From positions 15,448 to 79,447 of the forward strand of contig JALWAP010000107.1 of NCBI GenBank assembly GCA_027016315.1: a stretch of DNA of 64,000 nt. The letters are read 5' to 3'. Made by a program: the position numbers and the translations under genes. The notes under the pieces were generated by a model that had not been told where the DNA came from, did not search any database, and was given only the letters and a program-made list of their open reading frames with translations. The stretch is from Anaerolineae bacterium. GTDB lineage: Bacteria; Chloroflexota; Anaerolineae; S016-19. Shown here in pieces: positions 1 through 64,000 of the stretch (position 1 is its first letter; every line of letters starts with the position of its first letter).

Positions 1-1136
1 CGACGAGCTATTTCCTGGCCCCTGAGCGAGAGGGTGATAGAAGAGGTTATCTGTGACTCTTGGGGGAGGTCTTGCTTTTCCAGCCTGCTGCTACCCTGCC
101 AGTTCACAGCAATACGACCAAAGCCTTCGGAACGTCGTTCGCCTACACCATCTTGTTGTAGACGCTCCAGTTCATCAAAAGTGAACGCATCTGCAGCAAA
201 TACAAACACGCTGCCCGCTCTTAAGGCCACAGCCTGAGGTAAAGGAGATCGCCAAGCACGATTAAAGCCTCCAACTACGGTAGTTTCGTAGTAGGCTTCT
301 TGCCAGCTGCGTTTTGGTTTACCAAGGGCTAAAGCCAAATCGTCCGTCCACTGGCCAGTTGCCGGGTGACTGAGAAGAGTATCGCTCAGTAAAGTGAGAA
401 CCAGTTTCCCGCTTTGCCGTTCATCCCCATAGGGGGTAAATTCCCGAAAATTATCGACCAGCCTCACCTCTTCTATTGAGATGGTACCGTATCCCGCGCT
501 ACGAGAGCGCCCAAGATGGGCAATGGGTTCCTGGTTTAGCAAGGCCTGGATTTCCTCCAAAACCTCTTCCTCGCCCAAAATCACCCCCTTTAACCTTTCC
601 CCTGCCGCAATGGCCTCGTAACGAAAAACTGTACTTTCCTCTTTCCCTTTGTGCATACGTTTCGGGCTGGCATTATGGTAGCGGACTTCTCTCTTTGCAC
701 GTACGAAGGTGACAACAACCTCACCTTCGTCCTCCTCCACCCGACAAAAGTCCTGACGCACACGCATGGAGTGCTCCAGGCTTTCCTTGTCTTCTTTCTC
801 CAGCAATGCGAAATCCCAGATGGGGTGTGCTTTGGCCTCAAAATCGCTCTTTTCCATTCGCCAGGAGAGAGGGACAGGCAAAGCGCGTTGACGCCGCCGG
901 TCTTCTGGATAAGCGTGCAGGTAGCAGGTACTGGGCTCCAGGAACAGCCTGCGGAAATGGGGATCCAATGCCGGGGTATCCACAGGGTGACGCTGGAGAT
1001 AACGCCCGGCCAGCAGCCCCCGCATGGCACTGCCAGGGACATACTCTAGGCTGGTCGAACTGTTTTCGCCACCAGGACGATAGGAAGAGAACAACACAGG
1101 TTGCAATGTGCGCAGGGTGTAGGTCAAGGCTTTCAT
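1..1136 (-). CDS. csx10: Type III CRISPR RAMP protein, Csx10-like (Cas5-family subunit typical of subtype III-D); N-terminal 378 codons only, C-terminus lies beyond the left edge
   Basis: Absent from the ORF track because no stop lies in the window. I read the minus frame codon by codon from ATG (1136-1134) to base 1 and found no stop. Product begins MKALTYTLRTLQPVLFSSYRPGGENSSTSLEYVPGSAMRGLLAG. It carries glycine-rich RAMP loops GRSRSAGYG and GERRSEGFGRI. The start overlaps the upstream stop in an ATGA junction (1133-1136). Confidence 0.75.
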   Translation of the reverse strand, partial: MKALTYTLRTLQPVLFSSYRPGGENSSTSLEYVPGSAMRGLLAGRYLQRHPVDTPALDPHFRRLFLEPSTCYLHAYPEDRRRQRALPVPLSWRMEKSDFEAKAHPIWDFALLEKEDKESLEHSMRVRQDFCRVEEDEGEVVVTFVRAKREVRYHNASPKRMHKGKEESTVFRYEAIAAGERLKGVILGEEEVLEEIQALLNQEPIAHLGRSRSAGYGTISIEEVRLVDNFREFTPYGDERQSGKLVLTLLSDTLLSHPATGQWTDDLALALGKPKRSWQEAYYETTVVGGFNRAWRSPLPQAVALRAGSVFVFAADAFTFDELERLQQDGVGERRSEGFGRIAVNWQGSSRLEKQDLPQESQITSSITLSLRGQEIAR

Positions 1137-1774
1137 ATGCCAATCTCCTGATAGAAACGATCGACCCAATGCTGCGTCACGTCTTGTCCGTCGCATAACA
1201 AGCTGGCTTTCAAGCGGCCGAAGCCACGGGTACGGCGTGAACCAGCACGGCGTAGGGCTTTGGTGCATACAGCGAGCAACGAGAGGTCGTCCTTGGTAAG
1301 GTTTTCTTCAAAAAAGAGAGGTGCCTGGAAAGTAGTATTTCGCAGGATAACGCGTATACTGCGCAAAGTATGGGCTTCGGGTACCCCTGTGACTTCCATC
1401 GCCGTTTGGCGACGGATTGCCGTCAAGGACTCCAAGACCTGAGAAGGTGTTAGCTTCCCCTCTTCTACCTGAGAAACCACAAAGGCGTGTAAGTCTTCAG
1501 GTAAGGCTGCATCGCCAACAGAGAGTATGCCTTTCTGCTCCCCAGGCACACCGAACAGCCGAGCCGCTGTACGCTCCCAATGCTCGCTTTGTTCCCCCAG
1601 CGCGGCCAAAGTATCGGCACACGCTTCGGTCAGGAGACCTTTCAATGTCCTTCCTCCCAAGAAAGGGAAACCCCAGCGATCATGTTGGACTTCAATGTCT
1701 ACCAAGCCGCTGACACCGTCACCGCGTGCAAAAACAGCCTCGCTTTTCAGAGTAAACTCGAGAAGGCACGTCAT
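1133..1774 (-). CDS. cas7: Type III CRISPR RAMP backbone subunit (Cas7 / Csm3-Cmr4-like)
   Basis: 213 aa with FLGGRTLKGLL and a C-terminal G-rich loop RRTRGFGRL, as expected for a RAMP. A GAGGAGGGG RBS precedes it. There is a 2-nt gap after the cas10 stop and a 4-nt overlap with csx10, so the genes are operonic. Confidence 0.7.
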   Translation of the reverse strand: MTCLLEFTLKSEAVFARGDGVSGLVDIEVQHDRWGFPFLGGRTLKGLLTEACADTLAALGEQSEHWERTAARLFGVPGEQKGILSVGDAALPEDLHAFVVSQVEEGKLTPSQVLESLTAIRRQTAMEVTGVPEAHTLRSIRVILRNTTFQAPLFFEENLTKDDLSLLAVCTKALRRAGSRRTRGFGRLKASLLCDGQDVTQHWVDRFYQEIGI

Positions 1775-1776
1775 GT

Positions 1777-3393
1777 CTACCCCTCCTCATCCAAGGGAAT
1801 AAAGAAATCCATCGCCTCAATGGCGTCAAAATATGGCGTCCGCTTACCTACCCATCCGCGTTTTTGGACCTCTGGGGAGACGCTTGCCAATGGTGGCAAC
1901 TCAGGAATTCGGTATAGTCTTCTGAAATTTTCCACGGCCTCGGGTGTGCCCTGACGGAGAACCTCTCGCAAAGACTTTACTTTATTTCGCCGATCGCGCC
2001 ATGCATCGTCCGTCTTGAAGGCCAGGGTGATCTCAACAAAATTACGCCAAGTTCGCCACCCATTATACGGGGCGAGCTCGTTCCCCAATGCCACAGGGCG
2101 CATCAGCAGTGTATGTCCACCCGGCAGATGATAGGCGTGACGAATTTCTTCCAAATCGCCAAGCAGGCCAGCACTGGCAAAATGCCAGTCCAAGGCGTTC
2201 AAATCGTGGTCACCATTGCGTTGGTCTTGAATAAACGCTTTCGCCGAGTGGTTGAGGGCCTCGGTCAAAACATACGCCTGCGCAAAAGGATAGTGGGTTT
2301 TCACAATGGCGATGCCCCCACGAGCGTAAATCGGCCATTGGTTTCCTTCTGGGCCGATCAAACGCTGCTGGGTAAGCACTTTAATGTAATGGGCGGCCAA
2401 GCCAAGCCCAAGACGGCCTTCGGTGACAAAAGTAACATCATCGCCGCCATAGACAATAGGTCGAATGGGGAGATATATCTTTCCCTTTTCATCTTTGGGG
2501 GTAATGCCGTATTCCGATTTTAACTTCTCCATATTTACGGCTAAAAGCCGGATTGTGCTCTCTAATGCAACGTGGGCGGCCCTTTTCATACTCTGAGAGA
2601 AAGCCCTCATGGCCTCCACATAGGCACGATTCTTTTCAGAAGCAGCATAATACTGGGAGAGTTTCCGAACTTTCTTTCCCATGCCATTCACGTCCACGTG
2701 AACCACTGCCATATAACTACTCTCGCCCTCGCTGCGTCCCAAGTGATCAAAATCCTTTGGAATGCCAAAGTCACCCCAAGCCCCCTTGAATTCTGTCCAC
2801 AGATACTGATGAGCATCGGAAGCAGCACGAATTTTCGCTTCAGCCTCAGCAGAGAGCAAACTCCCATTCTCCCGGGCAACAGCGGGTAAGCCGGTAAACG
2901 CCCCGGAGGCCGTAACTCCCATACCAAGAAACGGCATATCTGTAGGGCGATTTTGCTTTTGCCGGGCCAGCCTCTCCATAGTGCGTTGCACAACGCCTTC
3001 TTCACCACCAAGGGCGCACTTTCTCCAGTCAAATGGCTCAGAATGAGCCATGACCACTTGTAAGCCAGGCGCTTCACGAAGCGCCCGATGTGTCAACCTT
3101 GCGGCGAACTCACGGGCAAGTGCATCCGACGAAAACAAGACCACAGCGTTGCCACCGCCGAAATAGATTACTTCTGCATCTAATTTGCCCTCTTCTATTC
3201 TTTTGTTAGAGTCAAATATTATCTCTTTATCCTCTAACTTCACATTGCACGCTTTTGGCAATGCTTCGATAACCCAACGGCTTGTCGCTTGCTTTACAAT
3301 CCACGAAGCACCTACGTTCTGACGCAGGTGGTTTGTACCATAAATATAGGGCTGAATACCCGATGTATCGACGATAGTGAGGATGTATTCCAT
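1777..3393 (-). CDS. cas10: Cas10-like cyclase/polymerase subunit lacking an HD nuclease domain (538 aa)
   Basis: Track ORF is 1777-3447. I prefer ATG at 3393 (RBS AAGGAGAGAGCAAATG). The protein opens directly with palm-1 motif IVDTSGIQPYIYG. Palm-2 has an intact VYGGDDVTF, with GGDD encoded at nt 2437-2448. There is no H..HD motif and no room for an HD domain N-terminal of palm 1. No CxxC pairs lie between the palms. Confidence 0.85.
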   Translation of the reverse strand: MEYILTIVDTSGIQPYIYGTNHLRQNVGASWIVKQATSRWVIEALPKACNVKLEDKEIIFDSNKRIEEGKLDAEVIYFGGGNAVVLFSSDALAREFAARLTHRALREAPGLQVVMAHSEPFDWRKCALGGEEGVVQRTMERLARQKQNRPTDMPFLGMGVTASGAFTGLPAVARENGSLLSAEAEAKIRAASDAHQYLWTEFKGAWGDFGIPKDFDHLGRSEGESSYMAVVHVDVNGMGKKVRKLSQYYAASEKNRAYVEAMRAFSQSMKRAAHVALESTIRLLAVNMEKLKSEYGITPKDEKGKIYLPIRPIVYGGDDVTFVTEGRLGLGLAAHYIKVLTQQRLIGPEGNQWPIYARGGIAIVKTHYPFAQAYVLTEALNHSAKAFIQDQRNGDHDLNALDWHFASAGLLGDLEEIRHAYHLPGGHTLLMRPVALGNELAPYNGWRTWRNFVEITLAFKTDDAWRDRRNKVKSLREVLRQGTPEAVENFRRLYRIPELPPLASVSPEVQKRGWVGKRTPYFDAIEAMDFFIPLDEEG

Positions 3394-3419
3394 TTGCTCT
3401 CTCCTTAATACTGCAAAAT

Positions 3420-4652
3420 TCACATATGGGCCGATTTGCGGATCCACGCCTTGAGATACTCGGCCAACTCTGGTAACTCCTTAGGGCCAAAAGCCTTCAC
3501 ATGCCCCTCCGTTAACCAATCCTCATCAACTTCGCGCTCGATTTTAGCAGGGTCATCATACATTGAGACCAAAGCTGTATGGGCTTCATCCCCTCCCATC
3601 TGGTGGGAGCGCAGATACGCTTCAAACAATTTACTCTTACACAAAGACTTCCTGCCGTCGGTAGTGCAAGAGACTGCAAACAATTGGTATCCTCTTAAAG
3701 CCGCTACATCGAACTCAAAATGTTTATCCGCCTCCGAGGGAGTCTCAATGTTCATTCCCACCTCGTGCAAATCAACCTCTGAGGCAATGCGCTGGAAGGA
3801 CATCAAGACATAATGCTCCAGCCATTTGCCTGCCAGCCACTCAGCCAAGTGCTCGACGTTCCACTTTTTGTGGCCAACCCGAGACCTCAGACCATCTTCC
3901 AAGTCACCTAAAGACAAAGCCGTAGACATCCCAAAAGCCTGAAATACTCGTCCGGGCGGCCCCGATGAGGGTAAAGGCACCTCTCTCAAATCCCTCTTAC
4001 TCTTAAACTTGATGAATCTCGGGGGCCGTCTTAGATTTTGAGCACACCACTCGCGCCACTTTTCTCGTGAAATTCCGTCAGCGTGAATTTCAACCAGCAC
4101 CTTAATGACTTCAGGAAACCACACTTCAGCCGCAGGCTCTTTTTTGAGAGTGCGACCATGTAACTGCATCAAGGTCCGAAGGGGTAAACGGCAATCTGTC
4201 CCCACTTTGCGAACGTGAGTAGACCCATCAAGTTGCTCAATCCTCATTGCCAATTCCCTAGCATCCAGGTAACTGAATACGGCGTCGGAGCGCTTATCTG
4301 CAACAGCCCGATAAGCGTGAACAGCCATCGCTTTGGTGCCCCCCGTGTAATGCAAACCTATACTTCCTCTATCAGCAAACTCTTGGACCAGATCACCAAC
4401 CGCTTTGTAAATTCGTGAAGCATCTGTCCAATGAATTTCCCGCGGGGCAGGGACTTTCCATTTTTGGGCGCTCTGTTCAAAAACTTGCTTCAATCGCTCA
4501 GCGATCGCATAAGTATCTGCCGTAGCCAATAAAACGATAGTGCCCTCTGGTTTGGTGAGTAAACATCCGGCTACATAATTCGGCAGCGGATTCGTACCAA
4601 CTAGCAAGAACAGCACATCCGTCTGATATGCTTTCCACCGTTCACTTGGCAT
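3420..4652 (-). CDS. CARF domain + PD-(D/E)xK-fold protein, Can2/Card1-like cOA-sensing effector (catalytic ExK position substituted)
   Basis: Track ORF is 3420-4688. ATG at 4652 has a GGGAGGGG RBS, giving 410 aa. N-terminal CARF-type motifs are LFLLVGTNPLPN and LHYTGGTKAM. The C-terminal nuclease-fold motifs are GKWLEHYV, FEFD(315)V and then LFAVSCTT. Where relatives read I-E-C-K-T (from memory), this protein reads S328-C-T330 (nt 3663-3671). Confidence 0.75.
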   Translation of the reverse strand: MPSERWKAYQTDVLFLLVGTNPLPNYVAGCLLTKPEGTIVLLATADTYAIAERLKQVFEQSAQKWKVPAPREIHWTDASRIYKAVGDLVQEFADRGSIGLHYTGGTKAMAVHAYRAVADKRSDAVFSYLDARELAMRIEQLDGSTHVRKVGTDCRLPLRTLMQLHGRTLKKEPAAEVWFPEVIKVLVEIHADGISREKWREWCAQNLRRPPRFIKFKSKRDLREVPLPSSGPPGRVFQAFGMSTALSLGDLEDGLRSRVGHKKWNVEHLAEWLAGKWLEHYVLMSFQRIASEVDLHEVGMNIETPSEADKHFEFDVAALRGYQLFAVSCTTDGRKSLCKSKLFEAYLRSHQMGGDEAHTALVSMYDDPAKIEREVDEDWLTEGHVKAFGPKELPELAEYLKAWIRKSAHM

Positions 4653-4727
4653 AAGCCTTTCCCCTCCCTGCGTCTTATAATACTTCACTCTCCACCTTTT
4701 TACATCAGAACAACCTCTGAAATCCCC

Positions 4728-5609
4728 CTACTTTTCCCCAAACCACCTCCTCATCACCGGCAGGCAGGGGGCGAAATGCTCCCGGACGAAGTGATAGCTG
4801 ATGTACTCATCAGGCTCCAGGCCCCACGCGTTCCGGCATTCGTCCAGGATCGGGGTCTTGTGAGAGTCCACCGTCTTCAGCGTGATCACCAGCTTCTCGG
4901 CCACCTCCTGCGGTGTCAGGCCTTCGGCAAGCGCAATCAGCGTCTCTCGCTGGCGGGGCGTCAGCCGCTCCCACACCTGCCTGCACCGCTGGATGCTCAT
5001 GGCGTCCAGCATACGGGTGTAGGAAGAAAGAGCCTCCGATGGAGAAACCCCGGCCAGCATCCGGAGCGTGGGGAAATACGCCCCCCACGGCGCCATCGGT
5101 ATCTGGATCAGGCGAACGTTTTCCCCTGTAGGGTCGTGCAATATCGCACCATCCCGGGCGCGTTCCAGAAAATCCGCCTCCGTGAACATATGCCACGCCC
5201 TGTCCTGATGCCCGAACATCAACATCGCCGCAGAAAGCGCCATGAACCCGATCATCCTACGCCCACCTGCCAGCACCAGGTGCAGGCTCCGCTCCTCGTC
5301 CTTCAGGCTCCTGACCAGATTCCACACGTCCATCCAGACCGCTTCTGCGTCCGCCTCCGTCCTCACATCGCGGAGCGGCTCGCCCGAAGGTCTGCGCAGC
5401 AGGTGCCTTCGGAACCGGACCTTCCTGCCAGCGTAGGAACCTCCTGCGAACTCCCGCGCCAACTGAGAAAGCGCCCTGTTCACCCTGACATCCTCCGGCG
5501 ACAGATGCAGCACCACCACCTCGTCCACGCCATCGTCGAGCAGCAAATCGGCGGCGAAAGTCACCACCTGCGCCTGCCCGCCCATCGTAACCACCAGAGT
5601 TTTTCCCAC
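4728..5609 (-). CDS. CARF-like sensor domain fused to a C-terminal LuxR/GerE-type HTH (putative cOA-responsive transcription regulator)
   Basis: GTG start with a GGGGGAGAA RBS. N-terminal motifs LVVTMGGQAQVVTFAADLL and LVLAGGRRMIGF resemble the NE0113-type CRISPR-associated Rossmann (CARF) family, recalled from memory. The C-terminus LTPRQRETLIALAEGLTPQEVAEKLVITLKTVDSHKTPIL is a canonical LuxR-family HTH. It is the first gene of the minus-strand cas operon. Confidence 0.75.
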   Translation of the reverse strand: MGKTLVVTMGGQAQVVTFAADLLLDDGVDEVVVLHLSPEDVRVNRALSQLAREFAGGSYAGRKVRFRRHLLRRPSGEPLRDVRTEADAEAVWMDVWNLVRSLKDEERSLHLVLAGGRRMIGFMALSAAMLMFGHQDRAWHMFTEADFLERARDGAILHDPTGENVRLIQIPMAPWGAYFPTLRMLAGVSPSEALSSYTRMLDAMSIQRCRQVWERLTPRQRETLIALAEGLTPQEVAEKLVITLKTVDSHKTPILDECRNAWGLEPDEYISYHFVREHFAPCLPVMRRWFGEK

Positions 5610-5624
5610 ATTCTCCCCCGAATA

Positions 5625-5640
5625 TCAGAGATTTCTCCGA
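5625..5640. promoter_or_regulatory. Imperfect 16-bp inverted repeat in the divergent control region (candidate operator)
   Basis: TCAGAGATTTCTCCGA matches its own reverse complement at 12 of 16 positions (half-sites GAGA / TCTC). It lies 16-31 nt upstream of the CARF-LuxR GTG start and about 50 nt upstream of the AAA-Csx3 ATG. Confidence 0.25.
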
Positions 5641-5691
5641 TGCAAACCCCGCCTTTCTGAGTTAAACTTGTACCGAGAGGAGCGAAAGACC

Positions 5692-6798
5692 ATGTCCGAA
5701 TTTCCGGCCATCCTCATCGGCGGCCCGCCCCACAGCGGGAAATCGGTGCTGGCGTACCACCTGACCCGCAGACTCCGCCAGCTCCGGGTGGATCACTACG
5801 TCCTCCGGGCCTACCCCGACGGAGAAGGCGACTGGAGCTACGAAGCCGACCAGAACCTGGTCCGCGCCATCAGAATCAAAGGCATCGGCGACGACAGATG
5901 GGTCGCCAGGATACGCCGCGACATCGCCCGAAGGCACCTGCCGCTCATCGTGGACGTGGGCGGCAAACCCACCCCGTCCCAGGAAACCATCTTCGACGAA
6001 TGCACCCACGCCATCCTCCTCTGGCCCGACGAGATCGCCCATCAGGAGTGGATCTCCCGCATGGAACGCCACGGCCTGCCGATCATCGCCGACCTGCACT
6101 CATCCCTCAATGGCACCGACGAAATCGCCTCCACGGGACCGGTGGTACGGGGCACCATATCCGGGCTGGACAGAACCAACCCGAAGCTCGGACCGGCGTT
6201 CGACGCCGTGTTCGAAAAAGTTGCCGGACTCTTCGCCACCGACAGGGAAGCCCTGCGCCGGAAGCACATCCTGGAAGCTCCGGTGGACCTGGCGATAGAC
6301 ATCGAACGACTCGCCTACACCCTGAAAGTCCCCGGCAACCCACCCCGATGGCGTCCGGAGGACATTCCGGCGCTCATAGACTACCTGCCGGAGCACAAGC
6401 CGCTGGGAGTGTACGGCAGGGCCCCTTGCTGGATATACTCGGCGCTGGCGGCCTATTCGCTTCCCGCCGAATTCTGGCAGTTCGACCCAAGGTACGGGTG
6501 GATGAAGCCGCCGACACTCCGCATTTCTGGGAAGTGGAACGATGCTCCGTGGACTGTGATGTATTCCCAGGAAGGTAAAGTTATTCGCCTGTATTTTGCT
6601 CTAAGGCACCACTACGTGGACCCGATAGACGCTGGAGGGCAACCTGTACCAAAAGTCGCTCCCGAACGCTCAGTCATCCTGGAAGGCAAACTCCCTCTGT
6701 GGCTTTTCACGGCTTTGACCAGAACTTACGCTCCGTATCATGCAGTGTTCGTATCTCAACCCCAGCTTTCGGACAAGCCGGTAAAAGTCTCTAAATGA
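5692..6798 (+). CDS. csx3: P-loop NTPase fused to two tandem Csx3 (Crn3 ring-nuclease-type) modules
   Basis: Track ORF starts at TTG 5668. ATG 5692 has a GAGGAG RBS, giving 368 aa. Walker A is ILIGGPPHSGKS and Walker B-like is PLIVDVGG. Module A (about aa 198-275) reads LGVYGRAPCWIYSALAAYS..FWQFDPRYGW. Module B (about aa 286-365) reads VILEGKLPLWLFTALTRTYAPYHAVFVSQPQL. Both mirror the A. fulgidus Csx3 core VVISGRGPIWLHCFLAHKYHH..VAVYDPRLG, recalled from memory. Confidence 0.8.
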   Translation: MSEFPAILIGGPPHSGKSVLAYHLTRRLRQLRVDHYVLRAYPDGEGDWSYEADQNLVRAIRIKGIGDDRWVARIRRDIARRHLPLIVDVGGKPTPSQETIFDECTHAILLWPDEIAHQEWISRMERHGLPIIADLHSSLNGTDEIASTGPVVRGTISGLDRTNPKLGPAFDAVFEKVAGLFATDREALRRKHILEAPVDLAIDIERLAYTLKVPGNPPRWRPEDIPALIDYLPEHKPLGVYGRAPCWIYSALAAYSLPAEFWQFDPRYGWMKPPTLRISGKWNDAPWTVMYSQEGKVIRLYFALRHHYVDPIDAGGQPVPKVAPERSVILEGKLPLWLFTALTRTYAPYHAVFVSQPQLSDKPVKVSK

Positions 6799-7117
6799 AG
6801 TCCGGCACTCCCGACGAATGACGCCCTCTCACAGTCTTACTCTGCAAGCGAAGTTTTCCATTTGATACATTCTACAACGATAAGCATACCTCTGTCAAAA
6901 AAACGAGCCCCAGGGTCTAAGATGTGTATTCTGACATTCTCGAGATGTGTCTTCGTGGAGGTCTTGGGCAACCAGCCTGTTGGGCCGTACTGGTTCATCT
7001 GTCCTGATGAAGGGGAGCAGCGACGACGAGCCCCTGCCTCGGCCGGGAATGAGGCGACAGAGGGCGCCCGCGAAGGGGCTGTAGCTCGGACTCACGCCCG
7101 AAAGTCGCAGAACGCTT

Positions 7118-7163
7118 CAAAACACAGCGGCGTTGCACGGGTTCGACACCCGCGAAACGCCGC
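7118..7163 (-). terminator. Probable intrinsic terminator of the lipoprotein gene
   Basis: An 8-bp stem GCGGCGTT (7127-7134) / AACGCCGC (7156-7163) encloses an inner CGGG..CCCG helix. On the minus strand it is followed by TGTGTTTTG. It sits about 60 nt after the stop at 7223. Confidence 0.45.
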
Positions 7164-7222
7164 CATGTAAATGTCCGATTCCCCGCGGCCCACTCGAGGA
7201 CTCATGGGGGCATCGAAATTCT

Positions 7223-8632
7223 CTACGGGGTCCATATGGTCGTCAGGTCCTTCGAGTTGTTGGATTCATTGCTCTCGGGAACCTGATTTTCCGCATCCAC
7301 TACTGCTCTTTGGTGTCTGGTTTGCTGTGAGCTACAGGTAAAGGTGAACGAGTAACTCGTGCTCCAGGTCGCTCCTGCATTCAAACCCGAAACAGTGGAT
7401 TGTCTCATTGGGCTCGGCGCGCTCGAGCTCCAATAGTAGTAGACCTCGAAACTCCCTGCCGCCACGTTACCCACATTCTTCACGGTGATATGGACCCAGT
7501 AGGAATCTCCGCAGTGCGGATTGGGCTTCGACGTGAAGCTGGAGACGATCAAATCCGGCTTCAAAGTGAACACCGGAGTCGGCAAAGAAAGGCTTGGCAA
7601 GACGTTTATCGTGACATGCCTGTCTTCGGCGGTCCCGTCGGATTTTACGATGTGCAGCGTATACGTCTTGTTGGCCGAAGGACATACCTGCTTGCTGCCG
7701 TGTCCAGCGACTCCGGCGCCTTCGAGGTACACTGCCTGAACACCCTCCACATCCCAATGAAGATTCGTGCACTGACCGTTGAAGATGCTCGCCTTGTCCG
7801 ACCAGAAATTAGCCTGAAAAGCTGCGCCCTCGCCTGCCTCTGGCGGGGACGTAGGTACGGCCGTCGGAGGAGCAGGTGTCGTTCCCGGGGCTTCCGATGG
7901 GATCGGAGGGACATCCGCAACCTGTACGTTTTCCACATTGCTCGGAGAGACGTAAGCGGCTGCGACCCAACCGCGCCGCCCGGTGTCGGCTGGAAACTCG
8001 ATCTGCCACCACGCTCCGGTCGGGTCCTTGCCGGTGATGACGGCGCTGTTTCCTTTCTGCAGCACCCCGACCTTCGGATAATCAGTGCCTGGGCCAGTAC
8101 GCACGTTCAGATCAACCGCAGCCACCAGGCTTGGGACGGATGGAACTGGGGTATCCGGCTTCTTCGTTGCCGTAGGTTCCTTCGTCGCTGCAGCAGCCGC
8201 AGGCGGCGTCGAGGTGGGAGGCGCCGGAGTTGGCGACGCTTCTGCCGTTTTCGGCGCCACGGATATCACCAGAGGAAACGGCGACGGTTGCGTTCCATCG
8301 TGGCAATACCCCCGTGCTTCCAGAGAGTAAGTTCCGGCGGAAGTTGGCATCCATTTGAACGTTACCGGAAGTTCCTTCGGGTAGCTACCTTGCGGGGCAT
8401 CCGCTCGTCCGATTGCAGCCCCGTTCACCCACAACTCCACCCTTTCCACGCCGCTGCCACATGCGGCCTTCACTTTCACGTCAATCGTATCGTTGGAGAA
8501 TACAGCGCTCCCCGGAGCAGGAGATTCTATCACGATGGCCGACCCACCGGTCGGAAGTTTCGAATGGGTACATGCTGTCAATAGCAAGACAAACGAGAGG
8601 GCCAGTAGGAAGAAGAATTTCGGGCGATGCAT
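7223..8632 (-). CDS. Secreted multidomain lipoprotein (Ig-like, SH3b and CARDB-like domains, Pro/Thr-rich linkers)
   Basis: Track ORF is 7223-8725. I prefer MHRPKFFFLLALSFVLLLTAC (signal peptide plus lipobox, ATG 8632). The SH3b-like stretch is DLNVRTGPGTDYPKVGVLQKGNSAVITG..WWQIEF. The C-terminal CARDB-like stretch is PDLIVSS..ITVKNVGNVAAGSFEVYYYW..NESNN. Confidence 0.8.
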   Translation of the reverse strand: MHRPKFFFLLALSFVLLLTACTHSKLPTGGSAIVIESPAPGSAVFSNDTIDVKVKAACGSGVERVELWVNGAAIGRADAPQGSYPKELPVTFKWMPTSAGTYSLEARGYCHDGTQPSPFPLVISVAPKTAEASPTPAPPTSTPPAAAAATKEPTATKKPDTPVPSVPSLVAAVDLNVRTGPGTDYPKVGVLQKGNSAVITGKDPTGAWWQIEFPADTGRRGWVAAAYVSPSNVENVQVADVPPIPSEAPGTTPAPPTAVPTSPPEAGEGAAFQANFWSDKASIFNGQCTNLHWDVEGVQAVYLEGAGVAGHGSKQVCPSANKTYTLHIVKSDGTAEDRHVTINVLPSLSLPTPVFTLKPDLIVSSFTSKPNPHCGDSYWVHITVKNVGNVAAGSFEVYYYWSSSAPSPMRQSTVSGLNAGATWSTSYSFTFTCSSQQTRHQRAVVDAENQVPESNESNNSKDLTTIWTP

Positions 8633-9009
8633 TTCACTTTCCCCTTTCGGCAACCTGTGCCTGCTTGAAAGCGGTACGGATTTTGTCGACGATCGAATTA
8701 TATTCGAAAATTTTCTCATCGTCAAATTTTTCTAAAATCAACAAAAACTCGCTAATCCAAGGACCTTTCCCCCCAGCGGGATTGTACCAACCCCCGCATG
8801 GTCGCCACTACCCGACCATAACGCCAAAGGGAGTAAGCCCACAGCGGTTGGCGCTGCTCAAACAGGACGAAAATCTATCGGGAGAGAGTCAGAGGGAACG
8901 CCAAGACGGGATTCGGAACCGGGGTCATGGCCTCGGCTCACCTCATTGACAAAAACCTCTTCGGCATGGTATCTCTCCATAGGTGAAAACTTTCGAGTGG
9001 TCGAGGAAC

Positions 9010-9855
9010 ATGGAATCCGAAACCAAACTCGCGCTTCTCATGGACGTAATCCGTCCGATGGAGCGCGTTGCGATAGGCTACTCCGGCGGCGTGGACAGCG
9101 CCCTGCTCCTGCGGGTTGCGCTGGAGACGCTGGGCCGTGAGAACGTGCTGGCGGTGATGGCCGTGGCGCCCATCTGGCCCACCGACGAGCAGGAACGGGC
9201 GATCCACATGGCGCGGGAGATGGGCGCCGAAGTCCGGACGGTGCAGGCACCGGACATCTCGCAGCCTGCGTTTGCCAGGCACCTGCCGAACCGGTGCTAC
9301 TTCTGCAAGCTGGACATCTTCTCCCACGTGATCCGGGCGGCGAAGGATGCGGGCTCCCGGTGGATCGCCGACGGCACCAACCTGGACGACCTGGGCGAGG
9401 ACAGGCCCGGCCTGCGGGCGCTGCGCGAGCTTGGGGTTCGCAGCCCGCTGGCAGAGGCAGGGTTGACCAAGTCCGACGTCCGGGCTCTGGCCCACGAGTT
9501 CAGCCTGCCCGTCTGGGACGCGCCGGTGCGGGCCTGCCTGGCGACCCGCATCCCCTTCGGGACGCCGGTCACGGAGGATCGGCTGCGCCTGGCGGAAGCG
9601 GCAGAGCGTGCCATCGCCGGACTGGGGTTCCGGGAGTACCGATGCAGGCTCCACGGCGATCTCGTCCGGCTGGAACTTCCGCCGGACGAACTGCCGCGTG
9701 CGCTGGAGATGCGTGAGCGGATAACATCCGAGATGCACCGCCTCGGATTCAGGCACGTGACGGTGGATCTGGATGGCTTAAGACAAGAACATGGCCGGAG
9801 TTCATCCACAATCGCGAAGATTGCACAGACCGGAAAAGCAAATTTTGAGGTTTGA
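9010..9855 (+). CDS. larE: ATP-dependent sulfur transferase LarE (nickel-pincer cofactor biosynthesis, PP-loop ATPase)
   Basis: PP-loop IGYSGGVDSALLL, the motif CYFCK, and a conserved Cys in RACLATRIPFGT are present. The C-terminus matches LarE (GFRHVTVDLDG). The start is ambiguous between GTG 8983 in the track and ATG 9010. Confidence 0.9.
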   Translation: MESETKLALLMDVIRPMERVAIGYSGGVDSALLLRVALETLGRENVLAVMAVAPIWPTDEQERAIHMAREMGAEVRTVQAPDISQPAFARHLPNRCYFCKLDIFSHVIRAAKDAGSRWIADGTNLDDLGEDRPGLRALRELGVRSPLAEAGLTKSDVRALAHEFSLPVWDAPVRACLATRIPFGTPVTEDRLRLAEAAERAIAGLGFREYRCRLHGDLVRLELPPDELPRALEMRERITSEMHRLGFRHVTVDLDGLRQEHGRSSSTIAKIAQTGKANFEV

Positions 9856-9910
9856 GCACCCCATACAATCTGTGGATTCCCGGTCGATTACATATCTTGG
9901 AGTTCGTGAC

Positions 9911-10666
9911 GTGAACGAGGATCGGATAAGAGAGATTATTCGGAGTGTAAAAGAAGGCGTGTTAGGAGAAGAGGAAGCGCTGGAGAAGCTGCGCCGCCTC
10001 TCCTTCGAAGACCTGGGGTTCGCCCGCATAGACCACCATCGGGCGATCCGCCAGGGGATGCCGGAGGTGGTCTTTGCCCAGGGAAAGAAGCCGGAGCAGG
10101 TGGCTGCCATCCTGGAGAAGCTGGCGGCGCGCAATCCGCTGGTGATCGCCACCAGGGCCGACCGGGACGACCTGGACGCGGTGAAGAAGCTGCTGCCGGA
10201 GGCTCGCTGTTTTCCCGACGCCCGGATCATCGCCGTCGGGGAAATCCCGGAGCCGGGCGAAGACGATCCTTACGTCCTGGTGGTCAGCGCTGGGACTTCG
10301 GATCAGCCGGTGGCGGAGGAAGCGGCGGTGACGGCGGAGCTTCTGGGGCTGCGTGTTCGTCAGCTGTACGATGTGGGCGTGGCGGGGATTCACCGGCTCC
10401 TGGCGTACCAGGACTTGATCCGAGGAGCGGCGGTGGTCATCGTGGTCGCCGGGATGGAAGGCGCCCTGCCCAGCGTCGTCGGCGGGCTCGTGCGCTCGCC
10501 GGTGATTGCCGTGCCAACCAGCGTCGGATACGGGGCCAGCTTCGGCGGGCTGGCGGCGCTCCTGGGGATGCTGAATTCATGTGCACCGGGCATCGCCGTC
10601 GTGAACATCGACAACGGCTTCGGCGCTGCGGTGATGGCCCGCCGCATCCTCGACGTGGGGAAGTAG
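9911..10666 (+). CDS. larB: LarB, pyridinium-3,5-biscarboxylic acid mononucleotide synthase (PurE-like)
   Basis: LarB-like motifs are [36 protein letters not shown] and [16 protein letters not shown]. Track ORF starts at 9791. GTG at 9911, preceded by TGGAG, gives the expected length of about 251 aa. Confidence 0.9.
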
Positions 10667-10854
10667 GGCTTGCCTCCGACTCACAAGCCAAAAACTACAT
10701 CCCCGCCGGAAACGAGCATCAGGCCCACCTATGGCTTGAGCGTAAAACTCATGGGTGTCATTGCCGTGTACGTGAAGGCAAAGAGGCGCTAAGCCTCCCG
10801 AAAACCCGCCGACATCTACAGTCTTGGCGCAGAGGATACAGACAGGAGGTCCAC

Positions 10855-11484
10855 ATGTCGGTTTTGGAAAAACTCGCTTCTTCACTTGGCAGGCGGGACG
10901 ATGTCCCAAACCAGCAACTTGCGAGAGAACTGGCAGAATCCGAAGACGCTGAAGCTATCGAAGAACTGGTCGAGAACCTGTCCAACAAAGACCGCAACAT
11001 CCAGAGCGATTGCATCAAAGTTCTGTACGAAATCGGATACATTCGTCCCGAGCTGATAGCCGGATACGTGGACGACTTCCTCGGATTGCTGAAGAGCAAG
11101 AACAACCGGCTCGTGTGGGGAGGGATGATCGCCCTTTCTACTATCGCAGAATTGCAGGGAAACAAGCTGTACCGTCACCTGGACGAGATAAAAAGCACCA
11201 TAGACAGAGGCTCAGTCATAACCGTGGACAGGGGAATCAAGACCTTGTCCATCCTCGCATCTCAGAGCCAGGAATACAGACGGTCGATTTTCCCGTATCT
11301 GTTGCAGCACCTTCGGTCGTGCAGGCCAAAGGACTTTCCCCAAAGGGCAGAGTATGTGCTCGCAGCCGTGGATGCGACCAACAAGGACGCGTTCCTGGAA
11401 GTGATCCAAAAGCGAATTCCGGAGATGAAACCGTCGCAGGTCAAAAGGCTGAAACGGGTGCTGGCTTCCGTCGAAAAGCTGTAA
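10855..11484 (+). CDS. Hypothetical HEAT/ARM-repeat-like protein (209 aa)
   Basis: ATG 10855 follows a strong AGGAGG RBS. The track ORF 10579-11484 includes a low-complexity, Arg-rich leader that I reject. The helical-repeat-like sequence has no catalytic motif that I recognise. Confidence 0.6.
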   Translation: MSVLEKLASSLGRRDDVPNQQLARELAESEDAEAIEELVENLSNKDRNIQSDCIKVLYEIGYIRPELIAGYVDDFLGLLKSKNNRLVWGGMIALSTIAELQGNKLYRHLDEIKSTIDRGSVITVDRGIKTLSILASQSQEYRRSIFPYLLQHLRSCRPKDFPQRAEYVLAAVDATNKDAFLEVIQKRIPEMKPSQVKRLKRVLASVEKL

Positions 11485-11504
11485 GGTCCTTCTGCTCACT
11501 GTGG

Positions 11505-11534
11505 AAAGAAAAACCGGCAGCAAGTTGCTGCCGG
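11505..11534 (-). terminator. Intrinsic terminator at the end of the ABC operon (possibly bidirectional)
   Basis: Perfect stem CCGGCAGC/GCTGCCGG (11514-11534). On the minus strand it is followed by TTTTTCTTTCC. It sits 25 nt after the permease stop. Confidence 0.7.
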
Positions 11535-11558
11535 TCTGATCTGCGAGAGTTGTGATTC

Positions 11559-12611
11559 TTACGCTTCGCCGCGGAGCCTCGGGTCCATAACATCCCTGAT
11601 CGCATCGCCGATGAGGTTCCAGCCCAGGACGAAGAGCACGAGCGCCGTGCCTGGATAAGCCACCATGTACCAGTAAGTGGTGAGCTGGGCGATCCAATCC
11701 CTGGCGAAGCTTATCAGCTGTCCCCAATCGGCGTAACCGACTTCCACGCCCACGCCGAGGAAGCTCAGGGCGGCGAAGGAAAGCACGTAGGAACCGACAT
11801 CCATCGACGCGACCACAAGGGTGGGATAGATTGCGTTCGGCAGGATATGCCGCGTGATGATCCTGAAATCAGACGCGCCCAGGGCTCGCGCAGCGAGCAC
11901 GTAATCCCTGCCTTTGACCGAGAGCACGTCACCCCTGATGAGGCGGGAATAACCCATCCACCCGAACGTGATAAGGGCTATCATCGCCGGGACGATCCCT
12001 TTGCCCACCTTCGGGGTTAGGATGGCGGAGAACGTCAGTGCTGCCACCAGGAACGGGAAGGTCATGAAAATGTCGGTGATCCTCATCAGCACGTTGTCGA
12101 CCCATCCTCCGTAAAACCCGGATAGGGACCCCACGATTATTCCGATCATCACAACGGAGAAAGTGATGATTATGCCGACCTTGAAAGCCGTCCGCGTTCC
12201 CCAGACGATGCCGTAGTAGATATCCCACTGGCCGCTGGCGGTCCCCATAAGGTGCTTCCATTTCTTCGTCCCCATAATCGGCTCCCACCAGAAAGGCAGC
12301 GGAGGCTCATAGCGAGACCGCCATTCGGTCATGGGAGGGCGGGGTTCAGGGCTGAATCCATCCCTCGGTATCCTGTACGGCTTGTCCCTCCGCAACGGGG
12401 GAGCAAGCACCGGGGCGAACACAGCTATCAAAACGAAGAACATCACTATTATCATGCCAGCAACGGAGAGGGGATTCGTGTACAAGCCCCTCACTATCCG
12501 GTAGTTTTCGATTCCGATCTTCTGGGCGAGCCACGGCTGAGGCTTGGCAAGAAGCCGGGCTTCCTCGTCCATCAAGAATTTTTCGATGTCATTTTCAGGT
12601 TCTTGCGGCAT
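11559..12611 (-). CDS. ABC transporter permease, OppC/DppC/NikC-type
   Basis: 350 aa polytopic membrane protein. It carries the binding-protein-dependent transport signature region AARALGASDFRIITRHILPN. Confidence 0.9.
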   Translation of the reverse strand: MPQEPENDIEKFLMDEEARLLAKPQPWLAQKIGIENYRIVRGLYTNPLSVAGMIIVMFFVLIAVFAPVLAPPLRRDKPYRIPRDGFSPEPRPPMTEWRSRYEPPLPFWWEPIMGTKKWKHLMGTASGQWDIYYGIVWGTRTAFKVGIIITFSVVMIGIIVGSLSGFYGGWVDNVLMRITDIFMTFPFLVAALTFSAILTPKVGKGIVPAMIALITFGWMGYSRLIRGDVLSVKGRDYVLAARALGASDFRIITRHILPNAIYPTLVVASMDVGSYVLSFAALSFLGVGVEVGYADWGQLISFARDWIAQLTTYWYMVAYPGTALVLFVLGWNLIGDAIRDVMDPRLRGEA

Positions 12612-12621
12612 CTACTTCCTC

Positions 12622-13686
12622 CTACTCCAACCTGACCCGAGGATCGATCACGGCGTACATTATATCCACGAGGAGGTTCGTCAAAATTATTATCACGCCA
12701 CTGAACAACGTCAGCCCGAGCACCGTTACCACGTCCAGCTGCAAAGCTGCGTTGGCTGCAGCAGAGCCGATCCCAGGGTAGTTGAACACTGTTTCCGTGA
12801 TGACCACGCCGTTCAACAAGCCGATCACGGTAAATCCGGCGATGGTTGCTACCGGGATCAGGGCGTTGGGCAACACATGCCTTCTGATCACGACTTTCTC
12901 GTCCAGCCCTTTAGCCCTGGCGGTGGTGACATAGTTCTGGCGCAGCACTTCCAGCATGGACGATCTGGTCACCCTCAGAAGCAATGCCCAGGAAAGATAG
13001 GAAAGGGTGATGATCGGGAGAATGAGATGGCGCAACGCATCCCAAAACACGTCCAACCGTCCGTTGAGCAAAGCGTCCACCGTCACCAGGTACGTGAATC
13101 TGTGAAAGTGCTTTGAGCGCACTACGGCATCAGCCCAATCCGATAGCCTACCCGGAGGGAACCACTGAAGCTGAGCATAAAATATCATGAGTACCAACAG
13201 ACCAAATACGAATGTGGGAAAAGACCAACCCACGATGCTGAATACACGGGCAAGCTGGTCTATGAATTTATTGTGGTTTATGGCCGCCACGACGCCAAGC
13301 CATATCCCCCCCAGGATGATCGGCAACATGCTCCAAAGAGCGAGTTCCAGGGTGGCAGGGAACCTCTCTTTGATCAAATCCATCACCGGTTCCGATGAAG
13401 TGCGGGAATACCCCAAATCACCGCGCAAAATTCCACCGCTCTTCTTGCCGGTTACGGGGTCTTTGACCCCAACCAGCCATTTCCAATACTGAACGTAAAT
13501 AGGCTGATCCAGCCCGTACTTGCGGATTACCCCTTCCAGAGCCTGCGGGTTCTTTGGAATATCCTTGATGTAAAGTGCCGCCCTTTCCGCCGGGCTGAGG
13601 AACTGGAGCATTCCGAATATCAAAACTGTTACGCCGAACAGCAAAAGTGGTAGTAACAGTAATCTTCTGATTATGTATTGGGTCAT
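12622..13686 (-). CDS. ABC transporter permease, OppB/DppB/NikB-type
   Basis: 354 aa. The N-terminus MTQYIIRRLLLLPLLLFGVTVLIF is typical of OppB/DppB. The EAA-like loop reads TARAKGLDEKVVIRRHVLPNA. Confidence 0.9.
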   Translation of the reverse strand: MTQYIIRRLLLLPLLLFGVTVLIFGMLQFLSPAERAALYIKDIPKNPQALEGVIRKYGLDQPIYVQYWKWLVGVKDPVTGKKSGGILRGDLGYSRTSSEPVMDLIKERFPATLELALWSMLPIILGGIWLGVVAAINHNKFIDQLARVFSIVGWSFPTFVFGLLVLMIFYAQLQWFPPGRLSDWADAVVRSKHFHRFTYLVTVDALLNGRLDVFWDALRHLILPIITLSYLSWALLLRVTRSSMLEVLRQNYVTTARAKGLDEKVVIRRHVLPNALIPVATIAGFTVIGLLNGVVITETVFNYPGIGSAAANAALQLDVVTVLGLTLFSGVIIILTNLLVDIMYAVIDPRVRLE

Positions 13687-13746
13687 TTTCCAACCTCACA
13701 GGGTGCTGGCGCCGGAGTCGATTCCGGCGCCAGCGTTCACATCCGA

Positions 13747-15750
13747 TTACTTGACGTGGAAGTTGAACATCACGTCGGTGCGGACGACCTCGGGCTGCCC
13801 CTTGTACAAGCGGAACTTGCCGTTCGGCTTGTCCGTAGGCTTGCAGGTGAAGTCCTTGGTGTCCTGGTTGTAGGTGCAGAGCTCGCCGACCATAGGATCG
13901 ACCTGGCTCACATACTGGAACGGAACAGCGATGAAGTCGGCATCGCCGGCCTTGAACATGGCGAAGCGGGTGCCCCACTCCTTCACGTTCTTGATCACGA
14001 CGCTCGAGAGTTTGGCAGGACCGCTGGGGCCGCCATCCCAAGCCGGCTTCGTCCGCCAGTATCCATCGAACCTCTTGAGGACAAGCTCCGTCCCCTTGGT
14101 CCAGTGATCCAGCATGAACGGGCCAGTCCCGTTCTCCTTGTCGGTGAACGGATCGTCCTCAGACGACACACCGTAGTACTTCGTCCAGGTATCGCAGGTG
14201 CCGTCCCAGCCGCCGTTCTTGATGACCCACTTCTTGTCCATCACAGAGCCCCAGCTCTGAGCGATGGTCGCCAGGAACGGGCCCCAAGGCTGAGCCAGCT
14301 TCATGGTCACGGTGCCCTTCTCGTTGTCGAAGGTGATGGCGTCCATGACCTTCTGGCAGGCTGCCTTCAGCTTGGCAGGATCGGCCTTCTGCAATTTCTC
14401 GGTGTCGCCTTCCAGATCGGGGTTGATCAGGTCGGCGATGTCGTACTTGCCAACGCCGAAGAACGGCTCGGTCAGCAACCACTGCGGCGAGTCAGGCCCG
14501 CCCTGCAGCAGACCACGGCGGAACGAGTAGGCAACATCCTCGGCCGTCATCTCGTCGCCGTTGTGGAACTTCACACCCTTGCGGATGTAGAAGGTGTAGG
14601 TCTTGCCATCAGGCGAGATCTCCCACTTGGTGGCCAGCTGAGGCACGAACTTCGTAGGATCGTTCTTCTTGTAGGTGATCAGGGTTTCGTAGGTGTTGTC
14701 GATGATCTCGGCGCCAGCCGTCTCGTAGCAGAGGGCCGGATCAAGTGTCTCAGGATCACCGATAGTCGCCACGACGAAGGTGTCAGGGTTCTTTGCGGTC
14801 TTGTCCTTGCTGTAGGCATAGTAGTAGCCGCCAGGATAGACCGGGTTGTAGTACCACCCTTTCACCCAGCGCTGCTCATAGTGTCGACCGGTGGGAACGG
14901 CACCGCGAATAGCGATAGCATACTCGTAGTCGAGCTTGGTGAGCTCCTTGTAGATCTCCGCACGCTTGGCAGGATCGGTCTCGGAAACACCCTCGTCGAC
15001 CAGCTTCTTGAACTTAGCGACCATGTCCTTCGGCAGGTTCTGCCGGCGGGCGTAGGTGCCGATCATGAACGGCTGAGCCCAGTTGTGCGGGTCATGGATG
15101 TCCTCGAGCCACCCGCTTACGAAGATCGGGAGCTTGCCGGAGCGGATGTTCCGCAGGAACGTAGGCCACGGCAGAGCGATGATGGAAATCTGGAATTTGT
15201 CGTTGACCTGGGCAACGTTCTGCTGCAGGATCTCCGCAATGGTCCGGCGGGTGTCGTTGCCGGTGTTGTAAGCGATGGTGAAGCGGAAGCCCTTCTCCCA
15301 GACCTTGCCGCCCCAGGCTTTCTTGAACTCCTCCTCACATTTCTTGGGATCGTAGCTGTAGTGAGGAGCATTCGGGTCGTAGCCCAGCATTCCAGGGATC
15401 AGCGGGCCATAGCACTGGACGGCCTCACCATGGAGCGCTTCCTTGATGTAGGTATCCCAGTCGAAGCAGTAGTTGAATGCTTTCCTGACATGGATGTCGC
15501 TGAAGAAGTCAGGCGGGATACCGTTCCCGTCCAGCTTGCCGCTCCCGATAAACGGATTGCTCACCGGCGTCGGGGTGATCACCTTCTCTACGACCTTGGT
15601 CTTCTCGATGACCTTGGTCTGAACGACTTTCTTCTCAACGATCTTGGTCTGAACGACCACTTTCGGTGTGGGCTTGGCGCATGCCGCAGCAATAAAGCTG
15701 ACGATCAGCAGCAAGCTCAGCACCAGCATGAACTTCTTGTTACGCCACAT
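13747..15750 (-). CDS. ABC substrate-binding lipoprotein, family 5 (peptide/nickel type)
   Basis: The signal peptide plus lipobox is LLLIVSFIAAAC. A repetitive linker VVQTKIVEKKVVQTKVIEKTKVVEKV follows. The body is family-5 SBP-like (TFYIRKGVKFHNGDEMTAEDVAYSF). Confidence 0.9.
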   Translation of the reverse strand: MWRNKKFMLVLSLLLIVSFIAAACAKPTPKVVVQTKIVEKKVVQTKVIEKTKVVEKVITPTPVSNPFIGSGKLDGNGIPPDFFSDIHVRKAFNYCFDWDTYIKEALHGEAVQCYGPLIPGMLGYDPNAPHYSYDPKKCEEEFKKAWGGKVWEKGFRFTIAYNTGNDTRRTIAEILQQNVAQVNDKFQISIIALPWPTFLRNIRSGKLPIFVSGWLEDIHDPHNWAQPFMIGTYARRQNLPKDMVAKFKKLVDEGVSETDPAKRAEIYKELTKLDYEYAIAIRGAVPTGRHYEQRWVKGWYYNPVYPGGYYYAYSKDKTAKNPDTFVVATIGDPETLDPALCYETAGAEIIDNTYETLITYKKNDPTKFVPQLATKWEISPDGKTYTFYIRKGVKFHNGDEMTAEDVAYSFRRGLLQGGPDSPQWLLTEPFFGVGKYDIADLINPDLEGDTEKLQKADPAKLKAACQKVMDAITFDNEKGTVTMKLAQPWGPFLATIAQSWGSVMDKKWVIKNGGWDGTCDTWTKYYGVSSEDDPFTDKENGTGPFMLDHWTKGTELVLKRFDGYWRTKPAWDGGPSGPAKLSSVVIKNVKEWGTRFAMFKAGDADFIAVPFQYVSQVDPMVGELCTYNQDTKDFTCKPTDKPNGKFRLYKGQPEVVRTDVMFNFHVK

Positions 15751-15880
15751 AAGACTCTCCTCCTAACCAAAGGATTTTACTGAAACGTCCAATAACCATC
15801 CGGACAAGCCAGCCACGCTTATCTCACGTCAAGATTGGCTCCTATCACCTCCTTTCCTCGGATTCAGAAAACCCAATCTC

Positions 15881-16876
15881 TCAGTCGTAAAGATGACAAG
15901 CGACGAAATGCCCGGGAGCCACTTCTTTCAGCTCCGGCTCCACTTCCCTGCAGATGTCCATGACTTTCGGACACCTGGTGCTGAAGTTACAGCCTTTGGG
16001 TGGGTTGATAGGGGTCGGAACGTCCCCCTGAAGGATTATGCGCTGGCGCTTCTCCTCGATGACCGGATCCGGGATCGGGGCAGCCGAAAGAAGCGCCTCC
16101 GTGTATGGATGAAGCGGATGCTCGTACAACTCGTCTCGATCCGCTATTTCCACCAACTTCCCAAGGTACATCACCGCAACCCGTGTGGAAATGTGTCTGA
16201 CGACGGCAAGGTCGTGGGCGATGAAAAGGTAGGTGAGACCGAGCTTTCCCTGCAAGTCTTCCAGCAGGTTGATCACCTGCGCCTGGATGGAAACGTCCAG
16301 AGCCGAGATCGGCTCGTCGCACACGATGAATTCCGGGTTTATGGCCAGAGCCCTGGCTATGCCGATCCTCTGACGCTGGCCGCCGCTGAATTCGTGGGGG
16401 TATCGGTTGATGACGTACGGGTTCAACCCCACGAGCCGGAGGATCTCCTTAACTTTCTCCGTTCTTTCCTTTCGCGAAGCGATTTTGTGGATGTCCAAAG
16501 GCTCGCCCACGATCGCACCTACGGTCATCCTCGGATTTAGGGAAGCGTATGGGTCCTGGAAGATGATCTGCATCCTGCGTCGCATGAGCTGCAGGTCCCT
16601 TCCTTTCATTTTGGTCAGGTCCACCATCTCGCCATCTTTGTTGAAATAGACCTTCCCCGCCGTTGGGCGGTATAGCTGGAGGATAGCCCTGCCGGTGGTG
16701 GACTTCCCACATCCGGACTCCCCGACGAGCCCGAACGTTTCCCCTTTGCGGATGAAGAAACTGATGTCATCCACCGCTTTCACATATCCGACAGTCCGCT
16801 GTATCACGATTCCCCTGGTGATGGGGAAGTACATCTTCAGATTTTCGACCTTGAGCAGCACGTCGTTGTTGTTCAT
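15881..16876 (-). CDS. ABC transporter ATP-binding protein, OppF/DppF-type
   Basis: Walker A is GESGCGKST, the signature is FSGGQRQR and Walker B is [12 protein letters not shown]. Track ORF extends to 17002. ATG 16876 ([13 protein letters not shown]) forms an ATGA overlap with the upstream stop. Confidence 0.9.
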
Positions 16877-17871
16877 GATGCAACTCCGCCTTCCATGTCC
16901 ACCCAGCAGGCGATGCGATGTCCTGGACCAACTTCCCTGAGTTCCGGCTTTTCGTGCAAGCACCTTTCGGTTCGATACTCGCACCTCGGGGCGAAAGGAC
17001 ACCCTGGAGGCATGTCAATCAGATTTGGGGGCAGACCTTTGATCGGGGTCAGTTTCTTTTTCCTCGGGCGATCCATGCGCGGGATCGACCTGAGCAAGCC
17101 CAGCGTGTATGGGTGCTTTGGATTGCCGTAAAGCTCCTTCACAGGAGCCGATTCCACGATGCTTCCTGCGTACATCACGATCACCCTATCGGCAAGCCCG
17201 GCCACGACACCCAGATCGTGGGTTATCCAGATCACCGACATGCCTATCTCCTTTTGGAGCTTCTTCACCAAATCGACGATCTGTGCCTGGATGGTCACGT
17301 CGAGCGCCGTAGTCGGCTCGTCTGCGATCAGAATCTGGGGATTGCAAGCAAGCCCCATGGCTATCATCACCCTTTGCCGCATACCGCCGGAGAATTGATG
17401 AGGGTAATCCTTGAGCCGTTTCTCCGCGTCCGGTATCCCGACCATTTCCAGCAACTCGATGGTGCGCTCCCTGGCTTGCTGCTTGTTCATCCCCATATGC
17501 AGCTGAAGCGCCTCCATCACCTGGAATCCGATGGTCAACACCGGGTTCAGGGAAGTCATCGGGTCCTGGAAGATCATGGCGATCTTGTTGCCGCGGATAT
17601 GCCGGATTTCCGAATCCGACATTTTGAGAAGGTCTTTGCCTTCGAACCAAACCTCCCCGCCGGTTATCTTGCCGGGGGGATGCGGAATCAACCGTAGGAT
17701 CGACAAAACGCTGACGCTCTTACCGCTCCCGCTTTCCCCGACGATGGCAAGGGTTTCTCCCTTGTCGAGGGTATATGAAATCCCGTTTACGGCATGAACC
17801 ACCCCATCCTGGGTAAAAAAGCGGGTTTCAAGGTTTTTGACCTCAAGCAAAGCTCCCATGCAGACCTCCAC
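16873..17871 (-). CDS. ABC transporter ATP-binding protein, OppD/DppD-type
   Basis: Walker A is GESGSGKSV, the signature is FSGGMRQR and Walker B is [20 protein letters not shown] precedes the start. An alternative start is the inner ATG at 17859. Confidence 0.9.
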
Positions 17872-18026
17872 GAAGAGTGCTGAAAGGAGAAGAACGGAAT
17901 CGGGCGACAGGCCAACGGCTACCGGCTACTGCTCCAAGGAACCCTCCATGCAAACGAATGAATTTCGATGAAAAGTGCATAACGCCATTGTCTCCCGTAA
18001 GGTTTTTCCCCTCGTTACAAGTCTAA

Positions 18027-18055
18027 ATTTTAGCATACAGTCTCGCGGTTGTCAA
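18027..18055 (-). promoter_or_regulatory. Sigma-70-type promoter for the ABC importer operon
   Basis: On the minus strand, TTGACA (18055-18050) is followed by a 17-nt spacer and TAAAAT (18032-18027). This predicts a leader of about 150 nt. Confidence 0.5.
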
Positions 18056-18201
18056 TTAACAAAAGTTGAGCACCCAGTATCATATATGTTCTCTGATAGC
18101 CACCGAACATCAAGCTTGCGTTGATCCTTACCATCAGACCACGTGGAGCATCTAACTGATTCTGCCCACCCCCGGCTCGTGTCCACAACAGCGCGCTCCC
18201 G

Positions 18202-18723
18202 TTATCTTTCGATCCCATCCCTCGAGGTCACGCCCGAGGTCTTGTAGTAATGCTTGATCTCGCCCATTTCGGTCACCAGGTCGGCGAACTCGATGGCCTC
18301 CTGTGGAGCGTACCTGCCCGTCAGAACCACCTCGACGCCATCGGCGCGGGATTCGACGGCGCTCCTCACCTCGTCCCAGGTCAGCAGCCCGTAGAACATC
18401 GCCACGTTGACTTCGTCCATCACCACGACCCGATACCTGCCGAAGGCAAGCGCCTCCCGCACCCTGGCAAGCCCCGATTCTGCCGCTTGTACGTCCTTTG
18501 GGTCTGGGCCGGAAACATGTCCGGGACGCCCGAACAGTTCCACTGTCACCAGGTCGCTACACCGTTCTTTCAGCATGGCGACCTCGCCGTAGGGGATCGA
18601 TTTCAGGAACTGCCCCACGAAGCAGCGCATTCCCCGCCCTGCAGCCCGGACCACGAGGCCGATTGCTGCGGTGGTCTTTCCCTTGCCGTTGCCGGTGTAA
18701 ACGTGCACGAACCCTTTCGCCAT
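18202..18723 (-). CDS. cobO: Cob(I)yrinic acid a,c-diamide adenosyltransferase (CobO/BtuR type)
   Basis: MAKGFVHVYTGNGKGKTTAAIGL..VVMDEVN..GEIKHYY. Track ORF 18202-19575 adds an implausible Arg/Gly-rich N-terminus that overlaps the ADH gene. ATG 18723 abuts the ADH stop (TGATG). Confidence 0.9.
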   Translation of the reverse strand: MAKGFVHVYTGNGKGKTTAAIGLVVRAAGRGMRCFVGQFLKSIPYGEVAMLKERCSDLVTVELFGRPGHVSGPDPKDVQAAESGLARVREALAFGRYRVVVMDEVNVAMFYGLLTWDEVRSAVESRADGVEVVLTGRYAPQEAIEFADLVTEMGEIKHYYKTSGVTSRDGIER

Positions 18724-19685
18724 CACATCACCAGCGCCACTTTCAACACGCCCGGACGGGAAGCAAATTCGATTGCCTCGGCGCCCCTTTCCAGCGGGTA
18801 CTCCGCATCGAGCATCGAAAGCACGTCCACATCCCGGCGCTCCAGCCAGCCCAACGCCTTGTCGAACGGCCCGCACCTGGAACCTACCAGCGTAAGCTCG
18901 TCCACCACGACGCTGGTCATGTTCACCAACATCTCGCCGTGGTAAGTGCTTTTCAGCACCATGGTACCACGGGGGCGCACGAGGCTCCTGGCAGCCTCGA
19001 ATCCTTCGGGAGTGCCGGTGGCGTCGATTACCTTGTCGGCCATGGCTTTCGGCAGCTCTTCCAGCGACGCAGTCCCAATGCCCCATTTGCGGAGCAACTC
19101 GTAGTTCCTGCGCCTGGTGCGGAGGACGACCGTGAGATCGGCGCCGGTTCTGGCGACCACCTGAGCTATCAGCAGCCCGAGCTTCCCTGCGCCCACCACT
19201 ACCACCCGCTCGCCAGGGGCGATCGTCACCTGTTCCAGGATCTCCAGAGCGGCAGCCAGCGGCTCCGTGAAAGCCGCCTCGGCGTCGGAGATGGAATCCG
19301 GAACGGCGTGGAGGTTCTCCAGCGGAAGCGTCACGTAATCGGCAAAAGCGCCATCTTTCCCAAGGATGCCCAACACTTTCCGATTGCGACAGTGCCGCGG
19401 CAATCCCCGTCGGCACATGTCGCATTCGCCGCAGGCGATGTTTATCTCGCCCACCACCCGCCGCCCGACCCACGACGGATCGTCCGGACTTTCCTCCACG
19501 ACCCCCACGAACTCGTGCCCGAGGACGCCCTGATAGCCGTAATACCCTTTCACCAGTTCCAGATCCGTGTTGCAAATCCCGGCCCTGACGACCCGGATCA
19601 GCGCTTCCCCGCTCCCTGGGGTGGGATCCGGGTAATCCGGAACGAACCGGACGCCCTGGCCACGTTCGAGGTAGAGCGCTCTCAC
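18723..19685 (-). CDS. Zinc-dependent alcohol dehydrogenase family (MDR) oxidoreductase
   Basis: The catalytic Zn motif is GICNTDLE..GHEFVG. The structural Zn cluster is CGECDMCRRGLPRHC. The Rossmann motif is VVVVGAGKLG. Confidence 0.85.
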   Translation of the reverse strand: MRALYLERGQGVRFVPDYPDPTPGSGEALIRVVRAGICNTDLELVKGYYGYQGVLGHEFVGVVEESPDDPSWVGRRVVGEINIACGECDMCRRGLPRHCRNRKVLGILGKDGAFADYVTLPLENLHAVPDSISDAEAAFTEPLAAALEILEQVTIAPGERVVVVGAGKLGLLIAQVVARTGADLTVVLRTRRRNYELLRKWGIGTASLEELPKAMADKVIDATGTPEGFEAARSLVRPRGTMVLKSTYHGEMLVNMTSVVVDELTLVGSRCGPFDKALGWLERRDVDVLSMLDAEYPLERGAEAIEFASRPGVLKVALVM

Positions 19686-21910
19686 GATCTACCGCCCTCG
19701 TTCAAAGCCTGCCAGACTCGCTCCGCGGTGGCGGGAATCTGCGGCAGCCTGATCCCAACTGCGTCGTGAATGGCGTTCAGGATGGCCGGAGCGGTGGGCA
19801 AAGTAGGCATTTCGCCCATGCCTTTTGCGCCAAACGGCCCGGTCTCCTCCGGAACTTCCACGTTGATGCTCTCGAATTCGTACGGCATATCGAGAACCGT
19901 AGGTATCAGGTACTCGCTGAAATTGCGGGTGTATACGTAGCCATCACGCTGTCGGAATTCTTCCATAAGGGCATACCCAACCCCCATGTGCACTGCTCCG
20001 GCGACCTGTCCCCAGACCAGTTTCGGGTTGACCGCCTTGCCCATGTCCTGGGCCGAGACGATTTTCACGACCTCCACTTCGCCTGTATCGGTATCGACCT
20101 CCACCTCCGCGACCTGGCAGGAGAACCCGTAGAGTGCGTGCGGCTCGCAAAGCCCGGTGTTCGGGTCGAATGGGAACGTGGCATGTACTTTTCGCAGGTA
20201 GAAAGTGTATTCCGACTCGATGTGGTTCGGATCGTTCGGATCGACCTCGCCGCGGGCCAGCATCCTGAGCGCCTGCCTGCACGCTCCGAACACCGCGTTC
20301 CCCGACATGTAAGTCTGCCTCGATGCGGAGCTCGACCCGGCGCTCCTGACGTTGGAGGTGTCCAGCGGCGCCATTTCCACCCTGGAGATGTCCACCCCGA
20401 GCGCGTCGGCGGCTATCTGGGTCAGAACCGTGTTCGATCCCTGCCCCACGTCGGACGTGCCTATCCGCACCACCGCTTTCTCGATCTCCTTGCCGTTCAG
20501 GTAGAGATCGACTATCGCCGTGGCTTTGTCGTCGAATCCAAAAGAATAGGCGATGTTCTTGTACGTGAGAGCAAGTCCGATTCCTCTCTTCCTGCCAGGA
20601 GCACTCGGTTCGGGGAGCTCGGGAGCAGTCCATCGGCCCTCGACTTGTCTCCATCCGGCGGCGGTAGCTGCTTTGGTCAGCACTTCCTCTCCGGCCTCCA
20701 CGCTTCTGGGCAGGAACTGCCCGACCGCTCCTCTATCGCCCGGCTTTACAAGGTTCTTCAGCCGGATTTCCACCGGATCGAGCCCCAGCCTACTGGCGAG
20801 CTCGTCCATCATCTGCTCGTAAGCTACGGGAGGCTGCGTGGCACCGAACCCGCGCATAGCCATGGTGGGCGCGTTGTTGGTGAACACGGCCTTGGCGTTC
20901 AGCTCGATGGCCGGAACACGATAGGGGCCAACCGAGAACGAGACCGCGTTGGAGAGAACGACGATGCTTGTGGATGTATGCGCCCCAGCATCGGCCAGCA
21001 TCTTGATCTTGGCTCCAAGGAGCGTACCATCATTCTTCGCCGCCCACTTGTATTTCATCACGAACGGATGGCGCTTGCCGTGCCCGCGGAAGCTCTCCTC
21101 GCGTGTCCATACGAGCTTCACTGGTTTGCGCAGAACGTAAGCGGCCACCGCCACCAGATGCTGGATCGACATGTCCTCCCTGCCGCCGAATGCGCCGCCG
21201 ATCCCGGGGACGATCTCCCGGACCTTTTCCTCCGGCAGGTTCAGGAGGTGTGCAAGCTGTCTGACGTCGTCGTGCGCCCACTGGGCTGCCGCAACCACCA
21301 CCACTCGGCCTTCTTCGTCGATGTAGCCAAGGCCTGCTTCCGGCTGCAAATACGCGTGCTCGATGGCAGGCGTCCGGACTTCCATTTCGACGATCACATC
21401 GGCGCTGGAGAACGCGTCCTCGATGTCGCCTAAGTGGACGTTTACCTCCTTCAGGATGTTGTTGGCGCGATTTTCGTACACAAGCGGTGCACCTGGCTTC
21501 AGGGCTTCTTCTGCGTTTTCGACCACCGGTAGCGGCTCGTATTCCACATCCACCAGGTCGCGGGCCTTCTCGGCAATCTCCTCCGTCTCCGCCACGACAA
21601 GGGCCACCGGGTCGCCTATCCACCGGACCTTGCTCCCCTCCGCGACGAACACTTCCTGATCCATGTCGTAAATTCCGAATTCGTTGACCGGTACGTCCCT
21701 GTAGGTCAGCACTTTGACCACGCCCGGCACTGCTTCGGCTTTGCTCGTGTCGATTTTCAGGACTTTGGCGTGGGGGTATTTGGGCCAGACCACCTTGGCG
21801 AACAGCATCCCTTCCATGGAGTAGTCCTGCGGATACGGGAGCGTTCCGGTGACCTTCGCCTTTCCATCGACTTTCGGCACGCTCTGCCCGACGAAACGAG
21901 TCTCAGTCAT
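19682..21910 (-). CDS. Molybdopterin-binding large subunit of a xanthine dehydrogenase / aldehyde oxidoreductase family enzyme
   Basis: 742 aa with typical motifs GGAFGGRED, MRGFGATQ and GEMPTLPTAPAILNA. It overlaps both neighbours by 4-8 nt. Confidence 0.9.
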   Translation of the reverse strand: MTETRFVGQSVPKVDGKAKVTGTLPYPQDYSMEGMLFAKVVWPKYPHAKVLKIDTSKAEAVPGVVKVLTYRDVPVNEFGIYDMDQEVFVAEGSKVRWIGDPVALVVAETEEIAEKARDLVDVEYEPLPVVENAEEALKPGAPLVYENRANNILKEVNVHLGDIEDAFSSADVIVEMEVRTPAIEHAYLQPEAGLGYIDEEGRVVVVAAAQWAHDDVRQLAHLLNLPEEKVREIVPGIGGAFGGREDMSIQHLVAVAAYVLRKPVKLVWTREESFRGHGKRHPFVMKYKWAAKNDGTLLGAKIKMLADAGAHTSTSIVVLSNAVSFSVGPYRVPAIELNAKAVFTNNAPTMAMRGFGATQPPVAYEQMMDELASRLGLDPVEIRLKNLVKPGDRGAVGQFLPRSVEAGEEVLTKAATAAGWRQVEGRWTAPELPEPSAPGRKRGIGLALTYKNIAYSFGFDDKATAIVDLYLNGKEIEKAVVRIGTSDVGQGSNTVLTQIAADALGVDISRVEMAPLDTSNVRSAGSSSASRQTYMSGNAVFGACRQALRMLARGEVDPNDPNHIESEYTFYLRKVHATFPFDPNTGLCEPHALYGFSCQVAEVEVDTDTGEVEVVKIVSAQDMGKAVNPKLVWGQVAGAVHMGVGYALMEEFRQRDGYVYTRNFSEYLIPTVLDMPYEFESINVEVPEETGPFGAKGMGEMPTLPTAPAILNAIHDAVGIRLPQIPATAERVWQALNEGGRS

Positions 21911-23303
21911 CGTTCACCTCCTCGGCGGCAGCTTTTACGGCTTCGACGATCTGGTAGTAGCCGGTGCATCGGCACAGGTTCCCGGCCAGCGCACGCTTGA
22001 TCGTCTCGTCATCTGGCTTCCGATAGGTCTCCAGGAGCGCCTTGGCCGACATGATGAACCCGGACGTGCAGTACCCACATTGAGCCGCTGCATGATCCAC
22101 GAACGCCTGCTGGATCGGATGGAGCGAGCCGTTCTTCGAGATGCCCTCGATGGTCTCCACCGTGCGGCCATGCGCCTGGGGTGCCGGAACGAGGCAAGAC
22201 GTGACCGCCCTGCCATCGAGCTGCACCGTGCACGCGCCACATTCCCCAGCGCTGCATCCATCCTTGACGCCCAAAAGCCCAAGTTCATCCCGAAGCGCGT
22301 ACAGGAGGCTCTTCCCGCGCACGTCCTTGAGCGTAACCTCCTGTCCATTCACGGTTAGCGTGACCCTGTTTCCGTCGGCGATTTCGTCGCTCGAGGGCAC
22401 GGGGAGCAGCCTGAACTCCTGCCTGTTCATCGGCGGGAGCAGTTCCGGAACATTTCCGCTCGCGATATGCTGGAGAGCACGCTTCACCAATACTTCCACC
22501 AGATGCCGACGATAGGCCGCCGTTCCACGAATGTCGTCGATGGGCCTGGACGCCCGGCTCGCTGCGGCAGCGGCATCGGCTATGGCCTTTTCGTCGAGGT
22601 CCGAGCCTTCCAGCATCTTCTCCGCTTCTTCCGCCCGGAAAACGGTGGGAGCGACCGAGCCGAGGGCGATCCGAGCCTCGGCCACTTTCCCGCTTTCCAT
22701 CGTGACCAGCACAGCAGCGTTCACCACCGATATGGCGTGTGCCCTCCGGAGCCCGTGTTTCACGAAGACCCCAATCTGGTTTTCGGCCTGCGGGGGCACA
22801 AGCACGCCTTCGATTATCTCGTCGTCATTCAGGACGGTTTTGCGCACGCCCAAGAAGAACTCTGTGATCGGCACGGTTCTCCTGCCGCCCGGACCGGCCA
22901 GCGCCACTTCCGCTCCCAGCGCCATGAGCGCTGGGATGGCGTCTCCTGCCGGTGAGGCCGTGGCCAGGTTCCCGCCGATGCTGCCCAGGTTCCTGATCTG
23001 GACCGAGCCTATCTCCTGGACTGCCTGCAAGAGCAGCGGTGTGCTTTCCCTCAGCATTGGCGAAGCAAGCAGCCTGGAATAAGCCACAGCAGCTCCAATC
23101 CATATCTTGCCATCACGCCTTTCTATCGATTGCAAACTTGGGATTCTGGTGACATCTATGAGTGTCCCAACCTCCAGCCCGCCTCCTTTCATGGCCACAG
23201 AGAGGTCGGTTCCCCCGGCGATTATTCGGGCTTCGGTTCCAAGTTCCTTCAGCAAACTTCCGGCTTCCTCAGGCGAGGCAGCGAAAACGTACCTTTGCCA
23301 CAT
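21903..23303 (-). CDS. Fused FAD-binding (CoxM/XdhB-like) and [2Fe-2S] (CoxS-like) subunit of the molybdo-hydroxylase
   Basis: The N-terminal half is IIAGGTDL..GSIGGNLATASPAGD (FAD domain). The C-terminal half is CSAGECGACTV..CGYCTSGFIM..NLCRCTGY (two 2Fe-2S motifs). I prefer ATG 23303 (MWQRYVF, GGAGG RBS) over the track start 23429. Confidence 0.9.
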   Translation of the reverse strand: MWQRYVFAASPEEAGSLLKELGTEARIIAGGTDLSVAMKGGGLEVGTLIDVTRIPSLQSIERRDGKIWIGAAVAYSRLLASPMLRESTPLLLQAVQEIGSVQIRNLGSIGGNLATASPAGDAIPALMALGAEVALAGPGGRRTVPITEFFLGVRKTVLNDDEIIEGVLVPPQAENQIGVFVKHGLRRAHAISVVNAAVLVTMESGKVAEARIALGSVAPTVFRAEEAEKMLEGSDLDEKAIADAAAAASRASRPIDDIRGTAAYRRHLVEVLVKRALQHIASGNVPELLPPMNRQEFRLLPVPSSDEIADGNRVTLTVNGQEVTLKDVRGKSLLYALRDELGLLGVKDGCSAGECGACTVQLDGRAVTSCLVPAPQAHGRTVETIEGISKNGSLHPIQQAFVDHAAAQCGYCTSGFIMSAKALLETYRKPDDETIKRALAGNLCRCTGYYQIVEAVKAAAEEVNDD

Positions 23304-23489
23304 TCCACATTCCTCCAAGTGTATTCGTTGCAGGTGCTTGTTACCCTCGAGTTTGGCGCTTTGAAAATTATAACAGAGCGGAACAGGCCAGGACAAGCCC
23401 AAGCGCCCGCGGCGGCTGGCATTCGCCAAAAGAAAAGCCCCGGTGTCTGTCCCGGGGCCTGACAGTTGTGATACAATGAAGGAGGGCAG

Positions 23490-23562
<73 letters not shown>

Positions 23563-23765
23563 TCATGCGCTCACAATTATATTCGGGGAGAGCGGCTTTG
23601 ACAAATCGAAAAGAGTTCCGCCAACGGCGCTTCGATGGAAAAGAAGCCTGGAGGCTACTCCAGCAACGGAAATGCCATCTGGAGAAGGGGCTTTCCAGTG
23701 CTCTGCCCCCGTCAGTGTACCGCTCACTCAAATCCCTTTGGGAACCGGTGCAGACTTTCGTCAAA

Positions 23766-24257
23766 ATGCTTTCTCCGCTTCCTGCTCCGCTGGTCGAATT
23801 GTGGGCCAGGGTACCCAACGGTCACCTTCTCTTTTCCGCCAGGCCCTCGGCATATGAACCCAACGCCGTGACGGTTGGCGACCGGATGTTCGTGGCGGTT
23901 GCCACAATTGGGATCCAGCAGTTGATAGACGCGGAGATCGCCCCGCTGATCGCCACCGGCAGGCTGATCGACCATCTTCTCGGAAGCTATTGCGAACCCG
24001 GAAAGCCAAATCTCACCGACGGTTCTTCGGTGCTCGGGCCTGAGGTCTCAAAGCTTGGCCTGGAAATCCAGGAGCTCTGGCGCCTCGGTTACGGGCCGGA
24101 GTGGACCGAAAACTCCCCCGCCGACTATTTCGCCTGGGGTTTCGCTGAATTCATACGTGACAGGAAAAGGCTGAACGTGGTGGATCCTCTGCTGGAAAAG
24201 CTGTTCCGGCACAAGCTCTTCTCGGTGCGGCTTTGGGGTACCGTTCAAAGGAAATGA
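23766..24257 (+). CDS. Hypothetical protein
   Basis: Track ORF 23565-24257 starts 3 nt after the tRNA and its first third looks non-protein-like. The C-terminal part (..IGIQQLIDAEIAPLIATGRLIDHLLG..YFAWGFAEFIRDRK..) looks genuine. The start is uncertain; ATG 23766 is one option. Confidence 0.4.
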   Translation: MLSPLPAPLVELWARVPNGHLLFSARPSAYEPNAVTVGDRMFVAVATIGIQQLIDAEIAPLIATGRLIDHLLGSYCEPGKPNLTDGSSVLGPEVSKLGLEIQELWRLGYGPEWTENSPADYFAWGFAEFIRDRKRLNVVDPLLEKLFRHKLFSVRLWGTVQRK

Positions 24258-24339
24258 TACAGCCCGATAGAGCTCGACGAAGCACTCTCCGGTCCTCCCG
24301 TCTTTTCAAATAACGACCGACGATTTCGTCTTGGGGGTT

Positions 24340-24368
24340 TTGATTTTGGGGGTGGTTGGTGGTATAGT
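24340..24368 (+). promoter_or_regulatory. Sigma-70-type promoter of pckA
   Basis: TTGATT (24340-24345) is followed by a 17-nt spacer and TATAGT (24363-24368). It lies about 45 nt upstream of the AGGAGGAAGCATAATG start region. Confidence 0.45.
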
Positions 24369-24415
24369 CGTCCAAAAGCGGTGTTACATGACTCTTATCT
24401 TCAGGAGGAAGCATA

Positions 24416-26020
24416 ATGAAGGTCATCGGATTCGAAGGAAACTACAAACTCGAGAACCATGGAGTGTACGGCGCCCGCAACGTGTACTGGTCTGTCCCCT
24501 CTGCAATGCTCTACGAAGAAGCTCTGAAGCGCGGGGAGGGGATAGCCCTCGAAAGCGGAGCACTTTCGGTGATCACCAGCCCGTTCACCGGACGCTCGCC
24601 TCAGGACAAGTACATCGTCACGGAGCCGTCGTCCTACGACAACATCTGGTGGGGGGAGATAAACCATCCCATCTCGGAAGAGGTTTTCGACAAGCTTCTC
24701 AACCGGATGCACGGCTATATTCAGGGGAAAGACATCTTCGTCGAGGATGTGTACGCCGGCGCAGACCCGGACTACACAGTGCCGGTAAGGGTGATTACCG
24801 ATAATGCGTGGTTGGGGTTGTTCTCCCGCAACATGCTGCTCCGGCGAAAGCCGGGTGAGGACCTGGATTTCAAGCCGCAGTTTACCCTGTACCACTTCAC
24901 CGGTTTCCACGCCTTGCCGGAGTTGGACGGAACCCGCTCGCCGGTGTTCATTATCATCAATTTCAAGAAGAACATCGGCATAATCGGCGGCACGAAGTAC
25001 GGCGGCGAGCTGAAGAAATCCGTTTTCACGTACATGAACTATTTCCTGCCCATGAACGACGTCTTCTCGATGCACTGTTCGGCCAACGTGGGCCCCAAAG
25101 GGGACGTGGCGCTCTTCTTCGGGCTGTCCGGCACCGGTAAGACCACCCTCTCCTCCGACCCGAGCCGCCCTCTCATCGGCGACGACGAGCACGGCTGGAC
25201 CGATAAGGGCGTATTCAATATCGAAGGCGGGTGCTACGCCAAGGTCATCGGGCTGAAGGAGGAGGACGACCCGAACATCTACAGCGCGGTCAATCGGTTC
25301 GGCACGATCCTTGAGAACGTGGTCGTCGATCCGATCAAGCGGCTTCCCGATTTCGACGATGGTTCGATCACCCAAAACACCAGGGCGTCCTACCCGCTCT
25401 TCTACATCCCCAATTCGGTGGAGAGCGAGATGGCGGGTCACCCGAAGAACATCTTCTTCCTGAGCGCAGACGCTTTCGGCGTGCTGCCTCCGATTGCGAA
25501 GCTCACGCCGGAGCAGGCAATGTACTACTACCTCTCCGGCTACACCGCCAAGGTGGCAGGCACCGAAAGAGGGCTTTCCGACGAGCCTCAGGCCACGTTC
25601 AGCACGTGCTTCGCAGCTCCATTCCTCCCGTTGAGGCCTCAGGTATATGCCAAGATGCTTCGGGACAGGGTGAACAAGCACAAGGCGAACGTGTGGCTGG
25701 TGAATACCGGCTGGGTCGGCGGTCCTTACGGAGTCGGCACCAGGATCAAGCTCAGGTACACCAGGGCGATGATCACCGCTGCGCTGAACGGCGACCTGGA
25801 CGACGTGGAGTTCCAGGAAGACCCGATTTTCGGGTTTGCCATCCCGAAGAGCTGCCCGAACGTGCCCTCCGAAGTGCTGGATCAGCGTGCTCAGTGGAAG
25901 GACGTGAAGGAATACGAGGCGAAGGCGAGATACCTGGCCGGGCTCTTCAAGGAGAATTTCGAAAAGCGGTTCTCCGACGAAGAAGGCAGGGAAATCGCAA
26001 AGCACGGCCCAAGGGTCTGA
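24416..26020 (+). CDS. pckA: Phosphoenolpyruvate carboxykinase (ATP)
   Basis: 534 aa. It shows FTGRSPQDKYIV, kinase-1a GLSGTGKTTLS and DDEHGW, and is collinear with ATP-type PckA. Confidence 0.95.
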   Translation: MKVIGFEGNYKLENHGVYGARNVYWSVPSAMLYEEALKRGEGIALESGALSVITSPFTGRSPQDKYIVTEPSSYDNIWWGEINHPISEEVFDKLLNRMHGYIQGKDIFVEDVYAGADPDYTVPVRVITDNAWLGLFSRNMLLRRKPGEDLDFKPQFTLYHFTGFHALPELDGTRSPVFIIINFKKNIGIIGGTKYGGELKKSVFTYMNYFLPMNDVFSMHCSANVGPKGDVALFFGLSGTGKTTLSSDPSRPLIGDDEHGWTDKGVFNIEGGCYAKVIGLKEEDDPNIYSAVNRFGTILENVVVDPIKRLPDFDDGSITQNTRASYPLFYIPNSVESEMAGHPKNIFFLSADAFGVLPPIAKLTPEQAMYYYLSGYTAKVAGTERGLSDEPQATFSTCFAAPFLPLRPQVYAKMLRDRVNKHKANVWLVNTGWVGGPYGVGTRIKLRYTRAMITAALNGDLDDVEFQEDPIFGFAIPKSCPNVPSEVLDQRAQWKDVKEYEAKARYLAGLFKENFEKRFSDEEGREIAKHGPRV

Positions 26021-26063
26021 TGGCCTTTGTGGCACTTGGCTTCAATGTAGAACTGACTTTGAG

Positions 26064-26100
26064 ACGAGGGCGCATCGCTAAGCGCCCTCGTTTGTTTCGT
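26064..26100 (+). terminator. Intrinsic terminator after pckA
   Basis: A 10-bp perfect stem ACGAGGGCGC / GCGCCCTCGT with an 8-nt loop is followed by TTGTTTCGTT. Confidence 0.7.
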
Positions 26101-26125
26101 TCGCGGCGTTTCCTTCGACTCGCAC

Positions 26126-28513
26126 TTACCTTTCTCGCAGCGTTATCGTCTCTCCATCCGTGACGAACTCGATGTCCCCGTTCCTGTCCGTGTAAAGCGC
26201 CTTCGCGCCTGCCTGGTTGTAGCGCCAGAGCACTTCGGCGTCCGGATAGCCGTAGCTGCGGCTGCGCTTGCCCAGGCTGAAGACCACGTACCGCGGTCGT
26301 ACGGCAAGCACGAATTCCTTCGGGGAACTGCCTTTTCTGCCGCTTTCGGGCGCCAGCAGAACGGCGCACCTCAGGCTGTTTCCCCACTTCTTTGCCAGCC
26401 AGAGTTCGTTTTCTGGCCTGGTGTCCGCGGGTAGGAGAAAGCACGTCTTGCCCCGTGCGACCCTCACAGCGTAGGTCGTCGATCCCTGCCCCAGGGCGTC
26501 GATCACCACGCCATCCCCCAGCAGCAGCCGCGCTCCCGGGAGCATCTTTTCCACCTGTGGCCGATATGGTATGTCCGATTCGATCTTGTTCCACTCGGGG
26601 GCGTCTGCCAGGTCGCCGGAGACGAACACTTGCGGAACGGAGTACCGGCGCAGAAATCCATCCAATCCATAGGAGAACTTCGACCCCAACCCTGAGACGA
26701 TCAGAGCTTCGACCCTGTGATCCCAGAAAGGCATGTGCCTGCCGAGGGCGGTCAGCAAGGCGGTGCTCGAGCCGCCTCCATTGATGAGGATGCGCTTGCC
26801 GTCCGGAGCCTGTACCAGCACCGACTCCCCATCCCCCACGTTCAGGAACACGACGTGGAGCTTCCCATCGGCGGCGTGGGCGTTTGCCTGCCACAGGAGG
26901 ATGTCCAGCAACGCGAGACCAATAACAGCGTGCTCGAGTTTGAGGCTTCCGGCGAGCTTGCTGGCGATCTCTTTCGCTTTCCCGGGGTAGATCGCGGCAG
27001 CCCCGACGAGCGCGTAGTATCCAACGAGCCATCCTGCTCCGAACCCGGGGACCTGCACCGACGCAAGCGGCATTCTCGAAAAGAAACGGACGAACCAGAC
27101 GGTGTAGTGAAGGAAAAGCCACGGGATCGCCGCGAGCACCTGTCCAATCGAATGGGAGATCGCTGCACCGGCGAGCATCGCTCCCCCGCCGATCATCACG
27201 TAAGGTTGCACCGGCAGGATGAAGAAATTGGTCGGGAGTGAGACCAGAGAGATCCGGTGGAACGAATGGGCAATGAGGGGTACCGTGAGTATCTGGGCGG
27301 AAAAGGTCACGATGAGGGCGTCGTTCAGGAAGGAAATCGCCTTTTCCGCGACGGAGGGCGACATCATGGTGCGCACTTTGGCCGCTGCCCATTTTTCGAT
27401 CGGAGCGCTGAAGAGCACCAGGCTCAACGTGGCCGCAAACGATAGCTGAAATCCCAAGTCCCACAGCATCAGCGGGTTGATGGCTGTCATGAGCATGGCC
27501 GAGAAGAACAGGGAGATGGCAGCCGTGCTTTGCCTGCCCAGCGAGATTGCCAGGACGTAGATCATTCCCATGAAAGCAGCCCTCACCACGGGTGGGTTCG
27601 CTCCAACGAAGAGAGTGTACACAGCGATTCCAACGACAGCCGCCACAGCCCCCGCCCGCTCTCCCATGACCCGCCCGAAGAGAAGCATCAACAGCCCGGC
27701 CACGATCGTTATGTTGAACCCCGATATGACGATAATGTGGCTCGTTCCGGTTCTGTTGAATCGGTCGTACAGTTCCTTCGGGATGGTGCTTTCGATGCCG
27801 AGGAGTATCCCATCCAGCAACGACGCCTCTGGCTCCGGCAAAAGGCTTTCGATTTGCGCCCGTGAGGCATCGCGGACGGCGTAGAGCTCCCGCCAGAATG
27901 CAGAGCCGCGGCCTCGGTCGAGGATTCGTACGTTGCCCGGCCTTCGGACGATGGAATTTATCCCTTTGCGTGCCAGATACGCCCGATAGTCGAAATCGCG
28001 GAACACCTTTGGGATTGCGAGCCTGCCCTGGATTTCGACTTCGTCGCCGTACTTCAGAGGCGGTGCGCTGCGATCGGTTATGACGAGCACCTTCCCTCTG
28101 ACTCGCAACCTCTTCCCGCCGGAGGTGAGGATTTCCCTGGCGGTGATCACGTACCGGAACCCGTTCGGTCTTTCCTCAGGATACCCGGATACGAGCCCGG
28201 TGAGCACCACGTTGGAGCCATCGGCGTAGAAACCGACGTCCGCGGGGGTCAAACACGGCGAAGCGGGGTGAAAAGCGTACCTTGCCATCCCAAACAGGCC
28301 GACCCCGAGCAAGAGCGACCAGAGCGCCGCTTTTCCCTTTTCCAGCTTTGACGATGCGAATGCAGCAAGCAGGAGGATCGCAGCTACGATGGCAAAAGCA
28401 ATCGGCCGTGGGCGGTTGCATCCGATGAGGTGCGCTTTCCACAACCGATCGGCGAGCTCTATGCCCGCCAGCCAGGCTGTGGATATGTACAGCAGGAGGT
28501 ACCCTGATCGCAT
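26126..28513 (-). CDS. comEC: DNA internalization competence protein ComEC/Rec2 with C-terminal metallo-beta-lactamase domain
   Basis: 795 aa with a polytopic competence domain (TGTSHIIVISGFNI) and a C-terminal MBL-like part (VVFLNVGDGESVLVQAPDGKRILINGGG). Confidence 0.9.
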   Translation of the reverse strand: MRSGYLLLYISTAWLAGIELADRLWKAHLIGCNRPRPIAFAIVAAILLLAAFASSKLEKGKAALWSLLLGVGLFGMARYAFHPASPCLTPADVGFYADGSNVVLTGLVSGYPEERPNGFRYVITAREILTSGGKRLRVRGKVLVITDRSAPPLKYGDEVEIQGRLAIPKVFRDFDYRAYLARKGINSIVRRPGNVRILDRGRGSAFWRELYAVRDASRAQIESLLPEPEASLLDGILLGIESTIPKELYDRFNRTGTSHIIVISGFNITIVAGLLMLLFGRVMGERAGAVAAVVGIAVYTLFVGANPPVVRAAFMGMIYVLAISLGRQSTAAISLFFSAMLMTAINPLMLWDLGFQLSFAATLSLVLFSAPIEKWAAAKVRTMMSPSVAEKAISFLNDALIVTFSAQILTVPLIAHSFHRISLVSLPTNFFILPVQPYVMIGGGAMLAGAAISHSIGQVLAAIPWLFLHYTVWFVRFFSRMPLASVQVPGFGAGWLVGYYALVGAAAIYPGKAKEIASKLAGSLKLEHAVIGLALLDILLWQANAHAADGKLHVVFLNVGDGESVLVQAPDGKRILINGGGSSTALLTALGRHMPFWDHRVEALIVSGLGSKFSYGLDGFLRRYSVPQVFVSGDLADAPEWNKIESDIPYRPQVEKMLPGARLLLGDGVVIDALGQGSTTYAVRVARGKTCFLLPADTRPENELWLAKKWGNSLRCAVLLAPESGRKGSSPKEFVLAVRPRYVVFSLGKRSRSYGYPDAEVLWRYNQAGAKALYTDRNGDIEFVTDGETITLRER

Positions 28514-28690
28514 CGGGGCGATTTCCTTCCGAACGAAAACGGACTTTTCGGTGCAGGGCGACGATGAAAAAGCTCAAGACGCAAGCACGGTTGTGCTGGC
28601 TCGATTGCACAGAGGGCTACGACGGAGGCAGGATTGACGGGGAAAGTGAGTCTGGGCGGAGCAAGCCCCGCCCAGACGGTCGGATCGAGA

Positions 28691-29398
28691 TCACCCCTGC
28701 GTGAGTTCGGCGGGGGCGGAGTTGATCTTTTCGAAATATTCTTTCCCGATCTGCCCGTACAGATGGGCTTCGACCATGGTAAGCCAAAATAGCGCCGGGA
28801 ATATGCCGATCAGGCACAATATCAACCCGGCGATGCTTGCCGCCAGGGCTGCCACCCAGATGATCACCGCGGCAATTACGATGTTCACCACTTCTTTCTG
28901 CACGAAGTCGAAAATGAAAGACAGGTCGAACCCCGCGGATACCTCGCCAACTTTGGCGAAATTCACCAGCACGGCAGGGGTTATGAACATCAGCACCACT
29001 CCCCAGGCCAGGTTGAGGAGACTGAACACCAGAACGAATAGCGTGCCCAAAGCCGCTGTTGCAGAATGCCCATTGGCCATGAAGTGCCCGATTTCTTCGA
29101 AGATGAGGAAAATGATGGAAGGTATCGACCAGACCAACTCGATTATGAAGAATTTCAACCCCTCGGAGAACAGTTTACCCCACTCGTCCCACTGAGGCAT
29201 TGGAGTTTCCTTGCCTTCCATCACGTTTCTGACCACTTCGACGACGTACCCGCCCAGCACGAAAAGCAGGGCGAAACCCACGATGATCGGCAGCGTCAGT
29301 ATCCCAAGCAGCACCAGGATCGCGCCGATGAGTATCTTGACCAACCATTCGGGGTCTTCGAACTGAAATGTCAACGACTTGACTATGTCCATCGCCAT
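28691..29398 (-). CDS. DUF4013-like integral membrane protein
   Basis: 235 aa. An N-terminal FQFEDPEWLVKILIGAIL motif is followed by about 6 hydrophobic helices. Family assignment is from memory. Confidence 0.65.
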   Translation of the reverse strand: MAMDIVKSLTFQFEDPEWLVKILIGAILVLLGILTLPIIVGFALLFVLGGYVVEVVRNVMEGKETPMPQWDEWGKLFSEGLKFFIIELVWSIPSIIFLIFEEIGHFMANGHSATAALGTLFVLVFSLLNLAWGVVLMFITPAVLVNFAKVGEVSAGFDLSFIFDFVQKEVVNIVIAAVIIWVAALAASIAGLILCLIGIFPALFWLTMVEAHLYGQIGKEYFEKINSAPAELTQG

Positions 29399-29538
29399 GA
29401 CCTCCTTTCCATATTTTGAAGATCGATCGATTACTATTATACATCAATTTCCAACCCGGCACAACGAAGAACAATAAACGAACGTGGTACTAAAACCAGC
29501 AAATAGTCAGAGGTAAAATTAGAGACGAAGTCATTCCC

Positions 29539-30144
29539 CTATTTGTGAAACACCCGAAATATCTTTTCAGGCGAAATCGGCCCGCTGCGCAAGATCGAAG
29601 GTTCGTCGCCGGAGAGATCGACGATGGTGGATGGCGTGCCGCCTGGGCACCTGCCGCCGTCCAGAACCAGGTCTATCCTTTCGCATAGCTGGGATACGAC
29701 GCCCTCTGCCGTCAACGGAGGGGCAGCGCCGGAAATGTTCGCGCTGGTGACGGCCATCGGCCCTGCCAGGCGCAGCAACTCGAGCGCCACTTCGTGATCC
29801 GGAACCCTGACGGCGACGGTCTCCTGACCTGCCGTCACCTCGGGCGGGACAGCAGGCGATTTTCTGAGCACTATCGTGAGAGGCCCCGGCCAGAAGCGCT
29901 CTGAAAGCCGCAGTGCTTCCGGCGGGACATCGACGGCAACCGAAGGGAGTTCGGACGCATGTGCGATCAAAACCGGTATCGCTTTGTCCCTCGGGCGGGA
30001 CTTTGCCCGGTAGAGCCTCAACACAGCGTCCACCAGCCGGATCGACGCTCCTACCCCGTATACCGTATCCGTCGGGAACGCCACCAGCTTTCCTTTTGCC
30101 ACGGCCTCCGCAGCCAGCTTTATGGCGTTGTCGGAAGATTTCAT
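29539..30144 (-). CDS. tsaC: L-threonylcarbamoyladenylate synthase (YrdC/TsaC type)
   Basis: It shows KGKLVAFPTDTVYGVGA and SANISG motifs. ATG 30144 abuts the stop of the upstream HAD gene (TGATG); the track start is 30156. Confidence 0.85.
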   Translation of the reverse strand: MKSSDNAIKLAAEAVAKGKLVAFPTDTVYGVGASIRLVDAVLRLYRAKSRPRDKAIPVLIAHASELPSVAVDVPPEALRLSERFWPGPLTIVLRKSPAVPPEVTAGQETVAVRVPDHEVALELLRLAGPMAVTSANISGAAPPLTAEGVVSQLCERIDLVLDGGRCPGGTPSTIVDLSGDEPSILRSGPISPEKIFRVFHK

Positions 30145-30956
30145 CACGTCACACACGATAGCCCGCCGTACTTCCTCAAGACCTCAACCACGCCGTCCTC
30201 GTCCACCGATGGAGCGACCCAGTCGGCGATGCGCTTCAGGTTTGGGGATGCGTTACCCATGGCGACCCCAACTCCAGCCCATTGAACCATTTCCAGATCG
30301 TTCTCGTTGTCGCCTATGGCCACCACGTCGTCTCGCTTTACGCCAAGGTAATCGGCGAGGAATTCCAGGGCAGACCCTTTGGAAACTTCCCTGGAAACGA
30401 GTTCGATGAACAGGTTGTGAGATTTGACGACCCGAACTTTGCTCCCGAACCGCTTCTCCGCCATTGCTCTCACCGAATCGTTCTTCTCCGGAGACGTGGT
30501 GATGATGAATTTGATCACCCTGTCCCCTACGGCCGACTCCAGGTCGTCCACTATCTCCACAGGGAGGCCGAACCAACGCCGGTAGAACTCCATCCCCTGG
30601 CGGATCCGCCTCGTCAGGACTTTGCCTGCCTGATACATCGTTATGTCGATGTCGTGCTCCGAAGCCCACTTGGCTATCTCCCTGGCCGTTGCAACCGGCA
30701 GCGTTCTCATCATGAGGGGATGACCTCCTGGAGCTTCGACCATTGCGCCCTGATAGCATATAACTGGCTCCGAAACCCCTAGTCTCCGGGCAAAAAGTTG
30801 AGTCGGGGGACAGCCCCTGCCGCTTGCCAGAGTGATCCTGTGACCGCATCCCTTTGCTGCGCGCAGGGCACACTCCACCCTTGGGGAAAGGATTGTGTGT
30901 TCGTTGAGTATCGTTCCATCGAGGTCGAAGACGAAGAGCTTCGAATCGTTATGCAT
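30144..30956 (-). CDS. Cof-type HAD-IIB family phosphatase
   Basis: Motif I is FVFDLDGTIL, with ASGR, and the C-terminal motif is VVAIGDNENDLEM. Confidence 0.85.
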   Translation of the reverse strand: MHNDSKLFVFDLDGTILNEHTILSPRVECALRAAKGCGHRITLASGRGCPPTQLFARRLGVSEPVICYQGAMVEAPGGHPLMMRTLPVATAREIAKWASEHDIDITMYQAGKVLTRRIRQGMEFYRRWFGLPVEIVDDLESAVGDRVIKFIITTSPEKNDSVRAMAEKRFGSKVRVVKSHNLFIELVSREVSKGSALEFLADYLGVKRDDVVAIGDNENDLEMVQWAGVGVAMGNASPNLKRIADWVAPSVDEDGVVEVLRKYGGLSCVT

Positions 30957-31899
30957 GGTTCTTCTTTTTCACCGATGCTTTGATCTTTGGCAGGAGTAGC
31001 TTACCTCGGGCCATCGCCTGCTTGTAAAGCCCCCGCATCTCTTTCTTGGAAAGCTTTCTGCCGGTTGCGTACCACTGATACACTGCCATGCCGGTGGCGT
31101 ATGTTCCGGCGTATGCGACCAGCACCTGCGGCACGACGCCCCAACCCGGGATCAGGCCAATGAGCTGCCTGGCGGCCTGTCTCCACAGGAATCCACTGCC
31201 GACCACCGAAAGGAGCTCCGGCAGCACGTCCTCTGCGCTCCCCTCCTCGCCCATCCCAAGAGCGATCCTGTAGGCCATTATGGCCTGGTTTTTGGTCAGG
31301 ATCAGCATGTCGGCCATGTCCACGGAGATATTCAGCACAGGTACCATCTCCCCGATGCCCGACATGAGGATGTAAGTGGCGTTTTGCCAGGATACGTCCT
31401 CCACCAGCTTCTTCAGAAGGTGGGAGCGCAACGCGGGGAAGGCCCTGGCCAGGGCGGTTTGCCTCGAGGGAATAGACTTCACCAGCAACTCTGAAAGCCT
31501 TCGGAAGAACTCCTCTTTGCTGTCTTCGTTCCAAACCACAGATGCGGGACGCGGAGGTATTTCCGGCTTGGTCAGGACTTCTATCACCACATAGCCCCTG
31601 CGTCGAAGGTCGGAAACCTCACTGTTGCCGGAAACGTACAGAATGGCGTCTGCACGTTTAGCAGCGTCCTCACAGAACCGATCGCAAGGGGATGGATACG
31701 CCACCACCGTCCTGCCGGGAAGGGCGGTTCCAGCACGCGGGCCCTGGAACAGAGCGGTCAGTAAGTCCTTCCGCATTTCCTCCGAGCCGCCCACGAGCAA
31801 GAGCAGCGGAGGAATATTGGATTCTTCGCGAATTGCCGCGAAGTTGACCTCCTTCAATGTCCCCCACAAAGATTTCATCACCGATACGCTCATCCCCAT
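30949..31899 (-). CDS. Hypothetical protein; degenerate GTPase-like N-terminus and DUF697-like C-terminal half
   Basis: 316 aa. The C-terminal part ..VDMADMLILTKNQAIMAYRIALGMG..LIGLIPGWGVVPQVLVAYAGTYATG resembles DUF697/YcjF-type domains, from memory. No intact Walker A motif is present. Confidence 0.55.
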   Translation of the reverse strand: MGMSVSVMKSLWGTLKEVNFAAIREESNIPPLLLLVGGSEEMRKDLLTALFQGPRAGTALPGRTVVAYPSPCDRFCEDAAKRADAILYVSGNSEVSDLRRRGYVVIEVLTKPEIPPRPASVVWNEDSKEEFFRRLSELLVKSIPSRQTALARAFPALRSHLLKKLVEDVSWQNATYILMSGIGEMVPVLNISVDMADMLILTKNQAIMAYRIALGMGEEGSAEDVLPELLSVVGSGFLWRQAARQLIGLIPGWGVVPQVLVAYAGTYATGMAVYQWYATGRKLSKKEMRGLYKQAMARGKLLLPKIKASVKKKNHA

Positions 31900-31906
31900 T
31901 CTTGAT

Positions 31907-33121
31907 CTACCCTTCTTTCCGGATCTTTTCCCAGTTCAGCTTGACCTGCTTCATCTCTCCTGCCCACTTCTTTGAAGCCAGTTCAATCTGCGCTATGATA
32001 GTGGCCTGTGCATCTCTCAAGACTTGCATCAAATCCATGTGTACCTGTAATTCCTTTTCGAACGACCTGAGTGCTTCTCTGAGTTCCTGATTGACCTTGT
32101 CCTGAGAGTTCCATTGGCTCTCAAGGGTTACCAACTGTTTGTGCCACATGCGGTCGTTCTCGTCCTTGAATTCCGCCAATTCTTTTCGCTGGCGTTCCTC
32201 GGCTATGCGCTGCAACTCCGATACCTGATTGATCCCCCGCCGCATTTCTTCTTTGAATTCCTCCAGAGTGTCTACAACCTTAAGCATCTCACGGTGAGAT
32301 ACGGCAAATTCTTCCATCTGTTCCCGGAATTTTCCGAGTTTTGTTTCTATCTCATTCCACTCCTTCTCCCACTCGGAAATCTTCTTGTCGCGAGCAGTCT
32401 CCCGGAGATTCACCCTCTCAATGAATTCTTTGTGGTCTTTGTTGATTCTTTCTACGGCGAGTTTTAGTTCCTCAGAGGTCTTCTGTTGTCTTTCGATCTG
32501 TTCGCTCAGCAACGGATACCTTGATTTCAGCTCGCCGAGGGCTTTTTGGAACGCAATGATTTCACCCTGAGTTTTGGAAATCCTTTTGTGATCCTGTTCG
32601 ATCCTCTCAGATAAGAACGTAAGAGGACGAACCTTCTCCTCGACTTCTGACCTTATGCTTTCGAATTGATGCTTCAGTTCGATGATGATATCGTTGAGGC
32701 GGCCTTCTTCTGCCTCCCTAGTTTTCATCCATTCCTTAAGCCCTATCGAATGGAATGCATTTATGTCTTTCCGCATCAATGCAACTTGCTGGGAAAGCCT
32801 CTCCAAGTCCCCCCTGTACAGCCTTTCAGATTCGTGGACTTCCTCCAGCAGGTCTTCTCGGTAATCCTTCAAAGTGAGCCCAAGCTCGCTTTTCAGCTGA
32901 TCCAAAGATTCTTCGATTTGCTTCAGTTTGGAAAGCTGACCCTGAACACTCGAAAGCTCGAATTCCAGCTGCTGTACCCTCGCGGTCTGTTCCTCGAGCT
33001 CGCCCATGAGTCCGGCCACCTGCTGCATCAGCCGTGCTCTTTCCTCTTTGTCCTTTTTTCTTTCCTCATCGAGCCACTTGACCATCTGGCTTATCTGGGT
33101 AATGTCCAGTTCCTTGGGCAT
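31907..33121 (-). CDS. Hypothetical long coiled-coil protein (404 aa, E/K/L/Q-rich)
   Basis: The sequence is heptad-like throughout (..LEEQTARVQQLEFELSSVQGQLSKLKQIEESLDQLK..). It ends 7 nt before the next gene starts. Confidence 0.6.
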   Translation of the reverse strand: MPKELDITQISQMVKWLDEERKKDKEERARLMQQVAGLMGELEEQTARVQQLEFELSSVQGQLSKLKQIEESLDQLKSELGLTLKDYREDLLEEVHESERLYRGDLERLSQQVALMRKDINAFHSIGLKEWMKTREAEEGRLNDIIIELKHQFESIRSEVEEKVRPLTFLSERIEQDHKRISKTQGEIIAFQKALGELKSRYPLLSEQIERQQKTSEELKLAVERINKDHKEFIERVNLRETARDKKISEWEKEWNEIETKLGKFREQMEEFAVSHREMLKVVDTLEEFKEEMRRGINQVSELQRIAEERQRKELAEFKDENDRMWHKQLVTLESQWNSQDKVNQELREALRSFEKELQVHMDLMQVLRDAQATIIAQIELASKKWAGEMKQVKLNWEKIRKEG

Positions 33122-33326
33122 TTTGCTTTCCTCCGTATTGGTCTACGCGAAATTATATCACCGCGATTCCGATAAAAGCAATCCCGCACGATTATGAACT
33201 CTAACGAATAATAAATAATACAAAGCGCCCGAGAGGAAATCTGAAAGGGAAAACATGGCAGAGCCGCCCGGCCTGCCCTGTGAAATTCAAATGCTTTTGC
33301 CTTGCTTCATACCACCGGCGATCTTT

Positions 33327-33632
33327 TCAAGGCAAAGGCTCCCCGGCATCCATCCTAGCCTTGAGTCTTTGGAATATATCTTCTTCCGAACCAGAAATCC
33401 TCGCGACGACGGCACCCGTATCAGAGATAGCCTGCTCTTCCTCCTCCGATACGAACTCCGTTCCACCGATTATCGTGACTTTTTCTGCCTGTTTCGCGTC
33501 CTCGACAGAAAATCCAAATGCTGTACCGAACCGCATCAGGTAATCGACGGTCAGAAGGAAGTTGGTCAGCGTTCCGACAACCCCTCTTTCGCCGAACAGG
33601 ACGTATCTTTCAACGAATTTTTCCCTGGACAT
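33327..33632 (-). CDS. Hypothetical small protein (101 aa)
   Basis: A strong RBS (AAGGAGGTGGTATG) lies 10 nt after the stop of the 904-aa gene. I recognise no motif. Confidence 0.5.
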   Translation of the reverse strand: MSREKFVERYVLFGERGVVGTLTNFLLTVDYLMRFGTAFGFSVEDAKQAEKVTIIGGTEFVSEEEEQAISDTGAVVARISGSEEDIFQRLKARMDAGEPLP

Positions 33633-33642
33633 ACCACCTCCT

Positions 33643-36357
33643 TCAGCCTTTCAGCCTCTGGGCTACGAACTCCTCCAGGCTCCGGAGGGAAGCAGGAAGT
33701 GCCTCCACTTTACATCCGTCCCTCCGCAACGATTCCGCCACGTCTTCCCCAACACCAGCGAGGAACACATTCATGGCGTGTCTTGCTTCATCGGCAGAAA
33801 ATCCCGCCGTCCCATGGAGCTTCTGCATGTACGGCCTCAACAGCAGGATCCTTTCCCTGAGGAATCTGTCATCCCGGGCCAAAAGGAAGTAGTACTCGAT
33901 GACTTTCTTCGGAGGAGGAACTTCCAATACTATCTCCGGCACGGTTACCGTGTCGGTGCCTGTGGTCTCTATGCCGGTTACCTCTTCCCCACCAACGGAT
34001 ATGGTGTACTCTCCCCGAGGGAGACCCTCGAACTTGTATTTGCCGTCCTCCGATAGAGCAGCCTCCCTGGTCCAGGAGTAAGTCTCGCTCTTCAGCAACA
34101 CTGTCTGCCCCTGAAAACCATTCTTCACCGAGCCCTGGATCACACTTTGCAATGGGAAGAGAATGGTCTTTTGGTTCCTGCCGGTGAGTTCTATGGAATC
34201 TTCGATCACTCCAATTCCCTCGAGCTCAAGCCGGTACGTGCCCGCGGCGAGGTCGGAGAACTCGAAGTACCCGCTCCTGGTCAGAGTCGTCGTCCTGACA
34301 GAATTGCCCCTGCGCAGGATGACCTTCTGTCCTTCCCTACCCCCGGGTATCTTCCCGGAAATCTTGCTTGCGTGAGCAGGTGCTATCTTTGGGAGCAACT
34401 GGAAATTGATCTCGTAGCTTACAGGCCGATGTTCCTGGCCTGGGGCGTTAACCGTATCAAGGTGATCCGCCACCTCGCTTTCCCAATCTCCCTGCACCAC
34501 CCGAACGCTGAAAACTCCAGCCGTGTGAAGGAATTCGTAATAACCAGGAGGCTTGGAAACGAAATGCCCGCTCTCGACCACCGGGAACCTCGTTCCCGGA
34601 GCTGCTCCTTCCCAACGCATCTCGAGTTTGATGTCGTTCAGGGGACGCCCGTCTTGGTCAAGCACCTGCCCGAAGAAAAGGCTGCGGTTGCGATTCTCCG
34701 CTGCGGGGAGCAATCGCTTCGTAACCACCCGATACACGAACCCTTGAGGGGTAGGCAGTTCGATATGCACCGAGTAGCTACCATCGCCCGTTATCGATAC
34801 AGCCTCCTCGCGATTCTCAGACTGAACCGTGTATTCGCCCTGGGCTTTGACGGCAAACCGGAACTTTCCGCTGGCGTCGGCTCTGGTGGTAGCCAGTACC
34901 TCACCGTCCTCTGAGATCAAAGACACTTTCACCCCTGGGGCCGGGCTCCCGTCCTCATAGGCGATCGAGCCAATGATGTTAGCGTCCGCCGCTGGGGCAA
35001 GGTCCGTTATCCCCAGGCGAGTGACGTTCTTGGCCCTTACTTCGGTCTCGATTTCCTTTCTCCATTCGATTTTCAGCTTGTATTGCCCGGCAGGGATTCT
35101 CTGAAATTCGAACCTCCCGTTTTCGTCGCTGGAGGTCTCTGCGACCGCTTTGTCGCCCCTAACCAGGGTTAGCCGGAGTTGCAACGGCGTTCCGTTTTTG
35201 TCCTTTACGGTGCCTTCTATGGAGCCAAGAACTTCCTCCACGTTGAGCCTGGCTCTGGTAGGCAGCGCTTTGAGCGCGTCTACGGCTGGAAGGTGTCCGT
35301 TGAGGCCGAACCTTGAATCCCACCAGTGTGTGTACCAGGCCTGGCTTTCCCATCCGGGACCGAAGTAGCCTATTTCGTAATTGGCTATCAGCCAGTGGCA
35401 TAGGCAGAAGAAATTGTCTGGAGCGCCCTCTCCGTGGATAACCTTCGTTCCCTGGAGGTATTCCGCTATATCCTCCACCATTTGCCTGTGGAGCTCTGGG
35501 GTGATGCGAGGATACCTCCGGTCGTCACGCCAACCGACGACAGGCCCCCCTTCAGTTCCAAGAATTGGTATCCTGAACCCCAGTGTCTCGTCCATTATGC
35601 TGTTGACGCCTTCGAACTGAAGGAAACAGTACGGTTCGTCCCTGGCGGTGTGGCCGGGGTTCTTGTCCTTCGCACGCCATCGGTTTATCAAGTCCATGGG
35701 TTGGTTGTCCCACGCCCAGGGCCCAAGGGCATCGTATTCTTCCTGACTTAGCGGCTTCCCGAGCTGATTCACATCGTCATAAGGATAGTCGAGAGGATGG
35801 TTCGAAGTATAATTGTGTATCGCAACCCACGCACCGGACTCGAGGATGTCACGTCTGCCCTTTTGCAGGATGATTTCAAAAGGATTGTCCTCGTCTGTGA
35901 TCACCATCGAAGGGAGTGCGGGGAGCCCCCCGACAGATAAGATGAAATCCGCATCAAAGATGAAATTGTCCACGACCACTTCGACCCAGTTCGGTGGCAT
36001 GTTGTGTCCTTGCCACTCGTCGGGCAGGTTCGGTTCGTTGTTCGTTTCGAAATACCGGACCCCCACGGAGACAAGACGGCGGATGGTATCCATTTCCCGC
36101 CCGTGGATATGTCCCGGGTTAGGTTCAGGTCTGTACAGACGGACGACCGGCATCATCCCTTCTTCGACCAACCTGGTGCATACCTTTAGCGATGACCCTC
36201 CGCCATCGTCGAGCACTTTGACCCATTTGATTTTCATTTCTTTCAGTTCGCGTATCCATCTTTCCAGCGGATCTCCCTCCGGATGGTATACGCTCGCGCT
36301 CCAATGTATGCCTCTCCCGTTGTCCTCAGGGGGTCTGGGGAAATCTTCTATACGCAT
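33643..36357 (-). CDS. Large cytoplasmic protein: clan GH-A-like TIM-barrel N-domain, repeated carboxypeptidase-regulatory-like (Ig/PEGA-type) domains and a C-terminal alpha/beta domain
   Basis: 904 aa with no signal peptide. YFETNNEPN and PILGTEGG resemble the acid/base and nucleophile strands of GH-A enzymes. At least five repeats follow the pattern G.V.D..G.P......L......T.SD.NG.F.F..L..G.Y.L. Confidence 0.7.
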   Translation of the reverse strand: MRIEDFPRPPEDNGRGIHWSASVYHPEGDPLERWIRELKEMKIKWVKVLDDGGGSSLKVCTRLVEEGMMPVVRLYRPEPNPGHIHGREMDTIRRLVSVGVRYFETNNEPNLPDEWQGHNMPPNWVEVVVDNFIFDADFILSVGGLPALPSMVITDEDNPFEIILQKGRRDILESGAWVAIHNYTSNHPLDYPYDDVNQLGKPLSQEEYDALGPWAWDNQPMDLINRWRAKDKNPGHTARDEPYCFLQFEGVNSIMDETLGFRIPILGTEGGPVVGWRDDRRYPRITPELHRQMVEDIAEYLQGTKVIHGEGAPDNFFCLCHWLIANYEIGYFGPGWESQAWYTHWWDSRFGLNGHLPAVDALKALPTRARLNVEEVLGSIEGTVKDKNGTPLQLRLTLVRGDKAVAETSSDENGRFEFQRIPAGQYKLKIEWRKEIETEVRAKNVTRLGITDLAPAADANIIGSIAYEDGSPAPGVKVSLISEDGEVLATTRADASGKFRFAVKAQGEYTVQSENREEAVSITGDGSYSVHIELPTPQGFVYRVVTKRLLPAAENRNRSLFFGQVLDQDGRPLNDIKLEMRWEGAAPGTRFPVVESGHFVSKPPGYYEFLHTAGVFSVRVVQGDWESEVADHLDTVNAPGQEHRPVSYEINFQLLPKIAPAHASKISGKIPGGREGQKVILRRGNSVRTTTLTRSGYFEFSDLAAGTYRLELEGIGVIEDSIELTGRNQKTILFPLQSVIQGSVKNGFQGQTVLLKSETYSWTREAALSEDGKYKFEGLPRGEYTISVGGEEVTGIETTGTDTVTVPEIVLEVPPPKKVIEYYFLLARDDRFLRERILLLRPYMQKLHGTAGFSADEARHAMNVFLAGVGEDVAESLRRDGCKVEALPASLRSLEEFVAQRLKG

Positions 36358-36460
36358 GTGGTATCCTCCCTGATAAGCGCTCGCTTGCAGAATCTTCCCC
36401 GAATTATACCACAGAACCCACGAGACGCCTCCTGCGCCGTAGGTGTTGTTCGTGACCGGC

Positions 36461-36985
36461 TTACCCTTCCTTCAGCCTGAACCTCCACGCACACCAGTAT
36501 TCCGGCGGATGCTCGTCGGGGGGGCAGGTTACCACTTCCGTTTCAATGCGCGGATCTATGGTCTTGGCGAAATACGTGTACTCCACGATCCCAACGGGCT
36601 TGCATGGAAAATCTGGGAGCCCTTTCCGCTTCCTTGCTTCCTGCACGCGGCAGGTGTTCATCCTCAGGACGATGGTGTTTTCGTCTTCTTCGATGATTTC
36701 CTGTTCGTTCACGCGTGCGTACAGCCGGAACTGAAGCGCTTTTTTCAGGGCAGGTATGCCTCCCCCGGGGGTTATCCCAAGCCGTCTCATGATTCTCTTC
36801 GCTTCGATGACCGTGAACTGCCGCCACGCTTTCTTGTCCAGTTCGATGGCGGTCTCCATACCGAACTTTTCTTCCACGCCGAGGAACCATAGGCCGTCGT
36901 GAGCAAGCCAGTTCTTGGCGGCATCCTCCAGCAGATCGATCAGATCGTCCTTTGAAAGCTTCTGCAAAACGGTTCTATCAGGCAT
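36461..36985 (-). CDS. Hypothetical cytosolic protein (possibly DUF6125 / ATC-hydrolase-like)
   Basis: 174 aa with WLAHDGLWFL and several Cys (NTCRV, FPCKP, TCPPD, WCAW). Family assignment is tentative. Confidence 0.55.
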   Translation of the reverse strand: MPDRTVLQKLSKDDLIDLLEDAAKNWLAHDGLWFLGVEEKFGMETAIELDKKAWRQFTVIEAKRIMRRLGITPGGGIPALKKALQFRLYARVNEQEIIEEDENTIVLRMNTCRVQEARKRKGLPDFPCKPVGIVEYTYFAKTIDPRIETEVVTCPPDEHPPEYWCAWRFRLKEG

Positions 36986-37037
36986 CGGTTACCTCCAGGG
37001 ATTGTTCATCGAGCGGAGCATATCTCCCCAACGGCGC

Positions 37038-37946
37038 CTACATGGATGCCAGCAACACGCCCAGGGCCATGGAAACGAGCCTCGTGCGGTGCGGGTCGGA
37101 TCTGGAGCCGAGGACGATGGGCACTCTGGCTCCCACGATGATCCCGGCCATGACTCCTCCGGCGAAATACGTGATCGCCTTCGCCATCAGGTTCGCAGCG
37201 GAAATATCCGGTGCGACAAGAACGTCGGCTTTGCCAGCCACCTCCCCGCCGATGCCTTTGATCTTCGCTGCCTTGGGCAGGATGGCGTTGTCCAATCCAA
37301 GCGGCCCGTCCACGTACCCTCCCTTGATGATCCCCCGCTCTGCCATCTTGGCAAGCGCCGCGGCATCGAGCGTGGCGGTGTAGTTGGGGATCACCTTTTC
37401 CGTAGCGGCGACCAGGGCAACACGAGGCGGCTCGATGCCCAGGGCGCGGGCAACGTCTATCCCGTGCTGCACGATGAATCGCTTCTGCTCCAGCGTTGGG
37501 GCTATGTTCACCCCGCCATCGGTGATCAGGATCAGGCGCTCGAATCCGGGGATGTCGAACACCCCCACGTGGCTCAGCAAGTCCTTCCCTCGGATGCCGG
37601 ATTCCTTGTCGAGGGCTGCTTTCAGGAACATGTCGCTGCTGATCTGACCTTTCATCACCACTTGAGCAGTCCCGTTCCTGGCAAGCTCCATGGTCTTCCT
37701 GGCCGAAGAGAGCGGACCCGGGGCGTCTACCACCTCCAGCCCTTGTAGGGACACGCCAGCTTCCCTGGCTGCATCTTCGATCTCGCCAGCCCTTCCCACC
37801 AGGAAACATCGGGCAAAGCCCATATCCATCGCTTCCCGGGCCGCAAGTACCGCTTCCGGATACTGGGCCTCTGCTATTGCCACATTCTTTGCTCCCCTGG
37901 AAACTGCTTCCTGGAGCATTTCGTCATGGCTTCGTAGCCTTTTCAT
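37038..37946 (-). CDS. Phosphate acetyl/butyryl transferase family protein
   Basis: PTA_PTB-like motifs include GQISSD and VAPDISAANLMAK. ATG 37946 follows the RBS AAGGAGGCAGAAGATG; the track start is 38009. No acyl-kinase gene is adjacent. Confidence 0.8.
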   Translation of the reverse strand: MKRLRSHDEMLQEAVSRGAKNVAIAEAQYPEAVLAAREAMDMGFARCFLVGRAGEIEDAAREAGVSLQGLEVVDAPGPLSSARKTMELARNGTAQVVMKGQISSDMFLKAALDKESGIRGKDLLSHVGVFDIPGFERLILITDGGVNIAPTLEQKRFIVQHGIDVARALGIEPPRVALVAATEKVIPNYTATLDAAALAKMAERGIIKGGYVDGPLGLDNAILPKAAKIKGIGGEVAGKADVLVAPDISAANLMAKAITYFAGGVMAGIIVGARVPIVLGSRSDPHRTRLVSMALGVLLASM

Positions 37947-37972
37947 CTTCTGCCTCCTTGCAAGGAAAGTTT

Positions 37973-39703
37973 TCAAGAGCCGTGTGTGCGGGGTCTCCCA
38001 AACGCCCACAACCCCAGGAGCGCTATCGAGGTTGCCAGAGTCGTGAGGCCTCCGAGCTTCCGAACCGGGGTGCTGAACCCGCCCATGTGCACGCGCACCA
38101 CATGGTGCCCTTTCGGCACGCCCAGGGTGATCAAGCCAAACCTTCCCTCAGGCCGAATGGCAGCCGGTTTTCCATCGATCGTGGCGCGCCAGCCTGGGAA
38201 GTAGTACGTGTAGAACTGCAGCACGACCGGCGTACTGGCGTCGACTTCCACCACGTCCGTCGAGCCACCGTGGAAAAGCTGGCGAACCGTCCCTTGGCCT
38301 TTCAGCACGTGTGCTTTCACAAGCTCCTTGCTCTTCCCACGGTAGTACGGCACCATTGGGGAATCCTTCGGCTGGCTTTTGGTCCATATCGTCATGCCGA
38401 TCATGTCGGGATACTGGAGTTCGAAAGCCGTCGGGCCACCCGGAGACTCGTCCACCTTCGAGATATCGGTGAGCCGGGGTGTCACGTACCACAGGCTTCC
38501 CAGAACCACCAGGGAAGCCAGGAAGAACCCCATCTGCGGCGCCTTCAAATCCAATGCTGGCAAGAGACCACCCGCCATGACCGCCATCGCGAGGGCCGCG
38601 ATCCCTAAGAATCTCCACGGGAATTGTATCAAGGAGAGCGACGGAACGTGATCCCAGACCGGTTCCGAAGCTTTCGTCATCATGAACATGGCGACAAGGA
38701 GAACCACCCCGGCGAACAGAATCTCCTCGCGCTCCCGCAATCTGGATTTCAAGGCGAAGCAGCACCCCGAAGCAGCCAGAGCAAAGGCCACCAGCCCGAG
38801 TTGCAGAGGCATTCCATCCTCCGGGCCCGGGACAGAGTACCCAAACCCCCAGAAAGGCTCGAAGAGCTGGAAGAAATAGGTGAAGTTCATCCGGTAGTTG
38901 TAGCTTCCTCCCACCCATTGCGACTCCACGATGTACTTTTTCTCGACCACGGCGGGGAACAGGAAAATCGCCGCAAACCCGATTGCCAGCATCCCGGCGA
39001 GAATCGAGTAGGAAGTCGCCTTGAGAGGGAACTTCTTTTCACGGAACCACGCGCACGCCAGCCAGAACGCCACCCACGCTGCCAGCACCGGCGTGAAAAG
39101 GATGATCGTGCCGGAGTGGGTGAGCATCAGCGCTCCGTACGCAACAGCAGCAACGCTCACGCTCCTCAGGGATTTGCGTCGGGCGAGTTCGTAGAACGCC
39201 AACAACACCCACGGGAACCACGCCACGGCAGCGTACTCGGCGTAAGCCGCCCTCACGTAGATGTCCACCAGGTGGTACGGCACGTACACGTACACCAGCC
39301 CCGCAACTATCGCCCCCCACCGGTTGCGCCACCATCTCAACACCAGAAGGTAGGTTCCCAGCATCCCAAACAGGGTAAACAGAATCCAGCCAGCCTTGAC
39401 GGAGTTGGTGAACCCGAGGCCGATCAGGTGGAACGCCTCCGCCACGTAATAGGCCAGCGGTGCGTACAGGAGCCAAAGGGGATACCCGTAGCCGAGGGCG
39501 TGGTCTGGCCCCCACCGAGGCCAAAACACGCCTTCCTTTATGTTTTGATCCATCTGAACCAGGAAGAAGACACTATGGTGTGCGTCGTGAGCCTGAGTGA
39601 AGTAACCTGGAGAAAACAGGGGCGCAATCGCAAACAGGCTGAAAACAGCCATGATGGCGAAGTCGGTCAGGACCTCTTTGTTTTTCTCGTAGAGCGATTT
39701 CAT
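37973..39703 (-). CDS. Polytopic membrane protein, PTPS-related / glycosyltransferase-39-like family
   Basis: MKSLYEKNKEVLTDF.. is followed by FSPGYFTQAHDAHHSVFFLVQMDQNIKEGVFWPRWGPDHALGYGYPLW, typical of 6-pyruvoyl-tetrahydropterin-synthase-related membrane proteins (from memory). The start forms an ATGA overlap with the trmH-family stop; the track start is 39898. Confidence 0.75.
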   Translation of the reverse strand: MKSLYEKNKEVLTDFAIMAVFSLFAIAPLFSPGYFTQAHDAHHSVFFLVQMDQNIKEGVFWPRWGPDHALGYGYPLWLLYAPLAYYVAEAFHLIGLGFTNSVKAGWILFTLFGMLGTYLLVLRWWRNRWGAIVAGLVYVYVPYHLVDIYVRAAYAEYAAVAWFPWVLLAFYELARRKSLRSVSVAAVAYGALMLTHSGTIILFTPVLAAWVAFWLACAWFREKKFPLKATSYSILAGMLAIGFAAIFLFPAVVEKKYIVESQWVGGSYNYRMNFTYFFQLFEPFWGFGYSVPGPEDGMPLQLGLVAFALAASGCCFALKSRLREREEILFAGVVLLVAMFMMTKASEPVWDHVPSLSLIQFPWRFLGIAALAMAVMAGGLLPALDLKAPQMGFFLASLVVLGSLWYVTPRLTDISKVDESPGGPTAFELQYPDMIGMTIWTKSQPKDSPMVPYYRGKSKELVKAHVLKGQGTVRQLFHGGSTDVVEVDASTPVVLQFYTYYFPGWRATIDGKPAAIRPEGRFGLITLGVPKGHHVVRVHMGGFSTPVRKLGGLTTLATSIALLGLWAFGRPRTHGS

Positions 39704-40494
39704 CCTCCAATGACCCCTAAGGCGTGGGACGCTGTAAAGAGCAGTATGCCAGAAGCCACCACCACATTCAGCGATTCGACGTCGGACGACATCGGTATTG
39801 TTACCTTCACATCGGCGGCTTCCAGGCTTTGTCGGCTGACCCCGAACGCTTCTCCACCCACGACCAGCGCCGATGGAGCTTCCCACTGCACCTTCCACAG
39901 AGAAATGCCTCCGCTCACGGCGGAAACGTACAGCCGATACCCCGCGGCGTACTCATTCCAGGCGTCTCCCGACGCTACTTCGGCTATGCGCCTCAAAGCC
40001 ACCTTGAAATGTGCCCCCATGCCAGCGCGCACGGCCTTTGGATTATAAGGGTCGACCGAGCCGTGAGTCAAGAGAATGCCTCTGACCCCTGCTGCGCTCG
40101 CCGTCCTCAATATCGCTCCCAGGTTCCCCGGCTCTCGAACCCCGTCGAGCACGAGCACGAGCGGCGGACGTTCGGGCCAGGGGAGTTCCTGCATCGGCAC
40201 CACAGCGATCACGCCTTGCGGCGTGGTCGTGTCGCTCACCAGGCGTAAGACCTCCTCCGAGACTTCGAAGCATGGCACGCCTGCAGACTCCATCGCAGCG
40301 AGCAACTCTTTCCCGCCGGAATCAAGCCATCTGGCTACATAGAGGCAGAACTCCGGGAGTGCGCCGGCCTGAAGAGCTTCCCTCAGGAGCCGGGTTCCCT
40401 CCACAACGAAAGCCCTTTCCCTGTAGCGGGCTCTCCTTTGCTCGATGAGCTTCCTGACGAGCTTGATCTTCGGGTTGGCAGCGCTGGTAATCAA
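39700..40494 (-). CDS. TrmH/SpoU-family RNA 2'-O-methyltransferase
   Basis: SpoU motifs are LDGVREPGNLGAILRTA, LVVGGEAFGV and VESLNVVVASGILLF. Confidence 0.85.
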   Translation of the reverse strand: MITSAANPKIKLVRKLIEQRRARYRERAFVVEGTRLLREALQAGALPEFCLYVARWLDSGGKELLAAMESAGVPCFEVSEEVLRLVSDTTTPQGVIAVVPMQELPWPERPPLVLVLDGVREPGNLGAILRTASAAGVRGILLTHGSVDPYNPKAVRAGMGAHFKVALRRIAEVASGDAWNEYAAGYRLYVSAVSGGISLWKVQWEAPSALVVGGEAFGVSRQSLEAADVKVTIPMSSDVESLNVVVASGILLFTASHALGVIGG

Positions 40495-40511
40495 TCTCGA
40501 ACCCTCCTCAC

Positions 40512-40545
40512 CAAAAATCCGGCCTACAGCGAGTCACTGCAGGCC
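40512..40545 (-). terminator. Probable intrinsic terminator after rho
   Basis: A 9-bp stem with one mismatch, GGCCTGCAG..CTGTAGGCC on the minus strand (40521-40545), is followed by GGATTTTTGG. Confidence 0.5.
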
Positions 40546-40604
40546 AGATTCTTCCGACTATTCTGCCCCGATGCAGAAGGAAACCGCAAAGCGCGTTTCT
40601 GGGC

Positions 40605-41972
40605 TTAGATCGTTTCCCTGTGGAGCGTAGCGAGGAATTCCCGGTTGCTCCTGGTCTTGGAAAGTCGCTCCAAAATCGGAAGGATGGCCTCCAGGCTTCC
40701 TCCCATAGCGTCGATCATCCGCCTCAGCGTCCAGACCCGCTGGAGCACGTCCGGCTCGAGGAGGAGTTCTTCTCGCCTGGTTCCGGACTTCTCGATATCG
40801 ATTGCGGGGAATATCCTGCGCTCGGCGAGCCTGCGGTTCAGGTGGAGTTCCATGTTGCCGGTGCCTTTGAATTCTTCGTAGATCACGTCGTCCATCCGGC
40901 TGCCGGTATCGACCAGACACGTGGCGATGATTGTGAGGCTACCACCTTCCTCGATGTTCCGGGCTGCGCCGAAGAACCGCTTCGGCGGGAACAGCGCCGC
41001 CGGATCGAGGCCGCCGGAAAGGGTTCTGCCGGTGGGAGAGATTACCATGTTGTACGCCCTGGCAAGCCTGGTGATGGAGTCCAACAAAATCACCACGTCC
41101 CGCTTGTTCTCCACCATCCTCTTGGCACGCTCCAGCGCCAGCTCAGCGACCTTCACATGCAAGCGGGCCGGGTCGTCGAACGTGGAAGCCACCACCTCAG
41201 CGTCCACCGACCGGTCCATGTCCGTTACTTCCTCCGGCCGCTCGCCGATCAACACCACCATCAGATCGACATCGTCGTAGTTGGTGGTAATGCCGTTGGC
41301 AATCTGCTTCAGGATCGTCGTCTTCCCTGCCTTCGGCGGCGAGACGATGAGCCCGCGCTGCCCCCGGCCGATAGGCGCGAGCATGTCGATCAAGCGCGTG
41401 GCGAGGATATTGGGGCGCGTTTCCAGCTTTAGCTGCTGGTTGGGGAAAATCGGCGTCAGTTGCTCGAACCTGGGCCTGCGGTAGGAAAGCTCGGGATTAG
41501 CGCCGTTGACAGCTTCCACCTTCAGCAGCCCATAGTACCGCTCTGTCTCCTTCGGCGGCCTGACCTGCCCGACCACGAAATCGCCGGTCCTGAGGCCAAA
41601 GCGCCTGATCTGGGACTGAGAGACGTAGATGTCCTCGGGCCCGGGCAGCAGGCGCTCCGATCGAAGGAACCCCACGCCGTCCTCAGTGATATCGAGCACC
41701 CCGCCACCGAATATCAGACCTTGCTTTTCGGCGTTGGCTTTCAGGATTGCCATGACTAAATCGTATTTCTTCATCCTGGTATAGCCGGTAACGCCAATTT
41801 CCCTGGCAAGGTCTCGGAGCTCCGCGAGGCTCCTTTTCTCCAGCATACCAATGTTCAGGTTAAACTGAGGCGTGAGCTCTTTCTGCTCTTTCTGAACTCC
41901 CTGGGAAGAGCCGTCCTGCGTTTCCTGATTTTTTGTTTCTCCACCATTTTCCTGTTTTTCTGACTCTGTCAT
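40605..41972 (-). CDS. rho: Transcription termination factor Rho
   Basis: Present are a Rho N-terminal domain ([13 protein letters not shown]), RNA-binding region [18 protein letters not shown], Walker A PPKAGKTT, and [13 protein letters not shown]. It also has a hydrophilic N-terminal extension of about 40 aa. Confidence 0.95.
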
Positions 41973-42160
41973 GTTTTGATGACCTCCTTGAACGAGTGCA
42001 ATCGATTAACCTCCCCGTGACGCGGATCCGGTATTATTATGGGGGGATGAATTTTCGACCTTGATAAAAGGCTCTATGAAGCCGTAAACTTAAAATTTAA
42101 AGTGACACTGGCGGAAAACATCCACGAATGGAGCATCCGCGGCTTTCTACGCGCCCGCAT

Positions 42161-42190
42161 ATTATATCAAACCATTCCTCGGTATGTCAA
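42161..42190 (-). promoter_or_regulatory. Strong sigma-70-type promoter upstream of rho (extended -10)
   Basis: On the minus strand, TTGACA (42190-42185) is followed by an 18-nt spacer ending TGA and then TATAAT (42166-42161). This predicts a leader of about 180 nt before the rho ATG. Confidence 0.55.
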
Positions 42191-42399
42191 ACTTTTCACT
42201 TAACCTATTTTGACACCTTTTTAGGCTGTTTTTAAGTGTCATCCGTGGATGCCCCCAAACCGTCCTGTTCCATATTGGCTGGATCAACGGCCATGGCCAC
42301 GTCCATCGATAAGACACCTCCCAGGACAAGACGCATTTATCCGCCCAGGACGAGACCGGAAGCGAAGCACTGACGTCGGATAGAATCTGGGGGATCCCG

Positions 42400-43386
42400 C
42401 TACTCACATTCGAAATACCTGATCCTCTCTTTCTTGAACTCCCGCACGCTGTACAGAATAGTATAATCTTTTACATCGATCGCTGTAGAAATACGTTTTG
42501 CAACCTGCTCACACTCTGCTCTGCTTTTCCCGTGGACCATGGTGAAGAGGTTGTAAGGCCAGTCCGGGTATGTGGGGCGCTGGTAGCAGTGGCTCACTTC
42601 CGGGAAAGCCGCCGCTGCAACCCCGGCCTGCTCTATCCGATCATCCGGCACGCGCCAGCAGACCATGCCATTCGCAACGAACCCCGCCTTCCGGTGCCGA
42701 AGTACCGCAGCGAACCGACGCATCCACCCGCTCTCCTGCGCCAGCCTAAGCCACGATAGCACTTCCTCCTGGCTCACGCCCAGCCGCGCCGCAGCAGCTC
42801 CAAAAGGCTCCTCTGACAGCGGGATATCGTCCTGCAGCACTTTCACGAACATCTTGTCCCGATCGCTGAGGGGCGGAGACTGCTTCCGCTCATGCTGACG
42901 AGCGTCCCTGATCGAGCCGCTGCCCATCCTCAGTTGCACGCCAATCTTGAACATCCTGATAGTGGGCAACAATCTGTACTCTCGGATGCCCGCTTCGCTG
43001 ACAAGTCTGGCTACTTCTTCCTCTAAAGACCTGCCCGGCGGCACGGCAATGGTGAACCATAGGTTGAACCTGTGCTCCCGTTCGTAATTGTGGCTGACTC
43101 CGGGATATTCGTTTACCACGCTTGCTGCTTCTTCGAGCCGTCTTGGTTCCACAGCAGCAGCAACCAGGCTCGACCGGTATCCGAGCGCTCGTGTATCGAA
43201 AATAGGGGATATCTGCCGGATTATTCCTTCCGACTTCAATGCCCGAACACGCTCCAGCACTTCCCAACCGGGAACGCCTACCATCTCTCCAAGGGCATCC
43301 CACGGCCTCCGCTCGAGCGGAAACGAAGCCTGCATCTCGTCCAAAAGTCGCATATCGGTCTCGTCCAAAATTTTCCTCCCTTTCAC
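42400..43386 (-). CDS. Fused siroheme decarboxylase (AhbA/AhbB, NirDL-like; two Lrp/AsnC-like repeats)
   Basis: 328 aa with two repeats of the pattern D..LL...Q..FPL..RP...L......E.L.RV..L...G.IR. PGVSHNYEREHRFNLWFT in repeat 1 corresponds to PEVSHCYQRPTYPDWPYNLFTMV in repeat 2. Confidence 0.8.
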   Translation of the reverse strand: MKGRKILDETDMRLLDEMQASFPLERRPWDALGEMVGVPGWEVLERVRALKSEGIIRQISPIFDTRALGYRSSLVAAAVEPRRLEEAASVVNEYPGVSHNYEREHRFNLWFTIAVPPGRSLEEEVARLVSEAGIREYRLLPTIRMFKIGVQLRMGSGSIRDARQHERKQSPPLSDRDKMFVKVLQDDIPLSEEPFGAAAARLGVSQEEVLSWLRLAQESGWMRRFAAVLRHRKAGFVANGMVCWRVPDDRIEQAGVAAAAFPEVSHCYQRPTYPDWPYNLFTMVHGKSRAECEQVAKRISTAIDVKDYTILYSVREFKKERIRYFECE

Positions 43387-43458
43387 GCTCTGTGCAACTC
43401 ATTACGAGGCCAGAGTATCCACTTCTCGAAATGGAATGCAAGATTCCCCTGCACCATC

Positions 43459-43488
43459 TTGACGCTCACACAACTCTCCGCCTATAAT
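43459..43488 (+). promoter_or_regulatory. Sigma-70-type promoter of the transporter gene
   Basis: TTGACG (43459-43464) is followed by an 18-nt spacer and TATAAT (43483-43488). Confidence 0.5.
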
Positions 43489-43494
43489 TTTCTA

Positions 43495-43689
43495 GTTTGG
43501 TGCGATCTTCGCCCCAACGGTTTTCAGTGGGGAAAGGGGTATTTTCTCTCAGGAAAGCGGGGTTTTGCGCGTCTGAGTAGCCCGGCGTGGTTCGAGCCGG
43601 AAAGAAGATCGCCGCGTTCGTCCGGACAGGAAACGTAGGCTAAATCTCGTTCCGCGATTCCGGACGCCATATGACCAAGGAGGAATGTA
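43495..43689 (+). promoter_or_regulatory. Long structured 5' leader (candidate riboswitch or other cis-regulatory RNA)
   Basis: A perfect 9-bp closing helix GCGATCTTC (43502-43510) / GAAGATCGC (43604-43612) encloses two inner hairpins (CCCCA..TGGGG, CCGGC..GCCGG). A perfect 8-bp helix CGTCCGGA (43619-43626) / TCCGGACG (43659-43666) follows, just before the AAGGAGG RBS. Confidence 0.35.
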
Positions 43690-46059
43690 ATGTCGGTCGC
43701 GGTTTCGCACAAGCTCTCGAATTCGCTGGAGGGAGCACTGGCGGGTGGTGGAGACCCCGCCACCTCCCCCCTGTACGTGTTCGGGCCGTTCTTGAAGCTG
43801 ATCGTAGTGGCCGGCGTTGCCGAAGTGACTTTCGGGGCCAGCGTGTGGCTCGTAGTGTTCACGATAGCCACCGTCTCGGCGATGTACCGGCTCGTCATGA
43901 GTTGGGTTACGGATGGGAGCGGCGGCAGTGGCCTCACTGAGGAAGAGTTCGGAGGGTGGGCGGTCAAGATAAACGCCGGGATAACCTTCGTGGAGTACAC
44001 TTTGACGTTTCTGGTGAGCATGGCAGCGCTCGTAACTTTCATCGCAGACCGAGCCCCGGTGCTCAACCAGGCAATCGGCCCCCTGACTTACAGGGCGATA
44101 GCTGCCGTGGCGCTCAGCCTGCTCACCGGATGGCTGGTGAACAGAGGGCCGAAGACGGCTGCCGTCATCTTCGGACCGGCTACTGCCGGGGTACTGCTGC
44201 TGCTTTGGATAATGAATATCGCCACGGTCGTGAAATTCGGCATACACCTGCCGGATTTTTCCCTGAAGGCTTTTACCGACGGCTACCTGCACTACACGCT
44301 TGCGGGGTATTCCAGAATTCTCGCTGTTATGACCGGCATCGAGGTGTTTGCAAACCTGGTGGCGGCATACGACGGCACGCCAGAGGAACGGAGCAAGAAG
44401 GCCTTCGGAAGCCTGCTCATCATCATGGGCACGGCGGCGGTCACGATGGTGATCACCGGGCCTGCAATTTTCCGCCTCTCCGATCCGACCAACCCGGAAG
44501 TATCCGTTTTCACCCAGACCATGGACAAGCTGCTCCCGCAATGGCTTTCGTACGCCGGGACGCTCGTCGGGGTTGCCGTGCTGCTTTCGGCATGCGCCGC
44601 GAGCGCGCAGGGATTGCAGAACCTCGCCCTGGGGCTGAAGGATAGGCATTACATTCCGGAAATCCTGGGACGCAGGAACAAATTCAACGTGGCGGACATG
44701 CCGGTCTGGTTGGAAGTGGGCATTGCCTCCATATGCTTTCTCTTCATAGGCACCAGCGAGGAGATATATCTTTCCGTGTATGCCGCCGGGGTATTCATCC
44801 TCCTGAGCATGACCGGGTGGGCTGCTGCCAAAAGGCTGATCAGGCAACTACGCCAGGAATTCGACCTTTCCCACATGGGAACTTTCGTGGGGACTGTCAT
44901 GGCGGCATTTCTGACATCCGCCGCCACGGTGATAATCTTCGCCGAACGGCTGAAAGAAGGCGCCTGGACGTACTTCCTGTTCATTCCGGTGCTTTACGTG
45001 GCTTTTACTTACTTCAGGAACAAGCTCGGTGCGCCATCGCCGGTGCTGGAAGAGCTGGGCAAGCTGGAGGAAGCCATGTGGACGACGGAAGCTCTGGTCC
45101 CCAGCGAACCGGAGACCGTCGAGATACTGCCCGTTGTCCTGGAGCCTTGGAGTGCATCGCCTGAGCGAATTGCCCTGTGGAGGAGCAAGAAGCAGGTACC
45201 GCGGAACATCCTGATCCCACTGGATGGCTCGAAGTTTGCGGAGAACGCCATCCCGGCAGGAAAGTTCCTCGCCACCCACTACGACGCCACAGTGACCCTG
45301 CTCTCGGTATGCTCCAGCGACAGCGAGGCAGAAGAGAAACGCTCGTACCTGGAAGGAATAGCGAAGAGCATATCCGCAGAAGGGCTGAAGGTGGCGATCG
45401 AAGTGGCCAAAGGGCGGGTATGCGAGACCATCGGCGAGGTGGCCAGGAAAGTTTCCGCCGATATGCTCATAATGACGACCCACGGGTGGGGCGGCTGGAA
45501 AGGGCTGCTGCGCAAGAGCAGGGCTGTGGAAATACTTCGTTCCGTTTCCATCCCGTCCGTCATCATCCGCCCGAGGAACGGGACCGTGCCGCCTCCAAGG
45601 GTCGACCGGGTGCTCGTGCCTCTGGATGGCTCCGTATTCTCGGAAAGGGTGCTTTCCTATGTTCGCGCGCTCGATCCTTCCTTCAACAGCACGGTGATAC
45701 TGCTTTCTGTGCCCGACGTGCCCGAGCCCGGACTCTACGGCACGCTGGCGGACGTGGTTGCGCGATTGCGCAGGAAAGCGGAGTCCCAATCCCGGAGCTA
45801 CCTGGAGGCCATCGCCGAGGTGCTCAGGGAAGATGGTTTGAAGGTGGAGACCGTGGTGACCGGCTCGAATCCGGTCAAGACTATACTCAGGGTTAGCGAA
45901 GAGAAGAAAGTGACGTTGATAATGATGTCCGCCCGTGGGCGCGGAGCTACTTCGAGTTCTTCGCTCGGTGGGGTGGCCGTACGGGTGTTGCGGCAGGTTC
46001 GAAGGCCGCTCTTCTTGCTGCCAATACACGACGAATCCACGAACGCGAAAGTGAGGTAA
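43690..46059 (+). CDS. APC-superfamily transporter (KimA/Kup-like membrane domain) fused to two C-terminal universal stress protein (USP) domains
   Basis: 789 aa. N-terminal GGGDPATSPLYVFGP and TDGSGGSGL resemble Kup GDIGTSPLY / ADNAGEGGI, and MTGIEVFANLVAAY resembles KimA LTGVEAISNAIPAF (all from memory). The USP repeats are ILIPLDGSKFAE..LIMTTHGWGG and VLVPLDGSVFSE..LIMMSARGRG. Confidence 0.8.
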   Translation: MSVAVSHKLSNSLEGALAGGGDPATSPLYVFGPFLKLIVVAGVAEVTFGASVWLVVFTIATVSAMYRLVMSWVTDGSGGSGLTEEEFGGWAVKINAGITFVEYTLTFLVSMAALVTFIADRAPVLNQAIGPLTYRAIAAVALSLLTGWLVNRGPKTAAVIFGPATAGVLLLLWIMNIATVVKFGIHLPDFSLKAFTDGYLHYTLAGYSRILAVMTGIEVFANLVAAYDGTPEERSKKAFGSLLIIMGTAAVTMVITGPAIFRLSDPTNPEVSVFTQTMDKLLPQWLSYAGTLVGVAVLLSACAASAQGLQNLALGLKDRHYIPEILGRRNKFNVADMPVWLEVGIASICFLFIGTSEEIYLSVYAAGVFILLSMTGWAAAKRLIRQLRQEFDLSHMGTFVGTVMAAFLTSAATVIIFAERLKEGAWTYFLFIPVLYVAFTYFRNKLGAPSPVLEELGKLEEAMWTTEALVPSEPETVEILPVVLEPWSASPERIALWRSKKQVPRNILIPLDGSKFAENAIPAGKFLATHYDATVTLLSVCSSDSEAEEKRSYLEGIAKSISAEGLKVAIEVAKGRVCETIGEVARKVSADMLIMTTHGWGGWKGLLRKSRAVEILRSVSIPSVIIRPRNGTVPPPRVDRVLVPLDGSVFSERVLSYVRALDPSFNSTVILLSVPDVPEPGLYGTLADVVARLRRKAESQSRSYLEAIAEVLREDGLKVETVVTGSNPVKTILRVSEEKKVTLIMMSARGRGATSSSSLGGVAVRVLRQVRRPLFLLPIHDESTNAKVR

Positions 46060-46060
46060 T

Positions 46061-46120
46061 GCGGGCGAACCAGACGGCTTGCCGCTACAAAACGCGTAGG
46101 TCGAGTCGTCTGACTCGACC
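46061..46120. repeat. Hairpin-rich interspersed repeat (REP/BIME-like), inverted copy of part of the 57.1-kb unit
   Basis: GCGGGCGAACCAGACGGCTTGCCGCTACAAAACGCGTAGGTCGAGTCGTCTGACTCGACC is closely similar to the reverse complement of 57150-57200 (..GGTCGAGTCAGACGACTTGACCTACGGCGTGCTTTGTAGTGGCGAGCCGTCTGGCTCGCC). Confidence 0.8.
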
Positions 46121-46270
46121 AAATCAGGGCAAGGCTTGTCCTCGCCCCTACCGCGCTGACGCCTAGATGCCGCTTGATCTTCACCGGCCTTGCCCCACGT
46201 ACTCAGAAATATTGTTTCTTTACCTCTGCGTCTCTCATGCCTCTGCGTCATACTAACGAGCCAAACAACT

Positions 46271-46311
46271 GGCCGCCACAAAACGCGTAGGTGGGGTCGT
46301 CAGGCCCGACC
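46271..46311. repeat. Second, more diverged copy of the same repeat family
   Basis: GGCCGCCACAAAACGCGTAGGTGGGGTCGTCAGGCCCGACC shares the CACAAAACGCGTAGGT core and a hairpin. Between the two copies, CTCTGCGTCTCTCATGCCTCTGCGTCA is similar to the reverse complement of 56926-56960. Confidence 0.6.
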
Positions 46312-46509
46312 GATCCGTGGATACCCATCGGCATAAGTGCGTTCCGAGCGAGACCGCTTGCCTCTTAGTAATAATCATCCCGCTTCAATCATACATTGAG
46401 GGCGCAACCGGCAGTTCTCCTCTTCATGTCATGTGCATTGGGTCTCATAAACTTTCACACAACTAACCGACTTTCTTGCGATTAACTATGTCAAGTACAA
46501 TAAAAACTC

Positions 46510-46538
46510 TTGACAATCTTGTCCCTTTGTGTTACTGT
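46510..46538 (+). promoter_or_regulatory. Possible promoter of the MBL-hydrolase / RNase H / rlmD gene string
   Basis: TTGACA (46510-46515) is followed by a 17-nt spacer and TACTGT (46533-46538). It lies about 40 nt upstream of ATG 46576. Confidence 0.4.
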
Positions 46539-46575
46539 GTAATGCAAATAACCAACCAGAGCAGAGAGGTAGCAG

Positions 46576-47439
46576 ATGATCAGAGAAAGGGTCTCGGAAG
46601 ACATCTACGTTTTCACCAGCGAGCTCTACGCTCAGGTGACGGCTGGTTTGATACTCACCCAAGAGGGAAGTGTGGTGGTAGATACGATGCCATTTCCACG
46701 GGAATCCAAGGCGTTGAGGGATTTCGCCCTTCGCGTAAGCGGACCAAAGGGCATCAGGTACGTGATCAACACCCACTCCCATGCAGATCACGTCTATGGG
46801 AACTACCTGTTCGAAGGTTCCGAGATCATCGCGCATAAACGTGCTCGGTATCTGATGGAAAAATATGGCAAGCCCGCTCTCGAAGAGGCGAAAGTAACTT
46901 CTTCCGACCTGAAGGAAGTGCGAATAAGGCTTCCGGAAATGCTTGTGGAGGACGAACTCACCATCCGGCTCGGTGAGAAAACGATACACATTCAGCGGCT
47001 TCCGGGCAACTCGGAAGACGGGATCGGGATACACGTGATAGAGAAGAAGGTCTTCTTTGCCGGTGACGTGGTCATGCCCGTCCCCTACATTGTTGGTGGA
47101 GACCTCAAACAGCTCATGCACTCGCTTCAGAAGCTAAGCCAGCTTCAGCTGGACGCTTTGGTCCCCGGACACGGCCCGGTGCTGCTGAAAGGTGAGATTC
47201 CGGAGAAGCTCTCGAAAAGCATGACGTACCTTCGTACCATCGACAGGCTCGTAGAGCAGACGATCGCCAGGGGAAAGCCGAAGGAAAGCCTTTCACAGAT
47301 CAGCGTGGACGCATGCGGAATCCCGCGGATAGCGCTGGGCGGTCTGGCGCAGGACCTGCACGTGGCGAACCTGTTCTGGCTGTACGACCAGAAAATGCAG
47401 AAGCGCCAGAAGCAAGCGGAAGCAGAAAAGGTTGCCTGA
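46576..47439 (+). CDS. MBL-fold metallo-hydrolase
   Basis: It shows the INTHSHADHVYGN (HxHxDH) motif and later GH residues. 287 aa. Confidence 0.85.
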   Translation: MIRERVSEDIYVFTSELYAQVTAGLILTQEGSVVVDTMPFPRESKALRDFALRVSGPKGIRYVINTHSHADHVYGNYLFEGSEIIAHKRARYLMEKYGKPALEEAKVTSSDLKEVRIRLPEMLVEDELTIRLGEKTIHIQRLPGNSEDGIGIHVIEKKVFFAGDVVMPVPYIVGGDLKQLMHSLQKLSQLQLDALVPGHGPVLLKGEIPEKLSKSMTYLRTIDRLVEQTIARGKPKESLSQISVDACGIPRIALGGLAQDLHVANLFWLYDQKMQKRQKQAEAEKVA

Positions 47440-47946
47440 ATGGGCGAAGATAGGCTCAAGAAGGAAATCGAATCTCTGTCCCCGGCGGAACGGCGAGAAC
47501 TCTTTTCCTGGCTTAAGGAGATCGTGCTCGAGGAGCAAAGCGGCGAGAAGCGGATGACCATAGTTTTCGACGGCGGGAGCCGTGGCAATCCTGGCGTCGG
47601 CTATGGAAGTTATGCGATCATCCTGCCCGGCGAGTCCCCGATCCTCACGAGGCTTGATTTCGAGGGCGTGCTGACGAACAACCAGGCCGAGTACAAGACG
47701 CTGATCGAGGCGCTCAAGGGAGCCGAGCGTCTTTTGAAGGAGAGGGGCGAAGACCCGAAGCTCTGGACGTTGGATGTGAGAGGCGATAGCAAGCTCGTGA
47801 TCAACCAGGTGCTTGGTTCCTGGGCTGCCAGGAACGAACGGCTGGCCGCTCTTCGGGACGAGGCGAAACACCTGATGACCAGATTCGGACGCGTGACCCT
47901 CACCCACCATCCAAGGGATGAAAGCGTCAAAGTCCTTGGACATTGA
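47440..47946 (+). CDS. RNase H (type 1) family protein with a short N-terminal extension
   Basis: The catalytic pattern is present: VFDGGSRGNPG (D), NNQAEYKTLIEAL (E), GDSKLVINQ (D) and PRDES. The start is directly adjacent to the MBL gene stop (TGAATG). Confidence 0.8.
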   Translation: MGEDRLKKEIESLSPAERRELFSWLKEIVLEEQSGEKRMTIVFDGGSRGNPGVGYGSYAIILPGESPILTRLDFEGVLTNNQAEYKTLIEALKGAERLLKERGEDPKLWTLDVRGDSKLVINQVLGSWAARNERLAALRDEAKHLMTRFGRVTLTHHPRDESVKVLGH

Positions 47947-48008
47947 CGCAAGCCCAGGCGCTCTTTGCAATGCCCGAACAACGATGGCACAATTCGCCGG
48001 GAGGATGC

Positions 48009-49250
48009 ATGGGAAACGTCATAGAAATCGAGCTCGAGGGCATAGCGCACGGCGGGGAGGCTTTCGGTAGATACGAAGGGAAGATCGTCTTCGTGGCATA
48101 CGCAATCCCCGGGGAAAGAGTACGGGCAGAGGTCGTTCGGGAGAAGAAGAACTGGGCTCGAGCCAGCTTGCTCGAAGTCATCACGCCGTCGCCGTACAGG
48201 GTAGAGCCGAGATGCCCACATTTCGGGCAGGGTAAGTGCGGCGGTTGTCAATGGCAGCACATCGCGTACCAGAAGCAGGTTGAGCTGAAGCGGGAGATCG
48301 TAGAGGAGCAGCTTCGGCGAATCGGGCACCTGGAAAATCCTCTTGTTCGGCCAGTGGCGCAGGTCGGCGGGCCGTGGCACTACAGGAACAACGCCCGGTT
48401 TGCCGTTGGGAAGCACGGGCGCCTTGGGTTCAAGAAAGCTCAAAGCCATGAAATCGTCCCCATCGAAGAATGCAGCATACTTCACCCCGCGGTAAACGAA
48501 CTTTATCGAGGCTTTGAACTGTCGTGGTCTCCCCTGGTCGCCGTCAGGATCAGGCACGGCGTGAACACTGGCGAGGACATGCTGGTGCTGGAAACCAGGG
48601 GAAAGGAACAGCCGGAGATCTCCGTCGATGTGCCGGTTTCCATCGTGCTTCGGGCAGGGGGCGATTTCGTGCCGCTGATAGGGCTGCCGTACATCCACGA
48701 GGAAGTGGCCGGGATCAGGTATCGGGTCTCTGCCGGGAGCTTTTTCCAGTCGAACACCGCTGGCGCGGAAAAGCTGGTCGAGCTGGTAGATGCATACCTG
48801 GAACCAAAGCCTGGCCAGGCGGTGCTGGACGGGTACGCAGGCGTCGGGCTGTTCAGCCTCCAGTTGTCCCGGAACGTGGGGCAGGTCGTTGCTATCGAGG
48901 AAAACCCGTGGGCCACGGAAGACCTGGCCCGAACGGCCGAGGATTTGGGCGTGGACAATCTCTCTCTGTTCGAAGGGCCTATGGGGGAGGTTGTAGAGGC
49001 GCTGGATCAGCGAATCGATGCGGCGGTCGTGGACCCACCGAGGACCGGAATGGAGAAGAACGTTCCGGCAGACCTGGTACGTCTTGGAGTGAGGAAGCTC
49101 GTGTACGTTTCCTGCGACCCAGCGACCATGGCCCGGGATTCCGCCAATTTGCGCTCGGCGGGGTTCGATCTGATCGAAGTACAGCCGGTCGATATGTTTC
49201 CGCACACTTTCCACATAGAGAGCGTTTCCCTCTGGATAAGGCACGATTAG
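48009..49250 (+). CDS. rlmD: 23S rRNA (uracil-5-)-methyltransferase, RlmD/RumA family (TRAM + Fe-S + SAM MTase)
   Basis: The TRAM-like N-terminus is IELEGIAHGGEAFGRYEGKIVFV. The Cys cluster is CPHFGQGKCGGCQWQH. The SAM motif is VLDGYAGVGLFS and the C-terminus reads YVSCDPATMARD. I prefer ATG 48009 (GGAGG RBS) over the track start 47943. Confidence 0.85.
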   Translation: MGNVIEIELEGIAHGGEAFGRYEGKIVFVAYAIPGERVRAEVVREKKNWARASLLEVITPSPYRVEPRCPHFGQGKCGGCQWQHIAYQKQVELKREIVEEQLRRIGHLENPLVRPVAQVGGPWHYRNNARFAVGKHGRLGFKKAQSHEIVPIEECSILHPAVNELYRGFELSWSPLVAVRIRHGVNTGEDMLVLETRGKEQPEISVDVPVSIVLRAGGDFVPLIGLPYIHEEVAGIRYRVSAGSFFQSNTAGAEKLVELVDAYLEPKPGQAVLDGYAGVGLFSLQLSRNVGQVVAIEENPWATEDLARTAEDLGVDNLSLFEGPMGEVVEALDQRIDAAVVDPPRTGMEKNVPADLVRLGVRKLVYVSCDPATMARDSANLRSAGFDLIEVQPVDMFPHTFHIESVSLWIRHD

Positions 49251-49472
49251 GCACCCTTTCGATGCGGCTGCGAGTTCACCATCAAATGTGCTCCTTTCCA
49301 ACCAACCTGAGAGGTTCCTCATTTCTTTTAGACCGTCACACGCACTACAAACCCGCAGTGCGCCCAAACCCGTGTCCAAGGGCAATGTCTTCGCTTTGTT
49401 ACTTTGTTTCTTGTTGGGGTAGAATAGAAATGAGGTTCGTTTTCCGGAGAAAAGCTTTGCAGCGAGGGGAAA

Positions 49473-50975
49473 ATGAGATCTAAATTCTTCCGTGTGGCTA
49501 TCGGCTTGGCGTTGATCGGAGCGTTCTTCCTGCAGGGATGCCAGCGCGGCTCTGATCTGGTAAAGTTCAACGAAGCAACCAAACAAGCTGTTTTCGAAAC
49601 CCTCAGCGCTCAGATGAAATCCGTAGGGGTGACCGTCGTTGTACCTCCGACGGAAGAAGCCACGGCTACGAACACCCCGGGCAAACCCACCGAGCCTCCT
49701 ACTCAGCCTCCCTCGAGCGCGAGGTCGTCCACGCCGTCGCCTGCACCCACGCCTTCGAGTACTCCGGTGCCGATCCCTCCCACACAGAAAGCCACGGCCG
49801 CGGCAACTGCTTCTCCGCCCGGTTCGCATAAACCGTCGGCGGTGGTTATCTGGCACAGCTATCCCCCGCAAATGGAAAACGTCCTCAACAAAGCGGTAGA
49901 CGCGTATATGAAAGACCACCCCGAGTCCAGGATACAGGTCGTGAAGCAGCCGGATATCCAGGAGGCGATTTCCAACCTCACTGATGCGACCGGGTATCCG
50001 GACATCATCGCATTCACCTCAAACAACGTCGGATCGCTTGCGGAAAGTGGCACCATCATCCCTCTCAACCAGTTGATTCACAAGCTCGGGCTGCCGTTCA
50101 AAAATGAGTTCGAGCCGCTTGCCCTCAAATCGGTCTCCTACCAGGGGTTCGTCTGGGCGGTGCCTCATTCCCTGGGTGGGCTCGCGTGGGTGAGGAACAC
50201 AGACCTTGCGAAAACCGTCCCGACGAACATCGACGATTTCCTGAAGCAGAGGGCAGAGTTCGAAAAAGAGCACCCGGGCGACATATATTTCCTCTATCCG
50301 GGACGTGACAATCCGTATTTCAACGCCCCGTGGCTCTACGGCGAGGGTGGCTTTTACATAACCGACAACTACAAGGTCGGCATAGACACGCCCGGCGGGA
50401 TAAAAGGTATGCAGCTCGTGCGCAAAATAGCCATGTCGATTCCGAAACGACAGATCTCCGTCCCGCCGGAGGAGCTTTTCTCCACCGGGAAGCTCGCTTG
50501 GATAATGACCGAAGGTCAGATCCTGGATCAGATGAAGGAAGTTGTTCCAATCGACCTGCCCCGGTGGCCTGTGCTGGAGGATGGGAAGCGGGCAAAGCCA
50601 CTCGTCACGGCGTGGTGCTTTGGAATCTACTCCGGATCGGCTTTCCAACCGCAGGCGGTGCGCGTCGCAGACGATCTGGCTGTGAAGTACATCCCGGAAG
50701 CAATGAAAGGACAGGTCGGGTTCGCCCCGGCATCCATCAAGTTCAACAACTCGTTGGTCTCCAAAGAGCCATCGAGCCTGCTTGCCAAGCGGATAATTCA
50801 GATTCGAGACGGCGCTCCGTTCCCCAACACGCCCGCGATGGACATCCTATGGAACCCGCTTGCGAACATGTGGCAGGCGGTGTTGAGCGGCGCACCGATA
50901 GAAGATGCGGCCAAGCAGACCCAAAAGCTCATCGAAGATAGCATCAAGGCGGTATGGGGAGCTGGCAGCCAGTGA
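49473..50975 (+). CDS. Extracellular solute-binding lipoprotein, family 1 (sugar/maltodextrin-type), orphan
   Basis: The signal peptide plus lipobox is FFLQGC. A long Pro/Thr/Ser-rich linker follows. The SBP-1-like body includes VVIWHSYPPQMENVLNKAVDAY. No permease or ATPase gene is adjacent. Confidence 0.85.
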   Translation: MRSKFFRVAIGLALIGAFFLQGCQRGSDLVKFNEATKQAVFETLSAQMKSVGVTVVVPPTEEATATNTPGKPTEPPTQPPSSARSSTPSPAPTPSSTPVPIPPTQKATAAATASPPGSHKPSAVVIWHSYPPQMENVLNKAVDAYMKDHPESRIQVVKQPDIQEAISNLTDATGYPDIIAFTSNNVGSLAESGTIIPLNQLIHKLGLPFKNEFEPLALKSVSYQGFVWAVPHSLGGLAWVRNTDLAKTVPTNIDDFLKQRAEFEKEHPGDIYFLYPGRDNPYFNAPWLYGEGGFYITDNYKVGIDTPGGIKGMQLVRKIAMSIPKRQISVPPEELFSTGKLAWIMTEGQILDQMKEVVPIDLPRWPVLEDGKRAKPLVTAWCFGIYSGSAFQPQAVRVADDLAVKYIPEAMKGQVGFAPASIKFNNSLVSKEPSSLLAKRIIQIRDGAPFPNTPAMDILWNPLANMWQAVLSGAPIEDAAKQTQKLIEDSIKAVWGAGSQ

Positions 50976-51054
50976 GGGTTGGCGCAGCGAGATACGCCTG
51001 CAGCGCCTGGATTTGACATCGACCTGACGGTACAGTACAATTTTGGATGCTTGT

Positions 51055-51127
51055 GGCGCATTCGTCTAGTGGCCTAGGATATCGCCCTCTCAAGGCGGAG
51101 ACATGGGTTCGAATCCCATATGCGCCA
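51055..51127 (+). tRNA. tRNA-Glu (anticodon CTC)
   Basis: GGCGCATTCGTCTAGTGGCCTAGGATATCGCCCTCTCAAGGCGGAGACATGGGTTCGAATCCCATATGCGCCA. The acceptor stem is GGCGCAT/ATGCGCC, the anticodon loop is CTCTCAA and the T-loop is TTCGAAT. CCA is not encoded. Confidence 0.9.
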
Positions 51128-51131
51128 TCCG

Positions 51132-51160
51132 GCCCCGGAGCGAAAGCCTGGGGCTTTTTT
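51132..51160 (+). terminator. Intrinsic terminator after tRNA-Glu
   Basis: The stem GCCCCGG / CTGGGGC with loop AGCGAAAGC is followed by TTTTTT. Confidence 0.7.
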
Positions 51161-51177
51161 CGTTACAGAGGTGCTAC

Positions 51178-52497
51178 GTGGGCAAAAAGGTGAAAAGGGC
51201 AATATACCTGGCGCTCGAGCTCCTGTTCCTGATCTTCTTCGTTCCGGGCAATTCCCTCACGCCCCAGATGGTGAAGGACAGGAAGCTGGAGATGATCGTC
51301 GACGGCTGGCATTTCGCGCTGACTCGATGGGAAGTGAGCGCGATCTACGAAAAGCTGGAGACGGCGGTGGAGCGTCCGCAGAAACACCTCACGCCGGAAG
51401 AATCCAGGCGCCTGGTAGTGGAATACGTCCAAACTGCCCAGAAGATTGGGCAGTTGGAAGGGGAGATAACGAAGGATTATGCCCTGGGCGATAGCAAATC
51501 GCTGGAGAAAGCCAGAGAGCTACAGGCCGAGGTCTCCAGGCTCAGGGCTGTTCAGGCAAGACGCAGGCCCACGGTCGAGGCAATCCTACAGCGGATGATC
51601 TCCGACACGATGGAATCGGAGCACCTCGGCATGTTCGGCAAGGTGTTCCCGCCGGTGGAATTTCACTTCACGGAGACGCCGAAATACCTGGTGATCTCCC
51701 CAAGGAACAAGATCGAGATGATAAAGGGAATAACCCTCAAGCCGGATATCCCGGTCTCCGTGCAGGACAAAATGGAAAGGACGATACACGACACCCTCGA
51801 CTGGAGCGCGCTGGTGGATGGGCTTGGCGGGTTCTCGCTGTACCCGACCATGGTGACGGATCAGGCCGATCTCAACTGGATCATGAGCACCATAGCGCAC
51901 GAGTGGACACACAATTACATGGCTTTTCACCCTCTTGGCTGGCACTACTACGACAACCAGGACATGCACACGATCAACGAGACCGTCGCGGACATCGTGG
52001 GGAACGAAATCGGTCGGAAGACGATGAAGAAGTACTTTCCACAGCTTTTGCCGCCTCCGCCATCGCCGTTTCCGCCTCCACCGTCACCCCGGCCGAAGTT
52101 CGACTTCAACCAGGAGATGCGGAAAACGTACCTTCACGTGGTCGAATTGCTGAAGGCGAACAAGATCGACGAGGCGGAACGGTACATGGAGGAGCGGCGA
52201 AAGGTCTTCGTCGCGCATGGCTATTACATCAGGAAGCTGAACCAGGCATACTTTGCGTTCCACGGAAGCTACGCTGCGGGCCCTGGCGCCATCAGCCCGA
52301 TCGGCCCCAAGCTGCAAGAGCTCCGGGCGCTATCGCCGTCGCTCGCGTTCTTCGTGCACACCGTGCAGGGGTTCAAGAACCCGAAAGACCTGGATCGGGC
52401 GTTGCAGAAACTCCGACGCAGGGAGGAAGCGCGGGGTGGCGCTCGGCCTGGCTATGCCTGCGGCGCTTCTCCGGCGGCTTCCGCGTACGCCAGGTAA
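51178..52497 (+). CDS. Putative membrane-anchored zinc metalloprotease (HExxH)
   Basis: Track ORF 51103-52497 overlaps the tRNA and its terminator. An in-frame GTG at 51178 (AGAGGTG RBS) gives an N-terminal TM helix (AIYLALELLFLIFFVPG). It has a STIAHEWTHNYM HExxH motif and a poly-Pro stretch PPPPSPFPPPPSP. Confidence 0.6.
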   Translation: MGKKVKRAIYLALELLFLIFFVPGNSLTPQMVKDRKLEMIVDGWHFALTRWEVSAIYEKLETAVERPQKHLTPEESRRLVVEYVQTAQKIGQLEGEITKDYALGDSKSLEKARELQAEVSRLRAVQARRRPTVEAILQRMISDTMESEHLGMFGKVFPPVEFHFTETPKYLVISPRNKIEMIKGITLKPDIPVSVQDKMERTIHDTLDWSALVDGLGGFSLYPTMVTDQADLNWIMSTIAHEWTHNYMAFHPLGWHYYDNQDMHTINETVADIVGNEIGRKTMKKYFPQLLPPPPSPFPPPPSPRPKFDFNQEMRKTYLHVVELLKANKIDEAERYMEERRKVFVAHGYYIRKLNQAYFAFHGSYAAGPGAISPIGPKLQELRALSPSLAFFVHTVQGFKNPKDLDRALQKLRRREEARGGARPGYACGASPAASAYAR

Positions 52498-53573
52498 GTC
52501 TGCCGCGCTGTCTTTTCCCAGTCGAACATCGCCGCCCTTTCCAGCGCTTCAGCCGCAAGCCGATCCCGCAGATCAGGGTCGGTAACGATCGAAATCATCG
52601 CTTCGGCCCACCGTTCCGGCTCCGTTGGCGGCAGGAGCAAGCCTGCAGTCCCGACGATCTCCGGCAAAGAGCTGGAATCGGACGCTATCACCGGCGTTCG
52701 GCATGACATGGCCTCCAGAACCGGGAGCCCAAATCCTTCGTAAATCGAGGGGAAGAGGAATGCCGTAGCCCCGGAATACACACCTGGTTTGTCCTCCTCG
52801 TCGATCCATCCCGGGAAGACAATCCCTTCGGCACCGGCTTCCGCGGCGAGCCTGCGGGGATCGGGGGTAAAGGGGGAATCCTTCCCCGGCAGTTTCCCGG
52901 CCACGACCAGATTCACATCCTGAAGCCCGGCCATTTTCCACGCCTCCACCAGCGTGCGCAGGTTTTTCCTGACGTCGAAACCGCCCAAGTAGAGGAGATA
53001 CGATCGTGGCAGCCCGTATTTGCGGCGCACGCGATCCATCTCTTCCCGGTTCGATGGCCTGTACCGGCGATCCGCTGCGAGCCAGATGCGCCTGACCCTG
53101 TCCGATGGGATGCCAAGGTGGGACATGATGTCCCTCCGGGACGCTTCGGAATCGGTCAGTATCAGAGCGGCCCTGCGGGCGGTCAGGGACACGAGCGCCG
53201 TGTAAGTTCTGACCATCAGGTTCCCCCTGTACTCAGGCAGGATGCGCGGTATCAAGTCGTGGATGGTCACCACGGTGGGAACCGGGGAGAATGCCGGAGG
53301 AGCCCAGTACGGCACGTGCAACACCGAGGCTCCGGAAGCCGCGGCGGCTCTGGGAGCCGTTACTTGCTCGAACCAGAGCTTCGTCAGGTTTCCGCGCAAG
53401 CGCAAGCGTGCGGCCAGCGCACCCGGAGGTGCGGCTCTGGCATTGGGCTTTAGCAGCAGGCGGAACCGGTCCCGGGGGGCGATTTCATGAAGTGCGTCGA
53501 AGAGCCGGTGCAGGTATTGTCCGCTCCCGGTTTGCTTCTCGCCCCAGAACCACCCGCTTATCAGTACATCCAT
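52452..53573 (-). CDS. Glycosyltransferase family 4 (GT-B fold)
   Basis: The typical C-terminal motif is FLFPSIYEGFGLPVLEAMSCRTPVIASDSSSLPEIVG. Its 3' end overlaps the convergent metalloprotease gene by 46 nt. Confidence 0.85.
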   Translation of the reverse strand: MDVLISGWFWGEKQTGSGQYLHRLFDALHEIAPRDRFRLLLKPNARAAPPGALAARLRLRGNLTKLWFEQVTAPRAAAASGASVLHVPYWAPPAFSPVPTVVTIHDLIPRILPEYRGNLMVRTYTALVSLTARRAALILTDSEASRRDIMSHLGIPSDRVRRIWLAADRRYRPSNREEMDRVRRKYGLPRSYLLYLGGFDVRKNLRTLVEAWKMAGLQDVNLVVAGKLPGKDSPFTPDPRRLAAEAGAEGIVFPGWIDEEDKPGVYSGATAFLFPSIYEGFGLPVLEAMSCRTPVIASDSSSLPEIVGTAGLLLPPTEPERWAEAMISIVTDPDLRDRLAAEALERAAMFDWEKTARQTYLAYAEAAGEAPQA

Positions 53574-54502
53574 CAGAAAGGACGATGCTTCTCGAAATAC
53601 TCCACCGTCAGGCGAAGGCCCTCGTCGAAATCAACCTGAGGCTCCCAGCCCAGCGACGCCTTTGCCTTGCTCGCATCCAGGTAGATCCGGTACACTTCGC
53701 CTTTCTTGGCCGGGCCGTAGTTCGCCTCGTGCGGATAGCCGGTCAGCTCTTTCAGCTTCGCGAAGATGGTGTTCACGTCCACCGGCTTGCCAGTGCCCAG
53801 GTTGAATATCCCGTTGTCGCCCCTGGTCAGCGCAAGCAGGTTGGCGCGAGCCACATCCCCCACGTAAACGAAATCCCGCTGCTGCGTCCCATCGCCGTTT
53901 ATCGTTACCGGCTGCCCGGCGAGCATTCGGCCGGTGAAGATTGCGATGACCCCGGCTTCCCCGAATGGGTCCTGCCTTGGGCCGTAGACGTTCGGGTATC
54001 TGAGCACCACGTAGGGAAGCCCGTAATTGGCATGGTAGAGGTACAGGTAATGCTCCACGGTGTGCTTGCTGGCTCCATACGGGTCCAGGGGATTGATCGG
54101 GTGCTCCTCGGTGACTGGCAGGTAGAGCGGCTCGCCGTACACTGCCCCTCCCGTGGATGCGTAGATGAATCGCTGAACCCCAAAGTCCTTTGAGGCTTCC
54201 AGCAGGTTGATGGAGCCGATTATGTTGACCTCGGCGTAAACGTCCGGCCTTTCCATCGATTCCCTCACGTTGGCCAGAGCCGCCTGGTGCACGACCACGT
54301 CGAATCCTTCAAGCTGGAACAAGAGCCGCAACTGCGTCTTGTCCCTGATGTCCAGGTGGTAGAACTGGAGGTAAGGCGGGACGTTTTCGCGCTTTCCATG
54401 CGACAGGTCGTCGATCACCACCACCTCATGCCCCGCTTCCAGATAAACATCGACCACGTGCGAGCCGATGAATCCTGCTCCACCGGTTACGAGAACTTTC
54501 AT
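53573..54502 (-). CDS. NAD-dependent epimerase/dehydratase (UDP-glucose 4-epimerase-like)
   Basis: It shows MKVLVTGGAGFIGSH and the catalytic YGASK, with a short-chain (extended SDR) layout. Confidence 0.9.
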   Translation of the reverse strand: MKVLVTGGAGFIGSHVVDVYLEAGHEVVVIDDLSHGKRENVPPYLQFYHLDIRDKTQLRLLFQLEGFDVVVHQAALANVRESMERPDVYAEVNIIGSINLLEASKDFGVQRFIYASTGGAVYGEPLYLPVTEEHPINPLDPYGASKHTVEHYLYLYHANYGLPYVVLRYPNVYGPRQDPFGEAGVIAIFTGRMLAGQPVTINGDGTQQRDFVYVGDVARANLLALTRGDNGIFNLGTGKPVDVNTIFAKLKELTGYPHEANYGPAKKGEVYRIYLDASKAKASLGWEPQVDFDEGLRLTVEYFEKHRPF

Positions 54503-54568
54503 CCTTGATCCTCCAACTTATCGAGATTTGCGATCAATAGGCCGCGCTCTACGGGCGATGAGCTATGC

Positions 54569-55819
54569 TCACGCTCCGCCCGCGGCCCGTTCCGGCGAAC
54601 CGACCACAGCCGAGAAATTGCCGTCGCTCACGGCGATGTCCAGCCACCTGCCATTATCCACGTCATGCACGCTGGAGACAACCTTTCCGGAGTCGATATC
54701 TCGCACGACGGCATACCCGCGCTGAAGCACTGCTTTCGGGTCGAGGGCCTTGAGCCGGGCAAGCTCCACGCCGAGTTCGTGCTTTCTTTCCATCAGCGCC
54801 CGGTCGATCGCCATCTCCAGCCTGCGCTCCAGTTCGTCTACCATCTGCCGCCGGTACGCAAGCTGCCTTACGGGCGACCTCATGCTCAGCGCCGACTGAA
54901 GCCTGCGCAGTTCCAGCCTTTCCTCGCCCAGCTTCCTCGAGATGCTGTTCACGAGGGCGGCTTTGTATCCCTCCACCAGCCCTTTCAGCTCGCGCCTGTC
55001 CGGAACGGCGGCCATCGCAGCTCCGGTCGGCGTAGGGGCGCGCCGATCGGCGACGAAATCCGCTATCGTGAAGTCGGTCTCGTGCCCCACGCCGGAGATC
55101 ACCGGCACCCTCGAGCGGGCTATGGCCCTTGCCACCGATTCGTCGTTGAACGCCCACAGGTCTTCTATGGATCCACCGCCCCGGGCGAGGACGATGGCGT
55201 CCAGATCGCAACAATCGTTCAGTGCCCCAAGCGCTCTGACGATCGACGCCGGGGCTTCCTCTCCTTGCACCAGCGCCGGGGCCAAAATCACTTCGACCAG
55301 CGGATACCTTTCCCGCAATATCCGCAGGATGTCCCTCAAAGCCGCACCAGTAGCGGACGTGACGACTCCGAGCCGACGTGGAAATTCCGGTATCGGACGC
55401 TTGCGGGATTCGTCGAACAGCCCTTCGGCTTCAAGCCGGGCCTTTATCCGAAGGAACTCCTGGTACAGGATGCCGACTCCCGCAGGCTGCATCGTGTCGA
55501 CGTAAAGCTGGTATTCGCCACGCGGCTTGTACAACCCAATGTAGCCGTGTGCAAGGACGTGCTCCCCATCCTGCGGCATCCTTTCGAGAAGAAGCGTGTT
55601 GCTGCGCCACATGACGCATTTCAGCGCCGCATCCGCATCCTTGAGGCTGAAATAGAGGTGCCCGGAGGAAGCCCGAACGAAGTTGGAGATTTCCCCGGTC
55701 ACCCACACGTTGGTGAGCAGCGGATCGACCCTGAAGATCTCCTCGATGTAGCTCGACACTTCCGATACGGTGAAGACTTCTATCTGCTCCGTCGGCTCCC
55801 CGAATAGCGAGTCAGGCAT
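54569..55819 (-). CDS. xseA: Exodeoxyribonuclease VII large subunit
   Basis: MPDSLFGEP..FTVSEVSSYIEEIFRVDPLLTNVWVTGEISNF..SGHLYFSLKD..VMWRS. The track ORF 54569-56368 N-terminus overlaps the kinase gene out of frame and I reject it. No xseB gene is visible downstream. Confidence 0.9.
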   Translation of the reverse strand: MPDSLFGEPTEQIEVFTVSEVSSYIEEIFRVDPLLTNVWVTGEISNFVRASSGHLYFSLKDADAALKCVMWRSNTLLLERMPQDGEHVLAHGYIGLYKPRGEYQLYVDTMQPAGVGILYQEFLRIKARLEAEGLFDESRKRPIPEFPRRLGVVTSATGAALRDILRILRERYPLVEVILAPALVQGEEAPASIVRALGALNDCCDLDAIVLARGGGSIEDLWAFNDESVARAIARSRVPVISGVGHETDFTIADFVADRRAPTPTGAAMAAVPDRRELKGLVEGYKAALVNSISRKLGEERLELRRLQSALSMRSPVRQLAYRRQMVDELERRLEMAIDRALMERKHELGVELARLKALDPKAVLQRGYAVVRDIDSGKVVSSVHDVDNGRWLDIAVSDGNFSAVVGSPERAAGGA

Positions 55820-56808
55820 CAAACGCTCACTCCCTTCTGCTTGACCTTCCCGGCGATGAAGAGCCTTTCCGACGGCCTGGGGATCACGAGCCGCAGCGAC
55901 CTCGGGACTACGTCCACGTAGAGAGGGGTCAGGCCGTAAGGCTCGGCGTCGAGGTGGATGGGGATTGGATCTTTCCCTTTGATCTCTATGTGCTTGCCCC
56001 GAAAATAAGTCACGTCGGGCGGTTTGAATTTCAGGCTCGGCTTGAGGAGCAACCCGGCGATGTGCTTTGCAATAGCTATGCCCCGTTTCCCTTCGAACAC
56101 GTACACATCCAGCAGCCCATCGTCGATTTTTGCATCTTCGGCGACACGGACGAACCTGGCGTAAAGCTGGATGTTGCTTATCAGAATCATAACAGCATTC
56201 TTTGTCGTCTCTTCCCCATCGACGATTATGTTGGCCTTGAAGCCTTTGTAGGTGTTGATCGCTATCATCCCGGCCACGACGAACGCCGCTTTGCCGAGCC
56301 TTTTTTTCTGCTCCGGGTTCGATTCGACGTCCTGGGTGACTTTTGCGTCGAACCCTACGCCGCACCATGAAAGGAAGTGCTTCCCGTTAGCCCGTCCGGC
56401 GTCCACTAGGTACACGGTACCGTCGAGGATCACTTCCGCCGCTTCACGGCAGACGACCGGCTTGATGGGGTTGGGTATCGGATATCCGAGGTCTTTCGCC
56501 AGGACGTTGCCAGTGCCCATCGGCAGTATTCCCATTTGTGGCTTTTCCGCAGGGTCGCCTGGGGCAGACAGTATCCCGTCCACTACCTGGCCGATGGTGC
56601 CGTCCCCGCCTGCTGCGAGTATCATGTCGAACCCCTCGAGCACTCCGGCATAAGCCAGGCTTGAAGCTTCCCCGGGAGCGTCCGTGAACCTGATGACCAC
56701 ACTCCATCCGGCGCTTTTCAGGACTTTTCTCGCCTCTTCGAGCCCTTCGGCTCCCCGGCTACCGCCTGCCACCGGGTTCACGATTATCAGAACTTTCTTC
56801 TTCGCCAT
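55819..56808 (-). CDS. Diacylglycerol kinase family lipid kinase (YegS/BmrU-like)
   Basis: It shows MAKKKVLIIVNPVAGGSRG and AAGGDGTIGQVV motifs. I prefer ATG 56808 over the track start 56946. Confidence 0.85.
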   Translation of the reverse strand: MAKKKVLIIVNPVAGGSRGAEGLEEARKVLKSAGWSVVIRFTDAPGEASSLAYAGVLEGFDMILAAGGDGTIGQVVDGILSAPGDPAEKPQMGILPMGTGNVLAKDLGYPIPNPIKPVVCREAAEVILDGTVYLVDAGRANGKHFLSWCGVGFDAKVTQDVESNPEQKKRLGKAAFVVAGMIAINTYKGFKANIIVDGEETTKNAVMILISNIQLYARFVRVAEDAKIDDGLLDVYVFEGKRGIAIAKHIAGLLLKPSLKFKPPDVTYFRGKHIEIKGKDPIPIHLDAEPYGLTPLYVDVVPRSLRLVIPRPSERLFIAGKVKQKGVSV

Positions 56809-56970
56809 ATGGCGATTATACCAACCGCCATCCCAACGCACAAACTTGACAAAACTTGCTCCCGGAAATGGGTTTGGAAGCGCCGTGTCTTGCGTTACAC
56901 TCGAGACGCATGACTCACACTTTTGACGCAGAGACGCGAGAGACACAGAGGAGAAGAGTTTTTTCTTTTC

Positions 56971-57351
56971 GCTGGGGGTTGCTCCCCCGTTTTGGTCGAG
57001 TCAGGCAACTCGACCTACAGGTATTCTGTAGGGCGAGCCGTCTGGCTCGCCCTGTCGAGCTAACAGCTTGACCTACAACCACGCAGAGGCGCGCCCACCG
57101 CTTTGGTCGAGTCAGGCGACTCGACCTACACGTGCTTTTCGGTCGAGTCAGACGACTTGACCTACGGCGTGCTTTGTAGTGGCGAGCCGTCTGGCTCGCC
57201 ATGTCGAGCTGACAGCTCGACCTACGACCACGCAGAGCGCGCTCCCCCACTTTGGTCGAGTCAGGCGACTCGACCTACACGTGCTCTTCGGTCGAGCCAG
57301 GCGACTCGACCGACGGCGTGCTTTGTAGTGGCGAGCCGTGTGGCTCGGGGC
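56971..57351. repeat. Tandem array (about 2.5 copies of a roughly 148-bp unit) of composite palindromic (REP/BIME-like) elements
   Basis: Unit 57102-57249 is repeated from 57250 as a truncated copy. A shorter copy at 56991-57101 lacks the second hairpin. Each full unit holds four different hairpins: GGTCGAGTCAGGCGACTCGACC, GGTCGAGTCAGACGACTTGACC, GGCGAGCCGTCTGGCTCGCC and GTCGAGCTGACAGCTCGAC. Confidence 0.85.
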
Positions 57352-57368
57352 CTATCCTAGGGGTGCCG

Positions 57369-58880
57369 TCAGGGCTCGTCTCCCGCAGAGACGAACCTTT
57401 CGATCCATTCGATGGCTTCTTCACGGGTGGAGACTTCTCCCACGGCCTGCGCTTCCTGAAGCTTCCTCAAAATGCGCCCGACCTCCGGGCCCGGCGGTAT
57501 GTGCCCGAGTCGCATCACGTCCTTGCCGGAGAGGATAGGCCTGGGCAGCCTGGCACCGAGCCGATGGTAGAAGAAATCCAGGATCCTCTTCACAAGCCGC
57601 AAGCGCTCGACCCACCTTCCCATGTCCAGCCGGTCCTGGTAAGTCCCACGGTGGTCGGCGAGGTTCAGAAACACCAGCGACGGCAGTGTGTCCCCTGCGT
57701 CCCTCACCAGCCTGAAAATCGCTCTGTCGGTGATCCTCTCCGCGTGCGCCAGGTGGTGGATGCGCATGTGTAGCCGAACCAGTTTCGAGACCCAGTCCAC
57801 TTCCGCCCTGCTGAAAGCCAGGGCACGGAGCCTGGCCTGAGCCAGTTCCCCGCCGACGGTCTCGTGCCCGTAGAAATGGATGTCGCCGTCCTTCAGGGTG
57901 AATGTCTTCGGCTTTCCCCAATCATGGGCTACCGCTGCCAGTTTCAAGCAGCACCTGACCGTCCTGCCCCATGATAGCTCCTGTGAAAGGTGCTCTTTCG
58001 TCTTCGGGAAAAACTCCCCCAGTTCCTCCAACAGCGCGGAATCCGCCTCGCTCCCCGGCTTCCCACCATCGACGAGGCGCAGGTGCCGTTCCGTGTACTC
58101 GACCACGCTCAGCGTATGGCTGTACACGTCGTCGAAATGGGGGGCGGGCTGCGGAATCCCTTTGAGGTCGTCCAACTCCGGCAGGATCAAAGCGTCTGCC
58201 CCGAGATCACCCAGCCGAGAAAGGCTGTCGGCGAGCCTCCTGGTCTCCACGATGTGGACGACCTCGTCCCTGATACGTTCGGCGGATACCTGGGCGAGAC
58301 CAGTCACGCTCTCCGTCGCCAGCGTCCAGGTGCGTGCGTCCGGCCGGAAGCCAAGCGCCGCCATGAATCGCACCAGCCTCAGCACCCTGACCGGATCGGA
58401 ACGGAACGAATCCTCGCCCACCGCCGACAATCGCCGGTCGAGGATGTGCTGAAGCCCGTTCACGATGTCCACGACCTCCGTCTCCGGCCAGGAAGAGAGC
58501 CTGACAGCCACGGCGTTTATGGTGAAATCCCGACTGCGCAAGTCTTCCTCTAAAGTCCCTTGCATGGAAGCCACATCGACCATAAGCCCGCTGGAACGGA
58601 ATACAACCCTCCCAGTTCCCCTTTCCTCGTCCAGTGGGTAGAAAGCCGCTCCGAGATCGTCTGCGAGCTTCCGAGCCACCCGCAGCCCTCCTTTTGGCAC
58701 CAGGAGATCCAGGTCTTTCACTTTCCTGTCCAGCACCAGGTCTCGAACGACCCCGCCCACGATGTAGAAATCGGTGCCCATCGCCAGCATCCGGTCCAGG
58801 ACATCCGAAAACGGTTGCTCCGAGAAAAGCGCATGTATTTTCTTCGCCAGTTCCGTTCGTATCTCCGTCGCTTTGTTCAT
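57369..58880 (-). CDS. cca: CCA-adding enzyme / poly(A) polymerase family nucleotidyltransferase with HD domain
   Basis: MNKATEI..FYIVGGVVRDLVLDRKVKDLDLLV gives the GG.VRD and DxD motifs. The HD region is AAVAHDWGKP. The start forms an ATGA overlap with the rluB stop; the track start 59111 is rejected. Confidence 0.85.
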   Translation of the reverse strand: MNKATEIRTELAKKIHALFSEQPFSDVLDRMLAMGTDFYIVGGVVRDLVLDRKVKDLDLLVPKGGLRVARKLADDLGAAFYPLDEERGTGRVVFRSSGLMVDVASMQGTLEEDLRSRDFTINAVAVRLSSWPETEVVDIVNGLQHILDRRLSAVGEDSFRSDPVRVLRLVRFMAALGFRPDARTWTLATESVTGLAQVSAERIRDEVVHIVETRRLADSLSRLGDLGADALILPELDDLKGIPQPAPHFDDVYSHTLSVVEYTERHLRLVDGGKPGSEADSALLEELGEFFPKTKEHLSQELSWGRTVRCCLKLAAVAHDWGKPKTFTLKDGDIHFYGHETVGGELAQARLRALAFSRAEVDWVSKLVRLHMRIHHLAHAERITDRAIFRLVRDAGDTLPSLVFLNLADHRGTYQDRLDMGRWVERLRLVKRILDFFYHRLGARLPRPILSGKDVMRLGHIPPGPEVGRILRKLQEAQAVGEVSTREEAIEWIERFVSAGDEP

Positions 58881-59632
58881 CTCAAGCCCACCGATCTTCG
58901 CAGTTTTTCGACCTCTCGATCCGAGAGCCTCCTCCACTGGCCTGGTTTGGTGATCGTCAGCTTTAGCGGCCCTATTCCGACGCGAATGAGCCTGAGAACC
59001 GGATGACCGATCACTCCAAGCATTTGTCTGATCTGCCGTTTCTTCCCCTCCCGTATCACGATCTTGAGCCAGGCGCTTTTTGGTCTGGATACCAGGCCGG
59101 ATGCCAGCCATTTGGGTGGAGAATCGAGGATGCTAACCTCGGCGGGGGCGGTACGGTATCCGCCCTTGATAACCACGCCTTTCCTCAGCCTGACCAGATC
59201 TTGGGTCGAAGGCCTGCCGTCCACCAGCACCAGGTACGTCTTCGGGTGGCGGTATCGGGGATGCGTGAGCCTGTGCGCCAGCTCTCCGTCGTTGGTCAGC
59301 AGCATCAGACCTTCGCTGTTGTAATCCAGCCTTCCGACCGGGTACCAGTGCCCTTCGACCGGGACGATGTCCTTCAACGTCTTGCGTCCCTCGGCATCGG
59401 ACAAAGAGGAGAGGACGCCCCTGGGCTTGTACAGCATGATGTACTGGTTCGTTTCCTGCACTTTTATCCGTTCTCCATCGACGCGGATTTCGTCCCGTTC
59501 TGGATCGGCCTTCGCCCCGATGGTGATGGTTTTGCCGTTCACCGTGACCCGGCCCTGTCGGATGATCTCCTCGCACGCCCTCCGGGAACCGAACCCGGCC
59601 CGGGCGAGTATTTTCTGCACTCTTTCTTCCAT
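58877..59632 (-). CDS. rluB: Pseudouridine synthase, RsuA/RluB family (S4 domain + catalytic domain)
   Basis: The S4 domain is RVQKILARAGFGSRRACEEIIRQGRVTVNG and the catalytic motif is PVGRLDYNSEGLMLLTNDGEL. Confidence 0.9.
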   Translation of the reverse strand: MEERVQKILARAGFGSRRACEEIIRQGRVTVNGKTITIGAKADPERDEIRVDGERIKVQETNQYIMLYKPRGVLSSLSDAEGRKTLKDIVPVEGHWYPVGRLDYNSEGLMLLTNDGELAHRLTHPRYRHPKTYLVLVDGRPSTQDLVRLRKGVVIKGGYRTAPAEVSILDSPPKWLASGLVSRPKSAWLKIVIREGKKRQIRQMLGVIGHPVLRLIRVGIGPLKLTITKPGQWRRLSDREVEKLRRSVGLR

Positions 59633-59680
59633 GATCTCCCTGCCTTTCGCAACGATCGACCCGACGGCAAAGCGTGAATT

Positions 59681-60655
59681 CTACCGCATATGCGGGAGCG
59701 TGAACGTTTTCGGGATCAACATCCGCCGGGTGAAGCCTTCGTACACTTTCGCTTTTTCGTTGCCCGGCGGCTTGCCCGCCGTCAGGTAGTGCGCCCGATA
59801 GTAATCCAGCAACGCCCTGGCGTCCGCGTAGCGATCCCTGCTTCCGAGGATCACGATCAGCACCTGATGACCTCCGTAGACGGCCGAAACGACCAGGCAT
59901 TCCCCGGCCGCCGGAGTCGTGCCGGTCTTGACGCCGTTCACGCCGGGGTACACGCCCAGGAGTTGGTTCCGGTTGTGGAGCCAATGTCCCGCCACCAGGA
60001 TGTCTCTGGTCGATACTATTTCCCTGAAAAGCGGGTACCGGGAATACAGATACCTGGTAAGCTTGAGCAAATCCATGGCCGTCGTGTAATGTCCGGGCTG
60101 GTCGAAGCCGTGCGGATTCATGAAATGCGATTCCGTCATGCCCAGAGCACGCGCTTTGGCGTTCATCATCCTGACGAAATTTGCCAGTGTGCCGCCGACG
60201 GCGTACGCCAGCGTCGTTGCGGCGTCGTTGCCGGAAGGGATCAGCATTCCGTAGAGCAACTGACCGATGGAGAGCTTCTCCCCGGCCCTGAGCCCCATGG
60301 AGGAACCGCCCACCAGCGCGGCGCCTGGGACGACGACCACCCGGTGTATGTGGTCGTGGTCGAGCACGACAGCGGCGGTCATCAATTTCGTCAGGCTCGC
60401 CGGGCGCATCTTCCAATGCGGATGCTTGCTGAAAAGAATCTTGCCACTTCCCACATCCATGACCACAGCCGAATTTGCCGAGACCGGAGGCCACCCGTTG
60501 CCTGAAGCGGCGGAGCCAAAAGCTTCCATCGCGTGGGTGGGCGTGGGGGTAAAAGCGGAAAGCGCAAGAGCGAGCAACAAGGCGAACGAAAAAAAGAGCC
60601 TTCGTACCGCTCTTTCGATTTCTTCCTCGGCAGTCATGGGACACTCTCGAAACAC
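59681..60655 (-). CDS. D-alanyl-D-alanine carboxypeptidase (serine peptidase S11, PBP5/DacB-like)
   Basis: A signal/anchor helix is followed by SxxK (PASLTKLMT), SGN (IPSGNDA) and KTG (VKTGTT). Confidence 0.85.
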   Translation of the reverse strand: MFRECPMTAEEEIERAVRRLFFSFALLLALALSAFTPTPTHAMEAFGSAASGNGWPPVSANSAVVMDVGSGKILFSKHPHWKMRPASLTKLMTAAVVLDHDHIHRVVVVPGAALVGGSSMGLRAGEKLSIGQLLYGMLIPSGNDAATTLAYAVGGTLANFVRMMNAKARALGMTESHFMNPHGFDQPGHYTTAMDLLKLTRYLYSRYPLFREIVSTRDILVAGHWLHNRNQLLGVYPGVNGVKTGTTPAAGECLVVSAVYGGHQVLIVILGSRDRYADARALLDYYRAHYLTAGKPPGNEKAKVYEGFTRRMLIPKTFTLPHMR

Positions 60656-60689
60656 GGTAGGAGATGGAGAGGCCGCGATTTCCGGGGGA

Positions 60690-61532
60690 TCAGGACTCCT
60701 GTTGGAACGGCAGGTCCTCTCCTTCTTCCAAGATGGGTACGTCTGCTTCCTTCAGCCTGCGCATCAGGTCTTCCCTGGCGGCGTTCAGCTTTTCCATGGC
60801 CCTGGACTTCTCCATGCCGGAAACGGTCAGGGTAACCAGCACTTTGGCCTTGCCATCGACTATCCTGGCCCTGGATTTCACGTAGACGTCCGGGTGCGCA
60901 CGGGCGACTTCGTTCACTATGGCGGCGATGGTGCTTTCGCCCTGCCCGATGATCACGCCCCACTGCACGGTTCCCACCCCGGAGAACCATTTCCGCAGGT
61001 AAGGCTGCAGCGAGGTCTCGAAAATCCCCCTCATCTCCGGCGGAACACCGGGCAGCGCCACGATGTTCGTTTCACCCTCGGTGATCAGCACTCCCGGGGC
61101 TGTGCCTACAGGGTTGTGCAGAGGCACAGCGCCTTCCGGCAGGTACGCCATTTTCTTCCGTTCCGGCGTCAGGGTCGCATCCCGCACGAAGCCCGCTTTT
61201 TTCACCGCTTCGTACCTTTCCCTGACCATTTCCAAAGCCTTTGGGTCGAGCCTGACCTCCCGTCCCAGCGCCTTACCCAACGCGGCAACGGTTATGTCGT
61301 CCCACGTAGGCCCGAGGCCGCCGGAGGTGATTATCAGCTTTGGCCTGTGGCTTAGGGCGATCTTCACGACCTCGCCGATGGCGTCCATGTCGTCCCTCAC
61401 CACGTACCCTTGCCACACGAGCGCACCGATACCGGTCAGTTTCCCGGAAAGCCAGTACAGATTGGAATCGTGGACCTGCCCTATGAGCAGTTCGTTGCCG
61501 ATTGCCAGGAGTTCGACCTTGTTATTGCTCAT
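60690..61532 (-). CDS. CinA-like molybdopterin-binding (MoCF_biosynth) domain protein, without the C-terminal deamidase domain
   Basis: The match to CinA is VELLAIGNELLIGQVHDSNLYWLS..LIITSGGLGPTWDDIT. At 280 aa it covers only the N-terminal CinA modules. Confidence 0.8.
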   Translation of the reverse strand: MSNNKVELLAIGNELLIGQVHDSNLYWLSGKLTGIGALVWQGYVVRDDMDAIGEVVKIALSHRPKLIITSGGLGPTWDDITVAALGKALGREVRLDPKALEMVRERYEAVKKAGFVRDATLTPERKKMAYLPEGAVPLHNPVGTAPGVLITEGETNIVALPGVPPEMRGIFETSLQPYLRKWFSGVGTVQWGVIIGQGESTIAAIVNEVARAHPDVYVKSRARIVDGKAKVLVTLTVSGMEKSRAMEKLNAAREDLMRRLKEADVPILEEGEDLPFQQES

Positions 61533-61953
61533 CTGGCTGCACCGGTTTGATCCCCAGGTATACCCGAGGGCCTTTTATGACCCTCAGGATTGTTTCAGGA
61601 GTTCTCCATTTGATGATCTCGCCCAGTTCTATCGGCGAAAGCGGCTTGTTGCCGTTTACGAGGAAAACCCTGAAGACGTTGGTCGTCAGCGGAACGTGGG
61701 GGCTTATGAAATCCTCTCTGTCTTTGCAATGCAGGAGCATGCACTGCATCATCGGATCGGTCCTCGTCACGATTGCGGTGTCTGGGTCGACCCAATCCAC
61801 TTCTTCCACGTCCCAGTTTTCTTCGTATCGCTCACGGCAGATATCGCAAAGCTGATCCCTCAGGGCGAGCCTGAAATTCAGCCCTTTTTCGCGCCACCAG
61901 TCGAAATCTATGTGAAACTTGGTCTCAAGGGTTGGTCTGATCCATTTGCCCAT
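61522..61953 (-). CDS. Hypothetical protein (143 aa)
   Basis: The sequence has good protein-like composition (..FHIDFDWWREKGLNFRLALRDQLCDICRERYEE..). It overlaps the cinA-like start by 11 nt. I recognise no motif. Confidence 0.5.
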   Translation of the reverse strand: MGKWIRPTLETKFHIDFDWWREKGLNFRLALRDQLCDICRERYEENWDVEEVDWVDPDTAIVTRTDPMMQCMLLHCKDREDFISPHVPLTTNVFRVFLVNGNKPLSPIELGEIIKWRTPETILRVIKGPRVYLGIKPVQPDEQ

Positions 61954-62014
61954 ATCGTAGTCCCCTTTCTCGTCAGAGCAAGCGATAGAATGCGTTCCAA
62001 AGGAAAAGGCAACG

Positions 62015-63616
62015 TCACAGATCGCCTTTGCTTATCCAAAAACCGTCGCCGGAATCCACGAAACTCGAATCGGAGACGAGCACCTGGAAAATCGGCTCCG
62101 GCGGGCATCGCCTCAGCATGTTCACCGCCTGATACAGCGTCTTGGCGTGAACGGTTCCTTTTATTTTCGCCAGCTCCGGGAAAAGCCTCCTGACGAGCTC
62201 GTGGATGTTCGCAGACCCGACGGTCTGACGAAGGGAGTCCACAGCCTCGAAATCGCCTTTCCCGAAGAGCATATGCTCGTCGAATTCGCTGGAAATCGAT
62301 TCCTGATTGACGCGGAAGGTGAGCACGTCGCCCTCGACCACGGGCTCTTTGACCCACTCCCGCTTCGGCCTCCTGGTTCTGGCGTCGATCAGTATTTCCT
62401 CCGGATCGTCAGGGTTCCGCTCCAAGATCACCACGCCGCCGATCGGAATTTGCCTTTCTTCGAACCATTCCTTCAGCCCCGCGATGTACCTTCCTTCGGC
62501 CAGAACCCAGCCCGTGAACCGCTTCCCGCGCCTCGTATCGGCGAACCGCACCGGTTCGACTCTACCGCCGCCGGTCCCAACCAGCTTCTTCACCCAGACG
62601 TTGAGCGGAAGGGTCCCGGCTCTCCAGTGGTGATATGGAACGACGACCGTGACGCGCACGGTGTCGCCTTCGTCAGGCAGGTCTTCCAGCAATTCGCTCC
62701 ATTCGTCGGCGATTTGCACAGTTATTTGGGTCAGGTCCACGTTCGGGATGGCATGAGGCATCGGGATCGGCGTATATTCCAGCCACAGGGGAGTCTCCCT
62801 GGCTGCATCCGGCAGCAGCCTCCAGAGGAACCACTTCGGTTCGTCCTCGCTCCCGGCGTTCACGAACCTTTCGTCCCGTTCCAGGGCGAGGTTGAGGGAG
62901 AACAGCATTGCTTCCTCGGATGCATCGCTCTGAACGTCGAGCTGCGGCAGTAGCTCGGAAGCTGGAGTAGGCTTGCCGTTGATCTCTATCAGAGCTTCTG
63001 CGATGTTGAGGTGACCTTCGTTGAACGGAACGAGGGCGTCGGCAAGCATCCATTTCCCGTTGAAGCGCACGAACTCGCCCGGATAGTTCTCCTGTATCTC
63101 CTCCTCCACACGCCTGGCGATCACGGCACCATGTTCGTCGAGGATTTCATCGGTCGAAACGGAGGGCATGGCCCCATCCAGTTCGCCTTCCATGTTGAGC
63201 TTGTGCGGAAGAGGGAAGGACGAAGCGAATTCCAGCGTTTCCCCGGTGTCTGGGAACTCCACCTGTATCACGTCGAACTTGCCGTACTCAGGGTTCACCC
63301 CGGGCCGCTTTCCGATGACTTTTCCCCTCCGGTAGTTCAGCGAAGGGAATGCTATTTCGTCGCCAACGGAATAGTCGGACTTGGGCTGGTAGATGATCCC
63401 TTTCTTGAGCCCCTCGCCGATGCGTTTGAGCTCGTCCCGAACTCTCGAGGCGACGATGACCCGAACGAGCTCTTCCGTCGTGTGAGGATTGCCGTCCTCG
63501 AACAAATCGAACAGGGCTTCTATGTCCGAATCCTCTATTTTCAGGGACTTCCAGTAATCTGCTTCCTTGGTTGCTAACTTAACCACTCTGCCACTCCCCG
63601 GGAAAGTATTGAACAA
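62015..63616 (-). CDS. Hypothetical protein (533 aa)
   Basis: This long ORF is uniformly protein-like and acidic, with no TM segment or signal peptide. I recognise no catalytic motif. Confidence 0.6.
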   Translation of the reverse strand: MFNTFPGSGRVVKLATKEADYWKSLKIEDSDIEALFDLFEDGNPHTTEELVRVIVASRVRDELKRIGEGLKKGIIYQPKSDYSVGDEIAFPSLNYRRGKVIGKRPGVNPEYGKFDVIQVEFPDTGETLEFASSFPLPHKLNMEGELDGAMPSVSTDEILDEHGAVIARRVEEEIQENYPGEFVRFNGKWMLADALVPFNEGHLNIAEALIEINGKPTPASELLPQLDVQSDASEEAMLFSLNLALERDERFVNAGSEDEPKWFLWRLLPDAARETPLWLEYTPIPMPHAIPNVDLTQITVQIADEWSELLEDLPDEGDTVRVTVVVPYHHWRAGTLPLNVWVKKLVGTGGGRVEPVRFADTRRGKRFTGWVLAEGRYIAGLKEWFEERQIPIGGVVILERNPDDPEEILIDARTRRPKREWVKEPVVEGDVLTFRVNQESISSEFDEHMLFGKGDFEAVDSLRQTVGSANIHELVRRLFPELAKIKGTVHAKTLYQAVNMLRRCPPEPIFQVLVSDSSFVDSGDGFWISKGDL

Positions 63617-64000
63617 AGCAAGTGCGCCCCCTGGACGCCTTACATTTTAGACGAACTTTCGTTTCATTATATCCCTCTACACCTTTCTTGCCAAAAATAG
63701 ACCGTGGGGTTCGGGGAGGGATGCTGGACGAATGACCTCGCGATGATCTAAACAGCCCAAGGGCGTTAGGGACACCCCAAGTTTTTCTCCATGGTGCAGG
63801 GTTTGGCCAGCTGCTCCCTACCGCCCATGTCAGGGATGAGACAAAGATAAGACCTCTCAGGAGAAGTAACCCGTAGCGTATCCGGACCCATGTGCAAAGA
63901 ATGGCAAACCAGCATTGACAACGATCGCTAGAAAGTGTAGCCTTTTCCTCGTAACCTTGTGGGTGAACAAGGAGGAAATTTGCCGAAGAAGAGCATAGCC

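Follow-up and report, generated by a model that had tools for sequence, protein, structure and literature searches.

Few off-switches of type III CRISPR signalling are known. Crn3/Csx3 is among them, and the gene at positions 5692 to 6798 of the window (the whole stretch of 64 kb that was analysed) belongs to a family, C3a67, that annotation calls "Csx3" throughout; its homologues in the databases are labelled simply in this way. The 368-aa product places a P-loop NTPase in front of two modules of Csx3 descent, and a sequence-only reading of the same DNA had proposed a ring-nuclease-type function for the pair. This raises the question of whether such a protein degrades the cyclic oligoadenylate (cOA) signal, or instead senses that signal and answers it through its NTPase.

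The locus and the partner gene

The gene lies beside a type III locus, whose features in the window are as follows.

1133..1774, minus strand: Cas7 (RAMP) of the type III-D kind (Pfam RAMPs 6e-8; PADLOC Cas7_IIId 3.5e-70)
1777..3447, minus strand: Cas10 of the type III-D kind, 556 aa (PADLOC Cas10d 3e-126; Pfam Cas10-Cmr2_palm2 26.6 bits, just under the cut-off of 27)
3420..4688, minus strand: Card1/Can2-like CARF and PD-(D/E)xK nuclease (Pfam Card1_endonuc 3e-8; PADLOC CARF4--CARF_PDDEXK 1e-121)
4728..5609, minus strand: CARF (Cas_NE0113, "CARF3") with a LuxR/GerE helix-turn-helix (HTH), 293 aa, the divergent partner (Pfam Cas_NE0113 7e-30, GerE 2e-7; PADLOC CARF3 3e-104)
5624..5641, no strand assigned: imperfect palindrome ATCAGAG-ATTT-CTCCGAT, a candidate operator, within the 82 bp between the divergent genes

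Cas10d, Cas7_IIId and the CARF nuclease make up a type III interference module directly upstream of the gene, and such a module is likewise found in loci L001, L002 and L084-L087, where the gene always adjoins cas10 at the locus edge. Card1/Can2-like nucleases are a family of cA4-activated effectors, and the presence of one here suggests cA4 signalling at this type III-D locus. An effector of this kind occurs in some of the loci, this window included. No other known cOA effector was found within 10 kb in L001, L002 and L086 (three of the seven long contigs examined), so that a dedicated off-switch would be without a target in these three loci. No CRISPR array was found in the 64-kb window (repeats of at least 24 nt, spacing of up to 120 nt); it is presumed to lie outside, past the start of the window.

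In 64 of 67 informative loci, and also in L001-L003 and L084-L087, the gene directly upstream is a CARF-HTH homologue read from the opposite strand. This pairing would probably put both genes under cOA-responsive transcriptional control. The closest loci (L004, L005 and L006) have versions of the palindrome in the corresponding position, and the distant ones have none; a k-mer search across 71 divergent intergenic regions returned no common operator, the palindrome being common to the closest relatives only.

Domain architecture

The open reading frame spans window positions 5668-6798 on the plus strand, and its likely start codon, ATG 5692, is preceded by a Shine-Dalgarno-like sequence. The gene is laid out as follows.

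5675..5682, plus strand: Shine-Dalgarno-like GAGAGGAG, 9 nt 5' of ATG 5692 (direct reading of the sequence)
5692..6798, plus strand: NTPase-Csx3-Csx3 gene of the C3a67 "AAA-Csx3" family, 368 aa, stop codon included (open reading frame and translation)
5692..6273, plus strand: P-loop NTPase domain, residues 1-194, resembling the kinase / GPN-loop / FtsY type (Foldseek)
5719..5745, plus strand: Walker A GGPPHSGKS, residues 10-18 (G16, K17 and S18 invariant in 121 homologues)
5815..5835, plus strand: family-specific PDGEGDW loop, residues 42-48, after strand 2 (P42, G46, D47 and W48 invariant)
5944..5964, plus strand: Walker B or DxxG-like LIVDVGG, residues 85-91 (L85, V87, D88, G90 and G91 invariant)
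6283..6507, plus strand: module A, residues 198-272, truncated Csx3-like (hhalign, canonical-Csx3 HMM, Foldseek, DCA)
6508..6549, plus strand: inter-module linker PPTLRISGKWNDAP, residues 273-286, between the two profile matches (P274 and L276 nearly invariant)
6550..6795, plus strand: module B, residues 287-368, complete Csx3 domain (Pfam, PDB profile search, Foldseek)

Pfam, hhalign, Foldseek and an HMM built from 96 stand-alone Csx3 proteins only (the canonical-Csx3 HMM) together bear out the sequence-only reading in its main outline, that of a single polypeptide in which a P-loop NTPase is followed by two diverged Csx3-derived modules. The motifs it quoted are all found in the 368-aa protein (GPPHSGKS at residues 11-18, LIVDVGG at 85-91 and FWQFDPRYGW at 261-270), as are its two module sequences (LGVYGRAPCWIYSALAAYS at 238-256 and VILEGKLPLWLFTALTRTYAPYHAVFVSQPQL at 328-359). 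It had further credited each region with a complete Csx3-like core, which is right for module B and wrong for module A, and the confirmed layout is an NTPase (1-194), a truncated Csx3-like module A (about 198-272) and a complete Csx3 module B (287-368). The full-length AF2 model has a pLDDT of 89.4 and a pTM of 0.86. More than 1258 homologues were found at E<=1e-3, with a query coverage of 93-100% in all 120 homologues among the matches listed, and the architecture is family-wide: among 116 full-length 50%-identity representatives, 114 carry module A and 115 module B by module-specific HMMs, and the canonical-Csx3 HMM matches twice in 71. Conservation counts given below are over 121 homologues.

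The PADLOC profile PDLC01059 is matched along residues 1-365 (profile positions 1-363 of 382; 391.5 bits, E 1.2e-117), which makes the protein a full-length member of C3a67 "AAA-Csx3," a catalogued but unstudied family that is cluster 67 of Shah et al. (2018) with Caur_2269 as exemplar; the earlier remark that AAA-Csx3 fusions were already on record was thus correct. The family spans about 350 species genomes, mostly Chloroflexota, and our protein has in common with it the NTPase-then-Csx3 order (Walker A at 10-18, Walker B at 85-91, Pfam Cas_csx3 at 317-360), the association with type III loci and the Chloroflexota host. Control of the ATPase by cOA has already been proposed, and the published description of the family is "AAA ATPase + Csx3" only (Shah et al., 2018), with neither a second, truncated Csx3 module, nor the loss of the catalytic histidines, nor an NTPase outside the AAA+ class. 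The tandem two-Csx3 architecture appears to be undescribed in the literature searched, mention being possible in surveys beyond it.

The NTPase has intact Walker A and Walker B residues. Its top Foldseek matches are Npa3 (5HCN), APS kinases, FtsY, MinD and adenylate kinase, of which the best, Npa3, has a probability of 1.0 but an E-value of 1e-3, and tblastn gave weak ParA-family matches. Possible SIMIBI/kinase features are the Walker A motif, D88-x-G-G, the PDGEGDW loop after strand 2, and R58, R61 and K63 in the flexible, low-confidence stretch (41-70; block pLDDT 62-72 in AF2) within which the loop itself lies; an NKxD motif was not seen in the family consensus or in the list of conserved columns. 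When 1.84 billion representatives were searched with the NTPase domain, the matches listed were of the same architecture, save P0225 and P0266. An AAA+ identity was considered and rejected: the 50 best fold matches include no AAA+ protein, PF00004 gave no match, and P-loop matches (AAA_18, KTI12 and APS_kinase, over residues 4-83) were sub-threshold only. Among the family representatives, one has NUDIX fused at its C-terminus.

Module B alone scores 35.2 bits (E 1e-8) against Pfam Cas_csx3, above the gathering score of 21, and matches the stand-alone Csx3 profile with 99.2% probability (hhalign, E 2e-19, 80 aligned columns). A Csx3-sized part of the full AF2 model aligns with 6YUD_A (Foldseek, TM 0.75, rmsd 1.4 Å, 84 columns), and we take this part to be module B because in a PDB profile search 281-379 align with AfCsx3 along its entire length (E 1e-11). 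At the C-terminus, module B of this sub-clade stops about 15 residues earlier than its counterpart in most relatives.

Module A matches the same stand-alone profile with 97.6% probability (E 2.8e-12, 54 aligned columns), against 0.1% for the NTPase domain as a control and at most 2.4% for 30 column-shuffles of module A. Two Cas_csx3 matches had been foreseen, and the whole protein does score 41.9 bits in two stretches, but module A alone reaches only 14.3 bits (E 0.036), below the gathering score; the canonical-Csx3 HMM matches twice, at 229-269 (14.8 bits) and 293-359 (25.9 bits). Whole-model Foldseek gives one Csx3 alignment per target, and module A was therefore modelled separately (pLDDT 90.4). 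The top five of 350,542 PDB chains were then all Csx3, weakly (E 0.085-0.45, TM 0.42-0.49), none of these E-values being significant on its own. The module keeps α1-β3-α2-β4-β5 and one N-terminal strand, without the β1-β2 hairpin and the C-terminal strands, and DCA contacts tie its strand 198-205 to β3/β4. The two modules are as strongly diverged from one another as had been noted, with 82% probability, E 1e-5 and 20% identity over 30 columns when A is compared with B.

The putative ligand face and its half-sites

Crn3/Csx3 (AfCsx3, AF_1864; PDB 3WZG, 3WZI and 6YUD; PF09620; TIGR02579) is a homodimer of subunits of about 100 aa, whereas here both copies lie in one chain together with an NTPase. 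Its whole fold is matched by module B and its α1-β3-α2-β4-β5 core is common to module A; the G-R/K...P-W motif occurs in both modules and the D-P-R-x-G motif in module A. Binding of cA4 makes Crn3 form head-to-tail tetramers, and the ligand is cut to A2-P. In AfCsx3, cA4 is contacted by I22, S44, G45, R46, I49 and R71, and its cleavage is lost or much diminished when H60, D69, R71 or H80 is mutated; the "H60 face" histidines H57, H60 and H80 are needed for Mn2+-dependent cleavage (PMC7371418). H57, H60, D69, R71 and H80 are present in 96 of 96 stand-alone Csx3 proteins, an engineered H60A excepted. It is on this point that the ring-nuclease-type function of the sequence-only reading lacks support, as neither module has any of the three histidines: histidine positions are taken by A254/L257 in module A and by R344/A347 in module B, the chain stops before the position of H80, and the equivalents of all three are variable in both modules across the homologues.

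Of the two half-sites, one retains the "D69 face". Module A alone keeps the catalytic D-x-R pair of Crn3 (D69/R71), as D265/R267, and G45 and R46 of AfCsx3 correspond to its G242 and R243. R243, D265 and R267 are each present in 121 of 121 homologues and are, with W220 and Y241, the most conserved residues in the C-terminal half of the protein. Module B differs in having glutamines at the positions of D69 and R71 (Q356 in 113 of 121, Q358 in 99); it retains G332 (121/121), K333 (115/121) and, at the position equivalent to S44, a serine in 103 of the 121.

The proposal of an intramolecular pseudo-dimer with two unlike halves gains support from coevolution between α2 of module A and α2 of module B, from which we infer this geometry. 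Mean-field DCA (304 sequences, effective number 227) ranks the pairs Q263-T340 9th, P274-A341 14th and A254-T343 26th of about 65,000, the compensatory changes behind them being Q/T to L, V or I with A or V, and L/A to A with V or T. This outcome agrees with a coupling predicted beforehand near 254-258 with 344-348. DCA also couples the NTPase to the ligand face of module A through Y36-R267 and D47-R243, pairs that are not trusted as contacts, their columns being more than 90% invariant; a simple "open pocket" picture leaves these two couplings unexplained.

Sensor, ring nuclease or adaptor

Our preferred reading, to which we give a probability of about 0.55, is that the protein is a cA4-gated NTPase, a sensor and not a ring nuclease of the Crn3 type. 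Modules A and B would pack within one chain like the two subunits of the Csx3 homodimer, and the pair would create one asymmetric pocket in which a cyclic oligoadenylate (probably cA4) is bound. Module A would contribute to this pocket the conserved W220, Y241, G242-R243 and D265-x-R267, and module B Y308-x-D310, G332-K333 and Q356-P-Q358. Such a pocket is better seen as a sensor than as a Crn3-type ring nuclease because neither module has the histidines of the Mn2+ half-site. Ligand binding would then switch the kinase/SIMIBI-like NTPase, either allosterically or by ligand-driven self-association. The NTPase had been suggested to couple nucleotide hydrolysis to cOA turnover or assembly; a sensor-to-NTPase direction seems to fit the residues better than NTPase-driven turnover.

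The construction of an asymmetric two-fold site from diverged tandem copies in one chain has precedents in Can1, with its two CARF domains in one polypeptide, and in SAVED, with its fused CARF-like halves. These are of another fold lineage, Csx3 being only distantly CARF-like with STAS-like affinities, and their output is a nuclease, protease or TIR, in contrast to a P-loop NTPase here. The same NTPase domain (74.5 bits; PADLOC E 9e-34) occurs in the cyanobacterial Csx3-AAA proteins (cluster 35 of Shah et al.; Synechocystis Slr7080; Csx3' in PMC7371418), where it forms the C-terminal half, with Walker A, PDGEGAW and DxGG present, the domain order being opposite to that of our protein. Slr7080 likewise adjoins a type III locus and likewise lacks the histidines; having a single, very diverged Csx3 domain (-1.3 bits against the canonical-Csx3 HMM), it would have to dimerise to make a two-fold pocket. 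In Grad-seq, Slr7080 is recovered in the same fractions as CRISPR3 (III-B) complexes (PMC8136920); deletion of slr7080 leaves plasmid interference unchanged.

Three other explanations deserve to be weighed against the cA4-gated NTPase, along with a bolder extension. That the tandem pair is a working ring nuclease with unlike half-sites, degrading cA4 with the NTPase driving turnover or the head-to-tail assembly of oligomers, seems to us credible but unlikely. Both modules are Csx3 homologues, as the database label has it, the D69/R71 equivalents are invariant in module A, and where a Card1/Can2-like effector is present, as in this window, there is something that could be tempered; from its residues, module A might conceivably cleave at a single site or independently of metal. 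These points must be set against the absence of conserved H57, H60 and H80, which are needed for activity, from either module, against the Q at both the D69 and R71 positions of module B, and against a score of 27.4 bits with TIGR02579, the equivalog model for Crn3, where 55.4 is required, as well as against the loci (L001, L002 and L086, three of the seven long contigs) in which no known toxic effector awaits switching off. Very improbable, in our estimate, is the idea that module A is a degenerate adaptor and that ligand binding needs a homodimer formed through module B, as it must in Slr7080. The ligand-face residues of module A hold the top conservation in the C-terminal half, and its D69/R71 equivalents are more Csx3-like than those of module B; the α2-α2 coevolution and a strong profile match to Csx3 that shuffled controls fail to reproduce argue in the same direction. 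The adaptor would nonetheless account for the sub-threshold Pfam score of module A alone (14.3 against 21 bits), for its missing hairpin and C-terminal strands and for its weak fold matches, and the Csx3-AAA family does manage with one Csx3 domain.

The slimmest chance is given to modules that bind no nucleotide signal, in a type III structural or assembly factor whose NTPase would act on Cas proteins or crRNA without cOA. The presence of Slr7080 with CRISPR3 complexes and the constant place of the gene beside cas10 at the locus edge would suit such a factor, but the equivalents of the cA4 contacts are invariant in module A and partly kept in module B (G332, K333 and the serine), and the obligate CARF-HTH partner is itself a cOA-type sensor. 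Improbable too, if bolder, is an extension in which the NTPase would be a kinase or transferase acting on the nucleotide in the pocket (for example, phosphorylating cA4 or a linear product), or in which the NTPase with its two Csx3 modules and the CARF-HTH regulator would form a portable, self-contained cOA response module, serving nuclease-free loci as their sole effector arm. The kinase or transferase is hinted at by the DCA couplings of Y36 and the PDGEGDW loop to R243 and R267, and by the NUDIX fusion; if true, it would be a new way to edit or terminate the type III second messenger.

Should cOA gate the NTPase in the C3a67 proteins, annotation ascribes to several hundred type III loci of Chloroflexota a ring nuclease that they probably lack, and these loci would carry an uncharacterised signal-responsive enzyme in its stead. 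A single-chain pseudo-dimer that combines a Crn3-like half with a Q-P-Q half would moreover be a natural experiment in how a cA4 site loses its symmetry, and the near-obligate pairing with the CARF-HTH regulator makes for a compact two-gene system that is directly testable.

The gene, its locus and its family

The window opens inside a type III-D CRISPR-Cas locus, at whose edge the gene sits. Its open reading frame spans 5668-6798 (+), with GAGAGGAG at 5675-5682, 5' of the ATG at 5692 from which a 368-aa product is read. All the motifs quoted in the sequence-only reading are found in this product: GPPHSGKS at residues 11-18 and LIVDVGG at 85-91 of the NTPase domain (1-194), LGVYGRAPCWIYSALAAYS at 238-256 and FWQFDPRYGW at 261-270 of module A (198-272), and VILEGKLPLWLFTALTRTYAPYHAVFVSQPQL at 328-359 of module B (287-368).

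Genes surrounding the NTPase-2xCsx3 gene
1133-1774 (-), Cas7_IIId
1777-3447 (-), Cas10d
3420-4688 (-), Card1/Can2-like protein, CARF plus PD-(D/E)xK nuclease
4728-5609 (-), Cas_NE0113 ('CARF3') CARF domain fused to a LuxR/GerE HTH
5692-6798 (+), NTPase-2xCsx3
7223-8725 (-), next gene downstream, 500-aa protein with Big_7, SH3_3 and CARDB domains

The last of these genes, whose product begins with what resembles by eye a signal peptide, has no relation to CRISPR, and the defence locus ends there. No CRISPR array was found within the window. A 39-nt unit, each copy with a hairpin (GGTCGAGTCAGGCAACTCGACC), occurs five times at 56984-57318 with spacings that alternate between ~111 and ~36 nt; this pattern is not CRISPR-like, and the repeats may be REP-like or terminator-type elements.

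PADLOC matches the protein end to end with C3a67 'AAA-Csx3' (E 1.2e-117), the family that Shah et al. (2018) list as cluster 67 with Caur_2269 as exemplar, so that the earlier remark that AAA-Csx3 fusions had been recorded is borne out. Their description goes no further than calling it cyanobacterial Csx3-AAA with the domain order reversed and suggesting cOA regulation of the ATPase. Homologues number more than 1258 at 90% clustering (query coverage 93-100% among the 120 listed), and clustering at 50% leaves 596 representatives. Of 185,579 species genomes, 349 contain a relative, and the 80 loci listed of these 349 belong nearly all to Chloroflexota (Anaerolineae, Thermoflexales, Caldilineae, Ardenticatenia). 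The feature is genuine and was correctly read, as a member of a catalogued yet uncharacterised accessory family. Our literature search, which was not exhaustive, found the fusions named only by Shah et al. and in a Grad-seq paper, with the second Csx3 module unmentioned; what is new against that literature is that the Csx3 arrangement is tandem and half-degenerate, that the Crn3 catalytic histidines are absent, that the NTPase is not of the AAA+ kind and that a CARF-HTH partner is near-obligate.

Two rare fusions among the 50%-clustering representatives point tentatively to nucleotide metabolism or to defence: P0225 (586 aa) carries the whole C3a67 unit followed by a C-terminal NUDIX domain (453-575), and in P0266 (2094 aa) the unit is preceded by an N-terminal extension of 1700 aa that includes a Dsr1-like region (1150-1545).

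Two unequal Csx3 modules

The sequence-only reading had proposed two complete Csx3 cores and expected two matches to Pfam Cas_csx3. That model does cover two stretches of the whole protein (41.9 bits), but of the modules scanned by themselves, B exceeds the gathering score of 21 (35.2 bits, E 1e-8) and A falls below it (14.3 bits, E 0.036). As an independent and more sensitive test, 96 stand-alone Csx3 proteins were gathered with the ring nuclease AfCsx3 as query, and their profile was compared with the family alignment of each protein region. Module B matched with 99.2% probability (E 2e-19, 80 columns) and module A with 97.6% (E 2.8e-12, 54 columns, residues 219-272 to AfCsx3 21-76), against 0.1% for the NTPase domain as control and at most 2.4% for column-shuffled module A (n=30). 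An HMM built from stand-alone Csx3 only likewise finds two matches in the window protein (229-269 and 293-359), and among 116 full-length family representatives at 50% identity, 71 contain two separate matches to it (i-E < 0.01). When the same representatives were searched with module-specific HMMs, 114 of the 116 contained module A and 115 contained module B; the tandem architecture therefore characterises the family and is not peculiar to this gene. The strong divergence noted between the modules is real (82% probability, E 1e-5, 20% identity over 30 columns).

AF2 gives a confident model of the whole protein (pLDDT 89.4, pTM 0.86). Foldseek aligns one Csx3-sized part of it with 6YUD_A (TM 0.75, rmsd 1.4 Å, 84 columns), which we take to be module B because in a PDB profile search module B aligns with the entire AfCsx3 chain (E 1e-11); its β-β-α-β-α-β order matches Csx3. 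Module A modelled by itself is also confident (pLDDT 90.4), and its best five matches among 350,542 PDB chains are all Csx3 (3WZG, 3WZH, 6YUD, 6VJG), albeit weak ones (E 0.085-0.45, TM 0.42-0.49). Its secondary structure, strand(201-203)-helix-helix(222-231)-β(238-241)-α(246-255)-β(261-265)-β(269-271), lacks the β1-β2 hairpin and the C-terminal strands. Taken with the sequence and fold matches, this identifies module A as a truncated Csx3, an α1-β3-α2-β4-β5 core plus one N-terminal strand; two Csx3 cores do share one chain, but only one of them is complete.

A predicted ligand pocket and the NTPase

In AfCsx3, cA4 cleavage is abolished by H60A and D69A and strongly reduced by R71A and H80A; I22, S44, G45, R46, I49 and R71 contact cA4 on the 'D69 face', and a second dimer contributes its histidine 'H60 face' to complete the Mn2+-dependent site (Athukoralage et al., PMC7371418). 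H57, H60, D69, R71 and H80 are invariant across the 96 stand-alone Csx3 proteins, save for one engineered H60A PDB sequence. AfCsx3 positions were mapped onto both modules across 121 homologues.

Equivalents of AfCsx3 residues in 121 homologues (AfCsx3; module A; module B)
I22; W220 (121/121); V309 (Leu in 94/121)
S44; Y241 (121/121); E331 (Ser in 103/121)
G45; G242 (G 80, D 38); G332 (121/121)
R46; R243 (121/121); K333 (115/121)
D69; D265 (121/121); Q356 (113/121)
R71; R267 (121/121); Q358 (99/121)
H57, H60; unconserved; unconserved

The H80-equivalent position varies among relatives and is missing from the window protein's sub-clade, where the C-terminus comes ~15 residues early. Judged from these alignments, the binding face is conserved and asymmetric and the Crn3 catalytic apparatus is absent, which makes a ligand sensor the most likely role of the tandem unit. 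The 'ring-nuclease-type' function originally ascribed to the modules finds little favour here, the Crn3 equivalog TIGR02579 also scoring 27.4 bits against a cut-off of 55.4. The D-x-R pair retained in module A may permit residual or different cleavage chemistry and speaks for a working asymmetric ring nuclease, but with the Crn3 catalytic histidines gone from both modules we consider such a nuclease unlikely.

In Csx3, H57 and H60 from both subunits sit at the dimer symmetry plane (PMC7371418), so a pseudo-dimer should couple residues ~254-258 of module A with ~344-348 of module B, an expectation set down before direct coupling analysis. Mean-field DCA of 304 non-identical family sequences (effective number 227; ~65,000 pairs ranked) gave inter-module couplings at Q263-T340 (rank 9), P274-A341 (rank 14) and A254-T343 (rank 26), with Y249-T340, S250-T343 and C246-L336 at lower ranks. 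The top within-module couplings join Csx3 strands and helices (e.g., S327-A351 and V328-V352, β3/β4) and fit a single Rossmann-like sheet, which suggests that the signal is real. The inter-module compensation is genuine, with Q/T alternating with L, V or I plus A or V, and L/A with A plus V or T. Coevolution supports a predicted packing of α2(A) against α2(B) near the pseudo-two-fold, and with it the intramolecular pseudo-dimer of unlike halves foreseen in the sequence-only reading. It seems improbable that module A serves only as an adaptor and the protein homodimerises through module B instead, and slightly more improbable that the protein is an assembly factor acting independently of cOA.

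The fusion to a P-loop NTPase stands: Walker A G16, K17 and S18 and Walker B/DxGG D88, G90 and G91 are invariant. So is the family-specific PDGEGDW loop after strand 2, within a low-confidence and probably mobile stretch of the model. The domain has no Pfam family, only sub-threshold P-loop matches. Its best fold matches (GPN-loop GTPase Npa3, APS kinases, FtsY, MinD, adenylate kinases) include no AAA+ protein, and faint tblastn matches to ParA-family partition ATPases of Acinetobacter plasmids (E ~9e-4, 33% identity, residues 7-109) are consistent with SIMIBI-class affinity; the 'AAA' label is therefore a misnomer for a kinase/SIMIBI-like domain. The C-terminal half of Synechocystis Slr7080 (Csx3-AAA) is the same NTPase domain (74.5 bits, three motifs in common), and PADLOC Csx3-AAA is matched by the domain studied here at E 9e-34; in Slr7080 the Csx3 domain has diverged greatly and is likewise without the histidines. 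Slr7080 and CRISPR3 complexes co-fractionate (PMC8136920); deletion of slr7080 left plasmid interference unaffected.

Two further DCA pairs, Y36-R267 (rank 13; codons 5797-5799 and 6490-6492) and D47-R243 (rank 27; codons 5830-5832 and 6418-6420), join the NTPase, with D47 in the PDGEGDW loop, to arginines of the module A ligand face. Each of the four columns is more than 85% invariant, and three exceed 90%; the couplings may be a degenerate sub-clade artefact or a genuine NTPase-pocket contact.

Can1 and SAVED offer precedents in principle for cOA sensors built as pseudo-dimers within a single chain. In the mechanism we favour, to which as a whole we assign a probability of about 0.55, modules A and B would together form one asymmetric pocket that binds the cOA made by Cas10, probably cA4 because a Card1/Can2-type effector is present in the same locus. 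Binding would alter how active the P-loop NTPase is or how it associates with itself, and the CARF-HTH partner would sense the same or a related signal and control the divergent promoters.

The divergent CARF-HTH partner

A CARF-HTH homologue lies directly upstream on the opposite strand in 64 of the 67 loci with enough upstream sequence, across a gap of 32-280 bp, and these homologues share 40-80% identity with that of the window over nearly their full length. The divergent pair recurs in seven long contigs (L001-L003, L084-L087), where it adjoins cas10 at the locus edge, whether the locus is III-A (Csm) or III-D-like; as a portable two-gene unit it therefore moves from one type III subtype to another. 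The window, L084 and L085 also have a Card1-like nuclease. In L001, L002 and L086 no other known cOA effector was seen within 10 kb, and the pair may therefore be a response arm itself instead of serving to switch off another effector.

The 82-bp divergent intergenic region of the window contains an imperfect palindrome, ATCAGAG-ATTT-CTCCGAT (5624-5641). Equivalents occur in the closest loci only (L004, ATCAGAGAAACCTCTGAT; L005; L006), and no common motif was found across the divergent intergenic regions of distant loci; the palindrome could serve the HTH partner as an operator.

In L086, a small solitary Cas10-like gene (7452-8870 (-), 472 aa) sits beside the CARF-HTH/C3a67 pair, with no RAMP genes called within 10 kb, and this may be a signalling locus that is either minimal or decayed.
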